Notes under the pieces: model-generated
What the model was told of the DNA's origin: nothing
What the model saw: the letters and a program-made list of their open reading frames with translations, nothing else
The model's database searches: none
Source of the DNA: Malacoraja senta
Taxonomy: Eukaryota
Reading direction: 5' to 3'
Length of the DNA stretch: 64,000 nucleotides
Assembly: GCA_038087875.1 (NCBI GenBank)
Contig: CM075993.1
Location: 8,062,001-8,126,000, forward strand
Made by a program: the position numbers and the translations under genes
Shown here: piece after piece, positions 1-64,000 of the stretch
Numbering within the stretch: position 1 is the stretch's first letter
Layout: each line of letters begins with the position of its first letter

Positions 1-558
1 AGTAATACAATTCTCTATATCTGTCATGCAAAGCAAACAGCATGTTTAGAACAAAAGCAGCATAATTTCAACAAAAACTAAAATGAGATTACCTTCAAAT
101 AATTTGGAACAGCTTTAGATGTTTCTGTCATTAAAATACAAATGTTCCCCAAAATAGAGCCCTTTTATTAACACACAAGCCTTTGGTATTTGTGCTTTGA
201 AATATCTTTTCAACTGCTGCTCTGCTAAACTGAGATCCAAGCAAACAATGAAACGATGATTGTCAGAGTTAAAACAGCCCCAGAAAGCATAAATCAGGCT
301 GAGTGAAAGATTTCAGTTTGAAGAAGGGACCCAACGCGAAACATCACTAATCCACGTTCTCCAGGGATGCTGCCTGACCCGCTGAGTTACTCCAGCACTT
401 TTGACCTTTCTTTTGCAAACAAGAATCTGCCGTTCCTAGTTTCTAAGTACCTCTGTTTACCTTTAAGAAAGTTTGTGTCTTTTTTTAAAAGCATAGATCA
501 GGAGTTTGTCTGGCATTCGGCAATATAGGGAGAACACTATCAATTTGAGAATGAATAA

Positions 559-712
559 AGGGCCTGTCCCACTTACGCAATTTTTTCGGCGACTTGCCAG
601 CACCCATCAGTCGCAGCAGGTCGCCAAAAATTTAAAAAATTTTGAAAATCCAGCTGTGACCAGAAAAAGGTACGACTCTTTGGGCAACTACTCACGACCA
701 AACAGGCGTCAC
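559..712. mobile_element. Partial PIF/Harbinger-type MITE (family B), left end
   Basis: TAA followed by AGGGCCTGTCCCACTTA terminus; interior matches 58259-58538 and 42415-42579; no right TIR seen. Confidence 0.7.
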
Positions 713-1242
713 AGAGGGGAAAGAAAACTACTGTATAATTGAAGAAGTCAATATAATTGAACCAAATCAGCTCGTGTTCAGGCGATTGTCATGTGGAAGC
801 ACTTGTTTGAATTGTGACTAAATGTGAAAGCACTTGTTTGAATTGTGGATTTGTGGTCATTTATAAGTAGGAGAAAATGGTCTTAAGATTGTCGAATTCT
901 ATGAATAAGATAGAAAGATGATAAAATCATACTCAAACAATACACGTCAGAATGTAGGAGAAAACAGCTTTAAAAGTATGATGAACAATAATCATGGGAT
1001 AGTGTGAACATTTTCACCAATTTCAAAATTAATTACAAGACTGGAATAATGAATAGATTTCAGAGCAGTGACAATTGATATATTTGCCACAAGTTTTGAA
1101 TTCCTAAACAATATTAATGATCTGATCGATTTTCAGGCATGCTTGTCCACTTTAATAGTTTTGTGAATTTGACGAGAAGGCAAAATCTGTTTTTTGAATT
1201 TTTACTTCATTGGTTACTTGATAAAATAAGGAAGGGGGAAAG

Positions 1243-1590
1243 TTTGCATTTGAAAAGCACCTTTCATGAAAACAGGACTTCTCAATGCTCCTTACACTCA
1301 ATTAAATGCTTCAGATGTGGAATCATTGTGGTAGCAATAGATATGGGAGTCAATTTGCCCACTGTAACATCCCAAAATCAGCTAAGCCACAGATAATCAG
1401 CTCAGTTATATTCATTGACATTGCCAACTGACACACCATCCATGTTCCTCTTTGAAATTGTGCTATGTGATCATTTGAATGGACAGAGGCCCAGTTTAAC
1501 GTCACATGTGAAAGACATTGCAGGATTCTCTAATACTGAACTAAAAAGACAGTTTAGATTTGTACGCTCAAATCTCATAAGTGAAAGTGC
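1243..1590 (-). mobile_element. Old DeuSINE (SacSINE1/AmnSINE-like) remnant
   Basis: Recognised by eye: GGCCCAGTTTAACGTCACATGTGAAAGAC and ...TACTGAACT...AGATTTGTACGCTCAA resemble the reverse-complement Deu domain; highly diverged. Confidence 0.55.
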
Positions 1591-1597
1591 ATTCTTA

Positions 1598-1925
1598 TGG
1601 CCCTGTCCCATGGTACGAGTTCATTCCAAGAGCTCTCCCGAGTTTAAAAAAATCAAACTCATGTAAGCACGGAGAATGAACGTAGCGGGTACATCGGAGC
1701 TCGGGGACGTCTCTTAGCGGCTCGTAACGCTAACGGCAGGTACTCGGGACGGCTCGCTAACGGCAGGTAAGCTCGGGAAGCCTCGTGAAGATTTTTCAAC
1801 ATGTTGAAAAATGTCCACGAGAGCCCCGAGTACCGACGAGCGGCAATTACCGTAAATCTCCGACATCGAATCAGGGCAAACTCGGGAGAGCTCTTGGAAT
1901 GAACTCGTACCATGGGTTGGGGCCA
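1598..1925. mobile_element. PIF/Harbinger-type MITE, family A copy 1
   Basis: ~50-bp TIRs TGGCCCTGTCCCATGGTACGAGTTCATTCCAAGAGCTCTCCCGAGTTT and its reverse complement; TTA/TAA flanks; no coding capacity. Confidence 0.85.
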
Positions 1926-1937
1926 TAAATTCAGTTC

Positions 1938-2243
1938 AGAGATACAACATGGAAACACGTCCTTCAGCCCACTGAGCCCACACAGACCATCAATCACCCG
2001 TACTTTAGGTCTATGTTATCCAACTTTCATATCCTACACACTAGGGGCAATTTACAGAGGCCAATTAACCTACAAACCTGTATGTCTTTGGAATGAGGGA
2101 CGAAACTGGAGCACCCGGAGAAAACTCACGCAGGTGCAGGGAGAACGTGCAAACTCCACATAGGCAGCACCCAAGTCAGGGTCAAACCTGGGTCTCTGGC
2201 ACTGTGAGGCAGCAGCTCTACCGCTGCTCCACTGTGCCACCCC
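1938..2243 (-). mobile_element. tRNA-derived V-SINE (HE1-like)
   Basis: Minus strand has A-box/B-box-like head (GTGGAGCAGCGG..GGTTTGACC), V-domain-like core and CR1-like tail. Confidence 0.85.
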
Positions 2244-2425
2244 CATTCTAATTCAGATACAAAAGGCCTAGCAATTGAGATTGAAGTAATGTAGTAATAG
2301 TTCTTTTAAAAGATGGTTTGCTCTCATTTACCAGTAAATACAGACAGTACGAGACTAATTGCAGTATCACTATTGCCACACTCACCTATAACTAAACAAA
2401 AATCAGAAAAGCTGCCACATACTAT

Positions 2426-2557
2426 TCAGTCTGAAGAAAGGTCTCGACCCGAAACATCGCCAATTCCTTCTCTCCATAGATGCTGCCTCACCCGCTGAGT
2501 TTCTCCAGCATTTTTTGTATACCTTCGATTTTTCCAGCATCTGCAGTTCTTTCCTAA
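2426..2557 (+). mobile_element. Penelope-derived hammerhead mini-element
   Basis: CTGAAGA-stem-GAAAC motif plus family 3' module; 9-bp TSD ACATACTAT (2417-2425, 2558-2566). Confidence 0.8.
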
Positions 2558-4980
2558 ACATACTATCAATAGTTCACAAGAGGATATAAAACTACAATTC
2601 CCACAATGCTTTGCCTAATTCCCAATTGGTCGTTGCTGCTTAAAGCTGAAATTCAAGTCTGAAGCAGCAATTCAGTCAGACAAAGCTGCAGCATTCGGGC
2701 AGACAAGAAAACTTTGCTCTGGTAGCACCACACGTGGAGGTGTGGAATTTAATCTGTGGAATAGACTCCACCCACTGCTACTTTCCTCAACAGTCACAAC
2801 AAATTATTTAAATGAGCTTGCACTTGCCGCAGTTGAGTCACTTCCATCAGTAATTTTCACATTGCCTACCTCATAACAAAACATTAAAGGTCAGGGAGCT
2901 TTACAGTAAAATAACCAGGTTTCAGCAGGTAACTATCATTAGCCCAGGAAACTTGAATGATCATTCCTTTGGTTCCTTTGTAAGATCTCAAAAAAGATCC
3001 ATTACATGTAAATCAGCACAATTCACAACAACACCACGGACAAGGGTAGCGCCACAAATTAAGACTTGGCGAGTTCAGTTTGTAATGAATGGACAAATAT
3101 GTTTTCTCTGTGGGATGCATTGAATATGCTTTGTGAAAACATGTGGGGAAAAAAATCAAATGAAAAGAATAAGCCACACTTATTTGGTTATCAATCATGA
3201 CATTTGGGCATGTGGGGAATGCAAATGCTCTATGGTTTTAACAGAGGTTACCTTTGTAAAGTACTTACTTTTAGAGCTTAACTGATAATATTTAGAAATA
3301 AAATAGTGCCCGACTGAAAAAGCAGAAACTTGCCTTTCGCTATATGAACATCCTGCCAAATAACACGAAAATAAGCGCTTAGATAATGTTTCTGCACACT
3401 ATCATGGTTTCTCGTTTGGTGAATCAATAAGTCGTGAGGCGCACATAAAATAAGCCGGTTAAAGAAAAAACTCATGTCACCAATTAATCAAAATTAAATC
3501 CCACTTTGTCTTAGGCAAAATAAATAAAGCTCAGAGGTCTGAGGCACAATATCTAGTTCGGAAAACATCCATGTCAATGACTGTAAATCTCTCAAATCTC
3601 TCAAACATACTTCTAACGGTTTACTTTTCAACTTTATCAAACGAAACATTGCAGCAGCACTCTATTGTGCTAGAAAGCAACAACACGTTCATGAGAAAAT
3701 GTTGTGCATCAATGTCTTAGTATGCTTTTTGGGCATGCATTTACAACTTGTACAAATAATTCACTACATGCCACACTAGCTGTCTGATAAAATTCAAATA
3801 TTATTTGCTTTAGGGTCTGTTTCCTCCATTGGCATTTCATTTGCATGTAAAAAACCATTAATTAAAACTTTATACATAACTGCACTTCCCCATCACATAT
3901 TCTTTTGTATGAAATAAAACTCATAGTTTTATTTCATATAAAGTGTGCAGCATTTAACCTATTATGCCCATCACACCACAATATAATTTTCAATGTAATA
4001 TGTTAAGAGGAGTTATGAAGAAATAGTTATCAATTATATACATTGCATTGATCTCCAAATAAACGCTTACATCATTTGTATAACTTAAACCTATCAGTTA
4101 ATAATACAACTACAAATTAGAACTGTTAGAACCCAGCAATGACCTTCTCATTTTCCACACAAATATATGTAGATGTTGAACTACTCAACAAGATCTGATT
4201 ATTCATATATAACACTAGCAAATGTTGCTAGCTACATCCCACGTAGCTAAGCTGAAATGAACCTACATCAGTAACTCAAGCAACATCATAAATCTGAATG
4301 GTAAGAGTCAAGAACCACAACGTTCACAAGGTGTGCAACACATAGTAAGCAAACTTTAGTCACATTTCACTACATAAGTTAGAATTTAAATTTACTTTAC
4401 AACCACCATCATGAACCTCCATAAATATCACATTGCAGCAAATCATGGCTTATTTTGGACCCGCCCAGACAAGAACAATGATCTGACCCTGGAATCTCAG
4501 TGCTGCAAATGGTATTCCACAACTTCACCCTCTTCTCTCCAGCTCCCTCAACACACCAGGGCTATTCAATAATTCATAGAAAGGCTACATCCATGAAAAT
4601 TATTTTCAGCACCTTAAATTGTTCTCTGTTTCTCTGTTGCAGTATCAAAATACCTCTCATTTATGCCTCAGAATAACTGCCCACTCATCTTCATAACATT
4701 CATTCTGACATAAATACCCATGCTTACCTAAACATTGCGCACTCACCTAAATTCCATGGTAGAATTTCTGAAGTATTTTTTAGAAATGTCTGCAACAATT
4801 GCACTTTATATTTATTCCATCAACTTTCAAAGCAACTTGCATAATGTATGGATATGGCAGCTGGCATAGGCAATTGGTTTCCATAAATAACGGGACTACT
4901 TTATGGTCAAATCGCGTATTTTAACAATAATCGCTAGACAATCGCGGACGACAGGGGAGCGGGGTTTCCTGCTCTATATA

Positions 4981-6338
4981 CAGTGACCTCCATAATGTTG
5001 GGGACAAAGACCAATAATTTATTTATTTGCTGCTGTACTCCACAATTTGAGATTTGTAATAGAAAAAATCACATGTGGTTAAAGTGCACATTGTCAGATT
5101 TTAATAAAGACCATTTTTATACATTTTGGTTTCACCATGTAGAAATTACAGCAGTGTTTCTACATAATCAACTGTTTCAAACATCATTAAGAAGAAAGAG
5201 AGCACTGGTGAGCTTACTAATCGCAAAGGGACTGGCAGGCCAAGGAAGACCTCCACAGCTGATGACAGAAGAATTCTCTCTATAATAAAGAAAAATCCAC
5301 AAACACCTGTCCGACAGATCAGAAACACACGTCAGCAGTCAGGTGTGGATTTGTCAATGATCACTGTCCGCAGAAGACTTCATGAACAGAAATACAGAGG
5401 CTACACTGCAAGATGCAAACCACTGGTTAGCCGCAAACATAGGATGGCCAGGTTAGTTTGCCAAGAGGTACTTAAAAGAGCAACCACAGTTCTGGAAAAG
5501 TCTTGTGGACAGATGAGATGAAGATTAACGTATATCAGAGTGATGGCAAGAGCAAAGTATGGAGGAGAGAGGGAACTGCCCAAGATCCAAAGCATACCAC
5601 CTCAACTGTGAAACACGGTGGTGGGGGTGTTATGGCCTGGGCATGAATGGCTGCTGAAGGTACTGGCTCACTTATCTTCATTGATGATACAACTACTGAT
5701 GAGAGTAGCATAATGAATTCTGAAGTGTATGGACACTTCCAATCTGCTCAAGTTCAAACAAATGCCTCAAAACCCATTGGCTGGCGGTTCATTCTACAGC
5801 AAGACAATGATCCCAAACATACTGCTAAAGCAACAAAGGAGTTTTTCAAAGCTAAAAAATGGTCAATTCTTGAGTGGCCAAGTCAATCACCCAATTGAGC
5901 ATGCCTTTTGTACGCTGAAGAGAAAACTGAAGGGGACTAGCCCCCCAAACAAGCATAAGCTAAAGATGGCTGCAATACAGGCCTGGCAGAGCATCACCAG
6001 AGAAGACACCCAGCAACTGGTGATGTCCATGAATCGCAGACTTCAAGCAGTCATTGCATGCAAAGATATGCAACAAAATACTAAACATGACTACTTTCAT
6101 TTACATTACATTGCTGTGTCCCAAACATTATGATGCCCTGAAATGGGGGGACTATGTATAAACACTGCTGTAATTTCTACACGGTGAAACCAAAATGTAT
6201 AAAAATGGCCTTTATTAAAATCTGACAATGTGCACTTTAACCACATGTGATTTTTGTTCTATTACAAATCACAAATTGTGGAGTAGAGGCAAATAAATAA
6301 ATGATGGGTCTTTGTCCCAAACATTATGGAGGGCACTA
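4981..6338 (+). mobile_element. Tc1-family (IR/DR type) DNA transposon, defective
   Basis: TA flanks, CAGTG start, ~180-bp TIRs; inner and outer direct repeats GTCCCAAACATTATG in the right TIR (~6118, ~6314); left inner repeat and transposase start are deleted. Confidence 0.95.
5170..6075 (+). pseudogene. Tc1 DD34E-type transposase pseudogene
   Basis: Motifs [41 protein letters not shown]; frameshifts and an in-frame stop. Confidence 0.95.
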
Positions 6339-7267
6339 TAAAACTAAATATTTCGCGTCCACCTGAAATAAAGTAGTCTTTATCTCGTCCAATAAATAAC
6401 CCATTTCTTCATACAATTAACAGGGTTAGGTGTAGCCTGATACAAAAAGAAAGTCAGCATAATGCAATGACCAGCTGGTTTGCAAACACCCAAGGTATCA
6501 TGTCAGGTCGCGGCTTTCAGTGTAACTCGGGACTACCGGAAATGCCACCGCTTGCACTAAGGTACATTGATCTTTAGCGCGAATAATGTTGCTTGTTTAT
6601 TTCTTCTCTGACTTCCCTGCACTTGCAAAGTTCAACAGGGGAGAGCATTTTAACGGAGCATTCCTACGGAAGGATTGCCGGACACGCTGCACATTTGTTT
6701 TCTGGCACAGATTTCGAATATTTCCAGCTGAATCTGAATGTTTTTGCAATGGGATCACCCCACAGTCTCCATTATGCCCGATGCCTGCTCTTCTCCCGCC
6801 CCTTAGAGCCACTCCAAGCCAAGCCCCCTAATCTCCACCCCCTCCCTGATCCCTCCCCTGTCCACACAAACACACAGTCCAGAACAGCAACTTTCCCCAT
6901 GGATCCACTAACCCCGCCCCAGCCTCGAGTCTCCTCCTCGGACGCCCTCAGCGCCAATCCCCGCTGGCCCTCGGCTCCTTTCTCTCCCCGGATGCCCCCC
7001 CCCCCCGGCCCCGATCGTCGGCTCGGCTGCTTGTCCGGACCCCCCTCTCCTCCCTCCTTTCCATCTCCTACCCGCCCCCTCCCCTCGCTTCCACAACAGC
7101 CTCCCGCCTCAGGCCCCTTGCTTGGCTTGATCTTCTTCCCAATCCCGCCTCCCCGGGCCCTCCCTCCTTCTTCCATCTCCCTCCCCTCCTCCTCCCTCCT
7201 CCCACCGCCCGCCCTCCCGCTCGGGGAGGCGCAATCCGGCGCCACCGATCGCCGGCCAGCCCCTTAC

Positions 7268-7780
7268 CCGCCCCCCCTCCCAAGCCACGACCGATCGGCC
7301 GCCGCGATGCGCTCCGCACGTTCCCCTTCACACACACACACACACACCGCCCCGGCCAAGCCGCCGCCGCCGCCTTCCCCACCGACCACGGCTCCGCCGC
7401 CCGCGCCTTTCGCAGCCCGAATGCGGAGCCGGGGGTGAGGGAGGGGGTGGGGGGCGATTGTTGTGCAGGCCGCGGGCTCGCTTGCTCCTTCGCTCCCTCT
7501 CACTCTCACACACACACACACACACACACACACGGAGCGGAGCGGGCAGCGCGGAGCCGCCCCCCCCCCCGCCCGCCCGCCCGGCCGGCACACAAACACC
7601 TCAGCCGCGCAGGCCTCCACTCACCGCTCCCGAGCCCCCGACAAAGATGCAGACTCCCGCTGCCCCTCCTTCCCTCAGGCGGAGAAATCCCGCGAACCCC
7701 CTCCAGCGGGGCCCGGGACGGGGGAGGGGGGGTAAAAAAAACCAAACAGCTCGGCGCTGAGGCCGCCGCTCCGTCCGCTC
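7268..7780 (-). other. Probable non-coding first exon of an unidentified gene running leftwards
   Basis: Donor CGG|GTAAGG on the minus strand (GT at 7267-7266) downstream of CCAAT/GC boxes in minus orientation; 5' boundary is a guess. Confidence 0.5.
7329..7532. repeat. Two (CA)n microsatellites (~7329-7347 and ~7507-7532)
   Basis: Directly visible. Confidence 0.95.
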
Positions 7781-8260
7781 ACTCCCCGCCTGTCAATCAC
7801 CGGCGGCGCCGCCGCGCAGGAAGTCCCGCCCTCCCCTCGCCTCCCCATTGGCCCCGGCCGGCGGCGGCTCGCATCCCCACTGGGCGGCGACCACGTCCAT
7901 CATCCGGCTACCGTCTGTAACCTGACAACCGCGCCCCGCCCACCCGAGCGACGTGATTGGCACCTGCCGGTACCGGATGTCCCGCCCTCCCTCAACACCC
8001 ATTGGCTGCTGTCTGAAGCCCCGCCCCCGGTGCGGCGCAAGGGGGCCGCTGCACTCCACCGGATGTCCCGCCCCTTCCGTGCGCCTATTGGTCTCGGTTT
8101 GAGATCCCGCCCCCCCGTGCCTGGCAGCCTAGTCGACCGCATGTCCCGCCCCTGCCATACGCTTATTGGCTGCCGTTGAGACCCGCCCACGTGGGGCTTC
8201 CGAGCAAGTGATTGGGGAAGCGCGCTGCCCATCAGGCGGCCCGGGCCCCGCCCCTTTTAT
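7780..8260 (-). promoter_or_regulatory. TATA-less promoter with clustered CCAAT, GC-box and ETS-like motifs
   Basis: ATTGG at 7847, 7956, 8001, 8087, 8165, 8211; about ten CCCGCC; CAGGAAGT/CCGGATGT at 7817, 7973, 8059. Confidence 0.8.
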
Positions 8261-8304
8261 CCTCCCCCAACCTCAAAAGAGCCGGGAGCCGCCCCTTTAT
8301 CCCG

Positions 8305-8635
8305 CACACAGTGGCGCAGCCTCCTCACAACTCACAGCGCCTCCGCCTCGCAGCGCCGGGGACCCGAGTTCGATCCCGACCTCGGGCGCCGTCTGCACCG
8401 TACCGAACCGTCTTTGCACATTCTGTGCTCTGCGTGGGTTTTCCCCGGGTGCCCCGGTTTCCTCCCACACTTTAAAGACGTACAGGTTTGTAGGTTAATT
8501 GGCTTCGGTGTAAATTGTCCCTAGTGTGTGTGTGCGTGTAGGATAGTGTTAGGGGATGCGGGGATGGTTGGTCAGCACGGACTCGGTGGGCCGAAGGGCC
8601 AGTTTCCGCGCTATATCTCTCTAAACTAACACTAA
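8305..8635 (+). mobile_element. V-SINE (HE1-like) at the CpG island edge
   Basis: GTGGCGCAG A-box, GAGTTCGATCCC B-box, GGTTTCCTCCCACAC core, (TAAAC)-like tail. Confidence 0.85.
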
Positions 8636-10001
8636 AATCCTGCTAAATTTAAGCAGGCGGGTGCATTGCCATTAGCTTGTTGCAACGTCTATCAATGCGA
8701 TGAGGAGGGGTTTGCTTTTAATAGCGGAAGTGCCACGACTGGTACTGGCTCTAATACAGGGGGGGAGTGGGTCACCATTTTTCCACAGTGCAAGCAGGCT
8801 AATGCAGTCAGTCTGTCAGTCCAAGACTGTCTCCGCTGACTAGTTTGTGGACGTGTATCCCCCTCTACAGCACAGCTCAGGCGAGTAATGCTCCAAGTGA
8901 CTTCCCCAAGCGCGACTGAACCCAGCTCTGCGGCTGACAATGCCAGTCAGGCTGGTGGGTTCAGCAGCTGGTTACCCCATGGTCATCTTTCCAACAGACT
9001 GCTTTTTGTCAGCACCATTTATCAATGCACTAACATTTCTGAGGAAGGGTCTCGACCCAATCCCTCTCTCCAGAGATGCTCCCTGGAGTTACTCCAGCAT
9101 TTTGTGTCTGTCTTTGGTTCAAACCAGCATCTGCATTTCCTTCCTACACATCTCATCTGCATTTCCTTCCTACACATTATAAATCTCTTCCCTGAACCTG
9201 AAGCTCTGATAACTGCGCTTTGGCACTCCTTATAGATTTTGGAACAGTACAGCAGTCGTATGTAATTCAAAAACGCTATTTATTCAGTCTAATTATAAAT
9301 CAGCAAACTTAATTTACTTCATGTCTATGTTATTTTTGATTATTGTAAGCAAACAGGTTGGTGTTGATGATTACCTGTGATTTAATAATTTAGAATATTT
9401 CTCTTTACCTAGAGAGGATCCTTTACAAATCAACATTGACATCATTTACCAAAATGCTGTACAGGAGCAGGAATGGAGTGTTTAGCCCAGAGTTTGTTCT
9501 AAGGCAGGTTATTGTACGGCCTTCATGGGATGAAATTGCTCCATGTAAAACACGGGCTAAATAATAGAGTTTTTGGTGCCGTAGCTTAAGGTTAGACACG
9601 CTGTCTAATCATACACTGCTTCAAAGCTTTAGCCAATGCCCCATTTACCCTCAGCAGCATATGTGCCTCCAAGCCTAAGAAACAGGGAAAAATACGTGCA
9701 GGAGTAGGCCATTTGGCCCTTCGAGCCAGCTGATCATCTTAAATCAGTACCCCGTTCCTGTTTTTTCCCTTTATCCCTTGATTCCTATGGTCCTAAGAGC
9801 TAATTTAGGACCCCGATCCCTATCCTACCTCGCCCATCACATCCGTCGTCAGTCTTTCTTCTCTGTCCTTGGCCCCTCAGAGTCATAGAGTGATGCAGCA
9901 TGGAAACAGGCCCAACTTGCCCACACCGGCCAACATGTCCCAGCTACACTCGTCCCACCTGCCTGTTGGTCCATATCCCTCCAAACCTGTCCTATCCATG
10001 T

Positions 10002-11920
10002 ACATAGAAACATAGAAAAATAGGTGCAGGCGTAGGCCATTCAGCCCTTTGAGCCAGCACCTAAAATCAGTATCCCGTTCCTGCTTTTTCCCCATATCCC
10101 TTGATTCCTTTCGTCTGAAGAGCTAAATCTCTCTTGAAAACATCCAGTGAATTGGCCTCCACTGCCTTCTGTGGCAGAGAATTCCACAAATTCACAACTC
10201 TCTGGGTGAAGATGTTTTTCCTCATCGCAGTCCTAAAGGGCCTACCCCTTATTCTTAAACTGTGACCCCTGGTTCTGGACTCCCCCAACATCAGGAATAT
10301 TTTTCCTGCATCTAGCCTGTCCAATCCTTTAAGAATTTTACATGTTTCTACAAGATCCCCTCTCATCCTTCTAAATTCCAGCAAATACAAGCGCAATCGA
10401 CCCATTCTTTCATCATATCTCAGTCCCACCATCCCGGGAATTAGCCTACGATGCACTGCCTCAGCAATAATGTCCATCCTCAAATTAGGAGACCAAAATT
10501 GCACCCAATACTCCAGGTGCGGTCTCACCAGGGCCCTGTACAACTGCAGTACAACAATTGCTCCCAAACTCAAATCCTCTCGCAATGAAGGCCAACATGC
10601 TTCTTCACTGCCTGCTGTACCTGCATGCTTACTTTCAGTGACTGATGTACAAGCACACCCAGGCCTCGTTGCACCTCCCCTTTTCCTAATCTGACACCAT
10701 TCAGATAATCTGCCTTCCTGTTCTTGCCACCAAAGTGGATAACCTCACATTTATCCACATTATACTGCATCTGCCCACTCACCCAACCTATCCAAGTCAC
10801 CCTGCAGCCTCATAGCATCCTTTTTGCAGCTCACACTGCCACCCAGCTTTGTGTCATCCGCTAACTTGGAGATGGCACATTTAATTCCATCGTCTAAATC
10901 GTTAATGTACATTGTAAATAACTGGGGTCCCAGCACCGAGCCTTGCGGCACCCCACTAGTCGCTGTCTGCCATCCTGAAAAGGACCCGTTAATTCTTACT
11001 CTTTGCTTCTTGTCTGCCAACCAGTTCAATGTTGGCAGACAAGTCAATTGTCAATTGTCAATTCCCTGCCCCCAATACCATGTGCTCTAATTTTGCACAC
11101 TAATCTCTTGTGTGGGACCTTGTCAAAGGCTTTATGAAAGTCCAGATACGCCACATCCACTGGCTCTCCCTTATCCATTGTACTTGTTACATCCTCAAAA
11201 AATTCCAGCAGATTAGTCAAGCATGATTTCCCCTTCATAAATCCATGCTGACTTTGACCGATCCTGTCACTGCTTTCCAAATGTGCTGCTATAACATCTT
11301 TAACAATCGACTCAAGCATCTTCCCCACTACCGATGTAAGGCTAACTGGTCTAAAATTCCCCATTATCTCTCTCCCTCCTTTCTTAAAAAGTGGGGTGAC
11401 ATTGGCTACCCTCCAGTCCACAGGAACTGATCCAGAGTCGATAAAACATTGGAAAATGATCACTGATGCATCCATGATTTCTAGGGCCATCTCCTTGAGT
11501 ACTGGGATGCAGGCCATCAGGCCCTAGGGATTTATCTGCCTTCAATCCCAACAGTTTACCAAAACCATTTCCTGACTAATGTGGATTCCCTTCAGTTCCT
11601 CCCTCCCACCAGATCCTCAGTCCCTAGTATTTTTGGAAGATTGTTTGTGTCTTCCTTAGTGAAGACAGAACCAAAGTACTTGTTTAACTGTTCTGGCATT
11701 GTAAGGGACCAACATTTGTCTTCACTAATCTTTTCTTTTTTACATATCTAAAGAAGCTTTTAGAGTCAGTTTTTATATTCCCTGCAAGCTTTCTTTCATG
11801 CTCTTCTTTCCCCTCTTAATTAACCCCTTTGTCCTCCTCTGAGTTGTAAATTTCTCCCAATCCTCCGGTTTGCTGCTTCCTTGGGCCAATTTATATGCCT
11901 CTTGGATTTAACACTATCCT
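10002..11920 (-). mobile_element. CR1-clade LINE (HER1-like), 5'-truncated and degenerate ORF2
   Basis: RT motifs FRPVSLTS, QHGF, DFHKAFDKV, GVPQGSVLGP, ADDTKL; C-terminal RTRGHSLRI..WNSLP; (CTATGTTT)n tail. Confidence 0.96.
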
Positions 11921-11990
11921 AGACTACTTGTAACTACTATGTTACCATTTTAGAATTGTATTGAAACTTCCAAAGAAATATATTTGGCAT

Positions 11991-12180
11991 AAGGTACACA
12001 AAAATGCTGGAGAAACTCAGCGGGTGCAGCAGCATCTATGGAGCGAAGGAAATAGGTAACGTTTCGGCCCGAAACTTTACCTATTTCCTTCGCTCCATAG
12101 ATGCTGCTGCACCCGCTGAGTTTCTCCAGCATTTTTGTGTACCTTTGATTTTCCAGCATCTGCAGTTCCTTCTTTAACAC
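11991..12180. mobile_element. Penelope-derived fold-back mini-element
   Basis: ~78-bp near-perfect inverted arms (11991-12145); 12-bp TSD TATATTTGGCAT (11979-11990, 12181-12192). Confidence 0.88.
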
Positions 12181-13115
12181 TATATTTGGCATTTTCATTT
12201 GGATCATGCGGTTAAAATGAGAAATGTTCATGGAATCCTGAATAGGATCACCATGGTAGATTCTTTCAGATTTATTATTCTGATCAATTAAAATTGAGAG
12301 CGCACCTAGTCCATGTCGAAGGAAAGTGTTTTGTTCCACACATCCAGATGGAGCATCTGTCCCAGATAAAGGAAGAGGTGGATTGGAAATATTCAATTTT
12401 GGCCCTTTCATCAATAGCTTCTAAAATATGGATGTAGCTGTCAAATACGGCCAATAGTCCATCACAAAGTGCTGGAGTAACTCAGTAGATCAGGCAGCCT
12501 GTGCGGAGGACACGGATAAGGTGATGTTTCTGCTATTCTTTACTTGTGCCATCTTCCTACACTAACCCTACATCAGTCTGAGGAAAGGTCCCTGACCAGA
12601 AAAGTTGCCTCTCCATTCACTCCTCAGATGCTGCCTGCCTCACTGAGATACTCCAGCACGTTGTGCTTTACTCAAGATTCCAGCATTTGCACTTGCTAGA
12701 GTCTCCAACTAAGGACAACAGCTTGTACCAATGTAGGATTTTTTTTTAAATTGCAGATAATGGGAAATCTGAAATAAAAACTAAATGTTGGAGAGACTCA
12801 GATGTTGGGGATCTATGGAGAAAGAAACAGTTAACATGTCAGATGGATGACCCATCGTAACAACATAAAAATGTTAACTTTTTTTCTTTTCCCAGATGCG
12901 GCTAATTTGAGCATTTTGTGGGGTTTTTTAAATCGTACCAATAATATGCTGCCAACATAAAAATACTCAGGAAACACAAAATACATGGGGAGAGAAAAAA
13001 GAAAGTCCCGGGTCAAAGAGGATGCAGAATGTTTAGGAAACAAAGTATGGTTATTAATGGGAAGATGGGAGGTGTGATGATTTATCGAGAGTCTGTAAAA
13101 CATTCAAGAATCAGT

Positions 13116-13143
13116 CTGAAGAAGGGTCTCGACCCGAAACGTC
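13116..13143 (+). ncRNA. Minimal hammerhead ribozyme motif (representative)
   Basis: CUGAAGA-A-GGGU(CUCG)ACCC-GAAAC-GUC; an identical motif lies at 15901-15928. Confidence 0.7.
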
Positions 13144-14220
13144 ACCCATCCCTTCTCTCCAGAGATGCTGCCTGTCCCGCTGAGTTACTCCAGCTTTTTG
13201 TGTCCACATATTCAAGGATGAGAAGTTGGCATAAATGGATGTCCCAAAGATATGAATGCACTGATCCATCTGATAGATTTGAATAGTAGATTGGTGATGA
13301 CAAAACAGCACCTGGAGTACTTTGGAAGAGCAGATGAACCTGAGTTGAGGATAGACACAAAAAGCTGGAGTAACTCAGCGGGACAGGCAGCGTCTCTATA
13401 CAGATATTGGACTGCAGGAGAATGGCCCAGAACAAGGATTGACCAGGTGTGTCAATGTTAGATGGACATAGGCAGATGGATGGCTGATATGATTTGGAAC
13501 TTAGCTATAAATACAAACAAAATTGAAAAGAGAGAAATAAAACAGGACAAGATGGGAAGAAGTATAAATAGATAAGGTGTAGGAATGAACTGCAGATGAA
13601 AATAGACACAAAATGCTTGAGTAACTCAGTGGGACAGGCAGCATCTGTATGTGGTGACTATTTGCTTACCTTGGGTATGCAAAACAAGGAATTTCACTGT
13701 GACTTGTCACATGTGACAATAAAGCATTCATTCTCTCTGAAGAAAAGGAATTGGTGACTTTTTGGGTCGAAACCCTTCTTAAGACTGATTTTGGAAATTG
13801 GCTGTTTTCTAAAGAAAAGGGGTAAAAAACTCGGCGTATGGGTGCAAATGATGCCCGCATCTACTGCAATCGAAGTACAGCAAGGGGCTGTCTCGCTGTA
13901 CAAATCACACCTCCCTCTCTATCAGATCTGTGGTGGTTTCCAAAGGATATCCTCTGTCATCTCATTGTTTCCCATTCAAATATGCTTGTTACCACACATG
14001 CCTTTGCAGATGGTTATCACACATTCCCTGAGCAACCCAGAGATTGAGCGTAAGATGTTGGCTAATTTACCAGAATAACGTTGGAAGCTTGGCCAGTAGA
14101 TCTCGGGACAACAATTTTAGTCCCAAGATGGCAGGGAAATTTAAATAAAAATGCATAGAATACACAACTAGGATCAGTAATGGTGACTGCGAAACTACTG
14201 GTTTGTTTTAGAAACCCTTC

Positions 14221-14612
14221 TAGTTTAGTTTAGAGATACAGTGTGGAAACGGGCCCTTCTGCCCATCGAGTCCGTGCTGACCCCGCAATCACCCGTAAGT
14301 GAGTAAGTAAGTTTATTGGCCAAGTATTCACATACAAGGAATTTGCCTTGGTGCTCCGCCCACAAGTAACAACATGACATACAGTGACAGTAACGAATGA
14401 CTCAGAAAACACTAAACATGCACACTAGGGACAGTTTTACCGAAGCCAAATAACCTACAAGCCTGCACGTCTTTGGAGTGTGGGAGGAAACTGGAGCACC
14501 CGGAGAAAACCCATGAGGACTCGGGGAGAACGAACATGCAGACAGCACCCGTAGTCGGGATCGAACCTGGGGCTCTGGCGCTGTGAGGCAGCAACTCTAC
14601 CGCTGCGCTGCC
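14221..14612 (-). mobile_element. V-SINE interrupted by a Rex1-type 3' tail (~14297-14417)
   Basis: SINE halves flank a segment matching the tails at 23217-23356 and 52540-52625. Confidence 0.8.
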
Positions 14613-15307
14613 ATCTGCTAGTGTTTTGGGGAAGAGAATCCATTGTTACCCAGCTGAGAAAGGCCTCCAGCTCTCTAATATTATGGGGAGAGGTGTGGAT
14701 ACATTCACTGAAGCAATTTCCACATGAACAACTTTAATACCCTCCCTAATCACATATATCTATCTGCCTTCATCACCTGTAGACCTGGCTTTTTGAACAA
14801 ACCTCTCTTGGCATCTCTCCGCTGCCTAGGATCCAGTGTTTCTACATCAGCCTTACAGCACAGGCAAACGTGATGTGAAATTAAATGTAGGAAAATGGGG
14901 ACACAATTAAAGGAGGCTGCAGTAACTAAATGGATGCTAAATTATAAATCATGTCAAATACCAAACTGAGGGACTCCTGCCTCCACACGACGAAATGATG
15001 AAACAGTAGCAACATTGCAAAAGATTATTACAAAAGCTTCCTCAGAATGAGAATGCAAATATCAACATTATGCAGCAAAATCCACAGTACTGGGGGAACT
15101 CAGCAAGTCAGGCAGCATCAGTGGAGGGGTTGGACAGGGGACATTTTGGTTCCCTCTTCCTACTGATTGGAATCTGAAGAAGGGTCCTGACCCGAAATAT
15201 TGTCTGCACATTCTCTCCACGGATGCTGCCTGATCTGCTGAGTTCCTCCAGCATTTTGTTTATATTGCTCCAGATTCCAGCACCTGCAGTTTCTTGTCTC
15301 AACATTA

Positions 15308-15704
15308 AGGATGAGAGGGGATCTCATTGAAACATATAAGGTTGTTAAGGGCTTGGACAAGCTAGAGGCAGGAAGCATGTTCCCGATGTTGGGGGAGTCC
15401 AGAACCAGGGGCCACAGTTTAAGAATAAGGGGTAAGCCATTTGGAACGGAGACAAGGAAACACTTTTTCTCACGGAGAGTGGTGAGTCTGTGGAATTCTC
15501 TGCCTCAGGTTCTCTGGAGGCAGGTTCCCTGGATGCTTTCAAGAGAGAGCTAGATAGGGCTCTTAAAAACAGCGGAGTCAAGGGGATATGGGGAGAAGGC
15601 AGGAACGGGGTACTGATTGGGGACGATCAGCCATGATCACATTGAATGGCGGTGCTGGCTCGAAGGGCCGAATGACCTACTCCTCACCTATTGTCTATTG
15701 TCTA
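15308..15704 (+). mobile_element. CR1 LINE 3' fragment
   Basis: MRGDLIETYK..RTRGHSLRI..WNSLP; CCTATTGTCTATTGTCT tail. Confidence 0.93.
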
Positions 15705-16069
15705 ACATTATGCCTGCTGGGGCTCTTCCATGGACATAGACGACCTGACAGGTGTGTCAAATTGTGTTCCAATAGGGTGACACTAAAAAGGTTCCAGTCG
15801 CAGTTGAACCCACAACAAGGCGGTGGAAATGCACGATAGATACCAACATCAAGTCATGACGAGGAAAAGAAGGTGTAACTCAATGGTTCAATATTGAAGT
15901 CTGAAGAAGGGTCTCGACCCGAAACGTCACCCATTCCTTCTCTCTGGAGTTGCAACCTGTCCCTCTAAGTTACTCCAGCATTTTGTGTCTATCGATGGTC
16001 CGTATGCAGACATGATTTGAAGCATGCAAAGACAGGCTTGGTGCATTAATAAGGGAGAAGGAAAGAGTA

Positions 16070-16350
16070 GGTTAGTTTTAGTTTAGTTTAGAGATACATA
16101 CACTAGTCCACGCCGACCCATTCACTAGTTTTATGTTATCACCGTTTCACATCCAACACACATGGGGCAATTTACAGAGGCCAATTAACCTACAAACCTG
16201 CACGTCTTTGGAGTGTGGGAGAAAAACAGAGCACCCAGAAGAAGCCCACATGTTCACAGGGAGAATGTACAACCTCCATACAGACATCGACCGAGGTCAG
16301 GATCGAACCCGGGTCACTCTGGCATTGTGAGGCAGCAACTATACCGCCCT
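16070..16350 (-). mobile_element. V-SINE (HE1-like)
   Basis: Same head, core and tail as other copies. Confidence 0.8.
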
Positions 16351-16814
16351 TACAGAGCTAACGGAGGGGGGGAAATCTGCAACAGTACAGACACCATCAA
16401 AAGTGGATGACTTCAATAGCTTTTTCTGTATTGTGGGTTGTGTATAGTTCTATCCATCGTGGAGATGCAAGGGGTTATGAAAGCGCTGGTGACATTCTGT
16501 GAGCTTTTGGTGTATATTTTTGAGGGGACACAATCTGGGTTGCATGAGACAATTCCCACATTAGTTTAGTGGGAATTGGATCGCAGGAGTAGATCCCTCA
16601 TGGAGTCATTCAGCACAGGAACAGGCCCTTCGGCCCAACGTTTAAATGTTATCGTATCTGCCTCAACTACCACGTGTAGGAAGGAACTGCAAATGCTGGT
16701 TTGAACCGTAGACGCAAAATGCTGGAGTAACTCAGCAGGACAGGCAGCTTCTTTGGAGAGGGAATGGGTGACTTTTTGGGTCGAGATCCTTTTTCAGTCT
16801 GAGTCTCCTTTATA

Positions 16815-17550
16815 GCACCGCCATTCAATATGATCATGACTGATCATCCAGAATCAGTACCCCGTTCCTGCTTTTTCCCCCATATCCCTTGATTCCGTTA
16901 GCCCTAAGAGCTAAATCTAACTCTCTCTTGAAAACATCTAGTGAATTGGCCTCCACTGCCTTCTGTGGCAGAGAATTCCACAGATTCACAACTCTCTGGG
17001 TGAAAGCGTTTTTCCTCATCGCTTACCCCTTATTCTTAAACTGTGACCCCTGGTTCTGAACTCCCCCAACATGGGGAACATTTTTCCTGCATCGGGCCTG
17101 TCCAATCCCATAAGAATTGTATATGTTTTTATAAGATCGCCTCTCATCCTTCTAAATTCCAGTGAATACAAGCCCAGTTGACCCATTCTTTCAACACAAT
17201 ACAGTCCCGCCATCCCGGGAATTAACCTCGTGAACCTACGCTGCACTCCCTCAATAGCAAGAATGTCTTTCCTCAAATTAGGAGACCAAAACTGCATACA
17301 ATATTCTAGGTGTGATCTCACCAGGGCTCTGTACAACTGCAGTAGGACCTCCTTGCTCCTGTACTCAAATCCTCTCGCTATGAAGGCCAACATGCCATTA
17401 GCTTTCTTCACTGCCTGCTGTACCAGCATGCTTACTTTCAGTGACTGATGTACACGCACACCCAGGTCTCGTTGCACCTCACCTTCTCCTAATCTGTCAC
17501 CATTCAGATAATAATCTGCCTTCTTGTTCTTGCCATCAAAGTGGATAATC
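16815..17550 (-). mobile_element. CR1 LINE 3' fragment
   Basis: QRDLGV, KKANGMLAFI, LYRALVRSHLEYC, RRMRGDLI. Confidence 0.95.
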
Positions 17551-17844
17551 TCTTGTGGCCCAGCAATAAATGCAGGTCCTGCCAGCAATGGAATTTAAAA
17601 AAAGGTATCTGTGCGGTTACCTTAAAATGACACAAAAGACAATATTGTCTTGGGGCAAGGCTCACTTAATACTCAGGGAATTCTGAGTAATCATTGCACA
17701 TTCATAATTGACATTAGGCAGGATATCATGGTATAAAGAAACTGCCACTTAAAATTTCAGTCTCGGTCTAACAGTGCAGCAGTACACTGCATTTCTCATT
17801 AGAGCAAAATACCTGTGGAAAGAATGTTTTTGTGACATGCCTAA

Positions 17845-18174
17845 TAGCCCTGTCCCACGGTACGAGTTCATTCCAAGAGCTCTCCCGAGTTTTAAAAAAA
17901 TCAAACTCGTGGTAAGCACGGAGAATGAACGTAGCGGGTACGTCGGAGCTCGGTGACGTCTCTTAGCGGCTCGTAACGCTAACGGCAGGTACTCGGGAAG
18001 ACTCGCTAACGGCAGGTAAGCTTGGGAAGACTCGTGACGATTTTTCAACATGTTGAAAAATGTCCACGAGAGCCCCGAGTACCGACGAGCGGCCATTACC
18101 GTAAATCTCCGAGTTCGAATCAGGGCAAACTCGGGAGATATCTTGGAATGAACTCGTACCGTGGGACAGGGGTG
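17845..18174. mobile_element. PIF/Harbinger-type MITE, family A copy 2
   Basis: TIRs and interior nearly identical to 1598-1925. Confidence 0.87.
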
Positions 18175-18285
18175 TTAAACTAAAACACATTGCTCTCCCA
18201 ATGTTGCCCATAGTGTGAATCTTTTTTGTAGAAAACAAGGAACTGCAGATGCTGATTTACAAAAATGGACACAAAATGCTGGAGT

Positions 18286-18707
18286 TGCAGCGGCACCTAG
18301 TGGTGGGGTGGGGAGGTCAGAACCCTCGTCATTGGTTGGCTCGGTCACGTGATCGCGGGGGTTCGCTCGCGGGCTTTTTAATTGGTCCGTCAGCGCTCCT
18401 CCCAGCAACAGGAGCTGTTTTTGTTCGCTAAGCCAGACACGTGAATTGCACGAGTTTTCGTTCTGTTTTTATTATTAATAAAAATTACTTCACTCAACCT
18501 GTCCGGTCTCGCTTCAGAGTAGAGAGACAAGACTTTTGCCTTCCATCACAGTGAGGAGGTGTTTGGAGACTCACTGCGATGGATGTTTATGTAAATTGTG
18601 TTAATTGTGCGTCTTAGTTTTTTTTGTTGATGTTATGACTGCAGGAACTAAATTTCGTACGAACCATGTCTGTTTGTCTGACAATAAATGGTATTCTATT
18701 CTATTCT
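18286..18707 (+). mobile_element. Non-coding retroposon with Rex1-type tail, inserted in a Penelope mini-element
   Basis: Splits GCTGGAGT/AGTAACTCAGC; ends TGACAATAAA..(TATTC)n. Confidence 0.6.
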
Positions 18708-18880
18708 AGTAACTCAGCGGGTCAGGCAGCATCTCTAGGGAACAGGGTTAAGTGACGTTTTGGGTCGGGACCCTTGTTCAGACTGATTGTGGGGGGGTGG
18801 GGGGGTGGAAGAAAGCTGGGAGGGAGGAGGGGCAGGACAAAGCATGGCAGGTGATAGGTGAACACAGTCGAGTGGGGGGT

Positions 18881-19080
18881 NNNNNNNNNNNNNNNNNNNN
18901 NNNNNNNNNNNNNNNNNNNNNNNNNNNNNNNNNNNNNNNNNNNNNNNNNNNNNNNNNNNNNNNNNNNNNNNNNNNNNNNNNNNNNNNNNNNNNNNNNNNN
19001 NNNNNNNNNNNNNNNNNNNNNNNNNNNNNNNNNNNNNNNNNNNNNNNNNNNNNNNNNNNNNNNNNNNNNNNNNNNNNNNN
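18881..19080. other. Assembly gap (200 N)
   Basis: Run of N. Confidence 1.
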
Positions 19081-19784
19081 CCGGTTGCCTATTTCCTTGG
19101 CTCCATAGATGCTGCTGCACCCGCTGAGTTTCTCCAGCACTTTTTTTTCAACCCCATTCATGAATGACCTGTGTGCAGAGACCTTCCATGTCTCACTGGA
19201 CTCTTGTGTGAGGTCATTAGCATCTGTTTCACAGCAACTCTGCGAAAAAGACAGAGTAATTTCCACAATGGTAAGACACAGGAAGTAAAGCAACAAAGAT
19301 AAGTCAACGTTTATGTTCTTCATTTACTCTGGGGGGGAAATAAACTCCGATAGAAAATAGTTCTGGATTTTTTTTAAATTTGGCTGTCAAATCCTATCTG
19401 GCAAAACATGAGGGAGGTGGAGGGGGGGGGGGGGTTGGTGGTGGGAGCAGAAAGCACCAGTCACCAGAGAAAATAAATACCAGTGAACGTGACTGCAGAG
19501 AAAGCTAAAGAAACAGAGTGAAGCTGATTATAGGAAGCAATCAACGCTGATAAGAGAATTCAGAGAAAGAAAGCAGAACTGTCTGCATCCATCAATTTGT
19601 TTCTGATGTGTGGGTAGCAGATTATCAATGCTTTGATCAAATCAGTGCATGTGTATTAAACCGTGCGAAGGAGGGTCTCGACCCTATTCCTTTTCTTCAG
19701 AGCCGCTGCCTGACCCGCTGAGTTACTCCAGTTTTTTGTGTCGATCTTCACGTGGGCTTACCATTAAATATTTTCTTGGTTGTG

Positions 19785-20420
19785 ATCGATGTCGGCGTCC
19801 CATTCTTATGATGGCAGTGCTTGGAGCAACGGGCAGTGCGAGCTGCAGGGATTCAATCTCTAACCTTGCCGGAGATGCGATTGTTTTCCGGATCGTATCT
19901 CCGGTCGCTCTGCGGCCTAACATCATGGAGCTGGAGGCCTTGCTCGGGGATGACTTGGAGCCCCGCCGCGGGGCGTGGACTTACCATCGGAGCCGATTCC
20001 CTGCCTGGGGTCGACGCTCCAACTGCGGACTTTAACATCAAGGAGCACTCAGCCCCGGGAGAGACCGAGTCGGGAAGCTCCAAAACCGCACGACGTTCGG
20101 CAAGCCCCGACCCGGGGCCCGATCGCCCGGCGCGGGGATCTGACATCCCCCCGATGCAGGAGCTTGATCGCCCCGACGAGGAGGCCTGCCGCTGTCTACG
20201 GGGGTCAAGATCGTCCCGTCAACGGAAGGCCCGGGGCCCTCGAGAACAAAGAAGGGAAGAGATTGAACTTTTTTTCACCAGTGAGGAATGTGGAGGAGTC
20301 ACTGTGGTGGATGTTTATGTTCAAATGTATTTTGTGTAGGAATGTTTTTATTAGTATGACTGTATGGCAAATCAAATTCCTCGTATGTTGCAAAACATAC
20401 TTGGCTAATAAAATGAGTGT
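19785..20420 (+). mobile_element. GC-rich non-coding retroposon with Rex1-type tail
   Basis: CpG-rich body, hairpin, then CAAATTCCTCGTATG..TACTTGGCTAATAAA tail similar to the Rex1 tail at 52580-52620. Confidence 0.55.
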
Positions 20421-20614
20421 GAGCTCAGTGCTCCTTGAACGCAAGAGTTTGCTCAGCTGTAAATAAACTCAGCCCCCGCCCTCCCCTCCTGTCCTGTGGG
20501 AGATGATGACTCCTCTTCAGCCACTGCACCCATGGGTTATAGCCAGCCTTGGTGGCCATCATACACACCCACGCATTGACATAGAACACTGCTGCAAAGC
20601 ACACGGACAACAGC

Positions 20615-21210
20615 ATGAACATTCAACCTTCCAATTCTATATCACTAGCCCTCCCACAGCCCCTCTTCCTCGCCTCCCCCCCCCCCCCCCTCCTCACCTG
20701 GACTCCCACCTATTCCTCCCCTCCCTCCCCCCGGCCACTTCCCTCCCACTGGCTTCGCAGCTCACAATATTCAATGTGTCGGAAAGAACTGCAGCTCCTG
20801 GTTTAAACCGAAGATGGACACAAAATGCTGGAGTATCGCCACGGGTCAGGCAGCGTCTCTGGAGAGAAGGAATGAACAGGAAGTCGGAAGAAGGGTCTCG
20901 ATCCGAAACGTCACCCATTCCTTCTCTCCAGAGTCCCGCTGAGTTACTCCAGCATCTTGTGTCCCTCTTCGCAATATTCAATCCCGCCTCACATCTTCTG
21001 TGTTTATCTCTGGCCGTTGTTCCAGCCATCTGTCTATCATACGCCTGCATCCACATATTAGCTGCCAGGCTTTGTTCTGCCTCTCCTCTCTTCCAGCTTT
21101 CTTCACACTCAGTCTGAAGAAGGGCTTCGACCTGAATCGTCACCTATCCACGTTCTCCGGAGATGCTGCCTGACCCGCTGAGTTACTCCGGCACTTTGTG
21201 CTTTTTTAGC
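20615..21210 (+). mobile_element. Penelope-like 3' region with nested mini-element
   Basis: GCATGAACATTCA..TTC matches the ORF end (GMNIDFS); pyrimidine-rich 3' region and hammerhead-like module. Confidence 0.65.
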
Positions 21211-21754
21211 CGCAATCCTCAACCTTGTTTGCATGCCCACCTCCCAACAGGTCTGGTTGGCGGTTCATGTTTCATGCTGTTTCCCCCTTCTCCCCTGTTT
21301 CTGCTAGAAGCCACTGTGGTGTGACCACTGAGGTCACCCCGCTTGGCATCAAAACTCCTCCTCATCTCTGCAGCCAGTGCCGTTTCAGTGAATGGATCAG
21401 TCCTGATGTCGACATGATTGGGGGGGGGGGGGGTGCCGCGGAATCCTGGTGGTCGGGCCGAGGAGGGGGCGCACCGCAGAGAACCAAGAGGGACCCAACG
21501 AGGGGGGGAGGGGGAGGGGGGGGGGCGGTTGGCCACCAAGAACAAACAGGGACCAACATGACACTAATGAGTACTTTTGTACTTTGTCGACGCCAGCAAC
21601 CAGGCGACTCTTTGTGTACTTGGGTATTGCATGTCTCAAAGAATGTCACTGAACCTCGGTACGTGTGACAATAAAGTATTATAAAGTGTCATTGATTCAT
21701 TGAACTTTATAATTAAGTGTCATTGAATCATTCCACTTTAAGCTCATGCATAGA

Positions 21755-22170
21755 AACCTAGCATCTCCCCCTCCCATCAGGCAGGAGGTATAGAAGTGTG
21801 AAAACGCACACCTCCACATTCAGGCGTTTCTTCCCAGCTGTTATCAGGCAACTGAACCATCCTCTCATCGACTAGAGAGCTACCATCTATCTCATTGGAG
21901 ACCCTCGGACTATCTTTAATTGGACTTTACTGGACTTTAGCTTGCACTAAATGTCATTCCCTTTATCCTCGATCTGTACACTGTGGACAGCCTGACTGTA
22001 ATCATGTAGACAAAAGTGCTGGACAAACTCAGCGAGTGCGGCAGCATCTATGGAGCGAAGGAAATAGGCAACGTTTCGGGCCGAAACCCTTCTTCATGTA
22101 TAATCTTTCCACTGACTGGATCGCACGCAACAAAAAATGTTTTTCACTGTACCTCGGTGTGGCAATAAAC
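21755..22170 (+). mobile_element. Rex1/Babar LINE 3' end with nested Penelope mini-element (22009-22093)
   Basis: PLPSGRRYRSVK..FFPAVIR motif; nested insert flanked by TCATGTA repeat. Confidence 0.75.
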
Positions 22171-22865
22171 TAAAATCTAATGGCTGAAGGGTCTCGAACC
22201 GAAACGTCTCCCATTCCTTCTCTCCAGAGATGCTGCCTGTCCTGCTGAGTTACTCCAGTATTTTGTGTCTAGCTTTAAACCAGCATCTGCAGCTCTTTCA
22301 TGCACAACTAAAATCTAATCATAGTTGAACATTTGAGCAGTGCACTGATGTAGGCAGGCTGGGCTCAGTTACAGTAATTTGCTCGACGTACACTCAAAAA
22401 GTGCCCCTGCCCGCAGCCCTCAAATACCCACCGGATACACGGATAGGACAGGGTTGGGAGGGATATGGACCAAATGCGGGCAGATGGGACTAGTGTAGAT
22501 GGGACATGTTGGCCTGTGTGGGCAAGTTGGGCCGAAGGGCCTGTTTCCACGCTGCATCACTCTATGACTCTGGGCCACAAAGCGAGGTAAAGAGTACACC
22601 ATAGGAACAAATGGCGCAGTCACGGCAGCACCCATCACCCACACCTCAGACATCTGCAGAGACCATGAAAAGGCCACTTGATCCTGGCCTTCCTCAATAT
22701 TGACAGCGCTGTCGTCTGGCAATGATCCCTCAAAATCATTCCAGCGCCCAGACCTCAAATGCAGCTGTTGGCAGGTCATTCCTGCTGCTAATTATCCTCA
22801 ACATTGAGGAATACTTCCTCAACCCTTCCCAAATATATTTCTCACAATCTTGTTACAACCTTAAG

Positions 22866-23390
22866 GACGGCAGGATGGCACAACGGTAGAGTCGCTACCT
22901 TACGGTGCCAGGGACCCTGGTTCGATCCTGACTACGGGTGCTGTCTGCACAGAGTTTGTACGTTCTCCCTGTGGCCTGCGTGGGTTTTCTCCGGGTGCTC
23001 CGGTTTCCTCCCACACTCAAAAGACGTACAGGTTTGTATGTTAATGTACAAAAAGCTGGAGTTACTCCAGCGTTTTGTGTTTATCTTCGGTTTAAACCAG
23101 CATCTCCAGTTCCTTCCAACATGTTTGTATGTTAATTGGCTTTGTAAAAATTGTAAATTGTCTTTAGTGTGTGCAGGATAGTGTTAGTGTGCGGGGATCG
23201 CTGGTCGACGTGGACTTTGTTTTATTATTATTAATGTTTAGTGTTTTCTGAGTCATTCGTAACTGTCACTGTATGTCATGTTGTTACTTGAGGGCGGAGC
23301 ACCAAGGCAAATTCCTTGTATGTGAATACTTGGCTAATAAACTTATTTACTTACTTGTTTCGCACTATATCTCTAAACTAAACTAAACTA
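22866..23390 (+). mobile_element. V-SINE with two nested insertions
   Basis: Penelope mini fold-back 23046-23122 (14-bp TSD GTTTGTATGTTAAT) and Rex1-type tail ~23217-23356. Confidence 0.85.
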
Positions 23391-23935
23391 GGCTCAGTAT
23401 TGGGTATGCACGCATTGAGTTTTTGCCTTTACTGCGGAACATTTTAAAGTTTAGCTTATCGAATCATTATTTTGTTTAAGATCAGCTCTCCGTCGCTGTC
23501 TCTAGCTTTAATTTCAGTGCATCTCAATTGAATGAGGAAAGTGCTTACTAAACCAGCCTGGCACGGATTCAGCGCTGAGAATGCCATCCGTCACCCTTCC
23601 CCCGCCACTGCCCAATCTCACTGCCCTGTTTCTATTTACGGGAAGATGTCACCAACCACAATGTCCTTTGAAACCATGGCAATTAAAAATACGGAGACGT
23701 AAGGGAGTGCAGATGCTGGGATTTTATGCAGAAGTAAACAAACTGCTGGACCAACTCAACGTGGAGACTGCGCAATCCAACATGTTCAAGCTGGAAAAAC
23801 ACAGCTTAGCAACAAAACAACATTTGTCCCCTCCCTCTCCCTCTCCCCCTCCCTCTACATTCCTTCTTTTAGCTGCACTATTCTCAACTCTTCAATCCTT
23901 TTGTCTCACAGGTTGTGTCTATTCAACTCTGGGCT

Positions 23936-24062
23936 GGGGTGGGAGATTGCAACCTTCACTGTTTCGACGAATGCAATCAACCCGGCGTGCACAATCAAGT
24001 AAGATCAAATAGAACAAGTTGTCCTACAACTTTAGGCTGTGCACGCCATACACAAGAAGAAG
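23936..24062 (+). mobile_element. Short (AAG)n-tailed retroposon with HDV-like ribozyme head, 11-nt internal deletion
   Basis: 11-bp TSD AACTCTGGGCT (23925-23935, 24063-24073); homologous to 60985-61125. Confidence 0.88.
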
Positions 24063-24294
24063 AACTCTGGGCTTTGTCCAACCATCTGCCGTAACCCATC
24101 AAAAAACCCTCCTTACCTGCCTCTTACCTGCCAGGCTTTGTCCTGCCCCATCTCATTTCCTGCTGTCTTCACCCTTCCCCCCTAAAATCAGTGAAGAAGG
24201 ACCCTGACTCGAAACGTCGCCTATATTTGTTCTCCAGATGCTGCTTGATCCGCTGAGTTACTCCAGCAATCTTTGTCTTTATTTTGGAGGCATA

Positions 24295-24905
24295 CGGATG
24301 GGAAACAGGCCCTTCGGCCCACCAAATCCGCGCCGACCAGCAATCACCCGCACACTAGTTCTATCCCACACACGAGGGACAATTTACAGAAGCCAATTAA
24401 CCTGCAAGCCTGCACGTCTTTGGGATATGGGAGGAAACTGGAGCACCCGGATAAAACCCACGCGTTTATGGGGAGAACGTACAAACTCCCTACAGACAGC
24501 ACCCATAGTCAGGAACGAACTCAGGTCTCACAATAGACAATAGACAATAGGTGCAGGAGTAGAAACATAGAAACATAGAAAATAGGTGCAGGAGTAGGCC
24601 ATTTGGCCCTTCGAGCCTGCACCGCCATTCAATAAGATCATCCAACTCAGTATCCTGTACCTGCCTTCTCTCCATACCCCCTGATCCCTTTAGCCACAAG
24701 GGCCACATCTAACTCCCTCTTAAATATAGCCAATGAACTGGCCTCAACTACCTTCTGTGGCAGAGAATTCCAGAGATTGACCACTCTCTGTGTGAAACAT
24801 GTTTTTCTCATCTCGGTCCTAAAAGATTTCCCCTTTATCCTTAAACTGTGACCCATTCGGCCCTTCGAGCTCCTGCTCTGAAAGGCAGCAACTCTACCAC
24901 TGTGC
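24295..24905 (-). mobile_element. V-SINE interrupted by nested CR1 3' fragments (~24533-24870)
   Basis: SINE resumes at AAGGCAGCAACTCTACC after CR1 RVVNLWNSLPQ segment; two CR1 tail types are stacked. Confidence 0.8.
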
Positions 24906-25186
24906 CAAACCAAATTCATCACTATAAACTGGAGTGTAATGGTAGAGGTAAAATCGGGGTAGAAACTGATGGGTTTATACAAAGAGTAAAGTGGGAATAG
25001 TGCAGGCTTAGTGTAAATGTTTGCTTTGATGGTCAGTGCAGACTCAGTGGGCAGAAGGACCCGATTCCGTGCTGTATGAAGCTGTAACAGAGGTAGTAAC
25101 CTGAGGTAGCATTATAGATTCCAGAATGTTGTATTCCGCCATTCTGCCGAAGAGATAAAGAAAACAACTTTTCTTTGCAAAATTTC

Positions 25187-25475
25187 AGTTTAGCTTAGAG
25201 GTACAGCGCGGATTCAGGCCCTTCAGCCCACCGAATTTGTGACGACCAGCGATCACCCCGAACACTATTCTACACACTAGGGGTAATTTATCATTTTTAC
25301 CAAAGCCAAGTTAACCTACAGACCTGTACGTCTTTGGAGTGTGAAACCAGAAGAAACCGGAGTACCTACGTGGTCACAGGGAGAATATACAAACTCCGTG
25401 CAGACAACACCCTTAGTCAGAATCGAACCTGGGTCACTGGTGCTGTAAGGCAGAAACCCTACTGTTACGCCCCCA
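25187..25475 (-). mobile_element. V-SINE (HE1-like)
   Basis: Family similarity to other copies. Confidence 0.8.
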
Positions 25476-25664
25476 AATGTTCAGACAAAATGTGCCATTC
25501 GCCCACAGAGGGCCTCCAGGACACTGCGGTCCACAATCAGCAGCCTGCAGGTCTCATCGTTTAAATCCGCTCCCTCTGCCCAATACATTACACACAAGGT
25601 GCAACTCCTCATCACCTGCTCTGAGCCTAGATCCCTGCTGCCCGATACCTACTGAACCTTGGAT

Positions 25665-26585
25665 AGACACAAAAAGCTGGAGTAGCTCAGCGGGACAGGC
25701 AGCATCTCAGGAGAGAAGGAATGGGTGACGTTTCAGCTCGAGACCCTTCTTCAGACTGATTAGGGATAAGGGAAACGAGAGATATAGACAATGATGTAGT
25801 GAGATGAAGAATAATGAATGAAAGATATGCAAAAAAAAGTTACGATGATAAAGGAAACAGGCCATTGTTAGCTCTTTGTGTGGTGAAAATGAGAAGCTGG
25901 TGCGACTTGGGTGGGGAGAGAGCGGGAATTCCGGGGCTACTTGAAGTTAGAGAAATCAATATTCTCACTACTGGGCTGAAAACTGCCCAAGCGAAATATG
26001 AGATGCAGTTCCTGCAATTTGCGTTTAGCCTCATGGGGCTGTCCCACTGTACGAACTAATTCAAGAGCTCTCCCGAGTTTAAAAAAAAAATCAAACTCGT
26101 GGTAAGCACGTAGAATGTACATAGCGGGTACGTCGGAGCTCGGGACGTCTCTTAGCGGCTCGTAACGCTAACGGCAGGTACTCGGTAAACGCGGTAAGCT
26201 CGTGAAGATTTTTCCACATGTTGAAAAATGTCCACGAGAGCCCCGAGTACCTACGAGCGGCCATTACCGTAAATCTCCGAGTTCGAATCAGGGGAAACTC
26301 GGGAGAACTCTTGAATTAGCTCGTACAGTGGGACAGCCCCATCACTCTGACCATGGAGAGACCGAGGACAGGAAAGTCTGTGTGGGAATGGGAAGGAGAA
26401 TTAAAGAGTCCAACAACCGGGAGATCAGTAGGTTCAGGCAAACTGAGCGGAGGTATTCAGCGAAATGATCACCCAGTCTACGTTTGGTCTCGCCGATGTA
26501 TAAAAGTCCACATTTTGAACAACAGATACAGTAGATGAGGTTGGAGGAGGTGCAAGTGAATCTCTGCCTAACGTGAAAGGACTGT
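25665..26585 (-). mobile_element. Penelope-like retroelement 3' part (GIY-YIG endonuclease, 3' repeat with hammerhead motif)
   Basis: Minus-strand translation FTCTSSNLIYCICCSKCGLLYIGETKRRLGD..HLIFRLGSFQPS; interrupted by a MITE. Confidence 0.92.
26034..26341. mobile_element. PIF/Harbinger-type MITE, family A copy 3
   Basis: TIR TGGGGCTGTCCCACTGTACGA; TCA TSD (26031-26033, 26342-26344) confirmed by the empty paralogous site at ~33031. Confidence 0.92.
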
Positions 26586-26647
26586 CATCCTCCTGCCTTC
26601 TGACTTCTCCCCATAACCTCTGACACTTGTACTAATCAAGAATCTAT

Positions 26648-27190
26648 GGAGTCATAGAGAGAGATACAGTGTGGAAACAGGCCCTTCGGCCCAACTTGTC
26701 CACAACGGCCAACATGTCCCAGCTACACTAGTCTCACCTGCCTGCGCTTGGTCCATATCCCTCCAAACCTGTCCTATCCATGTACCTGTCTAACTGTTTC
26801 TTAAACATTGGGATGGTCCCAGCCTCAACTACCTCCTCTGGCAGCTTGTTCCTTACACCCACCACCCTTTGTGTGAAAACGTTACCCCTCAAGATTCCTA
26901 TTAAATCTTTTCCCCTTCACCTTTAACCTATCTATGTCCTCTGTTCCTCAATTCCCCTACTCTGGGCAAGAGACCCTGTGCATCTACCCGATCTATTCCT
27001 CTCATGATGTTATACACCTCTTATCCTTCTGCGCTCCAAGGAATACAGACCAGCCTACGCAACCTCTCCCTATAGCTCACACTCTCGAGTCCTGGCAACA
27101 TCCTCGTAAATCTTCTCTGAACACTTTCGAGCTTGACAATATCTTTCCTCTAACATGGTGCCCAGAACTGAACACAATATTGAACTGAAC
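26648..27190 (-). mobile_element. CR1-like LINE 3' fragment, second subfamily
   Basis: Minus strand TQRVVGVRNKLPEEVVEAG-like peptide; tail GGGCCGAAGGGCCTGTTTCC shared with the V-SINE. Confidence 0.8.
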
Positions 27191-27614
27191 TAGGAGCCAC
27201 AGTTTAAGAATAAGGAGTAAGCCATTTAGAACAGAGATGAGGAAACACTTTTTCTCACAGAGAGTGGCGAGTCTGTGGAATTCTCTGCCTCAGAGGGCGG
27301 TGGAGGCGGGTCCTCTGGATGTGGGACAGGCCCTTTAGTGTTCGTCATCCACCCTGGGAGACCTTTCGGGGTACTTTGTCCCACTTAAAGCACGAGAAAA
27401 ATACTAGTTGTCGCGGCTCACTGGGCTTCATCAGCACCGAGACTGAACCCCTCTTTCTGGCCTCTTACCCTCTTCCTGATCTGTGTGTGGCTTACTGCCG
27501 ACTTTGGATCTTGATGCTATTTAAGCATCATGGACGCACTGCACAAGCAGCACCATTTCTGCCTTCAGTGCAAGAGCAGCACCTGTTGGAAGAACAAGGC
27601 CCGAGTGAGTGGCC

Positions 27615-27921
27615 CAGAACCAGGGGCCACAGTTTAAGAATAAGGAGTAAGCCATTTAGAAGGGAGACGAGGAAACAGGTTTTCTCACAGAGAGTGGTGA
27701 GTGTGGAATTCTCTCCCTCAGAGGGCGGTGGAGGCAGGTTCTCTGGATGCTTTCAAGAGAGAGCTAGATAGGGCTCTTAAAAATAGCGGAGTCAGGGGAT
27801 TATGGGGAGAAGGCAGGAACGGGGTACTGATTGGGCATGATCAGCCATGATCACATTGAATGGCGGTGCTGGCTCAAAGGGCCGAATGGCCTACTCCTGC
27901 ACCTATTGTCTGTTGTCTATT
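27615..27921 (+). mobile_element. CR1 LINE 3' fragment (another piece at ~27195-27320)
   Basis: RTRGHSLRI motif and CR1 tail. Confidence 0.9.
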
Positions 27922-27929
27922 GAGTGTGC

Positions 27930-28222
27930 TTTTGTTGAGCTCCTACAGGTGTATGTGGAGTGGAGGGTATACTGACTGGCCGCATCGCAGCCTGCTTCAG
28001 CAACTCCGACGCCCAGGAATGAAGGAGACCTCAAAGAGTGGTGGACATTGCTCAGTCCATCACGTGTACTGACCTCCTCACCATCAGAGGGACCTCTGGG
28101 AGACGCTGCCTTCAATAAGGCAGCCAACATTATCAAGGACCGCACCATTCTGGCAATCTTCTCATTTTAAACCTACCGTCAGGAAGAAGATACAGGAATC
28201 TGAAAACTGTGACCATCAGGTT
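27930..28222 (+). mobile_element. Rex1/Babar LINE C-terminal fragment
   Basis: QRVVDIAQSIT..KAANIIKD..LPSGRRYRNLK. Confidence 0.8.
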
Positions 28223-28465
28223 AGGTTTAGTTTAGAGATACAGCGCAGCCCACCGAGTCTGCGCTGACCAGTGATCCCCACACACTAACACTACCCTGCA
28301 CACACTAGGGACAATTTACATTTATACCAAGCCAATTAACCTACAAACCTGTACGTCTTTGGAGTGTGGGAGGAAACCGGAGATCGCGGAGAAAACCCAC
28401 GCAGGTCACGGACACACAGCACCCGTAGACAGGATCGAACCCGGGTCTCTGGTGCTGTAAGGCAG
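28222..28465 (-). mobile_element. V-SINE (HE1-like)
   Basis: Family similarity to other copies. Confidence 0.8.
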
Positions 28466-29156
28466 CGTGAGCAGGTTGCAATAGGGCTACACAACACTGA
28501 TCTCAGCCAAACACAAAGTGCTGGAGGAACTCAGCAGGTCAGGCAGCATCTGTGGAGGGAATGAAGAGGCGACGTTTCAAGTCAGGAGCCTTCTTCAGGT
28601 TGTGGAGCGGTTCTGACCCCAAATGTTGCCAATCTCAAGAAAGGTTTTCCGACCCAAAACATTACCTGTCCATTCCCTTTATGGGTGCTGCCTGACATTC
28701 CGAGTTCCTCCAGTACTTTGTGTTTTGCTCAAGATTCCCGCATCTACAGTTCACTGTGACTCCACTAACCTTGGTAACTATGATCTTCCATGCAGTGTGT
28801 CCTTCATTGCACTGTGGGCTTTGGGATTTATTTTACACTATTATGGTTACCTAGTATCGTGGGTTGTATAAATGTATTGCATGTTTGGTTATTATATATT
28901 ATCTGTGTGTTATTGCGTTTACAGGTCTGGTCGGCTGCAGCAAGTAAGAATTTCGTAATTCCACTGTATGACAACCAAACACTCTGGACCCTTAGTGTAC
29001 GGAGGAACTGCAGATGCTGATTTAAACTGAAGATAGACACAAAAAGCTGGAGTAACTCAGCGGGTCAGGCAGCGTCTCTGGAGAAAAGGAATAGGGTCGA
29101 GACCCTTCTTCAGACTGAGAGTTAGAGGAAAGGGGAACGAGAGATATTGATGATGA

Positions 29157-29740
29157 CAATAGACAATAGACAATAGGTTCAGGAGTAGGCCATTCGGCCC
29201 TTCGAGCCAGCACCGCCATTCAATGTGATCATGGCTGATCTTCCTTCCTTCTCCACATATCCCCTGACTCCGCTATTTTTAAGAGCCCTATCTAGCTCTC
29301 TCTTGAAAGTATCCAGAGAACCTGCCTCCACCGCCCTCTGAGGCAGAGAATTCCAGACTCGCCACTCTCTGTGAGAAAAAGTGTTTCCTCGTCTCCGTTC
29401 TAAATGGCTTACTCCTTATTCTTAAACTGTGGCCCCTGGTTCTGGACTCCCCCAACATCGGGAACATGTTGTTAAAGAAGGAACTGCAGATGCTGGAAAA
29501 TCGAAGGTACACAAAAATGCTGGAGAAACTCAGCGGGTGCAGCAGCATCTATGGAGCGAAGGAAATAGGTAACGTTTCGGGTCTGAAGAAGGGTTTCGGC
29601 CCGAAACGTTACCTATTTCCTTCGCTCCATAGATGCTGCTGCACCCGCTGAGTTTCTCCAGCATTTTTGTGTACCATCGGGAACATGTTTCCTGCCTCTA
29701 GCGTGTCCAAGCCCTTAACAATCTTATATGTTTCAATGAG
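29157..29740 (-). mobile_element. CR1 LINE 3' fragment
   Basis: MFPMLGESRTRGHSLRI; interrupted at 29471-29674. Confidence 0.9.
29471..29674. mobile_element. Penelope-derived fold-back element with hammerhead motif (29583)
   Basis: 15-bp TSD CATCGGGAACATGTT (29456-29470, 29675-29689) inside CR1. Confidence 0.92.
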
Positions 29741-29784
29741 TGCTTAGGAAAAATGAATGGAAGATATGCAGAAAGCAACCATAC

Positions 29785-30150
29785 ATATTTCACTTGGGCA
29801 GCTTACAACCCAGTGATATGAATATTGATTTCTCGAACTTCATGTAACCCTTGCATCCCCTCTCTCTCCGTCCCTACCCCACCCTCGTTGTCGTACTAGT
29901 TTCACTGTTGTCCTGTTGAGTTCCACTGTCTCGTTATCATCTACCCCACGGCCAACAATGGACCACTGTGAGCTCCACATGTCCTTGATCAATCATGGTT
30001 GTTTTCTGCATATCTTCCATTCATTTGTCCTCAGTACCGTCTATATCTCTTGCTCCCCTTTCCCCAGACGCTGTCGGAAGGAGGATGTCACCTGTTTCTT
30101 TTCTCCAGAGATGCTGCCTGGCCCGCTGAGTTACTCCAGCTTTCTGTGTC
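29785..30150 (+). mobile_element. Penelope-like 3' fragment
   Basis: HIFHLGSLQPSDMNIDFSNF ORF end plus 3' region. Confidence 0.8.
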
Positions 30151-31469
30151 GGACTCTGGACGTTTAAATCGCTTGTGGTAACGGCTAACTCTGCCTCTAG
30201 AATCAGACGCTGCTCCTCTGTCATGCCGGGTGCCTCTAGTAGATGCTACACTAAACTCAGAACACTGATATCATCAGGGAGTGGGTTGCTACACACTCCT
30301 TAAGGTGCCTTTACCACCCCCAGCAACATACAAGCCGTTAATCAAAAAACAATTATAAAATGGTGAAAAGCACACAAAGTGCTGGAGTAACTCAGTGTGT
30401 CAGGCAGCATCGCTAGAGAACATGGATAGGTGACGTTTCTGTTTCTATCTGAAGAAGGGCCCCAACCCAAAATGTCACCTATCCGTGTTCTCCAGAGATG
30501 CTGCCTGACCAGAGCTGCCTGAGTTACTCCAGCACTTTGTGTCTTTTTCTCTCTCTCGTAAACCAGCATCTGCAGTTCCATATTTCTCCCTTTATAAAGA
30601 AGTTGGATGTTTTCATGAAGAGCATCTCCCTGTCCTACTCTCCACCCTCATGTCATAGAGTCATACAACAGGGAAAAAGGCCCTTTGGCCCAACTCAGCC
30701 ATGCCAACCACGATCTCCTGCCTAAGCTAGTCCCACAACCCCAAGTTTGGTCCATATCCCTCTAAACCTTTCCAATCCATATACCTGTCCAAGTGTTAAA
30801 TGTTGTTATGCACCAACTATCTCCTCCAGCAGCTCATTCCATATACCCACCAACCACAGTGAAAAAGATGCCCCTCGGGTTCCTATTAAATATTTTCCCT
30901 CTCACCTTTGGCTTACTTTAGAAATACAGCATGGGAACAGGCCAATCGGCCCATCGAGCTCACGCCAACCATCGATCAGTCACACACCAGTTCTATCCTC
31001 CAAGCTCGGGACGATTTTACAGAAGCCAATTAACCTGCACGTCTTTGGAATGTGGGAGGAAACCTGAGCACCTGGAGAAAACCCACATGGTTACAGGGAG
31101 AACGTGCAAACTCCGTGCGGACAGCACCTGCAGTCAGGATCGAAAGCAGGCAGCAACTCATCTGCTGCACAATTGTGCTGCCCCATTATAAAGCTTAAAC
31201 CTATGTCCTCTGGTTGTTGAACTAACCTGGGGTAAAGACTTGGAGCCTTTGTGTTATGTAATAAAGCACCACCACCACCACACACACAAATAATTTGTCC
31301 CGGGATTCTGGAAAACCACGCTTGCAACACCAACTTCCTGGCCACACAATGATCTAAGCAAATTGACCACAATTCAGCCTGGATTTGCCACTGGAGGATG
31401 CATCCCCATCCATGCATCAGCAGCACATCCATTTGTTATTGTGCAAGAAGTCATTCATTGAATGCATTT

Positions 31470-31650
31470 AAGAAGGAACTGCAGATGCTGGAAAATCGAA
31501 GGTAGACAAAAGTGCTGGAGAAACTCAGCGGGTGCAGCAGCATCTATGGAGCGAAGGAAATAGGCAACGTTTCGGGACGAAACGTTGCCTATTTCCTTCG
31601 CTCCATAGATGCTGCTGCACCCGCCGAGTTTCTCCAGCACTTTTGTCTAC
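31470..31650. mobile_element. Penelope-derived fold-back element
   Basis: Inverted arms centred ~31577; 17-18-bp TSD (C)ATTCATTGAATGCATTT. Confidence 0.9.
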
Positions 31651-31696
31651 ATTCATTGAATGCATTTGTCAATACGACCACAAGACATTTTCAAAA

Positions 31697-32005
31697 GTTA
31701 TAAGAGCAGAATTAGGCCATCAAGTCTACTCTACCATTCAATCATAGCTGATCTATCACTCCCTCCTAACCCCATTCTCTTATAACCGCTGTCACCCATA
31801 CTAATCAAGAATCTATCTATCTCTGCCTTAAAAATATCCATTGACGTGGCCTCCACAGCCTTCTGCAGCAAAAAAATCCACAGATTCACCACCCTCTGAC
31901 TAGAGAAATTTCTCCTCATCTCCTTCCTAAAAGAACGTCCTTTAATTCTAAGGCTATGACCACTGGTCCCAGACTCTCCCACTAGTGGAAACATCCTCTC
32001 CACTC
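31697..32005 (-). mobile_element. CR1 LINE 3' fragment
   Basis: ERMFPLVGESGTSGHSLRI..QRVVNLW. Confidence 0.88.
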
Positions 32006-32656
32006 TACCAGGCCTTTCACTTTTTGAATCACAGTGACAAGAGGAGACAAAACCCAAGGGCAGGTGTTTTTCCCCTTCAATGTATTCCTTCGTAAGATGC
32101 AGACGTTGCTCTCAATGGCAACGTTTATAGTCTGTCCAGGCTCGCTCCTGATGGGAAGAGGCACCAGTCTATACATAGAAGGTAGACAAAAATGCTGGAG
32201 AAACTCAGCGGGTGAGGCAGCATCTATGGAGCGAAGGAATAGGTGACGTTTCGGGTCGAGACCCCTCATCGGTCTGAAGAGGGTCTCTACCCGAAACGTC
32301 ACTTATTCCTTTGCTCCTTAGATGCTGCCTCACCCGCTGAGTTTCTCCAGCATTTTTGTCTACCTTCGGTTTTTCCAGCACATGCAGTTCTTTCTTAAAC
32401 ATTGGTCACATCAGCTTCATTTCATTATTTGATCGAACTTCAATGGACATCAAGATGCTAGTTAGCCCAGATACTCAGCTGCTTTGCGACCAATCCCAAA
32501 GTACATTCGTGTCTGAAGATTTCAATGGTTCAATGGTATTTTATTGTCACATGTACTGAGCTACAGTGAAAATCCTTTATTGCATAGAGTTCAGTCTGAG
32601 TATTACCATACATAAGCATAATCTTAGATAAATACAAGTGTATTGGAATAGTAGAA

Positions 32657-33500
32657 GATAGACACAAAAAGCTGGAGTAACTCGGCAGGACAGGCAGCAT
32701 CGCTGGAGAGAAGGAATGGGTAACGTTTCGGGTCGAGTCCCTTCTTCAGACTGGTTAGGGATAAGGTAAACAAGAGATATAGACGGTGATGTGGAGAGAT
32801 AAAGAACAATGAATTAAAGATATGCAAAAAAGTAACGATGATAAAGGAAACAGCCCATTGTAAACTGTTTGTGAAGTGAAAATGAGAAGCAAGTGCGACT
32901 TGGGTGGGGGAGGGAGAGAGAGAGGGAATGCCGGGGCTACCTGAGGTGAGAGAAATCAATATTCATACCACTGGGCTGTAAGCTGCCCAAGCTAAATATG
33001 AGATGCTGTTCCTCCAATTTGCATTTAGCCTCACTCTGACAATGGAGGAGACCAAGGACAGAAAGGTCTGTGTAGGAATGGGAAGGAGAATTAAAGTGTC
33101 CAGCAACCGGGAGATCAGGTGGGTTCACGCGGGCTGAGCAAAGGTGTTCCGCGAAACGATCACCCAGTCTACGTTTGGTTTCGCCGACGTATAAGAATCC
33201 ACATCTTGAACAATGGATACATTAGATGAGGTTGGAGGAGGTGCAAGCGAACCTCTGCCTAACCTGAAAGGCCTGTCAGGGTCCCTGGACAGAGTCGAGG
33301 GAGGAGGTATGGGGACAGGTATTGCATTTTCTGTGGTTGCAGGTACCTGGGGAGGGGATGGTTTGGGTGGGAAGGGATGAGTTAACCAGGGAGTTGCGGA
33401 GGGAACAGTCTCTGTGGAAGGCGGAAAGGGGTGGTGATGGGAAAATGTTGCTCGTGGTGGGATCCCGTTGGTGGTGGTGGAGACTTTGCAGGATTATGTA
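32657..33500 (-). mobile_element. Penelope-like retroelement 3' part, longest copy in the window
   Basis: CNHRKCNTC, CSRCGFLYVGETKRRLGDRFAEH, PVAGHFNS, EQHLIFSLGSLQPSGMN; stop at 32937; hammerhead motif in the sense 3' repeat (~32722-32750). Confidence 0.93.
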
Positions 33501-34154
33501 TTGGAATAGTACACTGGGACAGTTTACAAGAAGATAGACACAAAATGCTGGAGTAACACAGCGGGACAGGCAGCATCTCTGGATAGAAGGAATGGATGAC
33601 GTTTCGGGTCGAGACCCTTCTTCGCCCAGTATATAAGAGTCGCCATGTTTTGGCTCCATTTTTCAAGATACAAGTCGGAAAGTTGTTATAAATGCCGCAG
33701 AAGGCAGTGGAGGCCAGGTCAATGGACATTTTTGAGGCAGAGATAGATAGATTCTTGATTGGTAAGGGTGTCAATGGTTATGGGGAGAAGGCAGGAGAAT
33801 GGGGTTAAAATGGAAAGATAGATCAACCATGATTGAATGGCGAAGTAGACTTGATGGGCCGAATGGCCCAATTCTGCTCCTATCACTGATGAACGAATGA
33901 GTTCTTGATTTGAAGACAGGTCGCCACCAAAAACCATCACCTATCCATGATCTCCAGGGGATGCTGCCTGACCCGATGAGCTATTCCAGCACTTTGTGTC
34001 TTTCAAAGTATAACTTAACACAATACTCCAAGTAGAGCCTCACCAATGTCTTGTACAACTATAACATAACATCCCAATGTCTACACCCTGACTGATGAAG
34101 CCAATGTAGCAAGAGCCTTCTTGACCACCATATGTAATGCAATATACAGGGAAT

Positions 34155-34535
34155 TATGCATCTGCACTCAAAAAGGCTGGCAGCATCATCAAGGACCCAC
34201 ACCATCCTGGCCACACACTCATCTCCCCGCTACCTTCAGGTAGAAGGTACAGGAGCCTGAAGACTGCAACGACCAGGTTCAGGAACAGCTTCTTCCCCAC
34301 AGCCATCAGGCTATTAAAATCGGCTCGGACAAAACTCTGAACATTAATAGCCAAAAATCTGTTTATTTGCACCTTATCAGTTTAATTATTCATGTGTATA
34401 TATATTTATACAATGGTATATGGACACACTGATCTGTTCAGTATTCGTGCCTACTATGTTCTGGTGTGCAAAAGCAAAGCAAGAATTTCATTGTCCTATC
34501 AGGGACACATGACAATAAAACTCTCTTGCACTCTT
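34155..34535 (+). mobile_element. Rex1/Babar LINE 3' end
   Basis: KKAGSIIKDPHHPGHTLISPLPSGRRYRSLKTATTRFRNSFFPTAIRLL and tail. Confidence 0.9.
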
Positions 34536-36629
34536 AACTCCCTCTGTTCTACAACACTCCCCTCAACATTCACTGCAACTGAAATGCAACACCTCGCACT
34601 TACCTGCATTAAACTCCGTCAACCAGGGATAGAACAGGGAAATGGATAAAAGATGAACTGTGCAGGAGGGAACTGCAGATGCTGGTTTAGACCGAAGGTA
34701 GACACAAAAAGCTGGAGTAACTCAACGGGACAGGCACCATCTCTGGAGAAAAGTCTGAAGAAGGGTATCAACTCGAAACGTCAGCCATTCCTTTTCTCCA
34801 GAGATGCTGTCTGACCGGCGGAGTTACTCCAGCTTTTTGTGTCTGTAAAGGGGATAAATGAACGGCGCACACACCAAGAGGGGCACTGATCTATTGTGGT
34901 GATGATACGGAGGAAGGACAGAGGCAGCGCACAACGGAAGGACTGCCTGCGGAGTGTATGGTGAGGTGGAATTGTCCGCAGAGTTGCCTCAGCCTGTTTC
35001 ACAACGTTCTTGAGCATTGGGCTCCGTGTGCTATTTTCAGGTGGATGGGAAAGAAATGCAGCTGTTGAGAGTCTCCCACTGCTGTTTATATTTGAGTCAA
35101 CAGGAAATCGTTCTTCTGGTGCCGTAAGCAAGCTCAGAATAGGACCACTATTTACGCCGATCGGATGGAGGGTTTTATTTAGCTTTTGAAAATTCAGCGA
35201 TTTCTGACAATAAAACAACAAATAATTTGGAATGTAACAATGTAATAAAAAGGAACTGCGGATCTGGTTTGTACCAAAGATAGACACAAAATGCTGGAGT
35301 ACTTCTGAAGGTTAGGTAGCATCTCTGGAGGAAATGGATAGGTGATGTTTCGGGTCGGGACCCTTCTTCAGACTGGTTGTTGTAGGGAGAGTTGGGGGAA
35401 ATAATTTGGAAAAAGCATTTTTAAATTACAATTTCACAGAGACACAAGGAACTGTAGATGCTGGTTTGCAAAAAAAGCCACAACGTGCTGGAGTAACTAA
35501 GCAGGTTGGGCAGCATCTCTGGAGGTAGAAAGAAAGAAAGACATTTCTTGGTGCGAGTTGTCGGATAGCGCTGGCATAGGGGAACCATTGGTCAGCGTGG
35601 ACTCGGTGAGCAGAAGGGCCTGTTTCCACCCTGTATCCCTAAACTAAATTGAATTTTGAATTTTGGAGACCGCAGAATTAAAGAGCTGAACTGTCGGGAT
35701 GCCTCTGGTAAACACCTACGTTCGTAGACTGGTCTAAATAAACGTTTCAGAACAAAATGTGGAGGAATAAATGTGAGCAATGTTGTCACTGCCTTTAAAC
35801 ACAGGTGCATTAATCATGAGAAAGGACTTCTTCTAAACACCGTTCCATTTTATTCTTCAACACTCCTCCCTGAACATCTTGAGGAAAAAGAAGATAAGAC
35901 ACAAAAAACTGGAATAACTCAGGCAGCATCTCTGGAGAGAAGGAATGGGCGACGTTTCGGGTCAAGACCCTTCTTCAGGTGGATCTGGACCTGAAACGTC
36001 ACCCATTCCTTCTCTCCAGAGATGCTACCTGTCCCGCTGAATTACTCCAGCTTTTTGTGTCTATCTTCGGTGTAAACCAGCATCTGCAGTTCCTTCCTAC
36101 ACATTGAGGGAAAAGAAGGGTCTCGATCCGAAATGTCACCCATTCCTTCTCTCCAGAGATGCTGTCTGTCCCGCTGAGTTACTCCAGCATTTTACGTCTA
36201 TCTTGATGGAAAAGAAACTTGTTTCAGGCTAAAATCGAAAATTATTCCTTGCCTGTCCAACAATGTTCATGTCTAAAGTTTTCTCCAGCCCTGAACCCCA
36301 ACAATTGTTCACGGATCAAGAGCTGCTCCTGTTCCTCCAGCAGATTGTTTGTTACTCCAGATTCCAGAATCTGCAGACTCTTGTGCCTCCAAAATTATTC
36401 CCTCTGGCCAAATGTAATTTATAAAATGTTGTCCTTATTTTTAAACTCATTCAGGTCCTAACTTCACCCTTCATCAGTTGCCTCAACCAGGCCTAAAATC
36501 TTCCACGATTTCTCTACTCCCGTTGGTGTTTACATTCCCAACTTGAATCGCTCCAATATTGGGGACCATGCCTTCAGTTATTAAGTCTTCTCCAGAATTC
36601 CCACTGGGAACCTCATCACCTCTCTGTCC

Positions 36630-36937
36630 AGTTTAGTTAATTATAGAGATACAGCGCAGAAACAGGCCCTTCATCCCACCGAGTCCATGCCGACCAGCAG
36701 TCCCCGCACACCAGCACCATCCTACACACAAGGGTCAATTTACAATTCTTACCGAAGCCAATTAACCTACAAACCTGCACGTCTTTAGTATGTGGGAGGA
36801 AACCGGAGCCCCTGGAGAAAACCCACGCAGGTCATGGGGAGAACGTAAAACTCCGTACAGGCAGTACCTGAAGTCAGGATTGAACCCAGGTCTCTGGCGC
36901 TGTAAGGCAGCAACTCTACCGCTGCGCCACCGTGCTG
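36630..36937 (-). mobile_element. V-SINE (HE1-like), full length
   Basis: Complete head, core and tail. Confidence 0.88.
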
Positions 36938-37439
36938 TCCCAGAGGGGCTGCTTCAAACCTAACTTCTTATCTGTATTGTAACAGTGTCCAACTTGATTT
37001 GATCGGGCTTTTCTGAAGAGCCATGGGACATTTTAACCCATTAAAAGCACTACTTAAATGCAAGCAGCAGCCGGTGAGTCATTGGGTGCATTGAATGAGT
37101 TGTCACTTAGAGGCATAAGAGACAACATCTCAATCTTTTTTACATGAAAGTGGATAACAATCTGGAAAATGTTGACATTCAAAGAGACATTGGCATTCGT
37201 GTACACATTTCCTTGCGTGAATTAATTGAATCACAGGCTGATTTTGCTAATTTTTTCATATGATGAGTTTCTTCATCATATGTTTCACTGTTTCTTCTTC
37301 TTTTTTCTGAAACCTTATAAATCTCTCTGAGAAAGTTCTTCCATTTTTCACCCTCCGGGTATTCACTGCCAGTGATTTATCCTCATTTGAAAAGAACTTG
37401 TCACGCAATTCACAAAATGGATATCAAGCAATTCACAAA

Positions 37440-37672
37440 ATGGATTCCACTCCAAGGAGGCGAGCAATGATCAGAACCTTGCGGTAACACAGCTAAAAGT
37501 CACAGCGAGAGATCGCAAAGTTGGTAGTGGTGAGCCAAGCTTCTGCTGTCAAGAGTTGTCGAGGAAAGGACCAAAACTGGATCACTATCGCCCAAGAGAA
37601 CAGACAAGTGCCGCCGTGAAAGGAAGATGACTTCAAGAGACGAGGCCTTGCTGATTCGGGAAAGAAGGATCT
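37440..37672 (+). pseudogene. Tc1-like transposase N-terminal (HTH) fragment
   Basis: MDSTPRRRAMIRTLR*HS*KSQREIAKLVVVSQAS/SRVVEERTKTGSLSPKRTDKCRRERKMTSRDEALLIR with two stops and one frameshift. Confidence 0.7.
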
Positions 37673-38774
37673 GAGGAAATACAGCACCTCATAACTCGGC
37701 TTCGGTACCTTACAACCCAGCGGTATGAACTTTGATTTCTCTAATTTCAAGTAACACTCTGTTCCCTTGTGGACTGCAACATGTTGGCCACTGGACAGCT
37801 TTTACAGGTCTCGGGCCTAGAGAGACTTAGTCATAGAATCATAGTCATAGAGTTATACAGCACGGAAATAGGTCCTTTGGCCCAACTTGCCCATGCAGAC
37901 CAAGATGCCCCATCTTTACTAGTCCCACCTGGCTGTGTTTGTTCCATATCACTCTAAACCTTTCCTATCCATTAATTACAATATCCCTTACTGATCTACT
38001 AAGGAACAGGATACTTCTAAGTGGCTCATAAGAGTTCTTCACAATAAGCGATAATTGGCAGGAAAACCTCAACAGTTGGCGATCAAAACTGACCCATCTC
38101 CTGGCAATCAATGCAAAGATCTTCTTGTGGGAAAGACACAAAGAACTGGAGTAACTCAGAGGGTCAGGCAACAACCCTGGAGCAAATGGATCGGTGACGT
38201 TCCAGGTCCGGATCTTTCTTCAGATCCTTCTTCAATCTGAAGAAAGGTCCCAACCCAAAACTCCGCCTATCCATGTTCTCCTGAGATGTTGCCCGAGCCG
38301 GTGAGTTACTCCAGCTCTTTGCATCTTTCCTTGGTAAACCAGCATCTGCAGTTCCTTGTTTCTACATCCACACTTCTTGTTCCTGTTTCTAAGGAACACA
38401 AAGTTAGGTCAAAGTAGGCTTCAAATAACAGAGAAAGGATAGCGGACGATGACGATGTCACAAACAGTGTGGGGCGGTGGCTTTCAATTACAATCAATCT
38501 TTCAATCAAAACGGTTCTGGCAACTGGGAAAATTCCTGAAAAAGACCTCCCCAACATTTTTAGACCCTTCTGAGATTAGAGAGGCTTTTGTTTCGATCTG
38601 GGGGAAAACCCCATATCAAAAACAGATAAACCATGATGCCTACCATATGCTGTTTAATCTTGCATGTTCAAACAGTAGGTAAAAGATGCAGCAGAGAAAG
38701 AGAAGCAGCAGGTTTAAAACAGTCTCTGTTTTTCTGAAGTACACTCCAGATGATTTCAGCAGCTGTATCTCTTA

Positions 38775-39088
38775 TTTAGTTTAGTTTATAGTTGAGAGAT
38801 ACAGCGCGGAAACACGGCCTTCAGCCCACCGAGTCAACTCCGACCAGCGATTCCCGTACACTAGCATTATCCTGCACACTCGGGACAATTTACAATCTTT
38901 ACCGCACCCAATTAACCTACAAAAACCTGCAGGTCTTTGGAGTGTGGGAGGAAACCGGAGCACCCGGGAGAAACCCACGAGGTCACAGGGAGAACGTACA
39001 AACTCCATACAGACAGCACCCGCAGTCAGGATGGAACCCGGGTCTCTGGTGCTGTGAGGCAGCAACTCTACCACTGCGCCACCGTGCC
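38775..39088 (-). mobile_element. V-SINE (HE1-like), full length
   Basis: Complete head, core and tail. Confidence 0.88.
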
Positions 39089-39287
39089 GGTTCTTTACAG
39101 GTTAATAGTTGGTTTAAAGTTCTGGACCGAAATAATGATCACCTCCGGGACGATCAAGTTTGCAGGAAATAAGAAAAGCCTACTTTACTATTGTTTAAGT
39201 TGACTGGTGAACAATAAGGGAAATGAGACTAAGCAATAAGTCTATATCATTTGGATAACCCTATAGAAAGTCACATGTGAAACAGGT

Positions 39288-39620
39288 GTGTATGAAGGAA
39301 CTGCAGATGCTGGTTTAAACCGAAGATAGACACAAAATGCTGGAGTAACTCAGCGGGACAGGCAGCATCTCTGGAGAGAAGGAATGGGTGACGTTTTGGG
39401 TCTGAAGAAGGGCCTTGATCTGAAACGGCACCCGTTCCTTCTCTCCAGAGATGCTTCCTGTCCCACTGCGACGTTTTGGGCCGAGACCCTTCTTCAGGTG
39501 GGTCTGGACCTGAAACATCACCCATTTCTTCTCTCCAGAGATGCTGCCTGTCCCTCTGAGTTACGCCAGCTTGTTGTGTCTATCTTCGGTGTAAACCAGC
39601 ATCTGCAGTTCCTTCCTACG
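39288..39620. mobile_element. Compound Penelope-derived fold-back element
   Basis: Outer inverted arms with internally repeated hammerhead modules. Confidence 0.82.
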
Positions 39621-40342
39621 CATTGAACACACATCCTACGCATGTTATACGTAACTATGATTATGCTTATGCATTGTAACATTTTTTACTGAACTATATG
39701 CAAAAATAAAGATTATCACTGTACCTCGGTACATGACAATACTGTACCATTGAACCACTGATAAATCCACACAGATTTAGCTTTGCCAATGTACGGCCAC
39801 CTGTTTTGTATGTACGGAAAGCAAGGCTCAGCAACAATTGTGAGCAGGTGGAGGAGCAGCATGTCTGAGATCTGTGCCGTGCAGCCCCAGCTGCCGCCCA
39901 CACAACCAATTCAACCCATGGCTGCGCTGCCCATTCCAGGTCTTTGCTGCCCTCAGTGTCCAGCCACCCTGCCTGCCACACACCCCTCACCTCCTCCACA
40001 TTGAAGCTGCAATCCCTGCTGACGTTCGGCACGGGCAACAACGTCCGGGTCCGATTGTTTCCACGCAGTGAAAATGAAAACCCGCGGGCAGCAGCGAACC
40101 CGTCTGCCAGTCAGGTGCACGGAGCCAGTCAGTGGGCGTTACACATGCTGCCCCGCCAGCGACGGGCGGCCAAACTCGGAGTCGGCCCGGCCTGCTGCTC
40201 CCTCTCCACCATTGCTCATTCACTGACCTCCTGAAGCAAGGAAGTCACAGCAAAGCTCCAGTTTACCCAGTCAACAAACAAACGTCTCACTTAATACCAG
40301 TACCAAATCAGACATAACATGAAATTTAACTATTTAAGCCTT

Positions 40343-40655
40343 TTAGAGATACAGCCTGGAAACAGGTCTTTTGGGCCCACCGAGTCTGCTACCGACCAGC
40401 GATCACCCTGTAGACTAGCACTATCCCACACACTAGGGAGAATTTAGCTGTTTTTTTACCGAAGCCAATTAACTTGCAAACTTGTACGTCTTTGGAGAGT
40501 GGGAGGAATCCAGAGCACCCGGGGAAAACCCACGCAGTCACAGGGAGAACATACAAACACCGTACAGACAGCACCGACCGGTAGTACCAGTCAGGATTGA
40601 TCCTGGTTCTCTGGCGCTGTAAGGCAGCAACTCTACCGCTGCGCCACCGTGTGGC
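40343..40655 (-). mobile_element. V-SINE (HE1-like)
   Basis: Family similarity to other copies. Confidence 0.85.
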
Positions 40656-41034
40656 CCCTATATTGGAATTCTTCCAAAAAATGAAACAAAGTGCTGGAGT
40701 AACTCAGCAGGTCAGGCAGCATCTCTGGAGAAAAAGGATAGTGATGTTTCGGGTCCGTACCTTTCTTCAGTATCTGTGGAGAACATGGAAGACAGCCACG
40801 TTCCCCCGAGATGCTGCATCACCCGCTGAGTTACTCCAGCACTCTGTACATTTTTTGTAAACCGGCATCTGCAGTTGTTTGCTTCCACATGGAATACATC
40901 CAAGCACTTTCTGGCTTTATGTATTATTCACAGCACGGAGACTCACATTACCCTGCATCCTAAAAGCACGCTAAGCCTTCTGTCATCGGGTAAAATTAAC
41001 CCGACATTCTGGAAGCTTCAACACATCGAATCTC

Positions 41035-41410
41035 TGTTCAGTTCAGTTTATTGTTACGTGTACAGTGAAAAGCTTTTGTTGCGTGCTAACCAGTCAGTGG
41101 AAAGACAATACATGATAAGGGAATAACATTCAGTGCAAGATAAAGCCAGCAAAGTCTGATCAGAGATAGTCCAAGGGTCACCCAAGAGGTAGATAGTAGA
41201 TCAGCGCTGCTCTCTGGTTGTGGTGGGATGGTTCAGTTGCCTGAAAACAGCTGGGAAGAAACTGTCCCTGAATCTGGAGGTGTGCATTTTCACACTTCTA
41301 TACCTTCTGCCTGATGGGAGAGGGGAGAAGAGGGAGTGACCAGGGTATGACGTCCTTGATTATGCTGCTGGCCTTACCAAGGCAGCGTGAGGTGTAGATG
41401 GAGTCACTGA
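41035..41410 (-). mobile_element. Rex1/Babar LINE 3' end
   Basis: Minus strand IYTSRCLGKASSIIKD..LFSPLPSGRRYRSVK; (CTGAA)n tail. Confidence 0.85.
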
Positions 41411-42414
41411 AGGTGGTTGGTTTGAAAGGGACTCTGAAAGGTGGCAGAAGGAAGAATAACTGGTGGTCAGGCTGTCTTCCATGTTCTCCACAGATGCTGC
41501 CTGACCCGCTCAGTTACTCCACAACTGTGTCTTTTTTGGTAAACCAGCATCTGCAGTTCCTTGTGTGTGTGAAGGAACTGCAGATGCTGGTTTATATCGA
41601 AGGTAGACACAAAACGCTGGAGTAACTCAGCGGGTCAGGCGGCATCTCTGGAGAAAAGGAATAGTTATGGGTCGGAACCCTTCTACAGACTGAAAGATAA
41701 AGAAGACCAGAACAAATCAGGGCTGGCAATGGATTACCTTAGGCAGGGTGGAGTCCATAATGGCCCATTGTTGGCTGGCGAGGGATGAAACAATGCGAAC
41801 AGTGAAACTCGGAGGAGGACTGGAAGGGGCGAGGGAGGAGTGGGAGGGGAAATACAGGTGTTTCTTGAAATTACAGAAATCATTTATTCATCCCACTGAG
41901 TTGTGAGGTGCTCAGGCAAAATATGAGGTGGTGTTCCTCCAATTTGCCAGTGGTCACACTCTATCTGTAGTTCCTTGTGTCTCCAAAAATAACTGCTCTT
42001 TATTTTCAATTGAACAACAAAAAATTGCCCTCAAATAAAGATATTGGTCTGGACTATGGTCCAGACCCGAAACGTCACCTATCCATGATCTCCGAAGAGG
42101 CTGCCTGATCCGCTGAGTTACTTCAGTATTTTGTGTTGGCTGAAAAGCAAGAGCTCGTGGACAGCATCTTGTCCTGTGGTTGAAAATACTTAAGTTCAAG
42201 GGGCAGAATTAGACCATTCGATCCATCAAGTCTACTCTGCCATTCAATCATGGCTGATCTACCTTTCCCACTCAACCCCATTCTCCTGCCTTCTCCCAAT
42301 AACCCCGACACCCGTACTGATAAAAAATCTAGCAATCTCCGCCTTTAAAATATCCATTGACGGCCTCCACAGCCTTCTGTGGCAATGAATTCCACAGATT
42401 CTACCTCCCTCTAA

Positions 42415-42579
42415 TGGGCCTGACCCCTTTAGGCGACTGCCAGGGACTAGTTTTAATGGAATTCACCTACGACAACACCTACGTCAACCTACGACAGCAA
42501 ACATTGTCGCTGAAATATTTTAACATGTTGAAAATTTTGCGACAGTCGCCCAAAAAATCGCCTAAGTGGGACATGCCCA
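42415..42579. mobile_element. PIF/Harbinger-type MITE, family B short form
   Basis: TAA TSD both sides; TIR TGGGCCTGACCCCTTTAGGCGA / TCGCCTAAGTGGGACATGCCCA; inside a CR1 fragment. Confidence 0.82.
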
Positions 42580-42947
42580 TAAAGATCCTCATCTTTCTAA
42601 ATGACATGCTTTAGCTGGATCTTGCTTAATGTTAACGTGTTGTTGTAAGTCTACACTCAGCATGCACTGCTCCTCCCTGCGGCCTACTTACTGCCCATCC
42701 CTGATCGCCCTGAACAATGGGCCTCCTTCATTCAAGGCCACAGTAAATGAAGAGTGAATCATATTGCATGGGACTTGAGGAGTACGGGCTGATTGTGGAG
42801 TGAGGGCGCAGCAGTAGAGTCGCTGCCTTAGAGCGCCACAGACCCAGGTTCTATCCAGACTACGGGTGGGACAGGACCCTTTTTCAGGCTGATTGTTGTA
42901 GGTGTGGAAAAAGCTGGAAGAGAGGCGGGGGCAGGACAAAGTCTAGT

Positions 42948-43005
42948 AGGTGAGAGGTGGATACAGGTGAGAGGTGGATACAGATGAGAGGTGGATACAG
43001 GTGAG
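42948..43005. repeat. 17-bp tandem repeat, about 3.4 copies
   Basis: (AGGTGAGAGGTGGATAC)n. Confidence 0.9.
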
Positions 43006-43054
43006 GGGCGGGAGACTACACCACAGATCAAAGCCAGGTTGACACGCCACCAAG

Positions 43055-43335
43055 TGGGCGGCAAGGTGGCGCAGTGGTAGAGTTGCTGCCTTACAGCACC
43101 AGACACCCAGGTTCGATCCCGACTATGGGTGCTGCCTGCGCGGGTTGGTAGTTCTCCCTGTGACCGTGTGGGTTTTCTCTGGGTGCTCCGGTTTCCTCCC
43201 ACACTACAAAGGCCTACAGATTAATTGGCTTTAGTAAAATTGTAAATTGTCCCTAGTGTGTGGGATAGTGTCAGTGTGTGGGGCGATCGCTGGTAGGACT
43301 GGACTCGGTGGGCCGAAGGGCCTGTTTCCTGTCTA
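43055..43335 (+). mobile_element. V-SINE (HE1-like)
   Basis: Family similarity to other copies. Confidence 0.85.
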
Positions 43336-44095
43336 AAGTTTACGTTCTAATGGTTCAGTGATGGAGGAGGAATTCAGGGTAGGATGTGGATGCTTGCCTT
43401 CCCACTCGGTGGTAATGTTCAGAGCACCCGGGTAGTTAATGGAATAGGGAGCAGTAAATGGTGGAAATTCAAATCTATTTCGGATTTCCAGCACCTTTTT
43501 TTCGTGCTTTTGATGCGAGTCTGATCGAGTTGATTAGAGGGGAACTCTCTTGGCTACAAGCAATGCCAAGGCAGCTTCCTGCTTGATTCCGGCCCGCACC
43601 AGTGCTGCCTGGAAGACGAGATTTCACAGCCTGTGTGCAGGAAGGAACTGCAGATGCTGGTTTAAACCGAAAATAGACACAAAAAGCTGGAGTAACTCAG
43701 GGGGTCAGACAGCATCTCTGGACAGGAGGAATAGGTGACATTTTCGGGTCAAGTCTGAAGAAGGGTCTCGACCAGAAACGTCATCTATTCCTTCTCTCCG
43801 GCGATGGGGGCGGTGTTGTAGGTGGGGAGAAAGCCGCTGTTGGGCAGTGAGTCCACCTCAGATTGTGAAATGAATCAGGCTGAAAATCTCAGTAGACACA
43901 AAAAGCTGCAGTAACTCTGCTGGCCAGACAGCATACGATTCGATAGAACCTGTGATAAGTAAAGTTCCATCGTCTCGCATGCTGTCTGTCCCGCTGAGTT
44001 ACTCCAGCTTTTTGTGTCTATCTTCTGAGGTTTTCAGCCAAATTCATTTCACAATCCCGATCACGGGTACTGTCTGTACGGAGTTTGTACGTCCT

Positions 44096-44948
44096 CGAGC
44101 GGTCACGGGGCGCCGTCTAGTATGGCTGCCCTGCCAGCAGCTGTTAGTCTTTTCACCATTTTTTTATTTTTAGTTAGTTAAAAGTGTTTTGTTTGGAGGT
44201 CTTTTAGTCTTTTTATGTGGGGGGTGGGGGGTGGGGAAAGGGGGAAACTATTCTTCTCAGTCCCTACCTGGTCGGAGATGCGGGTTTTCTCCGAGCCGTA
44301 TCTTCGCCCCTTCCTCGCGGCCTACGGGCAGACCGGAGCGGCGTTTTCCTGCCGGGACCGGCCAGGACTTCAGCTTCGGCGGCGGCACAGCACTGAAGTA
44401 CCATCGCGGAGCGGGCGATGCCTTACCCGGGTCGTCGTGCAGCAAGCTCCGGAGTGCTGTGACCGCCGGCACCAACATCGCGGAGCTGCGGTCTGCGGAG
44501 CTTCCAGCCGCGGGCGGCGCTGAGCTTTAAACAACGCGGAGCCTGGGATCTGACGACGAGGTCGCCAAAGTCGGAGGATCGACCAGCGCGGCTCGTGGAC
44601 TTCGGGAGCCGCGGTCTACTGGGAGGAAGCGGCCGCTCCAGACACTCCGGCGCGCTGAGAGTGTTCACCCGACGCCAGAGCTCCATCATCCAGCGAGAGG
44701 ACCTGAAGCATCGGGATGCCGTAGGCCTCAATAGGCCCCGACTACTGGTGAACTGGGGATGGGACTGGACTTTGCTGCCTTCCCCCACAGTGGGAACCAT
44801 TGTGGGGGGATTTTATGTTTATTGTTAAATTCTGTTAAATTCTTTAATGTTGTGTATTATCTTTATTCATGTGCTGCATTGGCAAGTCGAATTTCACTAC
44901 ACCAATTGGTGTATGTGACAATAAATGTCCTTTGTCCTTTGTCCTTTG
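44096..44948 (+). mobile_element. GC-rich non-coding retroposon inserted in a V-SINE (SINE spans ~44055-45152)
   Basis: SINE breaks at TTTGTACGTCC and resumes at CCGTGACCTGCGTG; insert ends TGACAATAAA(TGTCCTT)n. Confidence 0.7.
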
Positions 44949-45415
44949 TCCCCGTGACCTGCGTGAGTTTTCTACGAGATCTTCGGTTTCCTCCCACATT
45001 CCAAAGACGCACAGGTTTGTAGGTGAATTGGCTTGGTAAACTGTAAAAATTGTCCATAGTGTGTGTAGGATAGTGTTAATGTGCGGGAATCGCTGGTCGG
45101 TGCAGACCCGGTGGGCCGAAGGGCCTGCTTCCATGCTGTATCTGTAAACTAAACAATCTGGGTTGTGAAGTCACCGCCCCCAGTTCTCCGGCAGCCTCTC
45201 GGCATTCTTCCAGCTTTGAGGTGTGGCGGGTGCTCAGGTGGCTGATGAAGCCAGAGTGGAAGGTGCAGCCACCTCCACTGACGGCCAGTAAGTGGGTGGT
45301 GTGTGAGCCCTGGCACGCTCCTCCTCCACCTCTAGTGCAGGCTCCATCTACAGGGGGTCTCAGGAGAACCAGCGGGACTGGCCAACACTCCAGTTTTGTG
45401 GGTTCAGGGGACTTT

Positions 45416-45708
45416 GTGGTGCAGCGGTAGAGTTGCTGCCTTACAGCGCCAGGGACCTGGGTTCCATCCTGGCCACAGGTGCTGTCTGTACGGAGTTTGA
45501 TTGTTCTCCCCGTGACCGCGCGGGTTTTCTCCGTAATCTTCGGTTTCCTCCCACACTCCAAAGACGTAGATGAGTCGGTTAATTGGCTTGGTGTCCGTGT
45601 AAATCGTTCCTAGTGAGTGTCGGGTAGCGTTAGTGTGCGGGGATTACTGGACGGTGCGGGCTCAGTGGGCCAAAGGGCCTGTTTCCGCGCTGTATCTCTA
45701 AACTAAAC
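45416..45708 (+). mobile_element. V-SINE (HE1-like)
   Basis: Family similarity to other copies. Confidence 0.85.
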
Positions 45709-47019
45709 TATAATGATGAGAGACACAGGTAACCGGTTTCCCAGGGTGGATAAGTCAAAGACAAGCATGCACAGCCTTAAGGTGGAATAGGGGGCAAAGT
45801 TTAAAGGAGATGTACAGAGCAAGTTTTTAAAAAAACAGAATGGTGGGGGCCAGGTACGAGCTGCCAGGGGTGGGGGTGGAGGCCGATACAGCAGTGGCAT
45901 TTAAGAGGGTTGTCGATAGGCACATGGAAATGCAGGGAATGGAGAGATCTGGATCGAATGCAGGCGGAGTGCAGGCAGGGGAGATTAGCTTCATTTGGCA
46001 TTGTGTTCGACACAGACATTGTGGTCGGAAGGGCCTGTTCCTGTGCTGTACTGTTCTACGTTCTATGCATAGATAGGGTAGATAGTAATATTCTGTCTGA
46101 AGAGTCTGAGGAAGAGTCCCGATCTGAAATGTCACCTACTCTGCCTGATCCGCTGAGTTACTCCAGCACTTTGTGTCTAACTTTAGTAATATTGTGATTC
46201 TACCACCTCCTCTGGCAGCGAGTTCCAGAGATCAACCACTGTAAGAAAAACATTCCCCTCTGATCTCTCCGAAACCTCCTCCATCTCAACTTAAACCTAA
46301 GCCCTCTTGTTCAAGACACCCTTGCCTGGGATTAAAAAGAGACAAAGGAGGTTTCGGACAGATCAGAGGTGAATGTTTCATACAGTGGCTGACATCTAGA
46401 ACTTGCTGCCAGAGGTGAGGACGGAATCAGATATAATCACATCATTTAAGGGGCATCTAGATAACCACTTGAATAGCCAAGGCATCAAAGGCCACAGACC
46501 TAATATAGGTTAATGGGACTGGTATAGATAAGTACAATGTTTGGCATAGATATGGTGGGCCGATGGGTTGTACAACTCAATAATGCTGAACCCACCCCTG
46601 TAAATTACAACACAGGAACAGGCCCTTCGGCCCACAATGTCCGTGCCGAACATGAAGCCAAGTTAAACTCAACAGCCTGCACATGATCCATGGCCCTCTG
46701 TTCCCTCCACTTCCAATTGCCTATCTAAAAGCCTTATAAACAACACTATTGTATCTGCCTCCACCACCACCCCGGCCAATGCGCACCAGGCCCCATCACT
46801 CTCTGTATAAAGGAACCTGCCTGTACATCTCTATTACACTTTCCCTCTCTCACCTTCTAGCTATGCCTGTGTGGTGTTGGACATCTCCACACTGGGAAAA
46901 AGGTTTGGACTGTCTACCCTATCTATGCCTCTCATTATTCAATATGCTTCTATCAAGTCTCTCCCCAACCTCCGACATTGCAGAGAGCAGTAGCATTGTG
47001 ACTTGGCATTCCACAGCAG

Positions 47020-47362
47020 GCTTGGATAGAGCGGATGAGGAGAGGATGTTTCCACTTGTGGGAGAGTCTAGGACCAGAGGCCATAGCCTCAGCATAAAAG
47101 GATGTACCTTGTGAAAGGGCACGAGGAGGAATTTAGTCAGAGGGTGGTGAGTCTGTGGAATTCATTGCCACAGACGGCTGTGGAGGCCATCGATGGATAT
47201 TTTTAAGGTAGAGATTGAAAGATTCTTGATTAGTACGGGTGTCATGGGTTATGGGGAGCAGGCAGGAGAATGGGGTTAAGAGGGAAAGATAGATTAGCCA
47301 TTATTGAATGGAGGAGTAAACGTGATGGGCCGAATGGCCTAATTCTGCTCCTAGAACTTATG
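47020..47362 (+). mobile_element. CR1 LINE 3' fragment (older CR1-like pieces also at ~45735-46065 and ~46590-46990)
   Basis: GLDRADEERMFPLVGESRTRGHSL. Confidence 0.85.
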
Positions 47363-50065
47363 AAGATGAACACCTTCCCTCTCCGCTCCCCACATCAGTG
47401 ACAGCAACAACTCCAAACAGAAAAACAAAATCACTAATGCGACAGCTCGCCTGAACTGCCCAACATGGCTTCCTAAAACAGAGAATGTGTTGTGGTTCAC
47501 AACAAATAGCCTCCACTGAAATTACTCATCACTCGGCAGGAAACGCTTTTTTTTTTTTTTTTTACAAAATGAAAAAACGGTTCGCAATTTTCACTCGCGC
47601 TGCCTGGGCTGAAAATGAAGTTTCTGACAACATCTTGTGAACTGAGGCGCGGATAAACAGTCTCAAGCGGGAAGCTGGAGAGAGAAACTCTCTCCCCAAG
47701 TAAAACTGAAAGTGTGAACCAGCTGCTGAGTGTGTGCGTGACACTCGGGCAAGCCGACGGAGCTGCAGTGTTTATTCTGCCAGTCACAGGGTCTCTATTA
47801 ATTAGACACACACTACAGGGTGTCCACTGCCGCCCAGCCACCAGTCCTCGCTCCACTCCCCACGTCCCAAGCCTGAGATAAATTCGTCAAAATAACATAC
47901 AACCCTTTCATATCCTCATTACTCAACCAAAGCCCTGTAGCTAAAGGGCTCTTTCCGCCCCTTACCTTTGAATAAACACAGACCTAAACATACATGGGGT
48001 CAGGCACACAGCACAGAAACTGCCCAGTCCACCCAACTCTGAAGATGGGTCTCGACCCGAAACATCACCCACTCCTTCTCTCTGCCTGTCCCGCTGAGTT
48101 ACTCCAGCATTTTGTATCTATCTTCAACCCAACTCGTGAGTCTGAAGCCCCCGACCCAAAATGTCACCTATCCCCGTTCTCCAGAGACACTGCCTGACCT
48201 GCTGAGTTACTCCAGCACTGTGTGTCTTTATAGGTTTACAGTGTGTTGGTTTTGCTGGCAACTGTATTACACTATTCATCCATCATGTGAAAAGAAAAAT
48301 AATAAAAGTGTAGACTCAAGGAACTGTCTATTTCCATCCAAAATGCATATCAAAGCTAGTCCCATTGGTATCCCCTTAAACCTTTCCGATCATTGTCCCT
48401 GTCCAAATGTCTTACAATGTCATTATAGAACCTGCTTAACTACTTCCTCAAGCATCTTGTTCCATGTACCGACTACGCTCTGTGCGAAAAAGTTGTCCCT
48501 CAGGGTTCCTATTAAATCTTTCCTCTTACACCTTAAACCCTCTGGTTCTTGATTCCTCGACCCTGGGAAAAGTCGACGTGTATTCCCCCATCTCTGCCCT
48601 TAGAGAGGTGACCCATATACACAATATACATCACACAACCTTCTGTGCTACTGAGTCTACCTTGCTTTCTCACTCTCTGTCTGAAGAAGGGTTCCAGGTC
48701 TGAAAGTGTAGGAAGAAACTGCAGATGCCAGTTTATACCAAAAATGCTGGAGTAACTCAGCGGGTCAGGCAGCATCTCTGGAGGAAAGGAATAGGTGACA
48801 TTTCGGATCAAAACCCTTTTGAAAACTGGGTTTAAAGAAGGGTTCCAATCAGAAACGTCACCTATTCCTTTTCTCCAGGGATGTTTTCTGACCCTCTGAG
48901 TTACTCCAGCACTTTGTGTCTATTCCAGGTCTGAAATGTCGACTGTTTCTCCGTCCACCCCCTGACCTCCTGAGTTGCTACAGCAAGGCTCAGCTGCAAA
49001 TCATAGGGTATAGGAGTAGAATTAGGCCATTCGGCCCATCATGTCTACTCCGCCATTCAATCATGGCTGATCTATCTCTCCCTCCCAACCCCATTCTCTT
49101 GCCTTCTCCCCATAACCTTCTCTTGTCTGGAATCCCCACCCCTCTCCGACAACCAGCCCACCCTCTTCAGTCGAATGGGCTCTACACTGTATAGAATCAT
49201 ATAGCATGGAAACAGGCCCTTCAGCCCAACTCGTATATGTCCACCAAGATGCCACGTCTAAGCTAGTCCCACCTGCCCACGTTTGGTCCATGTCCCTCTC
49301 AACCTGTCCTATCCATGTACTGTGTCTTTGAAATGCTGTTATGGTGCCTGCCTCAACTACCTCCTCTGGCACCTTGTTCCATATACCCACGTACCATGTC
49401 ATAGGTAGTCAGTCCTAGGTAACAGATGAAGTTGGCCTCATTTCAAGTGCTCGGCTTGCAGAAGCAATGATTTTGCAGAGGCACCTGGGCTACAAATAAC
49501 CTGACTCATGGAAGCCTCACTTTGAGCAAATTCTCCCACACCCATTTTTTTCTGCATTTTTCAAGCGAGTAATGGTCAAATGTTTCACAGCACTCAATTA
49601 TGACGGAAAACGGGATAGATTCCATTAGTTTATTCATGAGTAATCATTCAATGAAATGAAAGATTTATAGCTAGAAACAGCTTTCTTCCCCCCTCTCTCC
49701 CCTCCCCCCCGAATCAGCCTGAAGGGTCTTGGCCCAAAATGCGAAACGCAACCTATCCATGTCATCCAGTGATGCTCCCTGACCCGCTAAGATACTCCAG
49801 CGCTTTAAGTCCTTCTCTGTAAACCAGCATCTGCAGTGCCTTGTTTTTACTCATACAGCAAGTGCATGTTCAACCATGGTGTGGCGCAGCAGTAGAGTTG
49901 CTGCCTTACAGCGCCAGAGACCCGGGTTCGATCCTGACTACCGGTGCTGTCTATTCCTGTTCTATGTTCTAGTGCTCTACCCACATTCTAGTGACATGCC
50001 CTTGGTCACCAATACTGTAGCAGTAAAGTTATGGTGATAAGCAACCAGTCCTTTAAAGTAAAGTG

Positions 50066-50778
50066 TGGCATCACGGTGGCGCAGTGGTAGAGATGCCGCC
50101 TTACAGTGAGTGACAGGGACCCGGGTTCAATCCTGACTACGGATGCTGCCTGTATGGAGTTTGTATGTCCTCCCTGTGACCACGTGGGTTTTCTCCAGGT
50201 GATCTAGTTTCCTCCCACACCCCAAAGACGTGCAGGTTTGCATGTGAATCGGTTTGGTAAAATTGTAAATTGTCCCTAGTTTTAGTGTGCGGTGATCTTT
50301 GGGCCGAAGGGCCTGTTCTCCATGCTGTATCTCTAAACTAATCTCTAAACTAAGCGAAGCAATATAATATGAATCACTTGGATGGTTCTGACTGGAGGAG
50401 AAATCGGCTTCACGGGTAGGTCCCAGGTAGCTGACGCAAGGACTGCCCACACTGTGAGCCCATATCAGGTTTATTTTTATTAAAACTTAAAGTGTGGAAA
50501 CAGGCCCTTCAGCCCACTGAGTTCACGCTGACCAGCAATCCCTGCACACTAACACTATCCTATACACACTAGGGACAATTTACAATTATATCGGGCCAAT
50601 TAACCTACAAACCTGAACGTCTTTGGAGTGTGGGAGGAAACCGGAGATCCCGGGGGAAACCCTCGCAGGTCATGGGGAGAACGTACAAACTCCGTACGGG
50701 CAGCACTCGTAGTCTGGATCGAACCCGGGTCTCGGCCGCTGTAAGGCAGCAGCTCTACCGCTGCGCCACCATGCCGCC
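50066..50778. mobile_element. Two V-SINEs tail-to-tail (~50066-50352 plus; ~50494-50778 minus)
   Basis: Family similarity, opposite orientation. Confidence 0.85.
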
Positions 50779-51924
50779 CACATCCTGTTACCAATTACTT
50801 CATATCCATCGATCCAATTTATTTTGCCGAGGAAAATAGATCCTTCCTTTTTGCTTTGGTCTGGATCTTTAAGAATTTTATAAACCTCAAATAAATGTCC
50901 TATCAGCTCATTCTGAGTGGATAGGGTCCACAATTGAAAGGCCACAAAGTGCTGGAGTAACTCAGCGGGTCAGGCAACATCTCTGGAGAAGGTGGCTATG
51001 CGACGATTTGGGTCAGGACCGTTCTTCAGACACGTGCCCGTATATTTACACGGGAGTTTAAAGAAAGGTCCAGTACTCTGTGAAACTTCACCTATCCATG
51101 TTCTCCAAAGATGCTGCCTGACCCACGTGAGTTACTCCAGCACTTTGTGTCCTTTTGTGTATTAACCGGTATCTGCAGTTCCTTGCCTCCACATATCTAC
51201 TGACATCCGCACCTTCATCCCCAATGGCTCATTGCTCAAGATAGTTAACTGCTTTAAAATATCCTCTTCCTTGGCTGTGAGGGGAGTTGTGTTTGGGGAT
51301 GGAAGCTGTTCTGGACAGGGCTTGGCCCACGTTGTCCAAGTACTGACCTTCACAACAAGCTACAATTTTCCAGGTGACTCAACAAGAAGGCATTTTGCTG
51401 CGGTTGCCAGCACTCCCCAATAAAACCAACAGTGCTGGGATGAGTCATGGTGAGAAAGGCTGGGTTGTCCACACTTGGTTGATAATTAATCTTTGTGCAC
51501 CTGGGATCCTCACATTGAAAAATGTGTAGGAAGGAACTGCAGGATGCTGGTTTACTCCGAAGATAGACACAAAATGCTGGAGTGGCTCAGCGGCATCTCT
51601 GGAGAGAAGGAGTGGGTGACGTTTTAGAAGAGGAGTCTCGACCTGAAACGTCGCCCATTCCTTCTCTCCAGAGATGCTGCCTGTCCCACTGAGTTACTCC
51701 AGCATTTTGTTGAGCATCTTCATTGAGAGATAAGCAACAGGCAGGAGATAAAACCCACTTAGGTTGAAGGTGGAGATGGCACGAAGGTTGAAGGTGGTCG
51801 TGCGAGGAGCGGGATGACCAGACAGAGGTAATGTCTGCAACGGGTCTTTGTGGCCAGCTGTAGTTGGTAATGGGCTATGGTGCCAACACCTGGTGACTCT
51901 TATATAGGGACCCTGTGGGCTGTT

Positions 51925-52630
51925 TCTATGCCACAGTCAAACAGGCCCAAAAGAGGATGTTCTTCCTACAGCAGCTGAGGAAACACAATCTGCCACAGGC
52001 AATGGAGAAGGGTTTGTCCGTCTGAAGAAGGGTTTCAGGCCCGAAACGTTGCCTATTTCCTTCGCACCATAGATGCTGCCTCCTCACCCACCGAGTTTCT
52101 CCAGCATTTTTGTCTACCTGCCACAGGCAATGATGGTCCAATTGTATACTGCCATCGTAGAGTCTGTCCTCACCTTCTCCATCATGGTCTGGTTTGGCTC
52201 ATCCAGAGGCTGCAGCGAATCGTCCGATCAGCTGAGAAGGTTGTTGGCTGCAACCTTCCCTCCATTGACGAACTGTACACTGCACGGGCCAGGAAGCGAG
52301 CGGGTAAGATCATCTCTGACCCCTCTCACCCTGGCCACAAACTCTTTGAATCACTTCCCTCTGGAAGGCGACTCCGGATTGTCAAAGCTGCCACAGCCAG
52401 ACATAAAAACAGCTTTTTTTCCACGAGCAGAACCAAAAATCTGTAGCCTCCTTTTGCTCTGGTATTTCATTTCATTCACATGTTTAAACTATAATGTTTT
52501 ATTGTTAATGTTTTAAAGTTTCATGTTTCATTCTTAATTGTTAACTGTATGTCGTGTTGTTACTTGCGAGCGGAGCACCAAGGCAAATTCCTTGTATGTG
52601 TACATACTTGGCCAATAAACTTATTCGTTC
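51925..52630 (+). mobile_element. Rex1/Babar LINE 3' part
   Basis: AQKRMFFLQQLRKHNLPQAMMVQLYTAIVESVLTFSIMVWFGS..KIISDPSHPGHKLFESLPSGRR. Confidence 0.92.
52005..52117 (+). mobile_element. Penelope-derived hammerhead mini-element
   Basis: 15-bp TSD CTGCCACAGGCAATG (51990-52004, 52118-52132) inside the Rex1 ORF. Confidence 0.92.
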
Positions 52631-52740
52631 ATTCATCCATTATGTACTATGAACTAATAAATACTTTATTGTCACATGTGACAAGTCACAGTGAAATTCT
52701 TTGCTTGCGTACCCAAGGTATGCAAATAGTCGCCCATAAA

Positions 52741-53128
52741 TATTGTTAAGGGCTTGGACACGCTAGAGGCAGGAAACTTGTTCCCGATGTTGGGGGAGTC
52801 CAGAACCAGGGGCCACAGTTTAAGAATAAGGAGTAAGCCATTTAGAACAGAGACGAGGAAACACTTTTTCTCACAGAGAGTGGTGAGTCTGTGGAATTCT
52901 CTGCCTCAGAGGGCGGTGGAGGCAGGTTCTCTGGATGCTTTAATGTTCTTGTTCTTGGTTTCTTGGTTTCTTTCAAGAGAGAGCTAGATAGGGCTCTTAA
53001 AAATAGCGGTCCGGGGATATGGGGAGAAGGCAGGAACGGGGTCCTGATTGGGGATGATCAGCCATGATCACATTGAATGGCGGTGCTGGCTCGAAGGGCC
53101 AAATGGCCTACTCCTGCACCTATTGTCT
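52741..53128 (+). mobile_element. CR1 LINE 3' fragment
   Basis: RTRGHSLRI..WNSLPQ; ATAAA repeated at both flanks. Confidence 0.92.
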
Positions 53129-54352
53129 ATAAAGGGTGCTTACAAAGTTACAAAGGTCCCCCTTTGTTCTTCCCCCCTCCCCCACGGCAGTCCCCCCACG
53201 TCGGGTTCTCCATTGTCCATTGTTCCATCCGGGGATTGTACTAAGCAATAATTTTACTGATCTGTATGTAAGAAAATAATCTCACTGCACCTTCGCACAA
53301 GTGATAATTAAGGAACCATTGAAACCATTGAACCATTAAATCTCAGCATGACACCTGAGTTCACAATCTCAGCATCTTGTTAGATTCAGCTCCTTGGGAT
53401 AATGGAATCGAGGGATATGGGGGAAAAGCAGGAACGGGATGATCAGCCATGATCATATTGAATGGCGGTGCTGGCTCAAAGGGCCGAATGGCCTGCTCCT
53501 GCACCTATTGTCTATGTTTCTGCATGAACAATGCCCTCAAGCCACCGCACCCTTTTTATTCAGTGACTAGAAGTCCCAGAATGTTTGAACTGATGTATCA
53601 CAGAACACATTGCAATGATTAATCAATGCTACCTAGTTTGAGAGGTGCAGAACATCCTGCAATCAATAGCACACAGGATATCTGTGACTGTTGCAAATCT
53701 GTTTTGAAGAGAAGGAGGGAGTCAGTTTAACACCGACTGACACTAGTCCGCTCGGAAGACACGTCCGACAGTCTATCACTCCGGGTTCTGACACTTCCTC
53801 ACAATCCACAGCATTGATCAATGACTGGCCTTGAAGGGAGAAGCCATCAATATCTGTCAGCGCTGGACAGAAAGGGGGAAAGGAAAGGGTTCTGAATACA
53901 CTGGATGTATTCAAGAGAGAGTTGAATATAGCTCTTAGGGCTAATGGAAAGGGATATGGGGGGAAAGCAGAAATTTGAATGGTGGTGCTGGCTCGAAGGG
54001 CTGAATGGCCTACTGCTGCACTTCCTTTCTATGTTTCTATGGTCACCAGCTCCAGCCCAGTCTTCACTCGCCGAAGCATCCAGCAGGAACACATTTTTCT
54101 TCAACTTCGTCGCCTTTGATCTCTCGTTGTCACACCTTACCCTTCCATATCTCTGTGTCTCCCTCTCTCCTGACTCTCAGTCTGAAGAAGGGTCTTGACC
54201 CAAAACGTCACCCATCCCTTCGACCCAGAGATGCTGCCTGTCCTGTTGAGTTACTTCCGCAATTTGTGTCTATCTTCCAGTAAACCAGCATCTGCAGTTC
54301 CTTCCTACACATCCAGCAGGAATGACTGCCCGACATCTTCCTCCCTCAATCC

Positions 54353-54560
54353 TCCCGGACCCACTGACCGCCGAGCACCTCCAGGTCCCTCAGATCGGCC
54401 GACTTGGGGGTTACTGACCATCCCGCGGTCTAGGCATAAGCTCAGGGGCGACCGCGTCTTTGCGGTTGCAGCTCCTAGACTGTGGAACAGCATCCCTCTT
54501 CCATCAGAACTGCCCCCTCCATCGACTCTTTTAAATCGAGACTTAAAACTCATCTTTACT
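54353..54560 (+). mobile_element. L2-clade LINE 3' fragment (duplicate of 56639-56847)
   Basis: SRSLRSAD..GDRVFAVAAPRLWNSIP. Confidence 0.88.
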
Positions 54561-54729
54561 TTTCTTACTTCTATCTTTCTCTTAAAGCTCAAAAAATGAA
54601 GCGGTATAAAAAATGTATTAAGATATAAGTGTGTATTACTGTAATTTACCGTACTTCTAATAAAAATAATTTTAAAAAAAATAAAAAATAAAAAAATCCT
54701 CGAGGACAGGTGACAACATTTGAGTAGCG

Positions 54730-55100
54730 AAAGGCCTGGATTGAGTGGATTTGGAGAGGATGTTTCCACTGGTGGAAAAGTCTAGGACCAGAGGCCATAG
54801 CCTCAGAATAAAAGGACATACCTTTAGCAGGGAGAAGAGGATGCATTTCTTTAGTCAGAGGGTGGTGCATCTGTGGAATTCCAAGGAATTCCACAGATGC
54901 ATCACTCTGACTAAAGAAATTCCTCCTCACGACTGACGGTCATGGAAGCCGTCAATGAATATTTTTAAGGCGGGGACTGACAGATTCTTGATTAGTACGG
55001 GTGTCAGGGGTTATGGGGCGAAGGCAGGAGAATGTGGTTGAGAGGGAAAGATAGATCAGCCATAATTGAATGGCGGAGTAGACTTGATGGGCTGAACTTA
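54730..55100 (+). mobile_element. CR1 LINE 3' fragment with internal inversion
   Basis: ERMFPLVEKSRTRGHSLRI. Confidence 0.85.
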
Positions 55101-55159
55101 TGAACACCCTTCCACAATAACTCTCAAGACCAGCGGCCTGCAAGGATGCGTTCTCAGTG

Positions 55160-56285
55160 TTCCCGCGATACCCCCTTTACACTCACGACTGTACGGCCAG
55201 ATTCGGCTCTAATACCGTCTACGGGTTTGCAGCTGACACCACTGCAGATCACGAATAATGACGAGACTGAGTACAGGAAGGAGATAGAGAGCTCAGTGAC
55301 ATGCTGCCAGGACAATACCCTCGCCTACAAGTAGCTAGTTGCAAAACAAAGAAATGCAGATGCTGGTTTATACCAAAGATAGAGACAAAGTGCTGGAGTA
55401 ACTCAGTGAGTCAGGCAGCATCATCAGACTTTAGGCTTAATCTTTATGGATACAGCGCAGAAACAGACCCTTCAGCCATGCAAGTCCGCGCCGACCAGCG
55501 ATCACCCCGTACACCAACACCATCCTACACACTCGGTACAATTTACAATTTTACTGAAGCCAATTAACCTACAAACTTGTACATCTTGATCATGATCAGC
55601 CATGATCACATTGAATGGCGGTGCTGCCTCGAAGGGCCGAATGGCCTACTCCTGCACCTATTGTCTATTATCTTTGGCGTGTGGGAGACCTGGAGAAAAC
55701 CCACGTGGTCACAGGGAGGATGTACAAACTCCGTACAGACAGCGCCCGTAGTCAGGATCGAACCTGGGTCAGTGGCGCTGTAAGGCAGCAACTTTACCGC
55801 TGCACCACTGTGCCGCCATGGAAAAAGGACAGGTGACGTTGCGGTTCAGGACTCTTCTTCAGCTAGTTATTGACTTCAGGAGGTGTGATGGAGTACATGG
55901 CCCAATCAGCAACCACTGAGAGCGTTCATCTGACCAATGATCTGTCATGGACCAACCACGTTGATGTGACAGCCAAGAAGGCTCTGCTTCCTGAGGAGTC
56001 TAAGGAAACTCAGCATGTGTCCAGTGACACTTACTAACGTCCACAGATGCACATTGAAAGCATACTGTCGGGTAGCTTCACAGCTTGGTTTGGGAACAGC
56101 TCTGACCAAGACCATTAGAAATTGCAGAGAATAATTGTAGATGTAGCCCAGTCCACACCACAGGCCAGACTTCCCACCGCTAACTCCATCTACAATTCAC
56201 ACTGACTCGGAAAAACAGCCAACGTAATCAAAAACGTATTTCAACCCAGTCATTCCTTAATCTCCCTGTTACCGTCGGGCAGAAG
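55160..56285 (+). mobile_element. Old fragmented Rex1/Babar LINE with nested SINE (~55448-55818) and Penelope pieces
   Basis: ITNNDETEYRKEIE..CQDN; LTNDLSWTNHVDVTAKKA; LLPSGRR. Confidence 0.75.
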
Positions 56286-56659
56286 ATCAATACTTCAATA
56301 CTGCTTTATTTGCCACACGTGCGACTGCAAAGTGTAATTCATTTTGCATATATTACACTTGCGGGCGCCGCCATTTTGGGGAGCATTATTCAAAGTGCAA
56401 ATTCCAGTCGGCAGGCGCGCTCATGAACTGAATCAGTTGCCGTCTCCTCTCCTCGCCCGGCCATCTTTGTGTCCCGGGGGAGCCTCCTGCGGCCGACCTT
56501 GAAGACGCTGGAGGCGTTACCCCGGTTCACACTCCTACCGGCCCTTGCTCCACACGGCCGACCGTCCGACGAGCCTTCGGGAGGGTTACCGGTCCCACCG
56601 ACCGCCGGGCCCGCTGACCAACGAGACTTCGGGCGGGTTCCCGGACCCACTGACCGCCG

Positions 56660-57015
56660 AGCACCTCCAGGTCCCTCAGATCGGCCGACTTGGGGGTTAC
56701 TGACCATCCCGCGGTCTAGGCATAAGCTCAGGGGCGACCGTGTCTTTGCGGTTGCAGCTCCTAGACTGTGGAACAGCATCCCTCTTCCCATCAGAACTGC
56801 CCCCTCCATCGACTCTTTTAAATCGAGACTTAAAACTCATCTTTACTCTCAAGTCTTTCTTGACGTCCTCTGATGGAGGGCTATATGTATGTATTTAGGT
56901 ATTTACTTAATCTATACACCACTGTTGTATAACGTTAGTACCTCAACCAATGTAAAGCACTTTGGTCAACGAGAGTTGTTTTTTAAACATGCTATAGAAA
57001 TAAAAGTGACTTGAT
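56660..57015 (+). mobile_element. L2-clade LINE 3' end
   Basis: LLTIPRSRHKLRGDRVFAVAAPRLWNSIPLPIRTAPSIDSFKSRLKTHLY; 3'UTR TGTAAAGCACTTTG..GCTATAGAAATAAA. Confidence 0.92.
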
Positions 57016-58258
57016 TTGTCGAGCCTTTGGGCGGGCGTCTCAGCCCCGCGACACCTCGAGAAAGCCTCCGCCGCGCGGCACAGTCACGGATGACACGTTC
57101 TTGATAGCGTGCACCACCAGACTCAGGAATAGATCCTCCCCCTCTGCCTGATAACATGGTCTTCCCATAAGCTCGGGCACTGTCTGATTCACCATTGCAG
57201 ACATTGGACTTTGTCTGAGGTACTGATGCACCACAATGCTGGGGACTATGCTCTGCATCTTCCTCTTGGCTCTCTCTATTGTACTTGAGTTTGACCTGAT
57301 TGTGCATGGCATGTCTGATCTGTTTGGATAGCAGGCAGAACAAGTACATGTGACAACAATAAACCAAAACCCTCAGTTGCATCTCAGTGTGAAGACAACG
57401 CCAACTCATCCCAAGCAAGAAAGAAACCTCAGCCATCGGGCTACATGTGTGGGGGGAACCGGACAGTTGCCATTTTGGGAGAAGACCCATCATCCAGACC
57501 CGAGACATCACCCGTCCTTTTTCTCCAGAGATGCTGCCCGACCCGCTGAGTTACTCCAGCACTTTGTGTCTATCTTCGGCATTAACCAGCATCTGCAGTT
57601 CCTTTCTACACACCCGATCTAAAAGCCTCCTGAATGCCATCACATCTGCCTCCACCACTACCCCTGGCAGACCAGTGGAGGCAGATAGGACAGTCTTGTA
57701 CCCCCATTTAATTTCCTGTTCCTCGGCTGACACTGACTGCCAGGCAACGGTCTGGAACGTTGCAGAGTGTAGATTTAGTTAGAATAACAGAGGGCGAGGA
57801 AGTGAAACTGGTTCACCTTCCTGTAGCCTGAAGCCATAAGTAGTGCTCTCGAAGGATGTTAGAACTAATTACACGCTTATGAAATTAGAAACATAGAGAC
57901 ATAGAAAATAGGTGCAGGAATACGCCATTCGGCCCTTCAAGCCAGCACAATATGGTCATGGCTGATCATCCAAATTCAGTAGCCTGTTCTGTCTTTTTCC
58001 CCCATATCCCTTGATTCCCTTAGTCCAAGGAGCTAAATCTAAGCTCTTGCCGATTTTTTCGGCGACTGCCGGCGTCATATCAGGGTCGCCAAAAGATTTT
58101 GAACATTTCGAAATCCAGGCCCTTAAGTGGGACAGGCCCTTTTACTCTCTCTTGAAAACTAGGTCAATGTTAGTACTAAGCAATCAGGATAGCAAACAGT
58201 CTGACCATCAGCCTATTTAACTACCACCTCCAAATAAGCTCCAAACTACAGAGACTTA

Positions 58259-58538
58259 TGGGCCTGTCCCACTTAGGTGATTTTCTCGGCGACTGTCATA
58301 GTCGTGGCAGGTCGCCAAAAAAATTCAGTCGCCGGTTGACGTAGGTAGTCGCCAATGGAATTCACCAAAGTCAGCACTGGCGACAACCCACGTAATCCTG
58401 GCGACAACCTACGACAAGCCGACTGTTGCCGAAAAGTTTTGAACATTTCAAACTCCAGCGGTGACCAGAAAAACGCTACGATTCTTTGGGCGACTGAGGA
58501 GACGACTCACGACCTGTAGTCGCCTAAGTGGGAAAGGG
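58259..58538. mobile_element. PIF/Harbinger-type MITE, family B (another partial copy at ~58044-58141)
   Basis: TTA then TGGGCCTGTCCCACTTAGG ... CCTAAGTGGGA; interior rich in GTCGCC/GGCGAC. Confidence 0.8.
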
Positions 58539-58912
58539 GAATTGTTTAGGAAGGAACTGCAGATGCTGGTTTAAACCAAAGATAGACACGAAATGCTGGA
58601 GTAACTCAACGGGAATTACAGAATCTCTGGAGTAAAGAAATATGTGACGTTTCAGGTCGAGACCCTTCTTCAGACTCAACCCGAAATGTCACCTATTCCT
58701 TTCCCCCAGAGATGCTATCTGACCCGCAGAGTTACTCCAGCTTTTTGTGTCTGTCTTGCGGGGCATTGTTTTTGTATTTGTTCTATGATATATATCCATA
58801 TATCGTGCTGCTGCAAGTAAGAATTTCACTGTTCCATTTCGGGACATATAACAATAAAACACTCTTGACTCTCTTGACGAAGGGTCTCAACCGGAAACAA
58901 TGCCTTCCACAG

Positions 58913-59112
58913 NNNNNNNNNNNNNNNNNNNNNNNNNNNNNNNNNNNNNNNNNNNNNNNNNNNNNNNNNNNNNNNNNNNNNNNNNNNNNNNNNNNNNNNN
59001 NNNNNNNNNNNNNNNNNNNNNNNNNNNNNNNNNNNNNNNNNNNNNNNNNNNNNNNNNNNNNNNNNNNNNNNNNNNNNNNNNNNNNNNNNNNNNNNNNNNN
59101 NNNNNNNNNNNN
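58913..59112. other. Assembly gap (200 N)
   Basis: Run of N. Confidence 1.
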
Positions 59113-59792
59113 ATACCTTATACACCAGGTTTCCAAAAAGGAAGGAACTGCAGATGCTGGTCCGAAGAAGGGTATCGACCTGAAATGTCACCTAGTCCTT
59201 CAATCTTCCAAAACCATCTGTTTAAGAAGTAACTGCAGATGCTGGAAAAATCGAAAGTAGACAAAAAACCATCTGATGAGTTTCCTAGCCTGATCACTCT
59301 GGGGCGGCACAGTGGCGCAGTGGTAGGGTTGCTGCACCTTGTACCTTGTGGTCATCACTTCCAAAGAGTCCACCAGGGACTATACTGGAAGTTGGACAAT
59401 TTATACTGGAAAATATTTACATTTACCAAGCCGATTAACCTACAACCCTGTACGTCTTTGGAATGTGGGAGGAGACTGAAGATCTCGGACAAAACCCACG
59501 CAGGTCACGGGGAGAAGGTACAAACTCCGTACAGACAGCACCCGTAGTCGGGATCAAACCCAGGTCTACGGCGCTGCATTTTGCTGTAAGGCAGCAACTC
59601 TACCGCTGCGCCATCATGACTGCCCGATCCTGACGACAGGTGCTGTCTGTACGGAATCTGTACGCTCCCCCCGTGACCGCGTGGGTTCCGTCCCGGTGCT
59701 CCGGTATTCTAAAGACGTGCAGGTTTGTAGGTTAATTGACTTCTGTATAAAAATTGTCCCTGGTGTACAGAATAAAACTGGTGTGGACAGGT

Positions 59793-59885
59793 CTGAAGAA
59801 GGATTTCGGCCCGAAACGTTGCCTATTTCCTTTGCTCCATAGATGCTGCTGCACCCGCTGAGTTTCTCCAGCATTTTTGTGTACC
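59793..59885 (+). mobile_element. Penelope-derived hammerhead mini-element inside a V-SINE (~59620-59961)
   Basis: 10-bp TSD GTGGACAGGT (59783-59792, 59886-59895). Confidence 0.88.
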
Positions 59886-60984
59886 GTGGACAGGTGATGG
59901 TTGGTCAGTGTGGACTCGGTGGGCCGAAGGGCCTGTTCCAACGCTGTATATCTAAACTAAACCGTGCCAATCTCTGTTGAGCAATGCAAGAAAACAAGGA
60001 ACTCTCCTCGATTCTACGCTACTCTCTTGTAACTCATGACAGCTGGTACAATTATTCACTACATGGAAGGTCGGGATTGTTACATCCAAAGTTTCTTGGC
60101 ATGGGATACTCCACGGATGAGTAATTCAAAGATTGCAGGAATGTTTTTTGTTACTTAAAATAATTCCTGTCAATTCAATGAAGAACCAATGTTTATTCAT
60201 GTACTTCCATGTCAACTCAATCCATCCATCCAATTCAAACAGAACGAGTCAATTGCAGAGGCAATTAAAATGAGAAAAATAGCAAGTAGGATTGAAAGTG
60301 CCTTGATAAAAATTATTAAGGTCGTTTGAAATGGGAAAAATGGGCTGAGAATTGTTCTGTAGATAAGTTCCTTTTTCATGGGGTTCTTCATGATATTGTG
60401 CATTGGAGTCGGAGTCGTACGGTACAAAAACAAGCCATTCGGCCCGTCTAGTCTACACTAACCATTAAACCACCCATTTAAACTAATCCTATACTCATAC
60501 CAATTTTTCTCTTTATATTCCAATCAACTCCCATTGATTCCTTTGACACGCCAGAAACAATTTATAATTACCAATTATCCTGCAAGTCTTTAGGATGTGG
60601 GAGAAGACAATAGACAATAGGTGCAAGAGTAGGCCATTCAGCCCTTTGAGCCAGCACCGCCATTCAATATGATCATGGCTGATCATCCCCAATCAGTACC
60701 CCGTTCCTGCCTTCTCGCCATATCCCCCTGACTCCGCTATCTTTAAGAGCCCGATCTAGCTCTCTCTTGAAAGCATCCAGAGAATTGGTCTCCACTGCCT
60801 TCTGAGGCAGAGAATTCCACAGATTAACAACTCTCTAGGTGAAAAAGTTTTTCTTTATCTCCGTTCTAAATGACTTACCCCTTATTCTTGAACTGTGGCC
60901 CCTGGTTCTGGACTCCCCCAACATCGGGAACATGTTTCCTGCCTCTAGCGTGTCCAAGCCCTTAATAATCTTATATGTTTCAAT

Positions 60985-61125
60985 CTTCTTCTTCTTGCGT
61001 ATGGCGTGCACAGCCTAAAGTTGTAGGACAACTTGTTCTACTTGATCTTATTTAATTGTGCACACCGGGTTGATTGCATTCGTCGAAACAGGGTGGACCA
61101 CGTGAAGGTTGCAATCTCCCACCCC
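60985..61125 (-). mobile_element. Short (AAG)n-tailed retroposon with intact HDV-like ribozyme head
   Basis: 11-bp TSD TATGTTTCAAT (60974-60984, 61127-61137); tail GCACGCCATACGC(AAG)n. Confidence 0.92.
61072..61125 (-). ncRNA. Minimal HDV/CPEB3-like self-cleaving ribozyme (54 nt, predicted)
   Basis: GGGGUGG GA GAUUGCA ACC UUCACGU GGU CCACCCU GU UUCGA CGAA UGCAAUC = P1, J1/2, P2, P3, L3, P3', P1', J1.1/4, mini-P4, J4/2, P2'. Confidence 0.88.
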
Positions 61126-61717
61126 TTATGTTTCAATAAGATTCCCTCTCATCCTTCTAAATTCCAGAGTATACAAGCCCAGCCACTCCATTCTATCAAT
61201 ATATGACAGTCCTGTCATCCCAGGAATTAACCTTGTGACTGTACGCTGCACTCCCTCAATAGCAAGAATGTCCTTCCTCAAATTTGAAGACCAAAACTTG
61301 CAGCACATGTAGGAAACCCACATGGAAGCTGCACGTGGACCCAGCACTGGAAGTTAGGATAGATGTGGGCTGAATGGCCTCGTTAGTTTAGTTTAGTTTA
61401 GAGGTACAACATGGAAGCGGGCACTTCAGCCCACAGAGTCCATGACGACCAGCGATGATCACCCATATACCAATTCCATTGCATACACTAGGGACAATTT
61501 ACAGCAGGCAATTAACCTACCCGGAGAAAACCCATGGAGCAAACATACAAACTGTGGAGACAGCCCCTATAATCAGGATTGAACCGGGGTCTCTATAAAC
61601 CATTTTCCCCCTTGCACTTCCGTCACGCCCCATTGATTCTCGTGCCGCCTCTCTTGTTCGTCAAGGTGTGGTTACCAGTAGAGTATTTCATTCCCTGGCT
61701 CTCTCCTTTTCACAACA

Positions 61718-62032
61718 GGGCGGCAGGGGGGTGCAACGGTAGAGTTGCTGCCTTACACCGGCAAAGACCGAGGTTCGATCCTGACGACAGGTGCTGCCTG
61801 TACGGAGTTTGCACGTTCTCCCCGTGACCAGTGCGGGTTTTCCCCAAGATCTTCGGTTTCCTCCCACCCTCCAAAGACGTACAGGTTTGTAGGTTAATTG
61901 ACTTGGTATAAATGTAAATTGTCCCTATTGTGTGTAGGATAGTGTTAATGTGCGGGGATCGCTGGTCGGTGAAGACTTGGTGGGCCGAAGGGCCTGTTTC
62001 CGCGATGTATTTCTGAACTAAACTAATCTAAA
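61718..62032 (+). mobile_element. V-SINE (HE1-like), full length
   Basis: Complete head, core and tail; further copies at ~61383-61590, ~62546-62822, ~63790-63912. Confidence 0.87.
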
Positions 62033-63236
62033 CAAAGCAGCACGTATAGGAAACATCACAAAATGTGGGCCACAATGTTTGAAAAGCTCTCCTTTGTTTT
62101 ATGTTTGACTGAGGATGAACTGGCCAATTCCCAAACTTCTTCTGGCCTCAAGTTTAAGTTTACTGGATACAAATGGCATGCAGATAATCCCAGTGTATGG
62201 CAGAATCATTCCTCATTAATACCATATCCAACACTCGTGCAGTGACATTAGTTATTCGAATCAGCAGCTAAACAAAGTTTCAATGAACATTTGAAGAAGG
62301 GTCTCAACCAGAAACGTCACCTATTTCCTATTCTCCAGAGACGCTGCCTATCCCGCTGAGTTACTGCAGCTTTTTGTGTCTATCTTCGGTTTAAACCAGC
62401 ATCTGCAGTTCCTTCCTGAACATGTGATGAAAACTGATTACATTTTCTTCAGAGGAATGAGGCTAAAATTCTTGTAAATAATTCTTGCAAATGCCCAAAG
62501 CATTCAGAATTCCTCTGTTCCACCTGAGCAGGAAGAATACGTCAAGTGTCGCAGCTCGAAGAACCGCTTCCTCACAGGGCCAGAGACCCGGGTTTGATCC
62601 AGACCTCGGGTGCTGCCTGTGTGGAGTTTGCACGTTCTCCCTGTGACCGTGTGGGTTTCCTCCGGGTGCTCCGGCTCCCTCCCACACCCCAAAGACGTGC
62701 GGGTTTGCAAGTTAATTGGCCTTCTGTAAAATTTTCCCTGGTGTGCAAATGTTGGATAACATGGAACGAGTGTGAACGGGTGATTGATGGTCGGCATGGA
62801 CTCGATGGGCCGAAGGGCCTATATTCATTCAGGTTTCTATCAATTAATCAAACAAACCGGTCCCATAAATAGTTCTAAAGATAGACACAAAAGGCTGGAG
62901 CAACTCAGCGGGACAGGCAGCATCTCTGGAGTGAAGGAATGGGTGACGTTTCGGGTCCAGACCCTTCTTCAGACTGCTTCAAGTCCTTTCCTTCTTGGAC
63001 TCCCAGGCTAAATGATGACTTGCAGTCTAATGAAACAGGAAGTAATCTTCCGTGTGTCTTGCGGACAACACTAACCAAGTCTGCTGACCTAGTATTTCTG
63101 CAAAGCTCGTTTTCTTTGGTCTGTTTGCCACAACAACTTACACTTGACTAATGTGGCTGACCTTTGGAGCTGTTACAAAAGGACACGGCGTTCACTGGCA
63201 CAGCTTGTTAGTGAAATGTTATCATTAACTTTGGTG

Positions 63237-63530
63237 TAGTTTAGTTTAGTTTAGAGATGCAGCGCGGAAACAGGCCCTTCGGCCCACCGAGTCCACCCCG
63301 ACCAGCGACCCCCCCCCCCCACACACTTACACTATCCTACACTAGACTGGGGACAATTTATAATTATACCGGGCCAATTAACTTACAAACCTGTACGTCT
63401 TTGGGGTGTGGGAGGAAACCGGAGCACCTGGAGAAAACGCACGCGGTCTCAGTCCAGACAGCACCCGTAGTCAGGATCGAACCTGAGTCTCTGGCGCTGT
63501 GAGGCAGCAACTCTACCGCTGTGCCACCGT
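63237..63530 (-). mobile_element. V-SINE (HE1-like)
   Basis: Family similarity to other copies. Confidence 0.85.
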
Positions 63531-64000
63531 ACGTGTGAGTGAAAATAAAACTATCACTTATTTTTTAAGTTTAATTTAGTTTGGTTTAGAGATACAGCAT
63601 TGAAGCAGCCCTCTCGGTTTACCCTGGCCATCGATCACCCGCTCACACAAGTTGTACGTTATTCCTCTTTTTTTGTAAAGCAGCATCTGCAGTTCCTTGT
63701 ATCTAAATACAACCTGGGTTTGGATAAAGCACAGCCTAGTGGTTTTGAGCAGTATTACTGAGACCGCCTCTGTAGCTTTGCTTTCAGTCTAGTTTAGTTT
63801 AGTTTAGTTTAGAGATACAACGCGGAAACAGGCCCTTCGGCCCACCCAGTCCACGCCAACCAGCGATCCCCACACATGAACAATATCCTACACACACTCG
63901 GGACAATTTTACATTGACTTTGGGCTGGTGCAGCTGACCATTGACTGAGCAAGACTGAGGGAAGCTGGTGGCCCTGAACGTCCAGTGGCAGGTGAGGCTG

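Follow-up and report, generated by a model that had tools for sequence, protein, structure and literature searches.

How could a copy of a mobile element begin exactly at the predicted cleavage position of a ribozyme and yet lack part of the ribozyme core? This question is raised by one of exactly two copies of a short element in the window, the 64-kb stretch of DNA analysed here (Table 1). The preliminary description regarded copy A as an insertion separate from copy B, on the opposite strand, with a different 11-bp TSD and a start at the same G1, and the TSDs together with an empty site bore this out. A contig of organism E joins position 23924 to 24063 with no insert between, which fixes the ends of copy A and places its insertion after that split, or leaves it polymorphic at that split. 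When the flanks of copy B were joined, they formed a continuous host repeat in 55 matches among the sampled loci and the window, and the host LINE fragment around copy B is presumably CR1-like. Copy A had been described as starting directly after the TSD, and this holds, as G1 adjoins the TSD there; in copy B, one additional A precedes G1.

Alignment of the two copies revealed a few substitutions and a single 11-nt gap in copy A, with 1 nt of placement ambiguity. Apart from its gap, copy A carries only a single CpG change and a single subfamily marker. The gap, which had been described as the loss of P3' and P1', does have the reported size, but it also takes 2-3 nt of L3 and spares 1-2 nt of P1'. 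A repeated CAC had been named as the context of the deletion; however, a CAC slip would remove 9 nt, whereas the actual gap is 11 nt with 1 nt of microhomology. Copy A belongs to the main subfamily, and since 56 of 60 intact copies there have CCGCCC as P1', its parent probably had no second CAC. A CAC slip was therefore rejected as the likely cause on grounds of size and subfamily.

Table 1. Coordinates of copy A, copy B and their parts in the window
Feature	Position	Strand	Basis or remark
Copy A, left TSD (11 bp) AACTCTGGGCT	23925-23935	+	empty site in organism E
Copy A, whole insertion (main subfamily of the non-autonomous Vingi-type retroposon; 11 nt of the ribozyme core missing)	23936-24062	+	
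Copy A, part corresponding to LINE 5' end (element nt 1-77 minus deletion)	23936-24001	+	
Copy A, P1 5' strand	23936-23942	+	G1 is the predicted scissile position; partner strand lost
Copy A, P2 5' strand	23946-23951	+	pairs with 23972-23977
Copy A, P3 5' strand with the residual L3 and the junction of the deletion	23952-23960	+	junction after 23958 or 23959
Copy A, J4/2 and P2 3' strand	23968-23977	+	equivalent of catalytic C at 23968
Copy A, predicted 10-bp stem closing the 3' domain	23984-24047	+	23984-23993 with 24038-24047
Copy A, part corresponding to LINE 3' end, including (AAG)3 tail	24019-24062	+	
Copy A, (AAG)3 tail	24054-24062	+	
Copy A, right TSD AACTCTGGGCT	24063-24073	+	
Copy B, downstream TSD ATTGAAACATA	60974-60984	-	
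Copy B, intact 141-nt copy within host LINE fragment	60985-61125	-	
Copy B, complete predicted minimal HDV-like ribozyme	61073-61125	-	descriptor scan, Rfam
Copy B, segment absent from copy A	61101-61091	-	
Copy B, upstream TSD ATTGAAACATA	61127-61137	-	one additional A at 61126 precedes G1

The repeat landscape of the window resembles that of a cartilaginous fish. Elsewhere in the window, inverted back-to-back copies of a common repeat form long hairpins at 12011-12126, 29527-29654 and 31522-31630, which gave weak miRNA-family matches under gathering. Overlapping long open frames, the longest spanning 356 aa between stops, cluster at 6587-8179, possibly a GC-rich exon or a CpG island.

The family has at least 6,055 copies, counted by exact 10+10-nt anchors flanking the ribozyme core (3498 with full spacing, 495 with shorter spacing and 2062 CUAA variants). 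The element is about 138 nt long and non-autonomous, and its dispersed insertions carry 9-14-bp TSDs and a variable (AAG)n tail. The family is also present at high copy number in five other organisms (B-F; runs X1-X17), and runs X18-X21, guessed to be RNA, gave about one fifth of the family words. We reached its LINE partner through one 3'-divergent copy, which led to an APE fragment and from there to 21 genome matches. Four of five longer LINE stretches have both ends of the short element, and at L377, L379 and L380 both ends lie plainly on one decayed LINE of about 2.8-3 kb. The LINE is 91% identical to the element over nt 2-77 and 89-95% identical over nt 95/100-135, the two parts lying about 2.8 kb apart at the same loci, and element nt 78-94 fall outside both. 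These observations show that in the element the 5' end of a single-ORF APE-RT LINE is fused to the 3' end of that LINE, a bipartite structure of the SIDE/NARTc type; bipartite non-autonomous LINE derivatives are the kind discussed in the accessible parts of PMC5786205 and PMC3414825.

Pfam detected APE, RT and a faint zf-RVT in the partner LINE, and no RNase H match in these copies, which are decayed and were read in pieces. The best relatives are about 1000 aa long on contigs of about 3.2 kb, and no entry named Vingi occurs among the 120 of 336 matches listed. The first ATG of the frame that enters the APE domain lies within J4/2-P2' of the ribozyme (23971 in copy A). Vingi elements are described in the passages available of PMC13708176 as compact, with a single ORF containing APE and RT and without RNase H, and the partner LINE of about 3 kb is Vingi-type by this architecture. 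A short copy at L286/L287 (G000:C1:9845376 and 9847324) has a different middle and a 5' part reaching farther along the LINE; it probably arose from that LINE by a separate internal deletion. The 10-bp stem (element nt 59-68 with 113-122) joins LINE-5'-derived with LINE-3'-derived sequence, and a full-length LINE RNA may pair its own two ends through it.

We then examined the predicted ribozyme. In copy B, the descriptor scan found P1 (7 bp, opening with G1.U), P2 and P3 (3 bp) paired with no mismatch. L3 has 7 nt, P4 is vestigial, the catalytic C is located in J4/2, and P1' is followed by a G available for P1.1. The descriptor, which was composed from general knowledge and fitted with this sequence already known, gave 0 matches in five shuffled windows and found the fold only in copy B within the window. 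The intact ribozyme is only about 53 nt with P4 nearly absent, and we take its L3 and one-pair P1.1 to resemble those of the mammalian CPEB3 ribozyme. An Rfam search of the copy B stretch at E<=10 returned RF02682 as the sole match, at 15.9 bits (E 0.42), a score that does not reach the gathering score of that curated family (44), and the Rfam scan of the whole window matched no ribozyme family. The MFE structure of the 56-mer contains P1 and P3; by this kind of folding, which cannot represent a pseudoknot, copy B has z=-0.75.

The same fold was found in a second Vingi-type family (40-42% amino acid identity). There, P2 and P3 are fully paired with different letters at 4 of 4 loci, while P1 has one A.C mismatch at three of them and is truncated at one; within the element's own family, P1 changes on one side only. 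The markers of the intact subfamilies are at J1/2, in P1 (U-A to U.G) and at the base after the catalytic C, which are positions that the HDV fold tolerates. We predict that intact family members begin with a minimal HDV-like ribozyme. The second Vingi-type LINE (L372-L375, e.g. L372:1291-1364) is less decayed, with open frames of up to 589 aa, and its predicted ribozyme has a longer P4. In copy A, P1 and P3 cannot form according to alignment, folding and the descriptor scan, and the proposal that this copy is catalytically dead is supported at the level of the fold, since P3' and most of P1' are absent and the descriptor finds no match there.

The common 5' end of the two copies had been taken as a sign of cleavage, but by itself it shows only that both are full length. 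The family as a whole is more informative. Among the distinct intact copies, 62 of 67 start no more than 1 nt away from G1; the deleted copies do so in 57 of 64 cases, and in 60 of 64 when 2 nt are allowed. Among copies with a detected TSD, it adjoins G1 in 49 of 57 intact and 41 of 49 deleted ones. Of 37 distinct copies sampled by anchors in the 3' part, three begin at nt 6 or later, and no shared sequence upstream of G1 was seen. The family-wide start at G1, together with the fold of the second family, is stronger support for cleavage than the coincidence of two copies. T precedes G1 in 108 of 173 sampled copies. This position mostly coincides with the end of the TSD, whose first letter tends to be A or G, a pattern that suggests a nicking preference on both strands.

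Copy A had been proposed as a natural negative control, but it is not a rarity, being one of about 340 copies (scaled, about 337; 8.4%) with a core deletion of 4-20 nt, and 18 copies match its junction exactly. We examined the first 100 entries in the list of 495 short copies; they represent 94 distinct copies, of which 15 Helitron passengers and one misaligned copy (L219) were left out. Of the 78 free copies that remained, 64 have a deletion of at least 4 nt, and these are of 28 kinds. Deletions of 9-12 nt occur in 48 of the 78 and those of 1-3 nt in 14, which inverts the spectrum that genomic indels usually show, where short ones are commoner; we count this excess in favour of loss at integration. 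P3' and the initial half of P1' are lost most often, and 62 of 64 copies lack at least 2 nt of these two strands. In a 3' control window, deletions amount to 5.9%, or to 1.4% without one 10-nt slip (100 of 223 listed), and the core, at 8.4%, is a moderate hotspot. Among the 100 short copies listed for the 3' part, 52 owe their length to that slip, which lies at a perfect 8-nt direct repeat (element nt 70-79) and affects about 4.5% of copies overall.

The deletions are unevenly distributed among subfamilies. SF2 accounts for none of 64 deleted and 14 of 76 intact copies (p=1e-4), with one SF2-like copy present among the 18 with the exact junction, and in the CUAA subfamilies, whose CpG decay is 11-13%, deletions occur in 4 of 100 listed copies. 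The deletion-prone subfamily has G in P1', whereas the subfamily with A in P1' is not prone. When we counted pairs of copies sharing a non-CpG mutation, there were 13 of 400 among copies with the same deletion, 93 of 3878 among those with different deletions and 65 of 3321 among intact copies. This is no excess of shared derived mutations among same-deletion copies, hence no sign of a propagated deleted subfamily. Each common deletion is found on several marker backgrounds, in proportions roughly as in intact copies. Judged from the sequences, the core deletions are recurrent independent losses without a dead subfamily. The same deletions on mixed backgrounds without shared mutations point to loss after the parent RNA was made, in agreement with the preliminary description, which placed the deletion after transcription or insertion. 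It had also held that many copies sharing the deletion and keeping the 5' end would speak against this. Such copies do exist, the 18 mentioned above, but they are no refutation: the proper test is monophyly, which the deleted copies fail, and the loss-after-transcription reading stands. A G-to-C marker, 32 of whose 53 carriers are deleted, appeared to define a mobile deleted subfamily, but it proved to be one Helitron-borne insertion and was not counted.

As for the time of the loss, an initial unmatched comparison, whose intact copies came solely from the first 36 Mb of C1, made the deleted copies look older (p=0.018). With intact copies sampled across C1, the divergence difference was no longer significant (2.95% for deleted and 2.49% for 50 position-matched intact copies, p=0.26), and CpG decay was 29-30% versus 21-23% (p=0.09-0.22). 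All divergence comparisons lean toward older deleted copies in a test of low power, the counts being under-dispersed. CpG decay of SF2 was similar (24% versus 22%), and its invariant-site divergence was left out, being inflated by its own markers. At L099, the deletion is common to organism B, with a flank that differs at 16 of 324 letters and a contig that extends 6-7 nt beyond the junction, all gaps being placed in the flank. This deletion is therefore about as old as the insertion burst. Organisms E and F have the L099 insertion, with contigs that end at or before the junction, and the flank contig of organism D ends earlier; the contig of organism E departs 1-2 nt before the junction with 4 letters unshown, which is compatible with an intact copy or another deletion.

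A Helitron-like element (L151, L153, L154, L156-L173 and others) carries a 3'-truncated retroposon followed by a C-rich minisatellite. From its 5' TC and its 3' hairpin with CTAG, we take the carrier to be a non-autonomous Helitron-like element. None of the 23 passengers sampled has an intact ribozyme: 20 are deleted, and three are near-identical with a P1 mismatch. This single insertion is thus undeleted in 3 of 23 passengers and has two different 10-nt deletions in most others, which means that such deletions arise in DNA too. Helitrons copy through single-stranded DNA, and slippage on a single-stranded template would account for the losses both at integration and during Helitron copying.

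Based on these observations, we lean toward loss at integration, but several other explanations have to be weighed. The element and its ribozyme could be the same but lose sequence only afterwards, in the chromosome, where replication slippage or end-joining would act on a CpG-rich degenerate 10-bp repeat. The Helitron-borne lineage speaks for this, as one of its two deleted states is the commonest class among free copies, and so do the microhomology at the deletions (mean 1.37 nt against 0.93 nt at random), the slightly greater divergence of deleted copies in every comparison and the rarer deletions in the less-decayed CUAA subfamilies, as time-dependence predicts. However, SF2 is equally decayed and almost without deletions, and sizes of 9, 11, 12, 15, 16, 19 and 20 nt mismatch a single 10-bp period. 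Sharing of the deletion by two species at L099, the one locus tested, also argues against slow decay, as does copy A, which is barely mutated besides its gap and is absent from organism E. Single-stranded copying of Helitrons likewise fits slippage on a single strand rather than slow decay. We regard later loss in the chromosome as unlikely on balance, although it is a serious competitor.

Two explanations concern the parent RNA instead. The uniform 5' end could be the start of an internal promoter like Pr77 in L1Tc, with a secondary or inactive ribozyme and with deleted copies that still serve as templates. The start at G1 fits cleavage and would fit a promoter at +1 equally well, so that it does not discriminate, and cleavage is here a prediction only; in L1Tc, according to the passages available of PMC3383444, a single stretch of 77 nt acts as promoter and as ribozyme alike, and an internal promoter starting at +1 would yield the same picture of 5' ends. 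Against this, the fold is kept with different letters in the second family, the intact-subfamily markers fall at positions that the fold tolerates, and no deleted subfamily has expanded though about one tenth of copies are deleted, which makes this explanation improbable. Even less credible is descent from a small number of deleted masters, with intact copies cleaving the masters' RNA in trans at G1, because there are at least 28 kinds of deletion, the common kinds lie on several backgrounds with no excess of shared mutations, and the sole clade of deleted copies found travelled as Helitron cargo.

We suggest, with a probability of roughly 0.57 for the joint reading, that copy A stems from a parent RNA which an intact ribozyme had cleaved at G1, and that the 11 nt were skipped while the DNA was written. 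Read-through transcripts would self-cleave at G1, and the LINE protein would prime on the 3' end of the RNA. The polymerase, on a single-stranded template in first- or second-strand synthesis, may then stall in the 3' half of P1' and re-anneal through 1-3 nt in L3/P3, in about one tenth of main-subfamily insertions. The outcome would be a full-length, ribozyme-dead copy that founds no subfamily. More tentatively, the ribozyme might trip its own RT, with about one tenth of insertions of the U.G-P1 subfamily jumping from P1' to L3, and 5' HDV-like ribozymes might be general in Vingi. If true, the genome would preserve hundreds of natural traces left by an RT on its way across a double pseudoknot.

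Copy A alone is ordinary, while the family is a predicted animal example of a SIDE-type element headed by a very small HDV-like fold, and two Vingi-type families are predicted to have 5' ribozymes. The recurring deleted copies are ready negative controls. Vingi-1 UTRs serve RNA gene-writing platforms (PMC13708176, in the passages available), where template fidelity would be affected if RNA structure caused skipping within the 5' UTR. In titles, abstracts and searchable passages, with subscription papers and Repbase largely outside the search, we found no paper on Vingi ribozymes or on an HDV-like ribozyme in shark or skate, and no description of ribozyme-core deletions in genomic copies. The accessible parts of PMC5786205, PMC13708176, PMC3414825, PMC6765202, PMC3774820 and PMC3383444 likewise contained neither the hotspot nor Vingi ribozymes.

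Several known systems are similar to the element in part. The HDV-like ribozyme of F. prausnitzii (RF02682) aligns with it in the P1/P3/L3 arrangement and the catalytic C, but the score is far under gathering, and the ribozyme described here has a much shorter P4 and is part of a mobile element. Derivatives of the Vingi-1_EE type likewise arise by internal deletion and retain the two termini of a compact APE-RT element with one ORF and no RNase H, a likeness drawn from the description in the passages of PMC5786205. In T. cruzi, L1Tc and its short derivative NARTc, of the ingi clade, are again a LINE and its short partner with a common HDV-like ribozyme at the 5' end, which cleaves at +1, but their ribozyme is 77 nt long and doubles as a demonstrated promoter (PMC3383444 and PMC6765202, in the parts available). 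Ingi has RNase H according to the accessible text of PMC13708176, whereas the LINE described here has no RNase H match and resides in an animal host. A parallel in design is found in the R2 SIDEs of Drosophila, which, as described in the passages available of PMC3414825, are short and non-autonomous, combine a 5' HDV-like ribozyme with a LINE 3' end and begin at the cleavage site. Those elements are specific for 28S rDNA, reach 529 bp in D. willistoni, use the R2/R1 machinery and have a ribozyme with in vitro cleavage, whereas the element described here is about 138 nt long, is dispersed in at least 6,055 copies and has an APE-type partner and a predicted ribozyme.

What the first reader, a model, noticed from the sequence alone, without database searches (positions are those of the whole stretch)
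60985..61125. 141-bp retroposon whose 5' end is a complete minimal HDV/CPEB3-like ribozyme
Seen: on the minus strand the first 54 nt parse into the nested double pseudoknot. P1 is GGGGUGG/CCACCCU with the G1-U wobble, P2 is GAUUGCA/UGCAAUC, P3 is ACC/GGU, L3 is UUCACGU, then GU, a 5-nt P4 remnant (UUCGA) and J4/2 CGAA with the putative catalytic C at 61082. The element has an (AAG)n tail and an 11-bp TSD, and has no tRNA-like A/B boxes. Established: HDV-like ribozymes cleave just 5' of G1 and occur at the 5' ends of R2, RTE and L1Tc/ingi retrotransposons; L3 UUCACGU and CGAA match the mammalian CPEB3 ribozyme as I recall it. Inference: this is a ribozyme-headed non-autonomous SINE-like family that cuts itself out of host transcripts instead of using Pol III and is mobilised by a LINE (Ingi/Vingi or RTE are candidates). 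I cannot confirm whether it has been described.
Basis: partly seen in the sequence, partly recalled or inferred. Interest (0 to 1): 0.92.

Follow-up and report, generated by a model that had tools for sequence, protein, structure and literature searches.

The report
Ribozyme-headed mini-retroposon and its parent LINE
This 141-base jumping element, present in thousands of copies, is a cut-down version of a larger jumping gene and starts with a very small hepatitis-delta-type self-cutting RNA motif that most likely trims its own front end; the type is known, but this tiny vertebrate-like version and its likeness to the mammalian CPEB3 ribozyme are new.

Summary
Window 61125..60985 (minus) is a 141-nt retroposon with an (AAG)4 tail and an 11-bp target-site duplication. 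Its 21-nt core has 6,127 exact matches in the 1.94-Gb genome. In an unbiased sample, 88 of 100 copies reach nt 1.

The first 54 nt fit the HDV-type nested double pseudoknot. They carry the core letters of CPEB3/HDV and almost no P4.

I found the parent LINE: about 3.3 kb, one ORF with endonuclease and reverse transcriptase. It shares its 5' ribozyme and its last ~33 nt plus tail with the short element, and its ORF opens at an AUG inside the ribozyme.

A second LINE family in the same genome (43-47% identical RT) starts with a full-size ribozyme that has a P4. All three of its helices differ in sequence but still pair. It scores 30.9 bits against Rfam CPEB3 (threshold 35; E 6e-7) and 37 against HDV (threshold 50).

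So this is a ribozyme-headed "bipartite non-autonomous LINE", a known kind (NARTc/L1Tc, R2 SIDEs; PMC5786205), here with a P4-less ribozyme. Self-cleavage is inferred, not shown: no raw RNA reads were available.

The parts
61127..61137 (-). upstream copy of the 11-bp target-site duplication (ATTGAAACATA)
   Evidence: empty-site joints in paralogous copies of the host repeat, table 5
61126..61126 (-). one extra A between the TSD and G1 (5' junction addition)
   Evidence: offset 1; the skip of 153 = 141+11+1
61072..61125 (-). 54-nt P4-less HDV/CPEB3-like ribozyme fold. P1 5' strand 61119-61125, J1/2 61117-61118, P2 5' strand 61110-61116, P3 5' strand 61107-61109, L3 61100-61106, P3 3' strand 61097-61099, P1 3' strand 61090-61096, J1/4 61088-61089, 5-nt linker in place of P4 61083-61087, J4/2 61079-61082, P2 3' strand 61072-61078
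   Evidence: descriptor; Rfam sub-threshold matches RF02682 (61125-61072, model 1-74) and RF00622; covariation with family 2
61082..61082 (-). putative catalytic cytosine (C44, first base of J4/2 CGAA)
   Evidence: aligned to the C of GCGAAU in the Rfam CPEB3 consensus; catalytic C57 lies in the 4-nt J4/2 of CPEB3 (PMC4836649)
61038..61079 (-). relic reading frame: AUG (nt 47-49, spanning J4/2 and P2) to UAG (nt 86-88), 13 codons (MQSTRCAQLNKIK). The AUG is the LINE's ORF start
   Evidence: in LINE copy L066 the same AUG opens the frame that runs into the endonuclease domain
61038..61117 (-). part derived from the LINE 5' end (nt 9 to about 88; 95% identical over nt 9-70 to L066:983-1044, weaker beyond nt 70)
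61018..61034 (-). 7-bp hairpin AAGUUGU-CCU-ACAACUU (nt 92-108). Its 3' arm is LINE-derived; its 5' arm is specific to the short element
60997..61027 (-). part derived from the LINE 3' end (nt 99-129): the LINE's last codons, its stop codon UAG at 61015-61017, and an 18-nt 3' UTR
   Evidence: L064 ORF end and alignment
60985..60996 (-). (AAG)4 tail
   Evidence: same tail on LINE copies L064 and L065
60974..60984 (-). downstream copy of the TSD
23936..24064 (+). second copy of the family in the window, with an 11-nt deletion (nt 24-34) inside the ribozyme and its own TSD AACTCTGGGCT

Best explanation
The 141-nt element is an internally deleted, non-coding derivative of a compact single-ORF LINE, i.e. 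a 'bipartite non-autonomous LINE'. It keeps only the LINE's first ~88 nt and last ~33 nt plus the (AAG)n tail. Its first 54 nt are the LINE's 5' HDV-type ribozyme, here without a P4 helix. Proposed mechanism: the element has no promoter of its own that I could identify, so it is transcribed as part of longer host or read-through transcripts (inferred). The ribozyme folds co-transcriptionally and cuts just 5' of G1, which gives every RNA the same 5' end and removes upstream host sequence (inferred from the fold, its position and the uniform DNA 5' ends). The LINE's endonuclease/reverse-transcriptase protein recognises the shared 3' end and tail and copies the RNA into a new nick by target-primed reverse transcription, making 8-12-bp TSDs (shown: shared ends, tails, TSDs; inferred: trans-mobilisation). 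In the LINE itself the ORF starts at an AUG inside J4/2-P2 of the ribozyme. The cleaved, uncapped RNA would therefore have to be translated from within the ribozyme fold, as has been reported for R2-type elements (second-hand: PMC8256844 passages; Ruminski 2011 could not be read).
For: Family and ends:
- 441 candidates, of which the 40 scored are 96-100% identical.
- 6,127 exact matches of the 21-nt ribozyme core, against 0 for the reversed control.
- Unbiased sample of 100 copies: 72 carry exactly GGGGTGG[G/A]A at the start, 16 more reach nt 1 with a mismatch or a G-run indel, 7 differ only at nt 1, and 5 are truncated at nt 4-7 (counted by eye).
- 17 of the 24 3'-end matches on C1 below 10 Mb have the exact 5' core at the expected distance, so 5' truncation is rare.
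- Exact TSDs of 6 bp or more in 22 of 30 loci.

Parent LINE:
- The 3' end in L064 has RT motifs, an ORF stop at the short element's nt 109-111, an 18-nt UTR and the (AAG)n tail.
- 45 of the 100 listed matches of an 'anything but the short element' 3' pattern belong to this LINE class.
- The 5' end in L066 is 95% identical to nt 9-70 and is followed by the endonuclease ORF.
- An intact 1,019-aa relative (73% identical) sits on a 3,344-nt contig from another source.

Fold:
- It passes a structural descriptor with core letters, while 30 shuffles give no such hit.
- On a 63-nt search the two best of 4,227 Rfam families are both HDV-type.

Comparative support:
- LINE family 2 (43-47% RT identity) begins with P1 GGGGGGC/GCCCCCC, P2 GGAUCA/UGAUCC, P3 GCG/CGC, L3 UUCUCGU, J1/4 GU, a 6-bp P4 and J4/2 CCAA.
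- In family 2, 36 of 48 copies carry the P1 5' strand at their very start.
- Across both families, P1+P3 are 98.6% paired with 4 of 10 pairs compensatory, against 49-61% paired when the partners are slid. 4 of the 6 shared P2 pairs are also compensatory (sequences).
- Family 2 scores 37.0 bits on RF00094 and 30.9 bits on RF00622, E 6e-7.
- P4-less 'minimal' HDV-like ribozymes are known (preprint 10.1101/2023.06.13.544163, passages read).
Against: - No cleavage assay, and no RNA 5'-end data: all 24 runs offered are assembled contigs, which cannot show starts.
- All Rfam scores are below the curated thresholds: family 1 scores 15.9 against 44 and 12.7 against 35; family 2 scores 37 against 50 and 30.9 against 35. 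Nothing passes at gathering level in the whole window.
- The fold alone is at chance frequency per window.
- Nested-only folding energies are unremarkable: z +0.59 for the 54 nt and -0.93 for 129 nt.
- Family 1 has no P4, and its P1.1 would be one G-C plus a U.U, as weak as in CPEB3.
- Most family-2 copies (26 of 48) have an A.C mismatch at P1 position 6.
- Covariation rests on only two lineages.
- The one LINE family-1 copy whose 5' end I fetched (L066) lacks nt 1-7.
- All family-1 LINE copies seen are broken, with open frames of at most 681 aa. The present driver of the young short copies is therefore not identified in this genome.
Confidence: 0.72

Rival explanations
1. The 5' fold is a ribozyme relic or a structural RNA signal (protein binding, 5' protection or translation start) that no longer cleaves in the P4-less family. 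The uniform 5' end would then come from a defined transcription start driven by an internal promoter in the same ~50-80 nt, as the Pr77 region of L1Tc/NARTc does at the DNA level.
For: Family 1 lacks P4 and has a weak P1.1. Most family-2 copies carry an A.C mismatch in P1. Rfam scores are below threshold. L1Tc's first 77 nt are both promoter and ribozyme (abstracts of PMC3383444 and PMC3185411, listing; passages of PMC8256844). No RNA data are available.
Against: All core letters needed for catalysis are kept in both families. The non-autonomous derivatives of family 2 have a perfect P1 (10 of 48 copies; L072 and L075-L078). All three helices are kept through sequence change. P4-less HDV-like ribozymes are known. 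A promoter and a ribozyme are not mutually exclusive.
Confidence: 0.2
2. It is an ordinary Pol III SINE whose head only happens to resemble a ribozyme.
For: Short length, high copy number, a sharply defined 5' end and no run of four or more T inside. By eye, nt 5-15 and nt 37-47 resemble the recalled box A and box B consensus only loosely (recalled consensus, not tested by any search).
Against: ARAGORN finds no tRNA-like gene, and no Rfam small-RNA family matches. The head is the 5' end of a protein-coding LINE and contains that LINE's start codon.
Confidence: 0.04
3. The ribozyme-like pairing is a chance resemblance with no role.
For: The structure-only descriptor hits at chance rate (3 observed against 2.7 expected per window). 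Folding z-scores are not significant.
Against: The fold starts at the exact TSD-defined first base. The core letters give 0 hits in 30 shuffles. An independent, diverged LINE family has the same architecture at the same place with compensatory changes and significant Rfam E-values.
Confidence: 0.02

Closest known systems
Bipartite non-autonomous LINEs: NARTc (from L1Tc, Trypanosoma cruzi), RIME (from ingi), R2 SIDEs (Drosophila), Vingi-1_EE derivatives, RTE derivatives such as WALLSI3 and MAR4 (Kojima 2018, PMC5786205; Eickbush and Eickbush 2012, PMC3414825 abstract)
   Same: Only the 5' and 3' ends of the parent LINE are kept. There is no coding capacity, and mobilisation is presumably in trans. 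NARTc and the R2 SIDEs keep the parent's 5' HDV-like ribozyme. Kojima 2018 proposes the ribozyme as the reason such elements keep the true 5' end.
   Different: This one is far smaller (141 nt), has at least about 6,000 copies in a 1.94-Gb genome and is dispersed rather than rDNA-specific. Its ribozyme has no P4, and the parent's start codon lies inside the ribozyme. None of the library searches that addressed it turned up such a family. Repbase and Dfam could not be consulted.
HDV-like ribozymes at the 5' ends of non-LTR retrotransposons (R2, RTE, L1Tc/Ingi, LOA/Baggins, R1, R4; list as given in PMC5786205)
   Same: Same nested double pseudoknot at the very 5' end, and the cleavage site coincides with the element's first base. 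The presumed role is release from a co-transcript.
   Different: Family 1 lacks P4. The parent LINE's clade is unresolved. If it is Vingi, that clade is not among the six listed as ribozyme-bearing, and no paper in the library links Vingi with a ribozyme of its own.
Mammalian CPEB3 ribozyme (Rfam RF00622)
   Same: Segment lengths are identical up to nt 38. L3 is the same (UUCACGU) in family 1. CCCUGU, CGAAU, and P1.1 letters giving one G-C plus U.U are shared. Family 2 shares GCG/CGC in P3, GUCAG at the start of P4 and 33 of 45 aligned letters, and it scores 30.9 bits over the full model.
   Different: Below the Rfam threshold of 35 bits. Not located in a CPEB3 intron. Multi-copy and mobile. 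Family 1 has no P4.
Minimal (P4-less) HDV-like ribozymes: drz-Mtgn and the theta ribozymes of gut phages (Riccitelli 2014, cited second-hand; preprint 10.1101/2023.06.13.544163)
   Same: About 50-nt double pseudoknot with P4 replaced by a short linker.
   Different: Those come from metagenomes and phages and sit next to tRNAs. This one heads a eukaryotic retroposon and derives from a LINE lineage in which a sister family still has P4.

Membership tests
HDV-like self-cleaving ribozymes (structural class) | Nested double pseudoknot: 7-bp P1 starting at the cleavage site, P2 pairing the region after P1 with the 3' end, and a 3-bp P3 closing a 7-nt L3 | tested here: met
   Descriptor match at window 61125 with no mismatch. 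Family 2 also matches.
HDV-like self-cleaving ribozymes (structural class) | Core letters: G1 at the cleavage site, C (for P1.1) and G in L3, G in J1/4, catalytic C followed by N-A-A in J4/2 | tested here: met
   All present in family 1 (G1, C22, G25, G37, C44-G-A-A) and in family 2 (J4/2 CCAA). 0 such hits in 30 shuffled windows. Which letters to require was partly my recollection; the paper passages read say five or six invariant nucleotides.
HDV-like self-cleaving ribozymes (structural class) | P4 helix | tested here: not met
   Family 1 has only the linker UUCGA. Family 2 has a 6-bp P4. Minimal members of the class lack the P4 domain, so this does not exclude the class.
HDV-like self-cleaving ribozymes (structural class) | Helices supported by compensatory change among relatives | tested here: met
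   P1+P3: 4 of 10 pairs changed on both sides; 98.6% of cells paired, against 49-61% when slid. P2: 4 of 6 shared pairs compensatory. Only two lineages are compared.
HDV-like self-cleaving ribozymes (structural class) | Site-specific self-scission 5' of G1 that depends on the J4/2 cytosine | not testable with these tools
   Needs a bench assay or raw RNA reads; only contigs were available.
Rfam RF00094 (HDV), RF00622 (CPEB3), RF02682 (HDV-F-prausnitzii) | Score at or above the curated gathering threshold | tested here: not met
   Family 1: 15.9 against 44 and 12.7 against 35. Family 2: 37.0 against 50 and 30.9 against 35. These models do not score the P2 pseudoknot.
Bipartite non-autonomous LINE (Kojima 2018) | 5' part is the extreme 5' end of an autonomous LINE | tested here: met
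   nt 9-70 are 95% identical to L066:983-1044, which runs straight into the endonuclease ORF.
Bipartite non-autonomous LINE (Kojima 2018) | 3' part is the extreme 3' end of the same LINE, including the tail | tested here: met
   nt 99-141 match L064's last codons, 18-nt UTR and (AAG)n tail. L065 links the RT region to the same 3' end. The 5' (L066) and 3' (L064, L065) parts are joined through overlapping ORF similarity.
Bipartite non-autonomous LINE (Kojima 2018) | No ORF; dispersed copies with TSDs | tested here: met
   13-codon relic frame only. Copies on many contigs. Exact TSDs in 22 of 30 loci.
Bipartite non-autonomous LINE (Kojima 2018) | Mobilised in trans by the parent LINE's protein | not testable with these tools
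   Inference from the shared ends.
Classical SINE (Pol III, head from tRNA, 7SL, 5S or snRNA) | Head derived from a small RNA gene with an internal Pol III promoter | tested here: not met
   No tRNA by ARAGORN. No Rfam small-RNA match. The head is the LINE's 5' end.
LINE clade of the parent (Vingi or RTE) | Phylogenetic placement of the RT with labelled reference elements | not tested
   No labelled references were available. Features seen: about 3.3 kb, a single ~1,000-aa ORF, endonuclease plus RT, no room for RNase H, and a C-terminal C-x-C-x9-H-x4-C motif (-style Pfam columns). My recollection that RTE lacks this motif favours Vingi-like, but it is only a recollection.

The most novel reading that the evidence does not exclude
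The mammalian CPEB3 ribozyme is not a de novo invention. It is an exapted 5' end of a LINE of this lineage (Vingi-like, single-ORF, ribozyme-headed) that inserted into the CPEB3 intron in an early mammal. The family-2 ribozyme here is a living representative of the source, and the 54-nt family-1 version shows how far the same ribozyme can be pared down in nature. Support so far: near-threshold, full-length Rfam CPEB3 matches with shared primary sequence well beyond the invariant core; identical L3 in family 1; and traces of Vingi in the human genome (X12_LINE; PMC5753468).
Probability: 0.2. Interest if true: 0.85.

Novelty: new variant of a known kind. Interest (0 to 1): 0.62.

Why it matters
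1. It gives a natural, very abundant eukaryotic example of a P4-less HDV-type ribozyme, only 54 nt long. It comes with an internal control: a sister family that still has P4. That pair is a ready-made system for asking what P4 contributes.

2. It supports Kojima's idea that a 5' ribozyme is what lets internally deleted LINEs survive as minimal parasites. Here, 141 nt of ribozyme plus 3' signal suffice for thousands of copies.

3. The LINE's start codon sits inside the ribozyme, which bears on how uncapped, ribozyme-processed LINE RNAs are translated.

4. Compact single-ORF LINEs with short 5' and 3' modules are now being developed as RNA-only gene-insertion tools (review PMC13708176, passages read). 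A natural 88+33-nt template module is of practical interest in that setting.

5. The sequence likeness to CPEB3 makes the origin of that mammalian ribozyme testable.

Tried and rejected
- Rfam at gathering level on the whole window, and at E up to 10 on 321 nt, found nothing relevant. Only the 63-nt search showed the HDV-type matches.
- Looking for the partner among the best RVT_1 matches failed. All 30 loci were one young L1-like family with poly(A) tails and a 1,271-aa ORF, with no similarity to the element.
- L008's partial copy (nt 1-84 followed by unrelated sequence) turned out to be a local duplication of flank plus element, not a LINE 5' end.
A shorter one worked.
- Leading Ns in a pattern are ignored, so one search gave only counts. 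An H at the start gave the 5' flanks.
- The first family-2 copy fetched (L068) was 5'-truncated in a microsatellite. Other copies gave the 5' end.
- Nested-only folding gave no significant z-scores. This is expected for a pseudoknot and is not informative.
- RNA evidence: only Logan contigs were offered, and RNA status is a guess for most runs. There is no verdict on transcription, strand or 5' ends.
- MAFFT misaligned the 3' strands of P2 across the P4 indel. P2 was therefore compared by hand and left out.
- Clade assignment: two protein searches gave about 1,000-aa endonuclease+RT relatives, many from arthropods, but no clade names.
- Papers not held, and so cited only second-hand or from recollection: Webb and Luptak 2011, Ruminski et al. 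2011, Kojima et al. 2011. Webb 2009 and Riccitelli 2014 were not looked up.
- Earlier notes of this scan held nothing on this genome or sequence. The notes on other genomes did not bear on this case.
Full report
**What is at the coordinates.**

Read on the minus strand, window 61125..60985 is a 141-nt insertion.
- It starts GGGGTGG and ends in (AAG)4.
- It is flanked by ATTGAAACATA on both sides (61137-61127 and 60984-60974), with one extra A at the 5' junction (61126).
- It sits inside another, very abundant repeat. Contigs of paralogous, uninterrupted copies of that repeat join across it, skipping 153 bases with 11 letters that fit either side. This is what an insertion of 141+1 bases with an 11-bp TSD predicts (table 5).

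- P1: nt 1-7 with 30-36 (G1.U36);
- J1/2: GA;
- P2: nt 10-16 with 48-54;
- P3: nt 17-19 with 27-29;
- L3: UUCACGU;
- J1/4: GU;
- a 5-nt linker (UUCGA) where P4 should be;
- J4/2: CGAA, with C44 at 61082.

**It is a large, young family.**

The window lies in a 1.94-Gb assembly of 6,182 contigs.
- A DNA search gave 441 candidates. The 40 that were scored are 96-100% identical; 27 of the 40 cover nt 1-141 and 35 of the 40 start at nt 1. That ranking favours full-length copies.
- For an unbiased view I used patterns. The 21-nt core GATTGCAACCTTCAYRTGGTC has 6,127 exact matches, against 0 for the reversed control.
- I then looked at the first 100 matches in genome order, listed with their upstream bases (100 of 4,833 listed, counted by eye). 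72 have exactly GGGGTGG[G/A]A. Ten have one internal mismatch, one has two, and five have a G-run indel, so 88 reach nt 1. Seven differ only at nt 1. Five are truncated at nt 4-7.
- A 21-mer specific to the main subfamily's 3' part has 3,251 matches. Of its 24 matches on contig C1 below 10 Mb, 17 have the exact 5' core at the expected distance. Copies are therefore nearly always full length.
- Exact TSDs of 6 bp or more were found at 22 of 30 loci. Most of the other eight show imperfect ones by eye.
- A second copy lies in the window itself (23936-24064, + strand). It has its own TSD and an 11-nt deletion inside the ribozyme.
- Most copies have G at nt 32 where the window copy has A, so U5 pairs either way.
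- Near-identical words of the element occur in public runs labelled with eight different coded organisms.

**Is the fold more than chance?**

The fold alone is not. A structure-only descriptor (7-bp P1, 6-8-bp P2, 3-bp P3, 7-nt L3, any P4 region of 3-60 nt, a C in J4/2, G.U allowed) finds 3 sites in the window on both strands. The mean in 30 dinucleotide shuffles is 2.7, range 0-7.

Three things lift it above chance.

1. Core letters. With G1, C and G in L3, G in J1/4 and C-N-A-A in J4/2 required, the target is the only real hit and 30 shuffles give none.

2. Position. The fold begins at the exact base that the TSDs and the flank divergence define as the element's first base. The per-position rate of the structure-only descriptor is about 2e-5 (2.7 per roughly 127,000 positions).

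3. Comparison with known models. Among 4,227 Rfam families, the two best matches to the 63-nt stretch are both HDV-type. RF02682 aligns end to end with 61125-61072 (15.9 bits, E 0.24). RF00622, CPEB3, scores 12.7 bits (E 0.27). Rfam's CPEB3 consensus shares UUCACGU, CCCUGU and CGAAU with the element.

These scores are far below the curated thresholds (44 and 35). The models do not score the P2 pseudoknot, and they penalise the missing P4. Nested-only folding recovers P1+P3 as the minimum-energy structure of the 54-mer but is not statistically remarkable.

**The parent LINE.**

The best reverse-transcriptase matches in the genome were an unrelated young L1-like family. I therefore searched for the element's last 24 nt preceded by letters that the element does not have.
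- This gave 365 matches, with 0 for the reversed control.
- 45 of the 100 listed matches form one class that shares only the last ~33 nt plus tail with the element.
- One such place (L064) is the 3' end of a LINE. Its ORF has RT motifs and a C-terminal Cys-His motif, and it ends at a UAG that corresponds to nt 109-111 of the short element. An 18-nt UTR and the (AAG)n tail follow.
- Walking upstream through other copies reached a near-complete 5' end. L066:983-1044 is 95% identical to nt 9-70 of the element, and it runs without a break into a frame that opens at the AUG inside J4/2-P2 (nt 47-49). That frame continues into the endonuclease domain, with ...LRIYQLNVAGMS... about 150 nt from the start.
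- The 13-codon frame left in the short element (AUG at 61079-61077 to UAG at 61040-61038) is the relic of that ORF start.
- Other subfamilies of short elements seen join the LINE's first ~90 nt directly to its last ~24 nt.
- The LINE copies in this genome are 65-90% identical to each other at protein level and all are broken; the longest open frame is 681 aa. They are older than the short copies.
- An intact relative, 1,019 aa and 73% identical, exists on a 3,344-nt contig from another source. Hundreds of ~1,000-aa endonuclease+RT relatives sit on ~3.2-3.4-kb contigs, and the named ones are mostly from arthropods.

The LINE is thus a compact single-ORF element of about 3.3 kb. Its features fit Vingi-like best (single ORF, no RNase H). 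My recollection that RTE lacks the C-terminal Cys-His motif points the same way. I could not place it on a tree.

**A second LINE family supplies the comparative test.**

Matches at 43-47% protein identity belong to a second, better preserved family, with open frames up to 886 aa. Its 5' ends read:
- P1: GGGGGGC with GCCCCCC;
- J1/2: three A/U letters;
- P2: GGAUCA with UGAUCC;
- P3: GCG with CGC;
- L3: UUCUCGU;
- J1/4: GU;
- P4: 6 bp (CCCAGG-CUCG-CCUGGG);
- J4/2: CCAA.

This is the same architecture, with the same segment lengths up to nt 38, but with different helix sequences and with a P4.

All 48 matches of its core were listed.
- 36 carry the P1 5' strand at the very start of the copy. 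Of these, 26 are of a GGGGGAC type, which puts an A.C mismatch at P1 position 6, and 10 are of the perfectly pairing GGGGGGC type.
- 12 are truncated or rearranged.
- The three GGGGGAC copies I could cross-check against one search are LINE copies.
- The seven canonical GGGGGGC copies cross-checked against one search are the family's own bipartite non-autonomous derivatives. (In one search, 27 of the 40 scored matches end at query nt 135-148.)

On an alignment of three family-1 and four family-2 sequences, P1+P3 are 98.6% paired, against 49-61% when the partners are slid. 4 of the 10 pairs changed on both sides. In P2, 4 of the 6 shared pairs are compensatory (from; MAFFT misaligned this part).

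Family-2 ribozymes reach 37.0 bits on RF00094 (threshold 50) and 30.9 bits on RF00622 (threshold 35; E 6e-7; full model), and they are the only families hit. In the CPEB3 alignment, 33 of 45 aligned letters are identical.

Caveat: these are two lineages, so the covariation amounts to one comparison, not many.

**How it most likely works.**

Shown:
- the bipartite make-up;
- the shared ends and tail;
- the TSDs;
- the sharp 5' end;
- the conserved fold with its core letters at the 5' end of two LINE families and their derivatives.

Inferred:
- The element is carried in longer transcripts.
- The ribozyme cuts 5' of G1.
- The LINE protein recognises the shared 3' module and tail and reverse-transcribes the RNA at a nicked target.
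- In the LINE, translation starts inside the ribozyme on an uncapped RNA.

Points that weaken the inference:
- There are no cleavage or RNA-end data; the runs are kept only as contigs.
- There is no P4, and P1.1 would be weak: one G-C plus U.U, the same letters as in CPEB3, where that region is described as flexible (PMC4836649).
- Most family-2 copies have an A.C mismatch in P1.
- The driver now active in this genome is not identified.

Minimal HDV-like ribozymes that lack the P4 domain are known. The main rival is that the fold is kept for another reason (promoter, protection or translation) and no longer cleaves in family 1. This is not exclusive with the ribozyme reading, as L1Tc's Pr77 shows.

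**Comparison with what is known, and novelty.**

The kind is known. HDV-like ribozymes head R2, RTE, L1Tc/Ingi and other LINEs. Internally deleted derivatives that keep them are described: NARTc and the R2 SIDEs. Kojima (2018) named the class and suggested the ribozyme link.

What differs here:
- the size (141 nt, of which 54 are ribozyme);
- the copy number;
- the loss of P4 in a eukaryotic mobile element, with a P4-bearing sister family beside it;
- the start codon inside the ribozyme;
- the closeness of the sister family's ribozyme to the mammalian CPEB3 ribozyme.

Library searches gave no description of such a family. The searches were for HDV-like ribozyme with SINE/retrotransposon, with shark, with non-autonomous/vertebrate and with Petromyzon; Vingi with ribozyme; and CPEB3 ribozyme with retrotransposon/origin. 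Repbase, Dfam and several key papers could not be consulted, so prior description cannot be excluded.

**Verdict.**

This is a new variant of a known kind. Interest is moderate to high, mainly because of the natural P4-less/P4-bearing pair and the testable link to the origin of the CPEB3 ribozyme.

Noticed in passing
L031-L063 (for example L061:3124-7086): A very young, abundant L1-like LINE family: copies 97-99% alike, ORF of 1,271 aa with endonuclease, RT and zf-RVT, poly(A) tails. It dominates the 159,857 RVT_1 candidates of the genome and is unrelated to the finding.
   Followed up: partly
L065:2678-2761: A 5'-truncated family-1 LINE copy abuts an inverted piece of a ribozyme-headed short element (nt 5-70 on the minus strand), followed directly by nt 9-26 on the plus strand. 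This is a palindromic 5' junction that looks like a template switch or twin priming.
   Followed up: no
L070:40-75, L071:40-90, L072:13-72: Family-2 copies often carry partial duplications of their own first 20-45 nt, or extra bases, in front of the element. This 5'-junction heterogeneity recalls template jumping at the RNA 5' end.
   Followed up: no
L008:1558-1700 and 2279-2418: A ~141-bp local duplication comprising 57 nt of flank plus the first 84 nt of an inserted copy (90% against 97% identity to the query). The break at nt 84 lies at a 10-nt internal repeat of the element.
   Followed up: partly
window 61056-61065 with 61003-61012 (element nt 60-69 and 114-123): Both the 5'-derived and the 3'-derived parts contain GTGCAC. 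In the minimum-energy fold they form a 10-bp helix joining the region just after the ribozyme to the 3' UTR. The z-score of the whole fold is not significant (-0.93).
   Followed up: no
window 60950-60984 and 61126-61160: The element is inserted in an extremely abundant repeat, whose summed contig depth in the laid runs exceeds that of the element itself.
   Followed up: no
window 57682 (-) and 14756 (-): Two further structure-only matches to the HDV descriptor. They lack the core letters and occur at the rate expected by chance.
   Followed up: yes
L071-L073 (for example L073:101-560): Family 2 has its own bipartite non-autonomous derivative (about 260 nt of 5' end joined to about 240 nt of 3' end, ending ...GCTAAATAAA). 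Its copies carry the perfectly pairing P1, unlike the LINE copies checked.
   Followed up: partly
P0121 (protein from another source): An intact 1,019-aa ORF, 73% identical to the family-1 LINE, on a 3,344-nt contig. It is a possibly active relative whose 5' end could not be fetched.
   Followed up: no
window (whole): The window contains 400 N.
   Followed up: no
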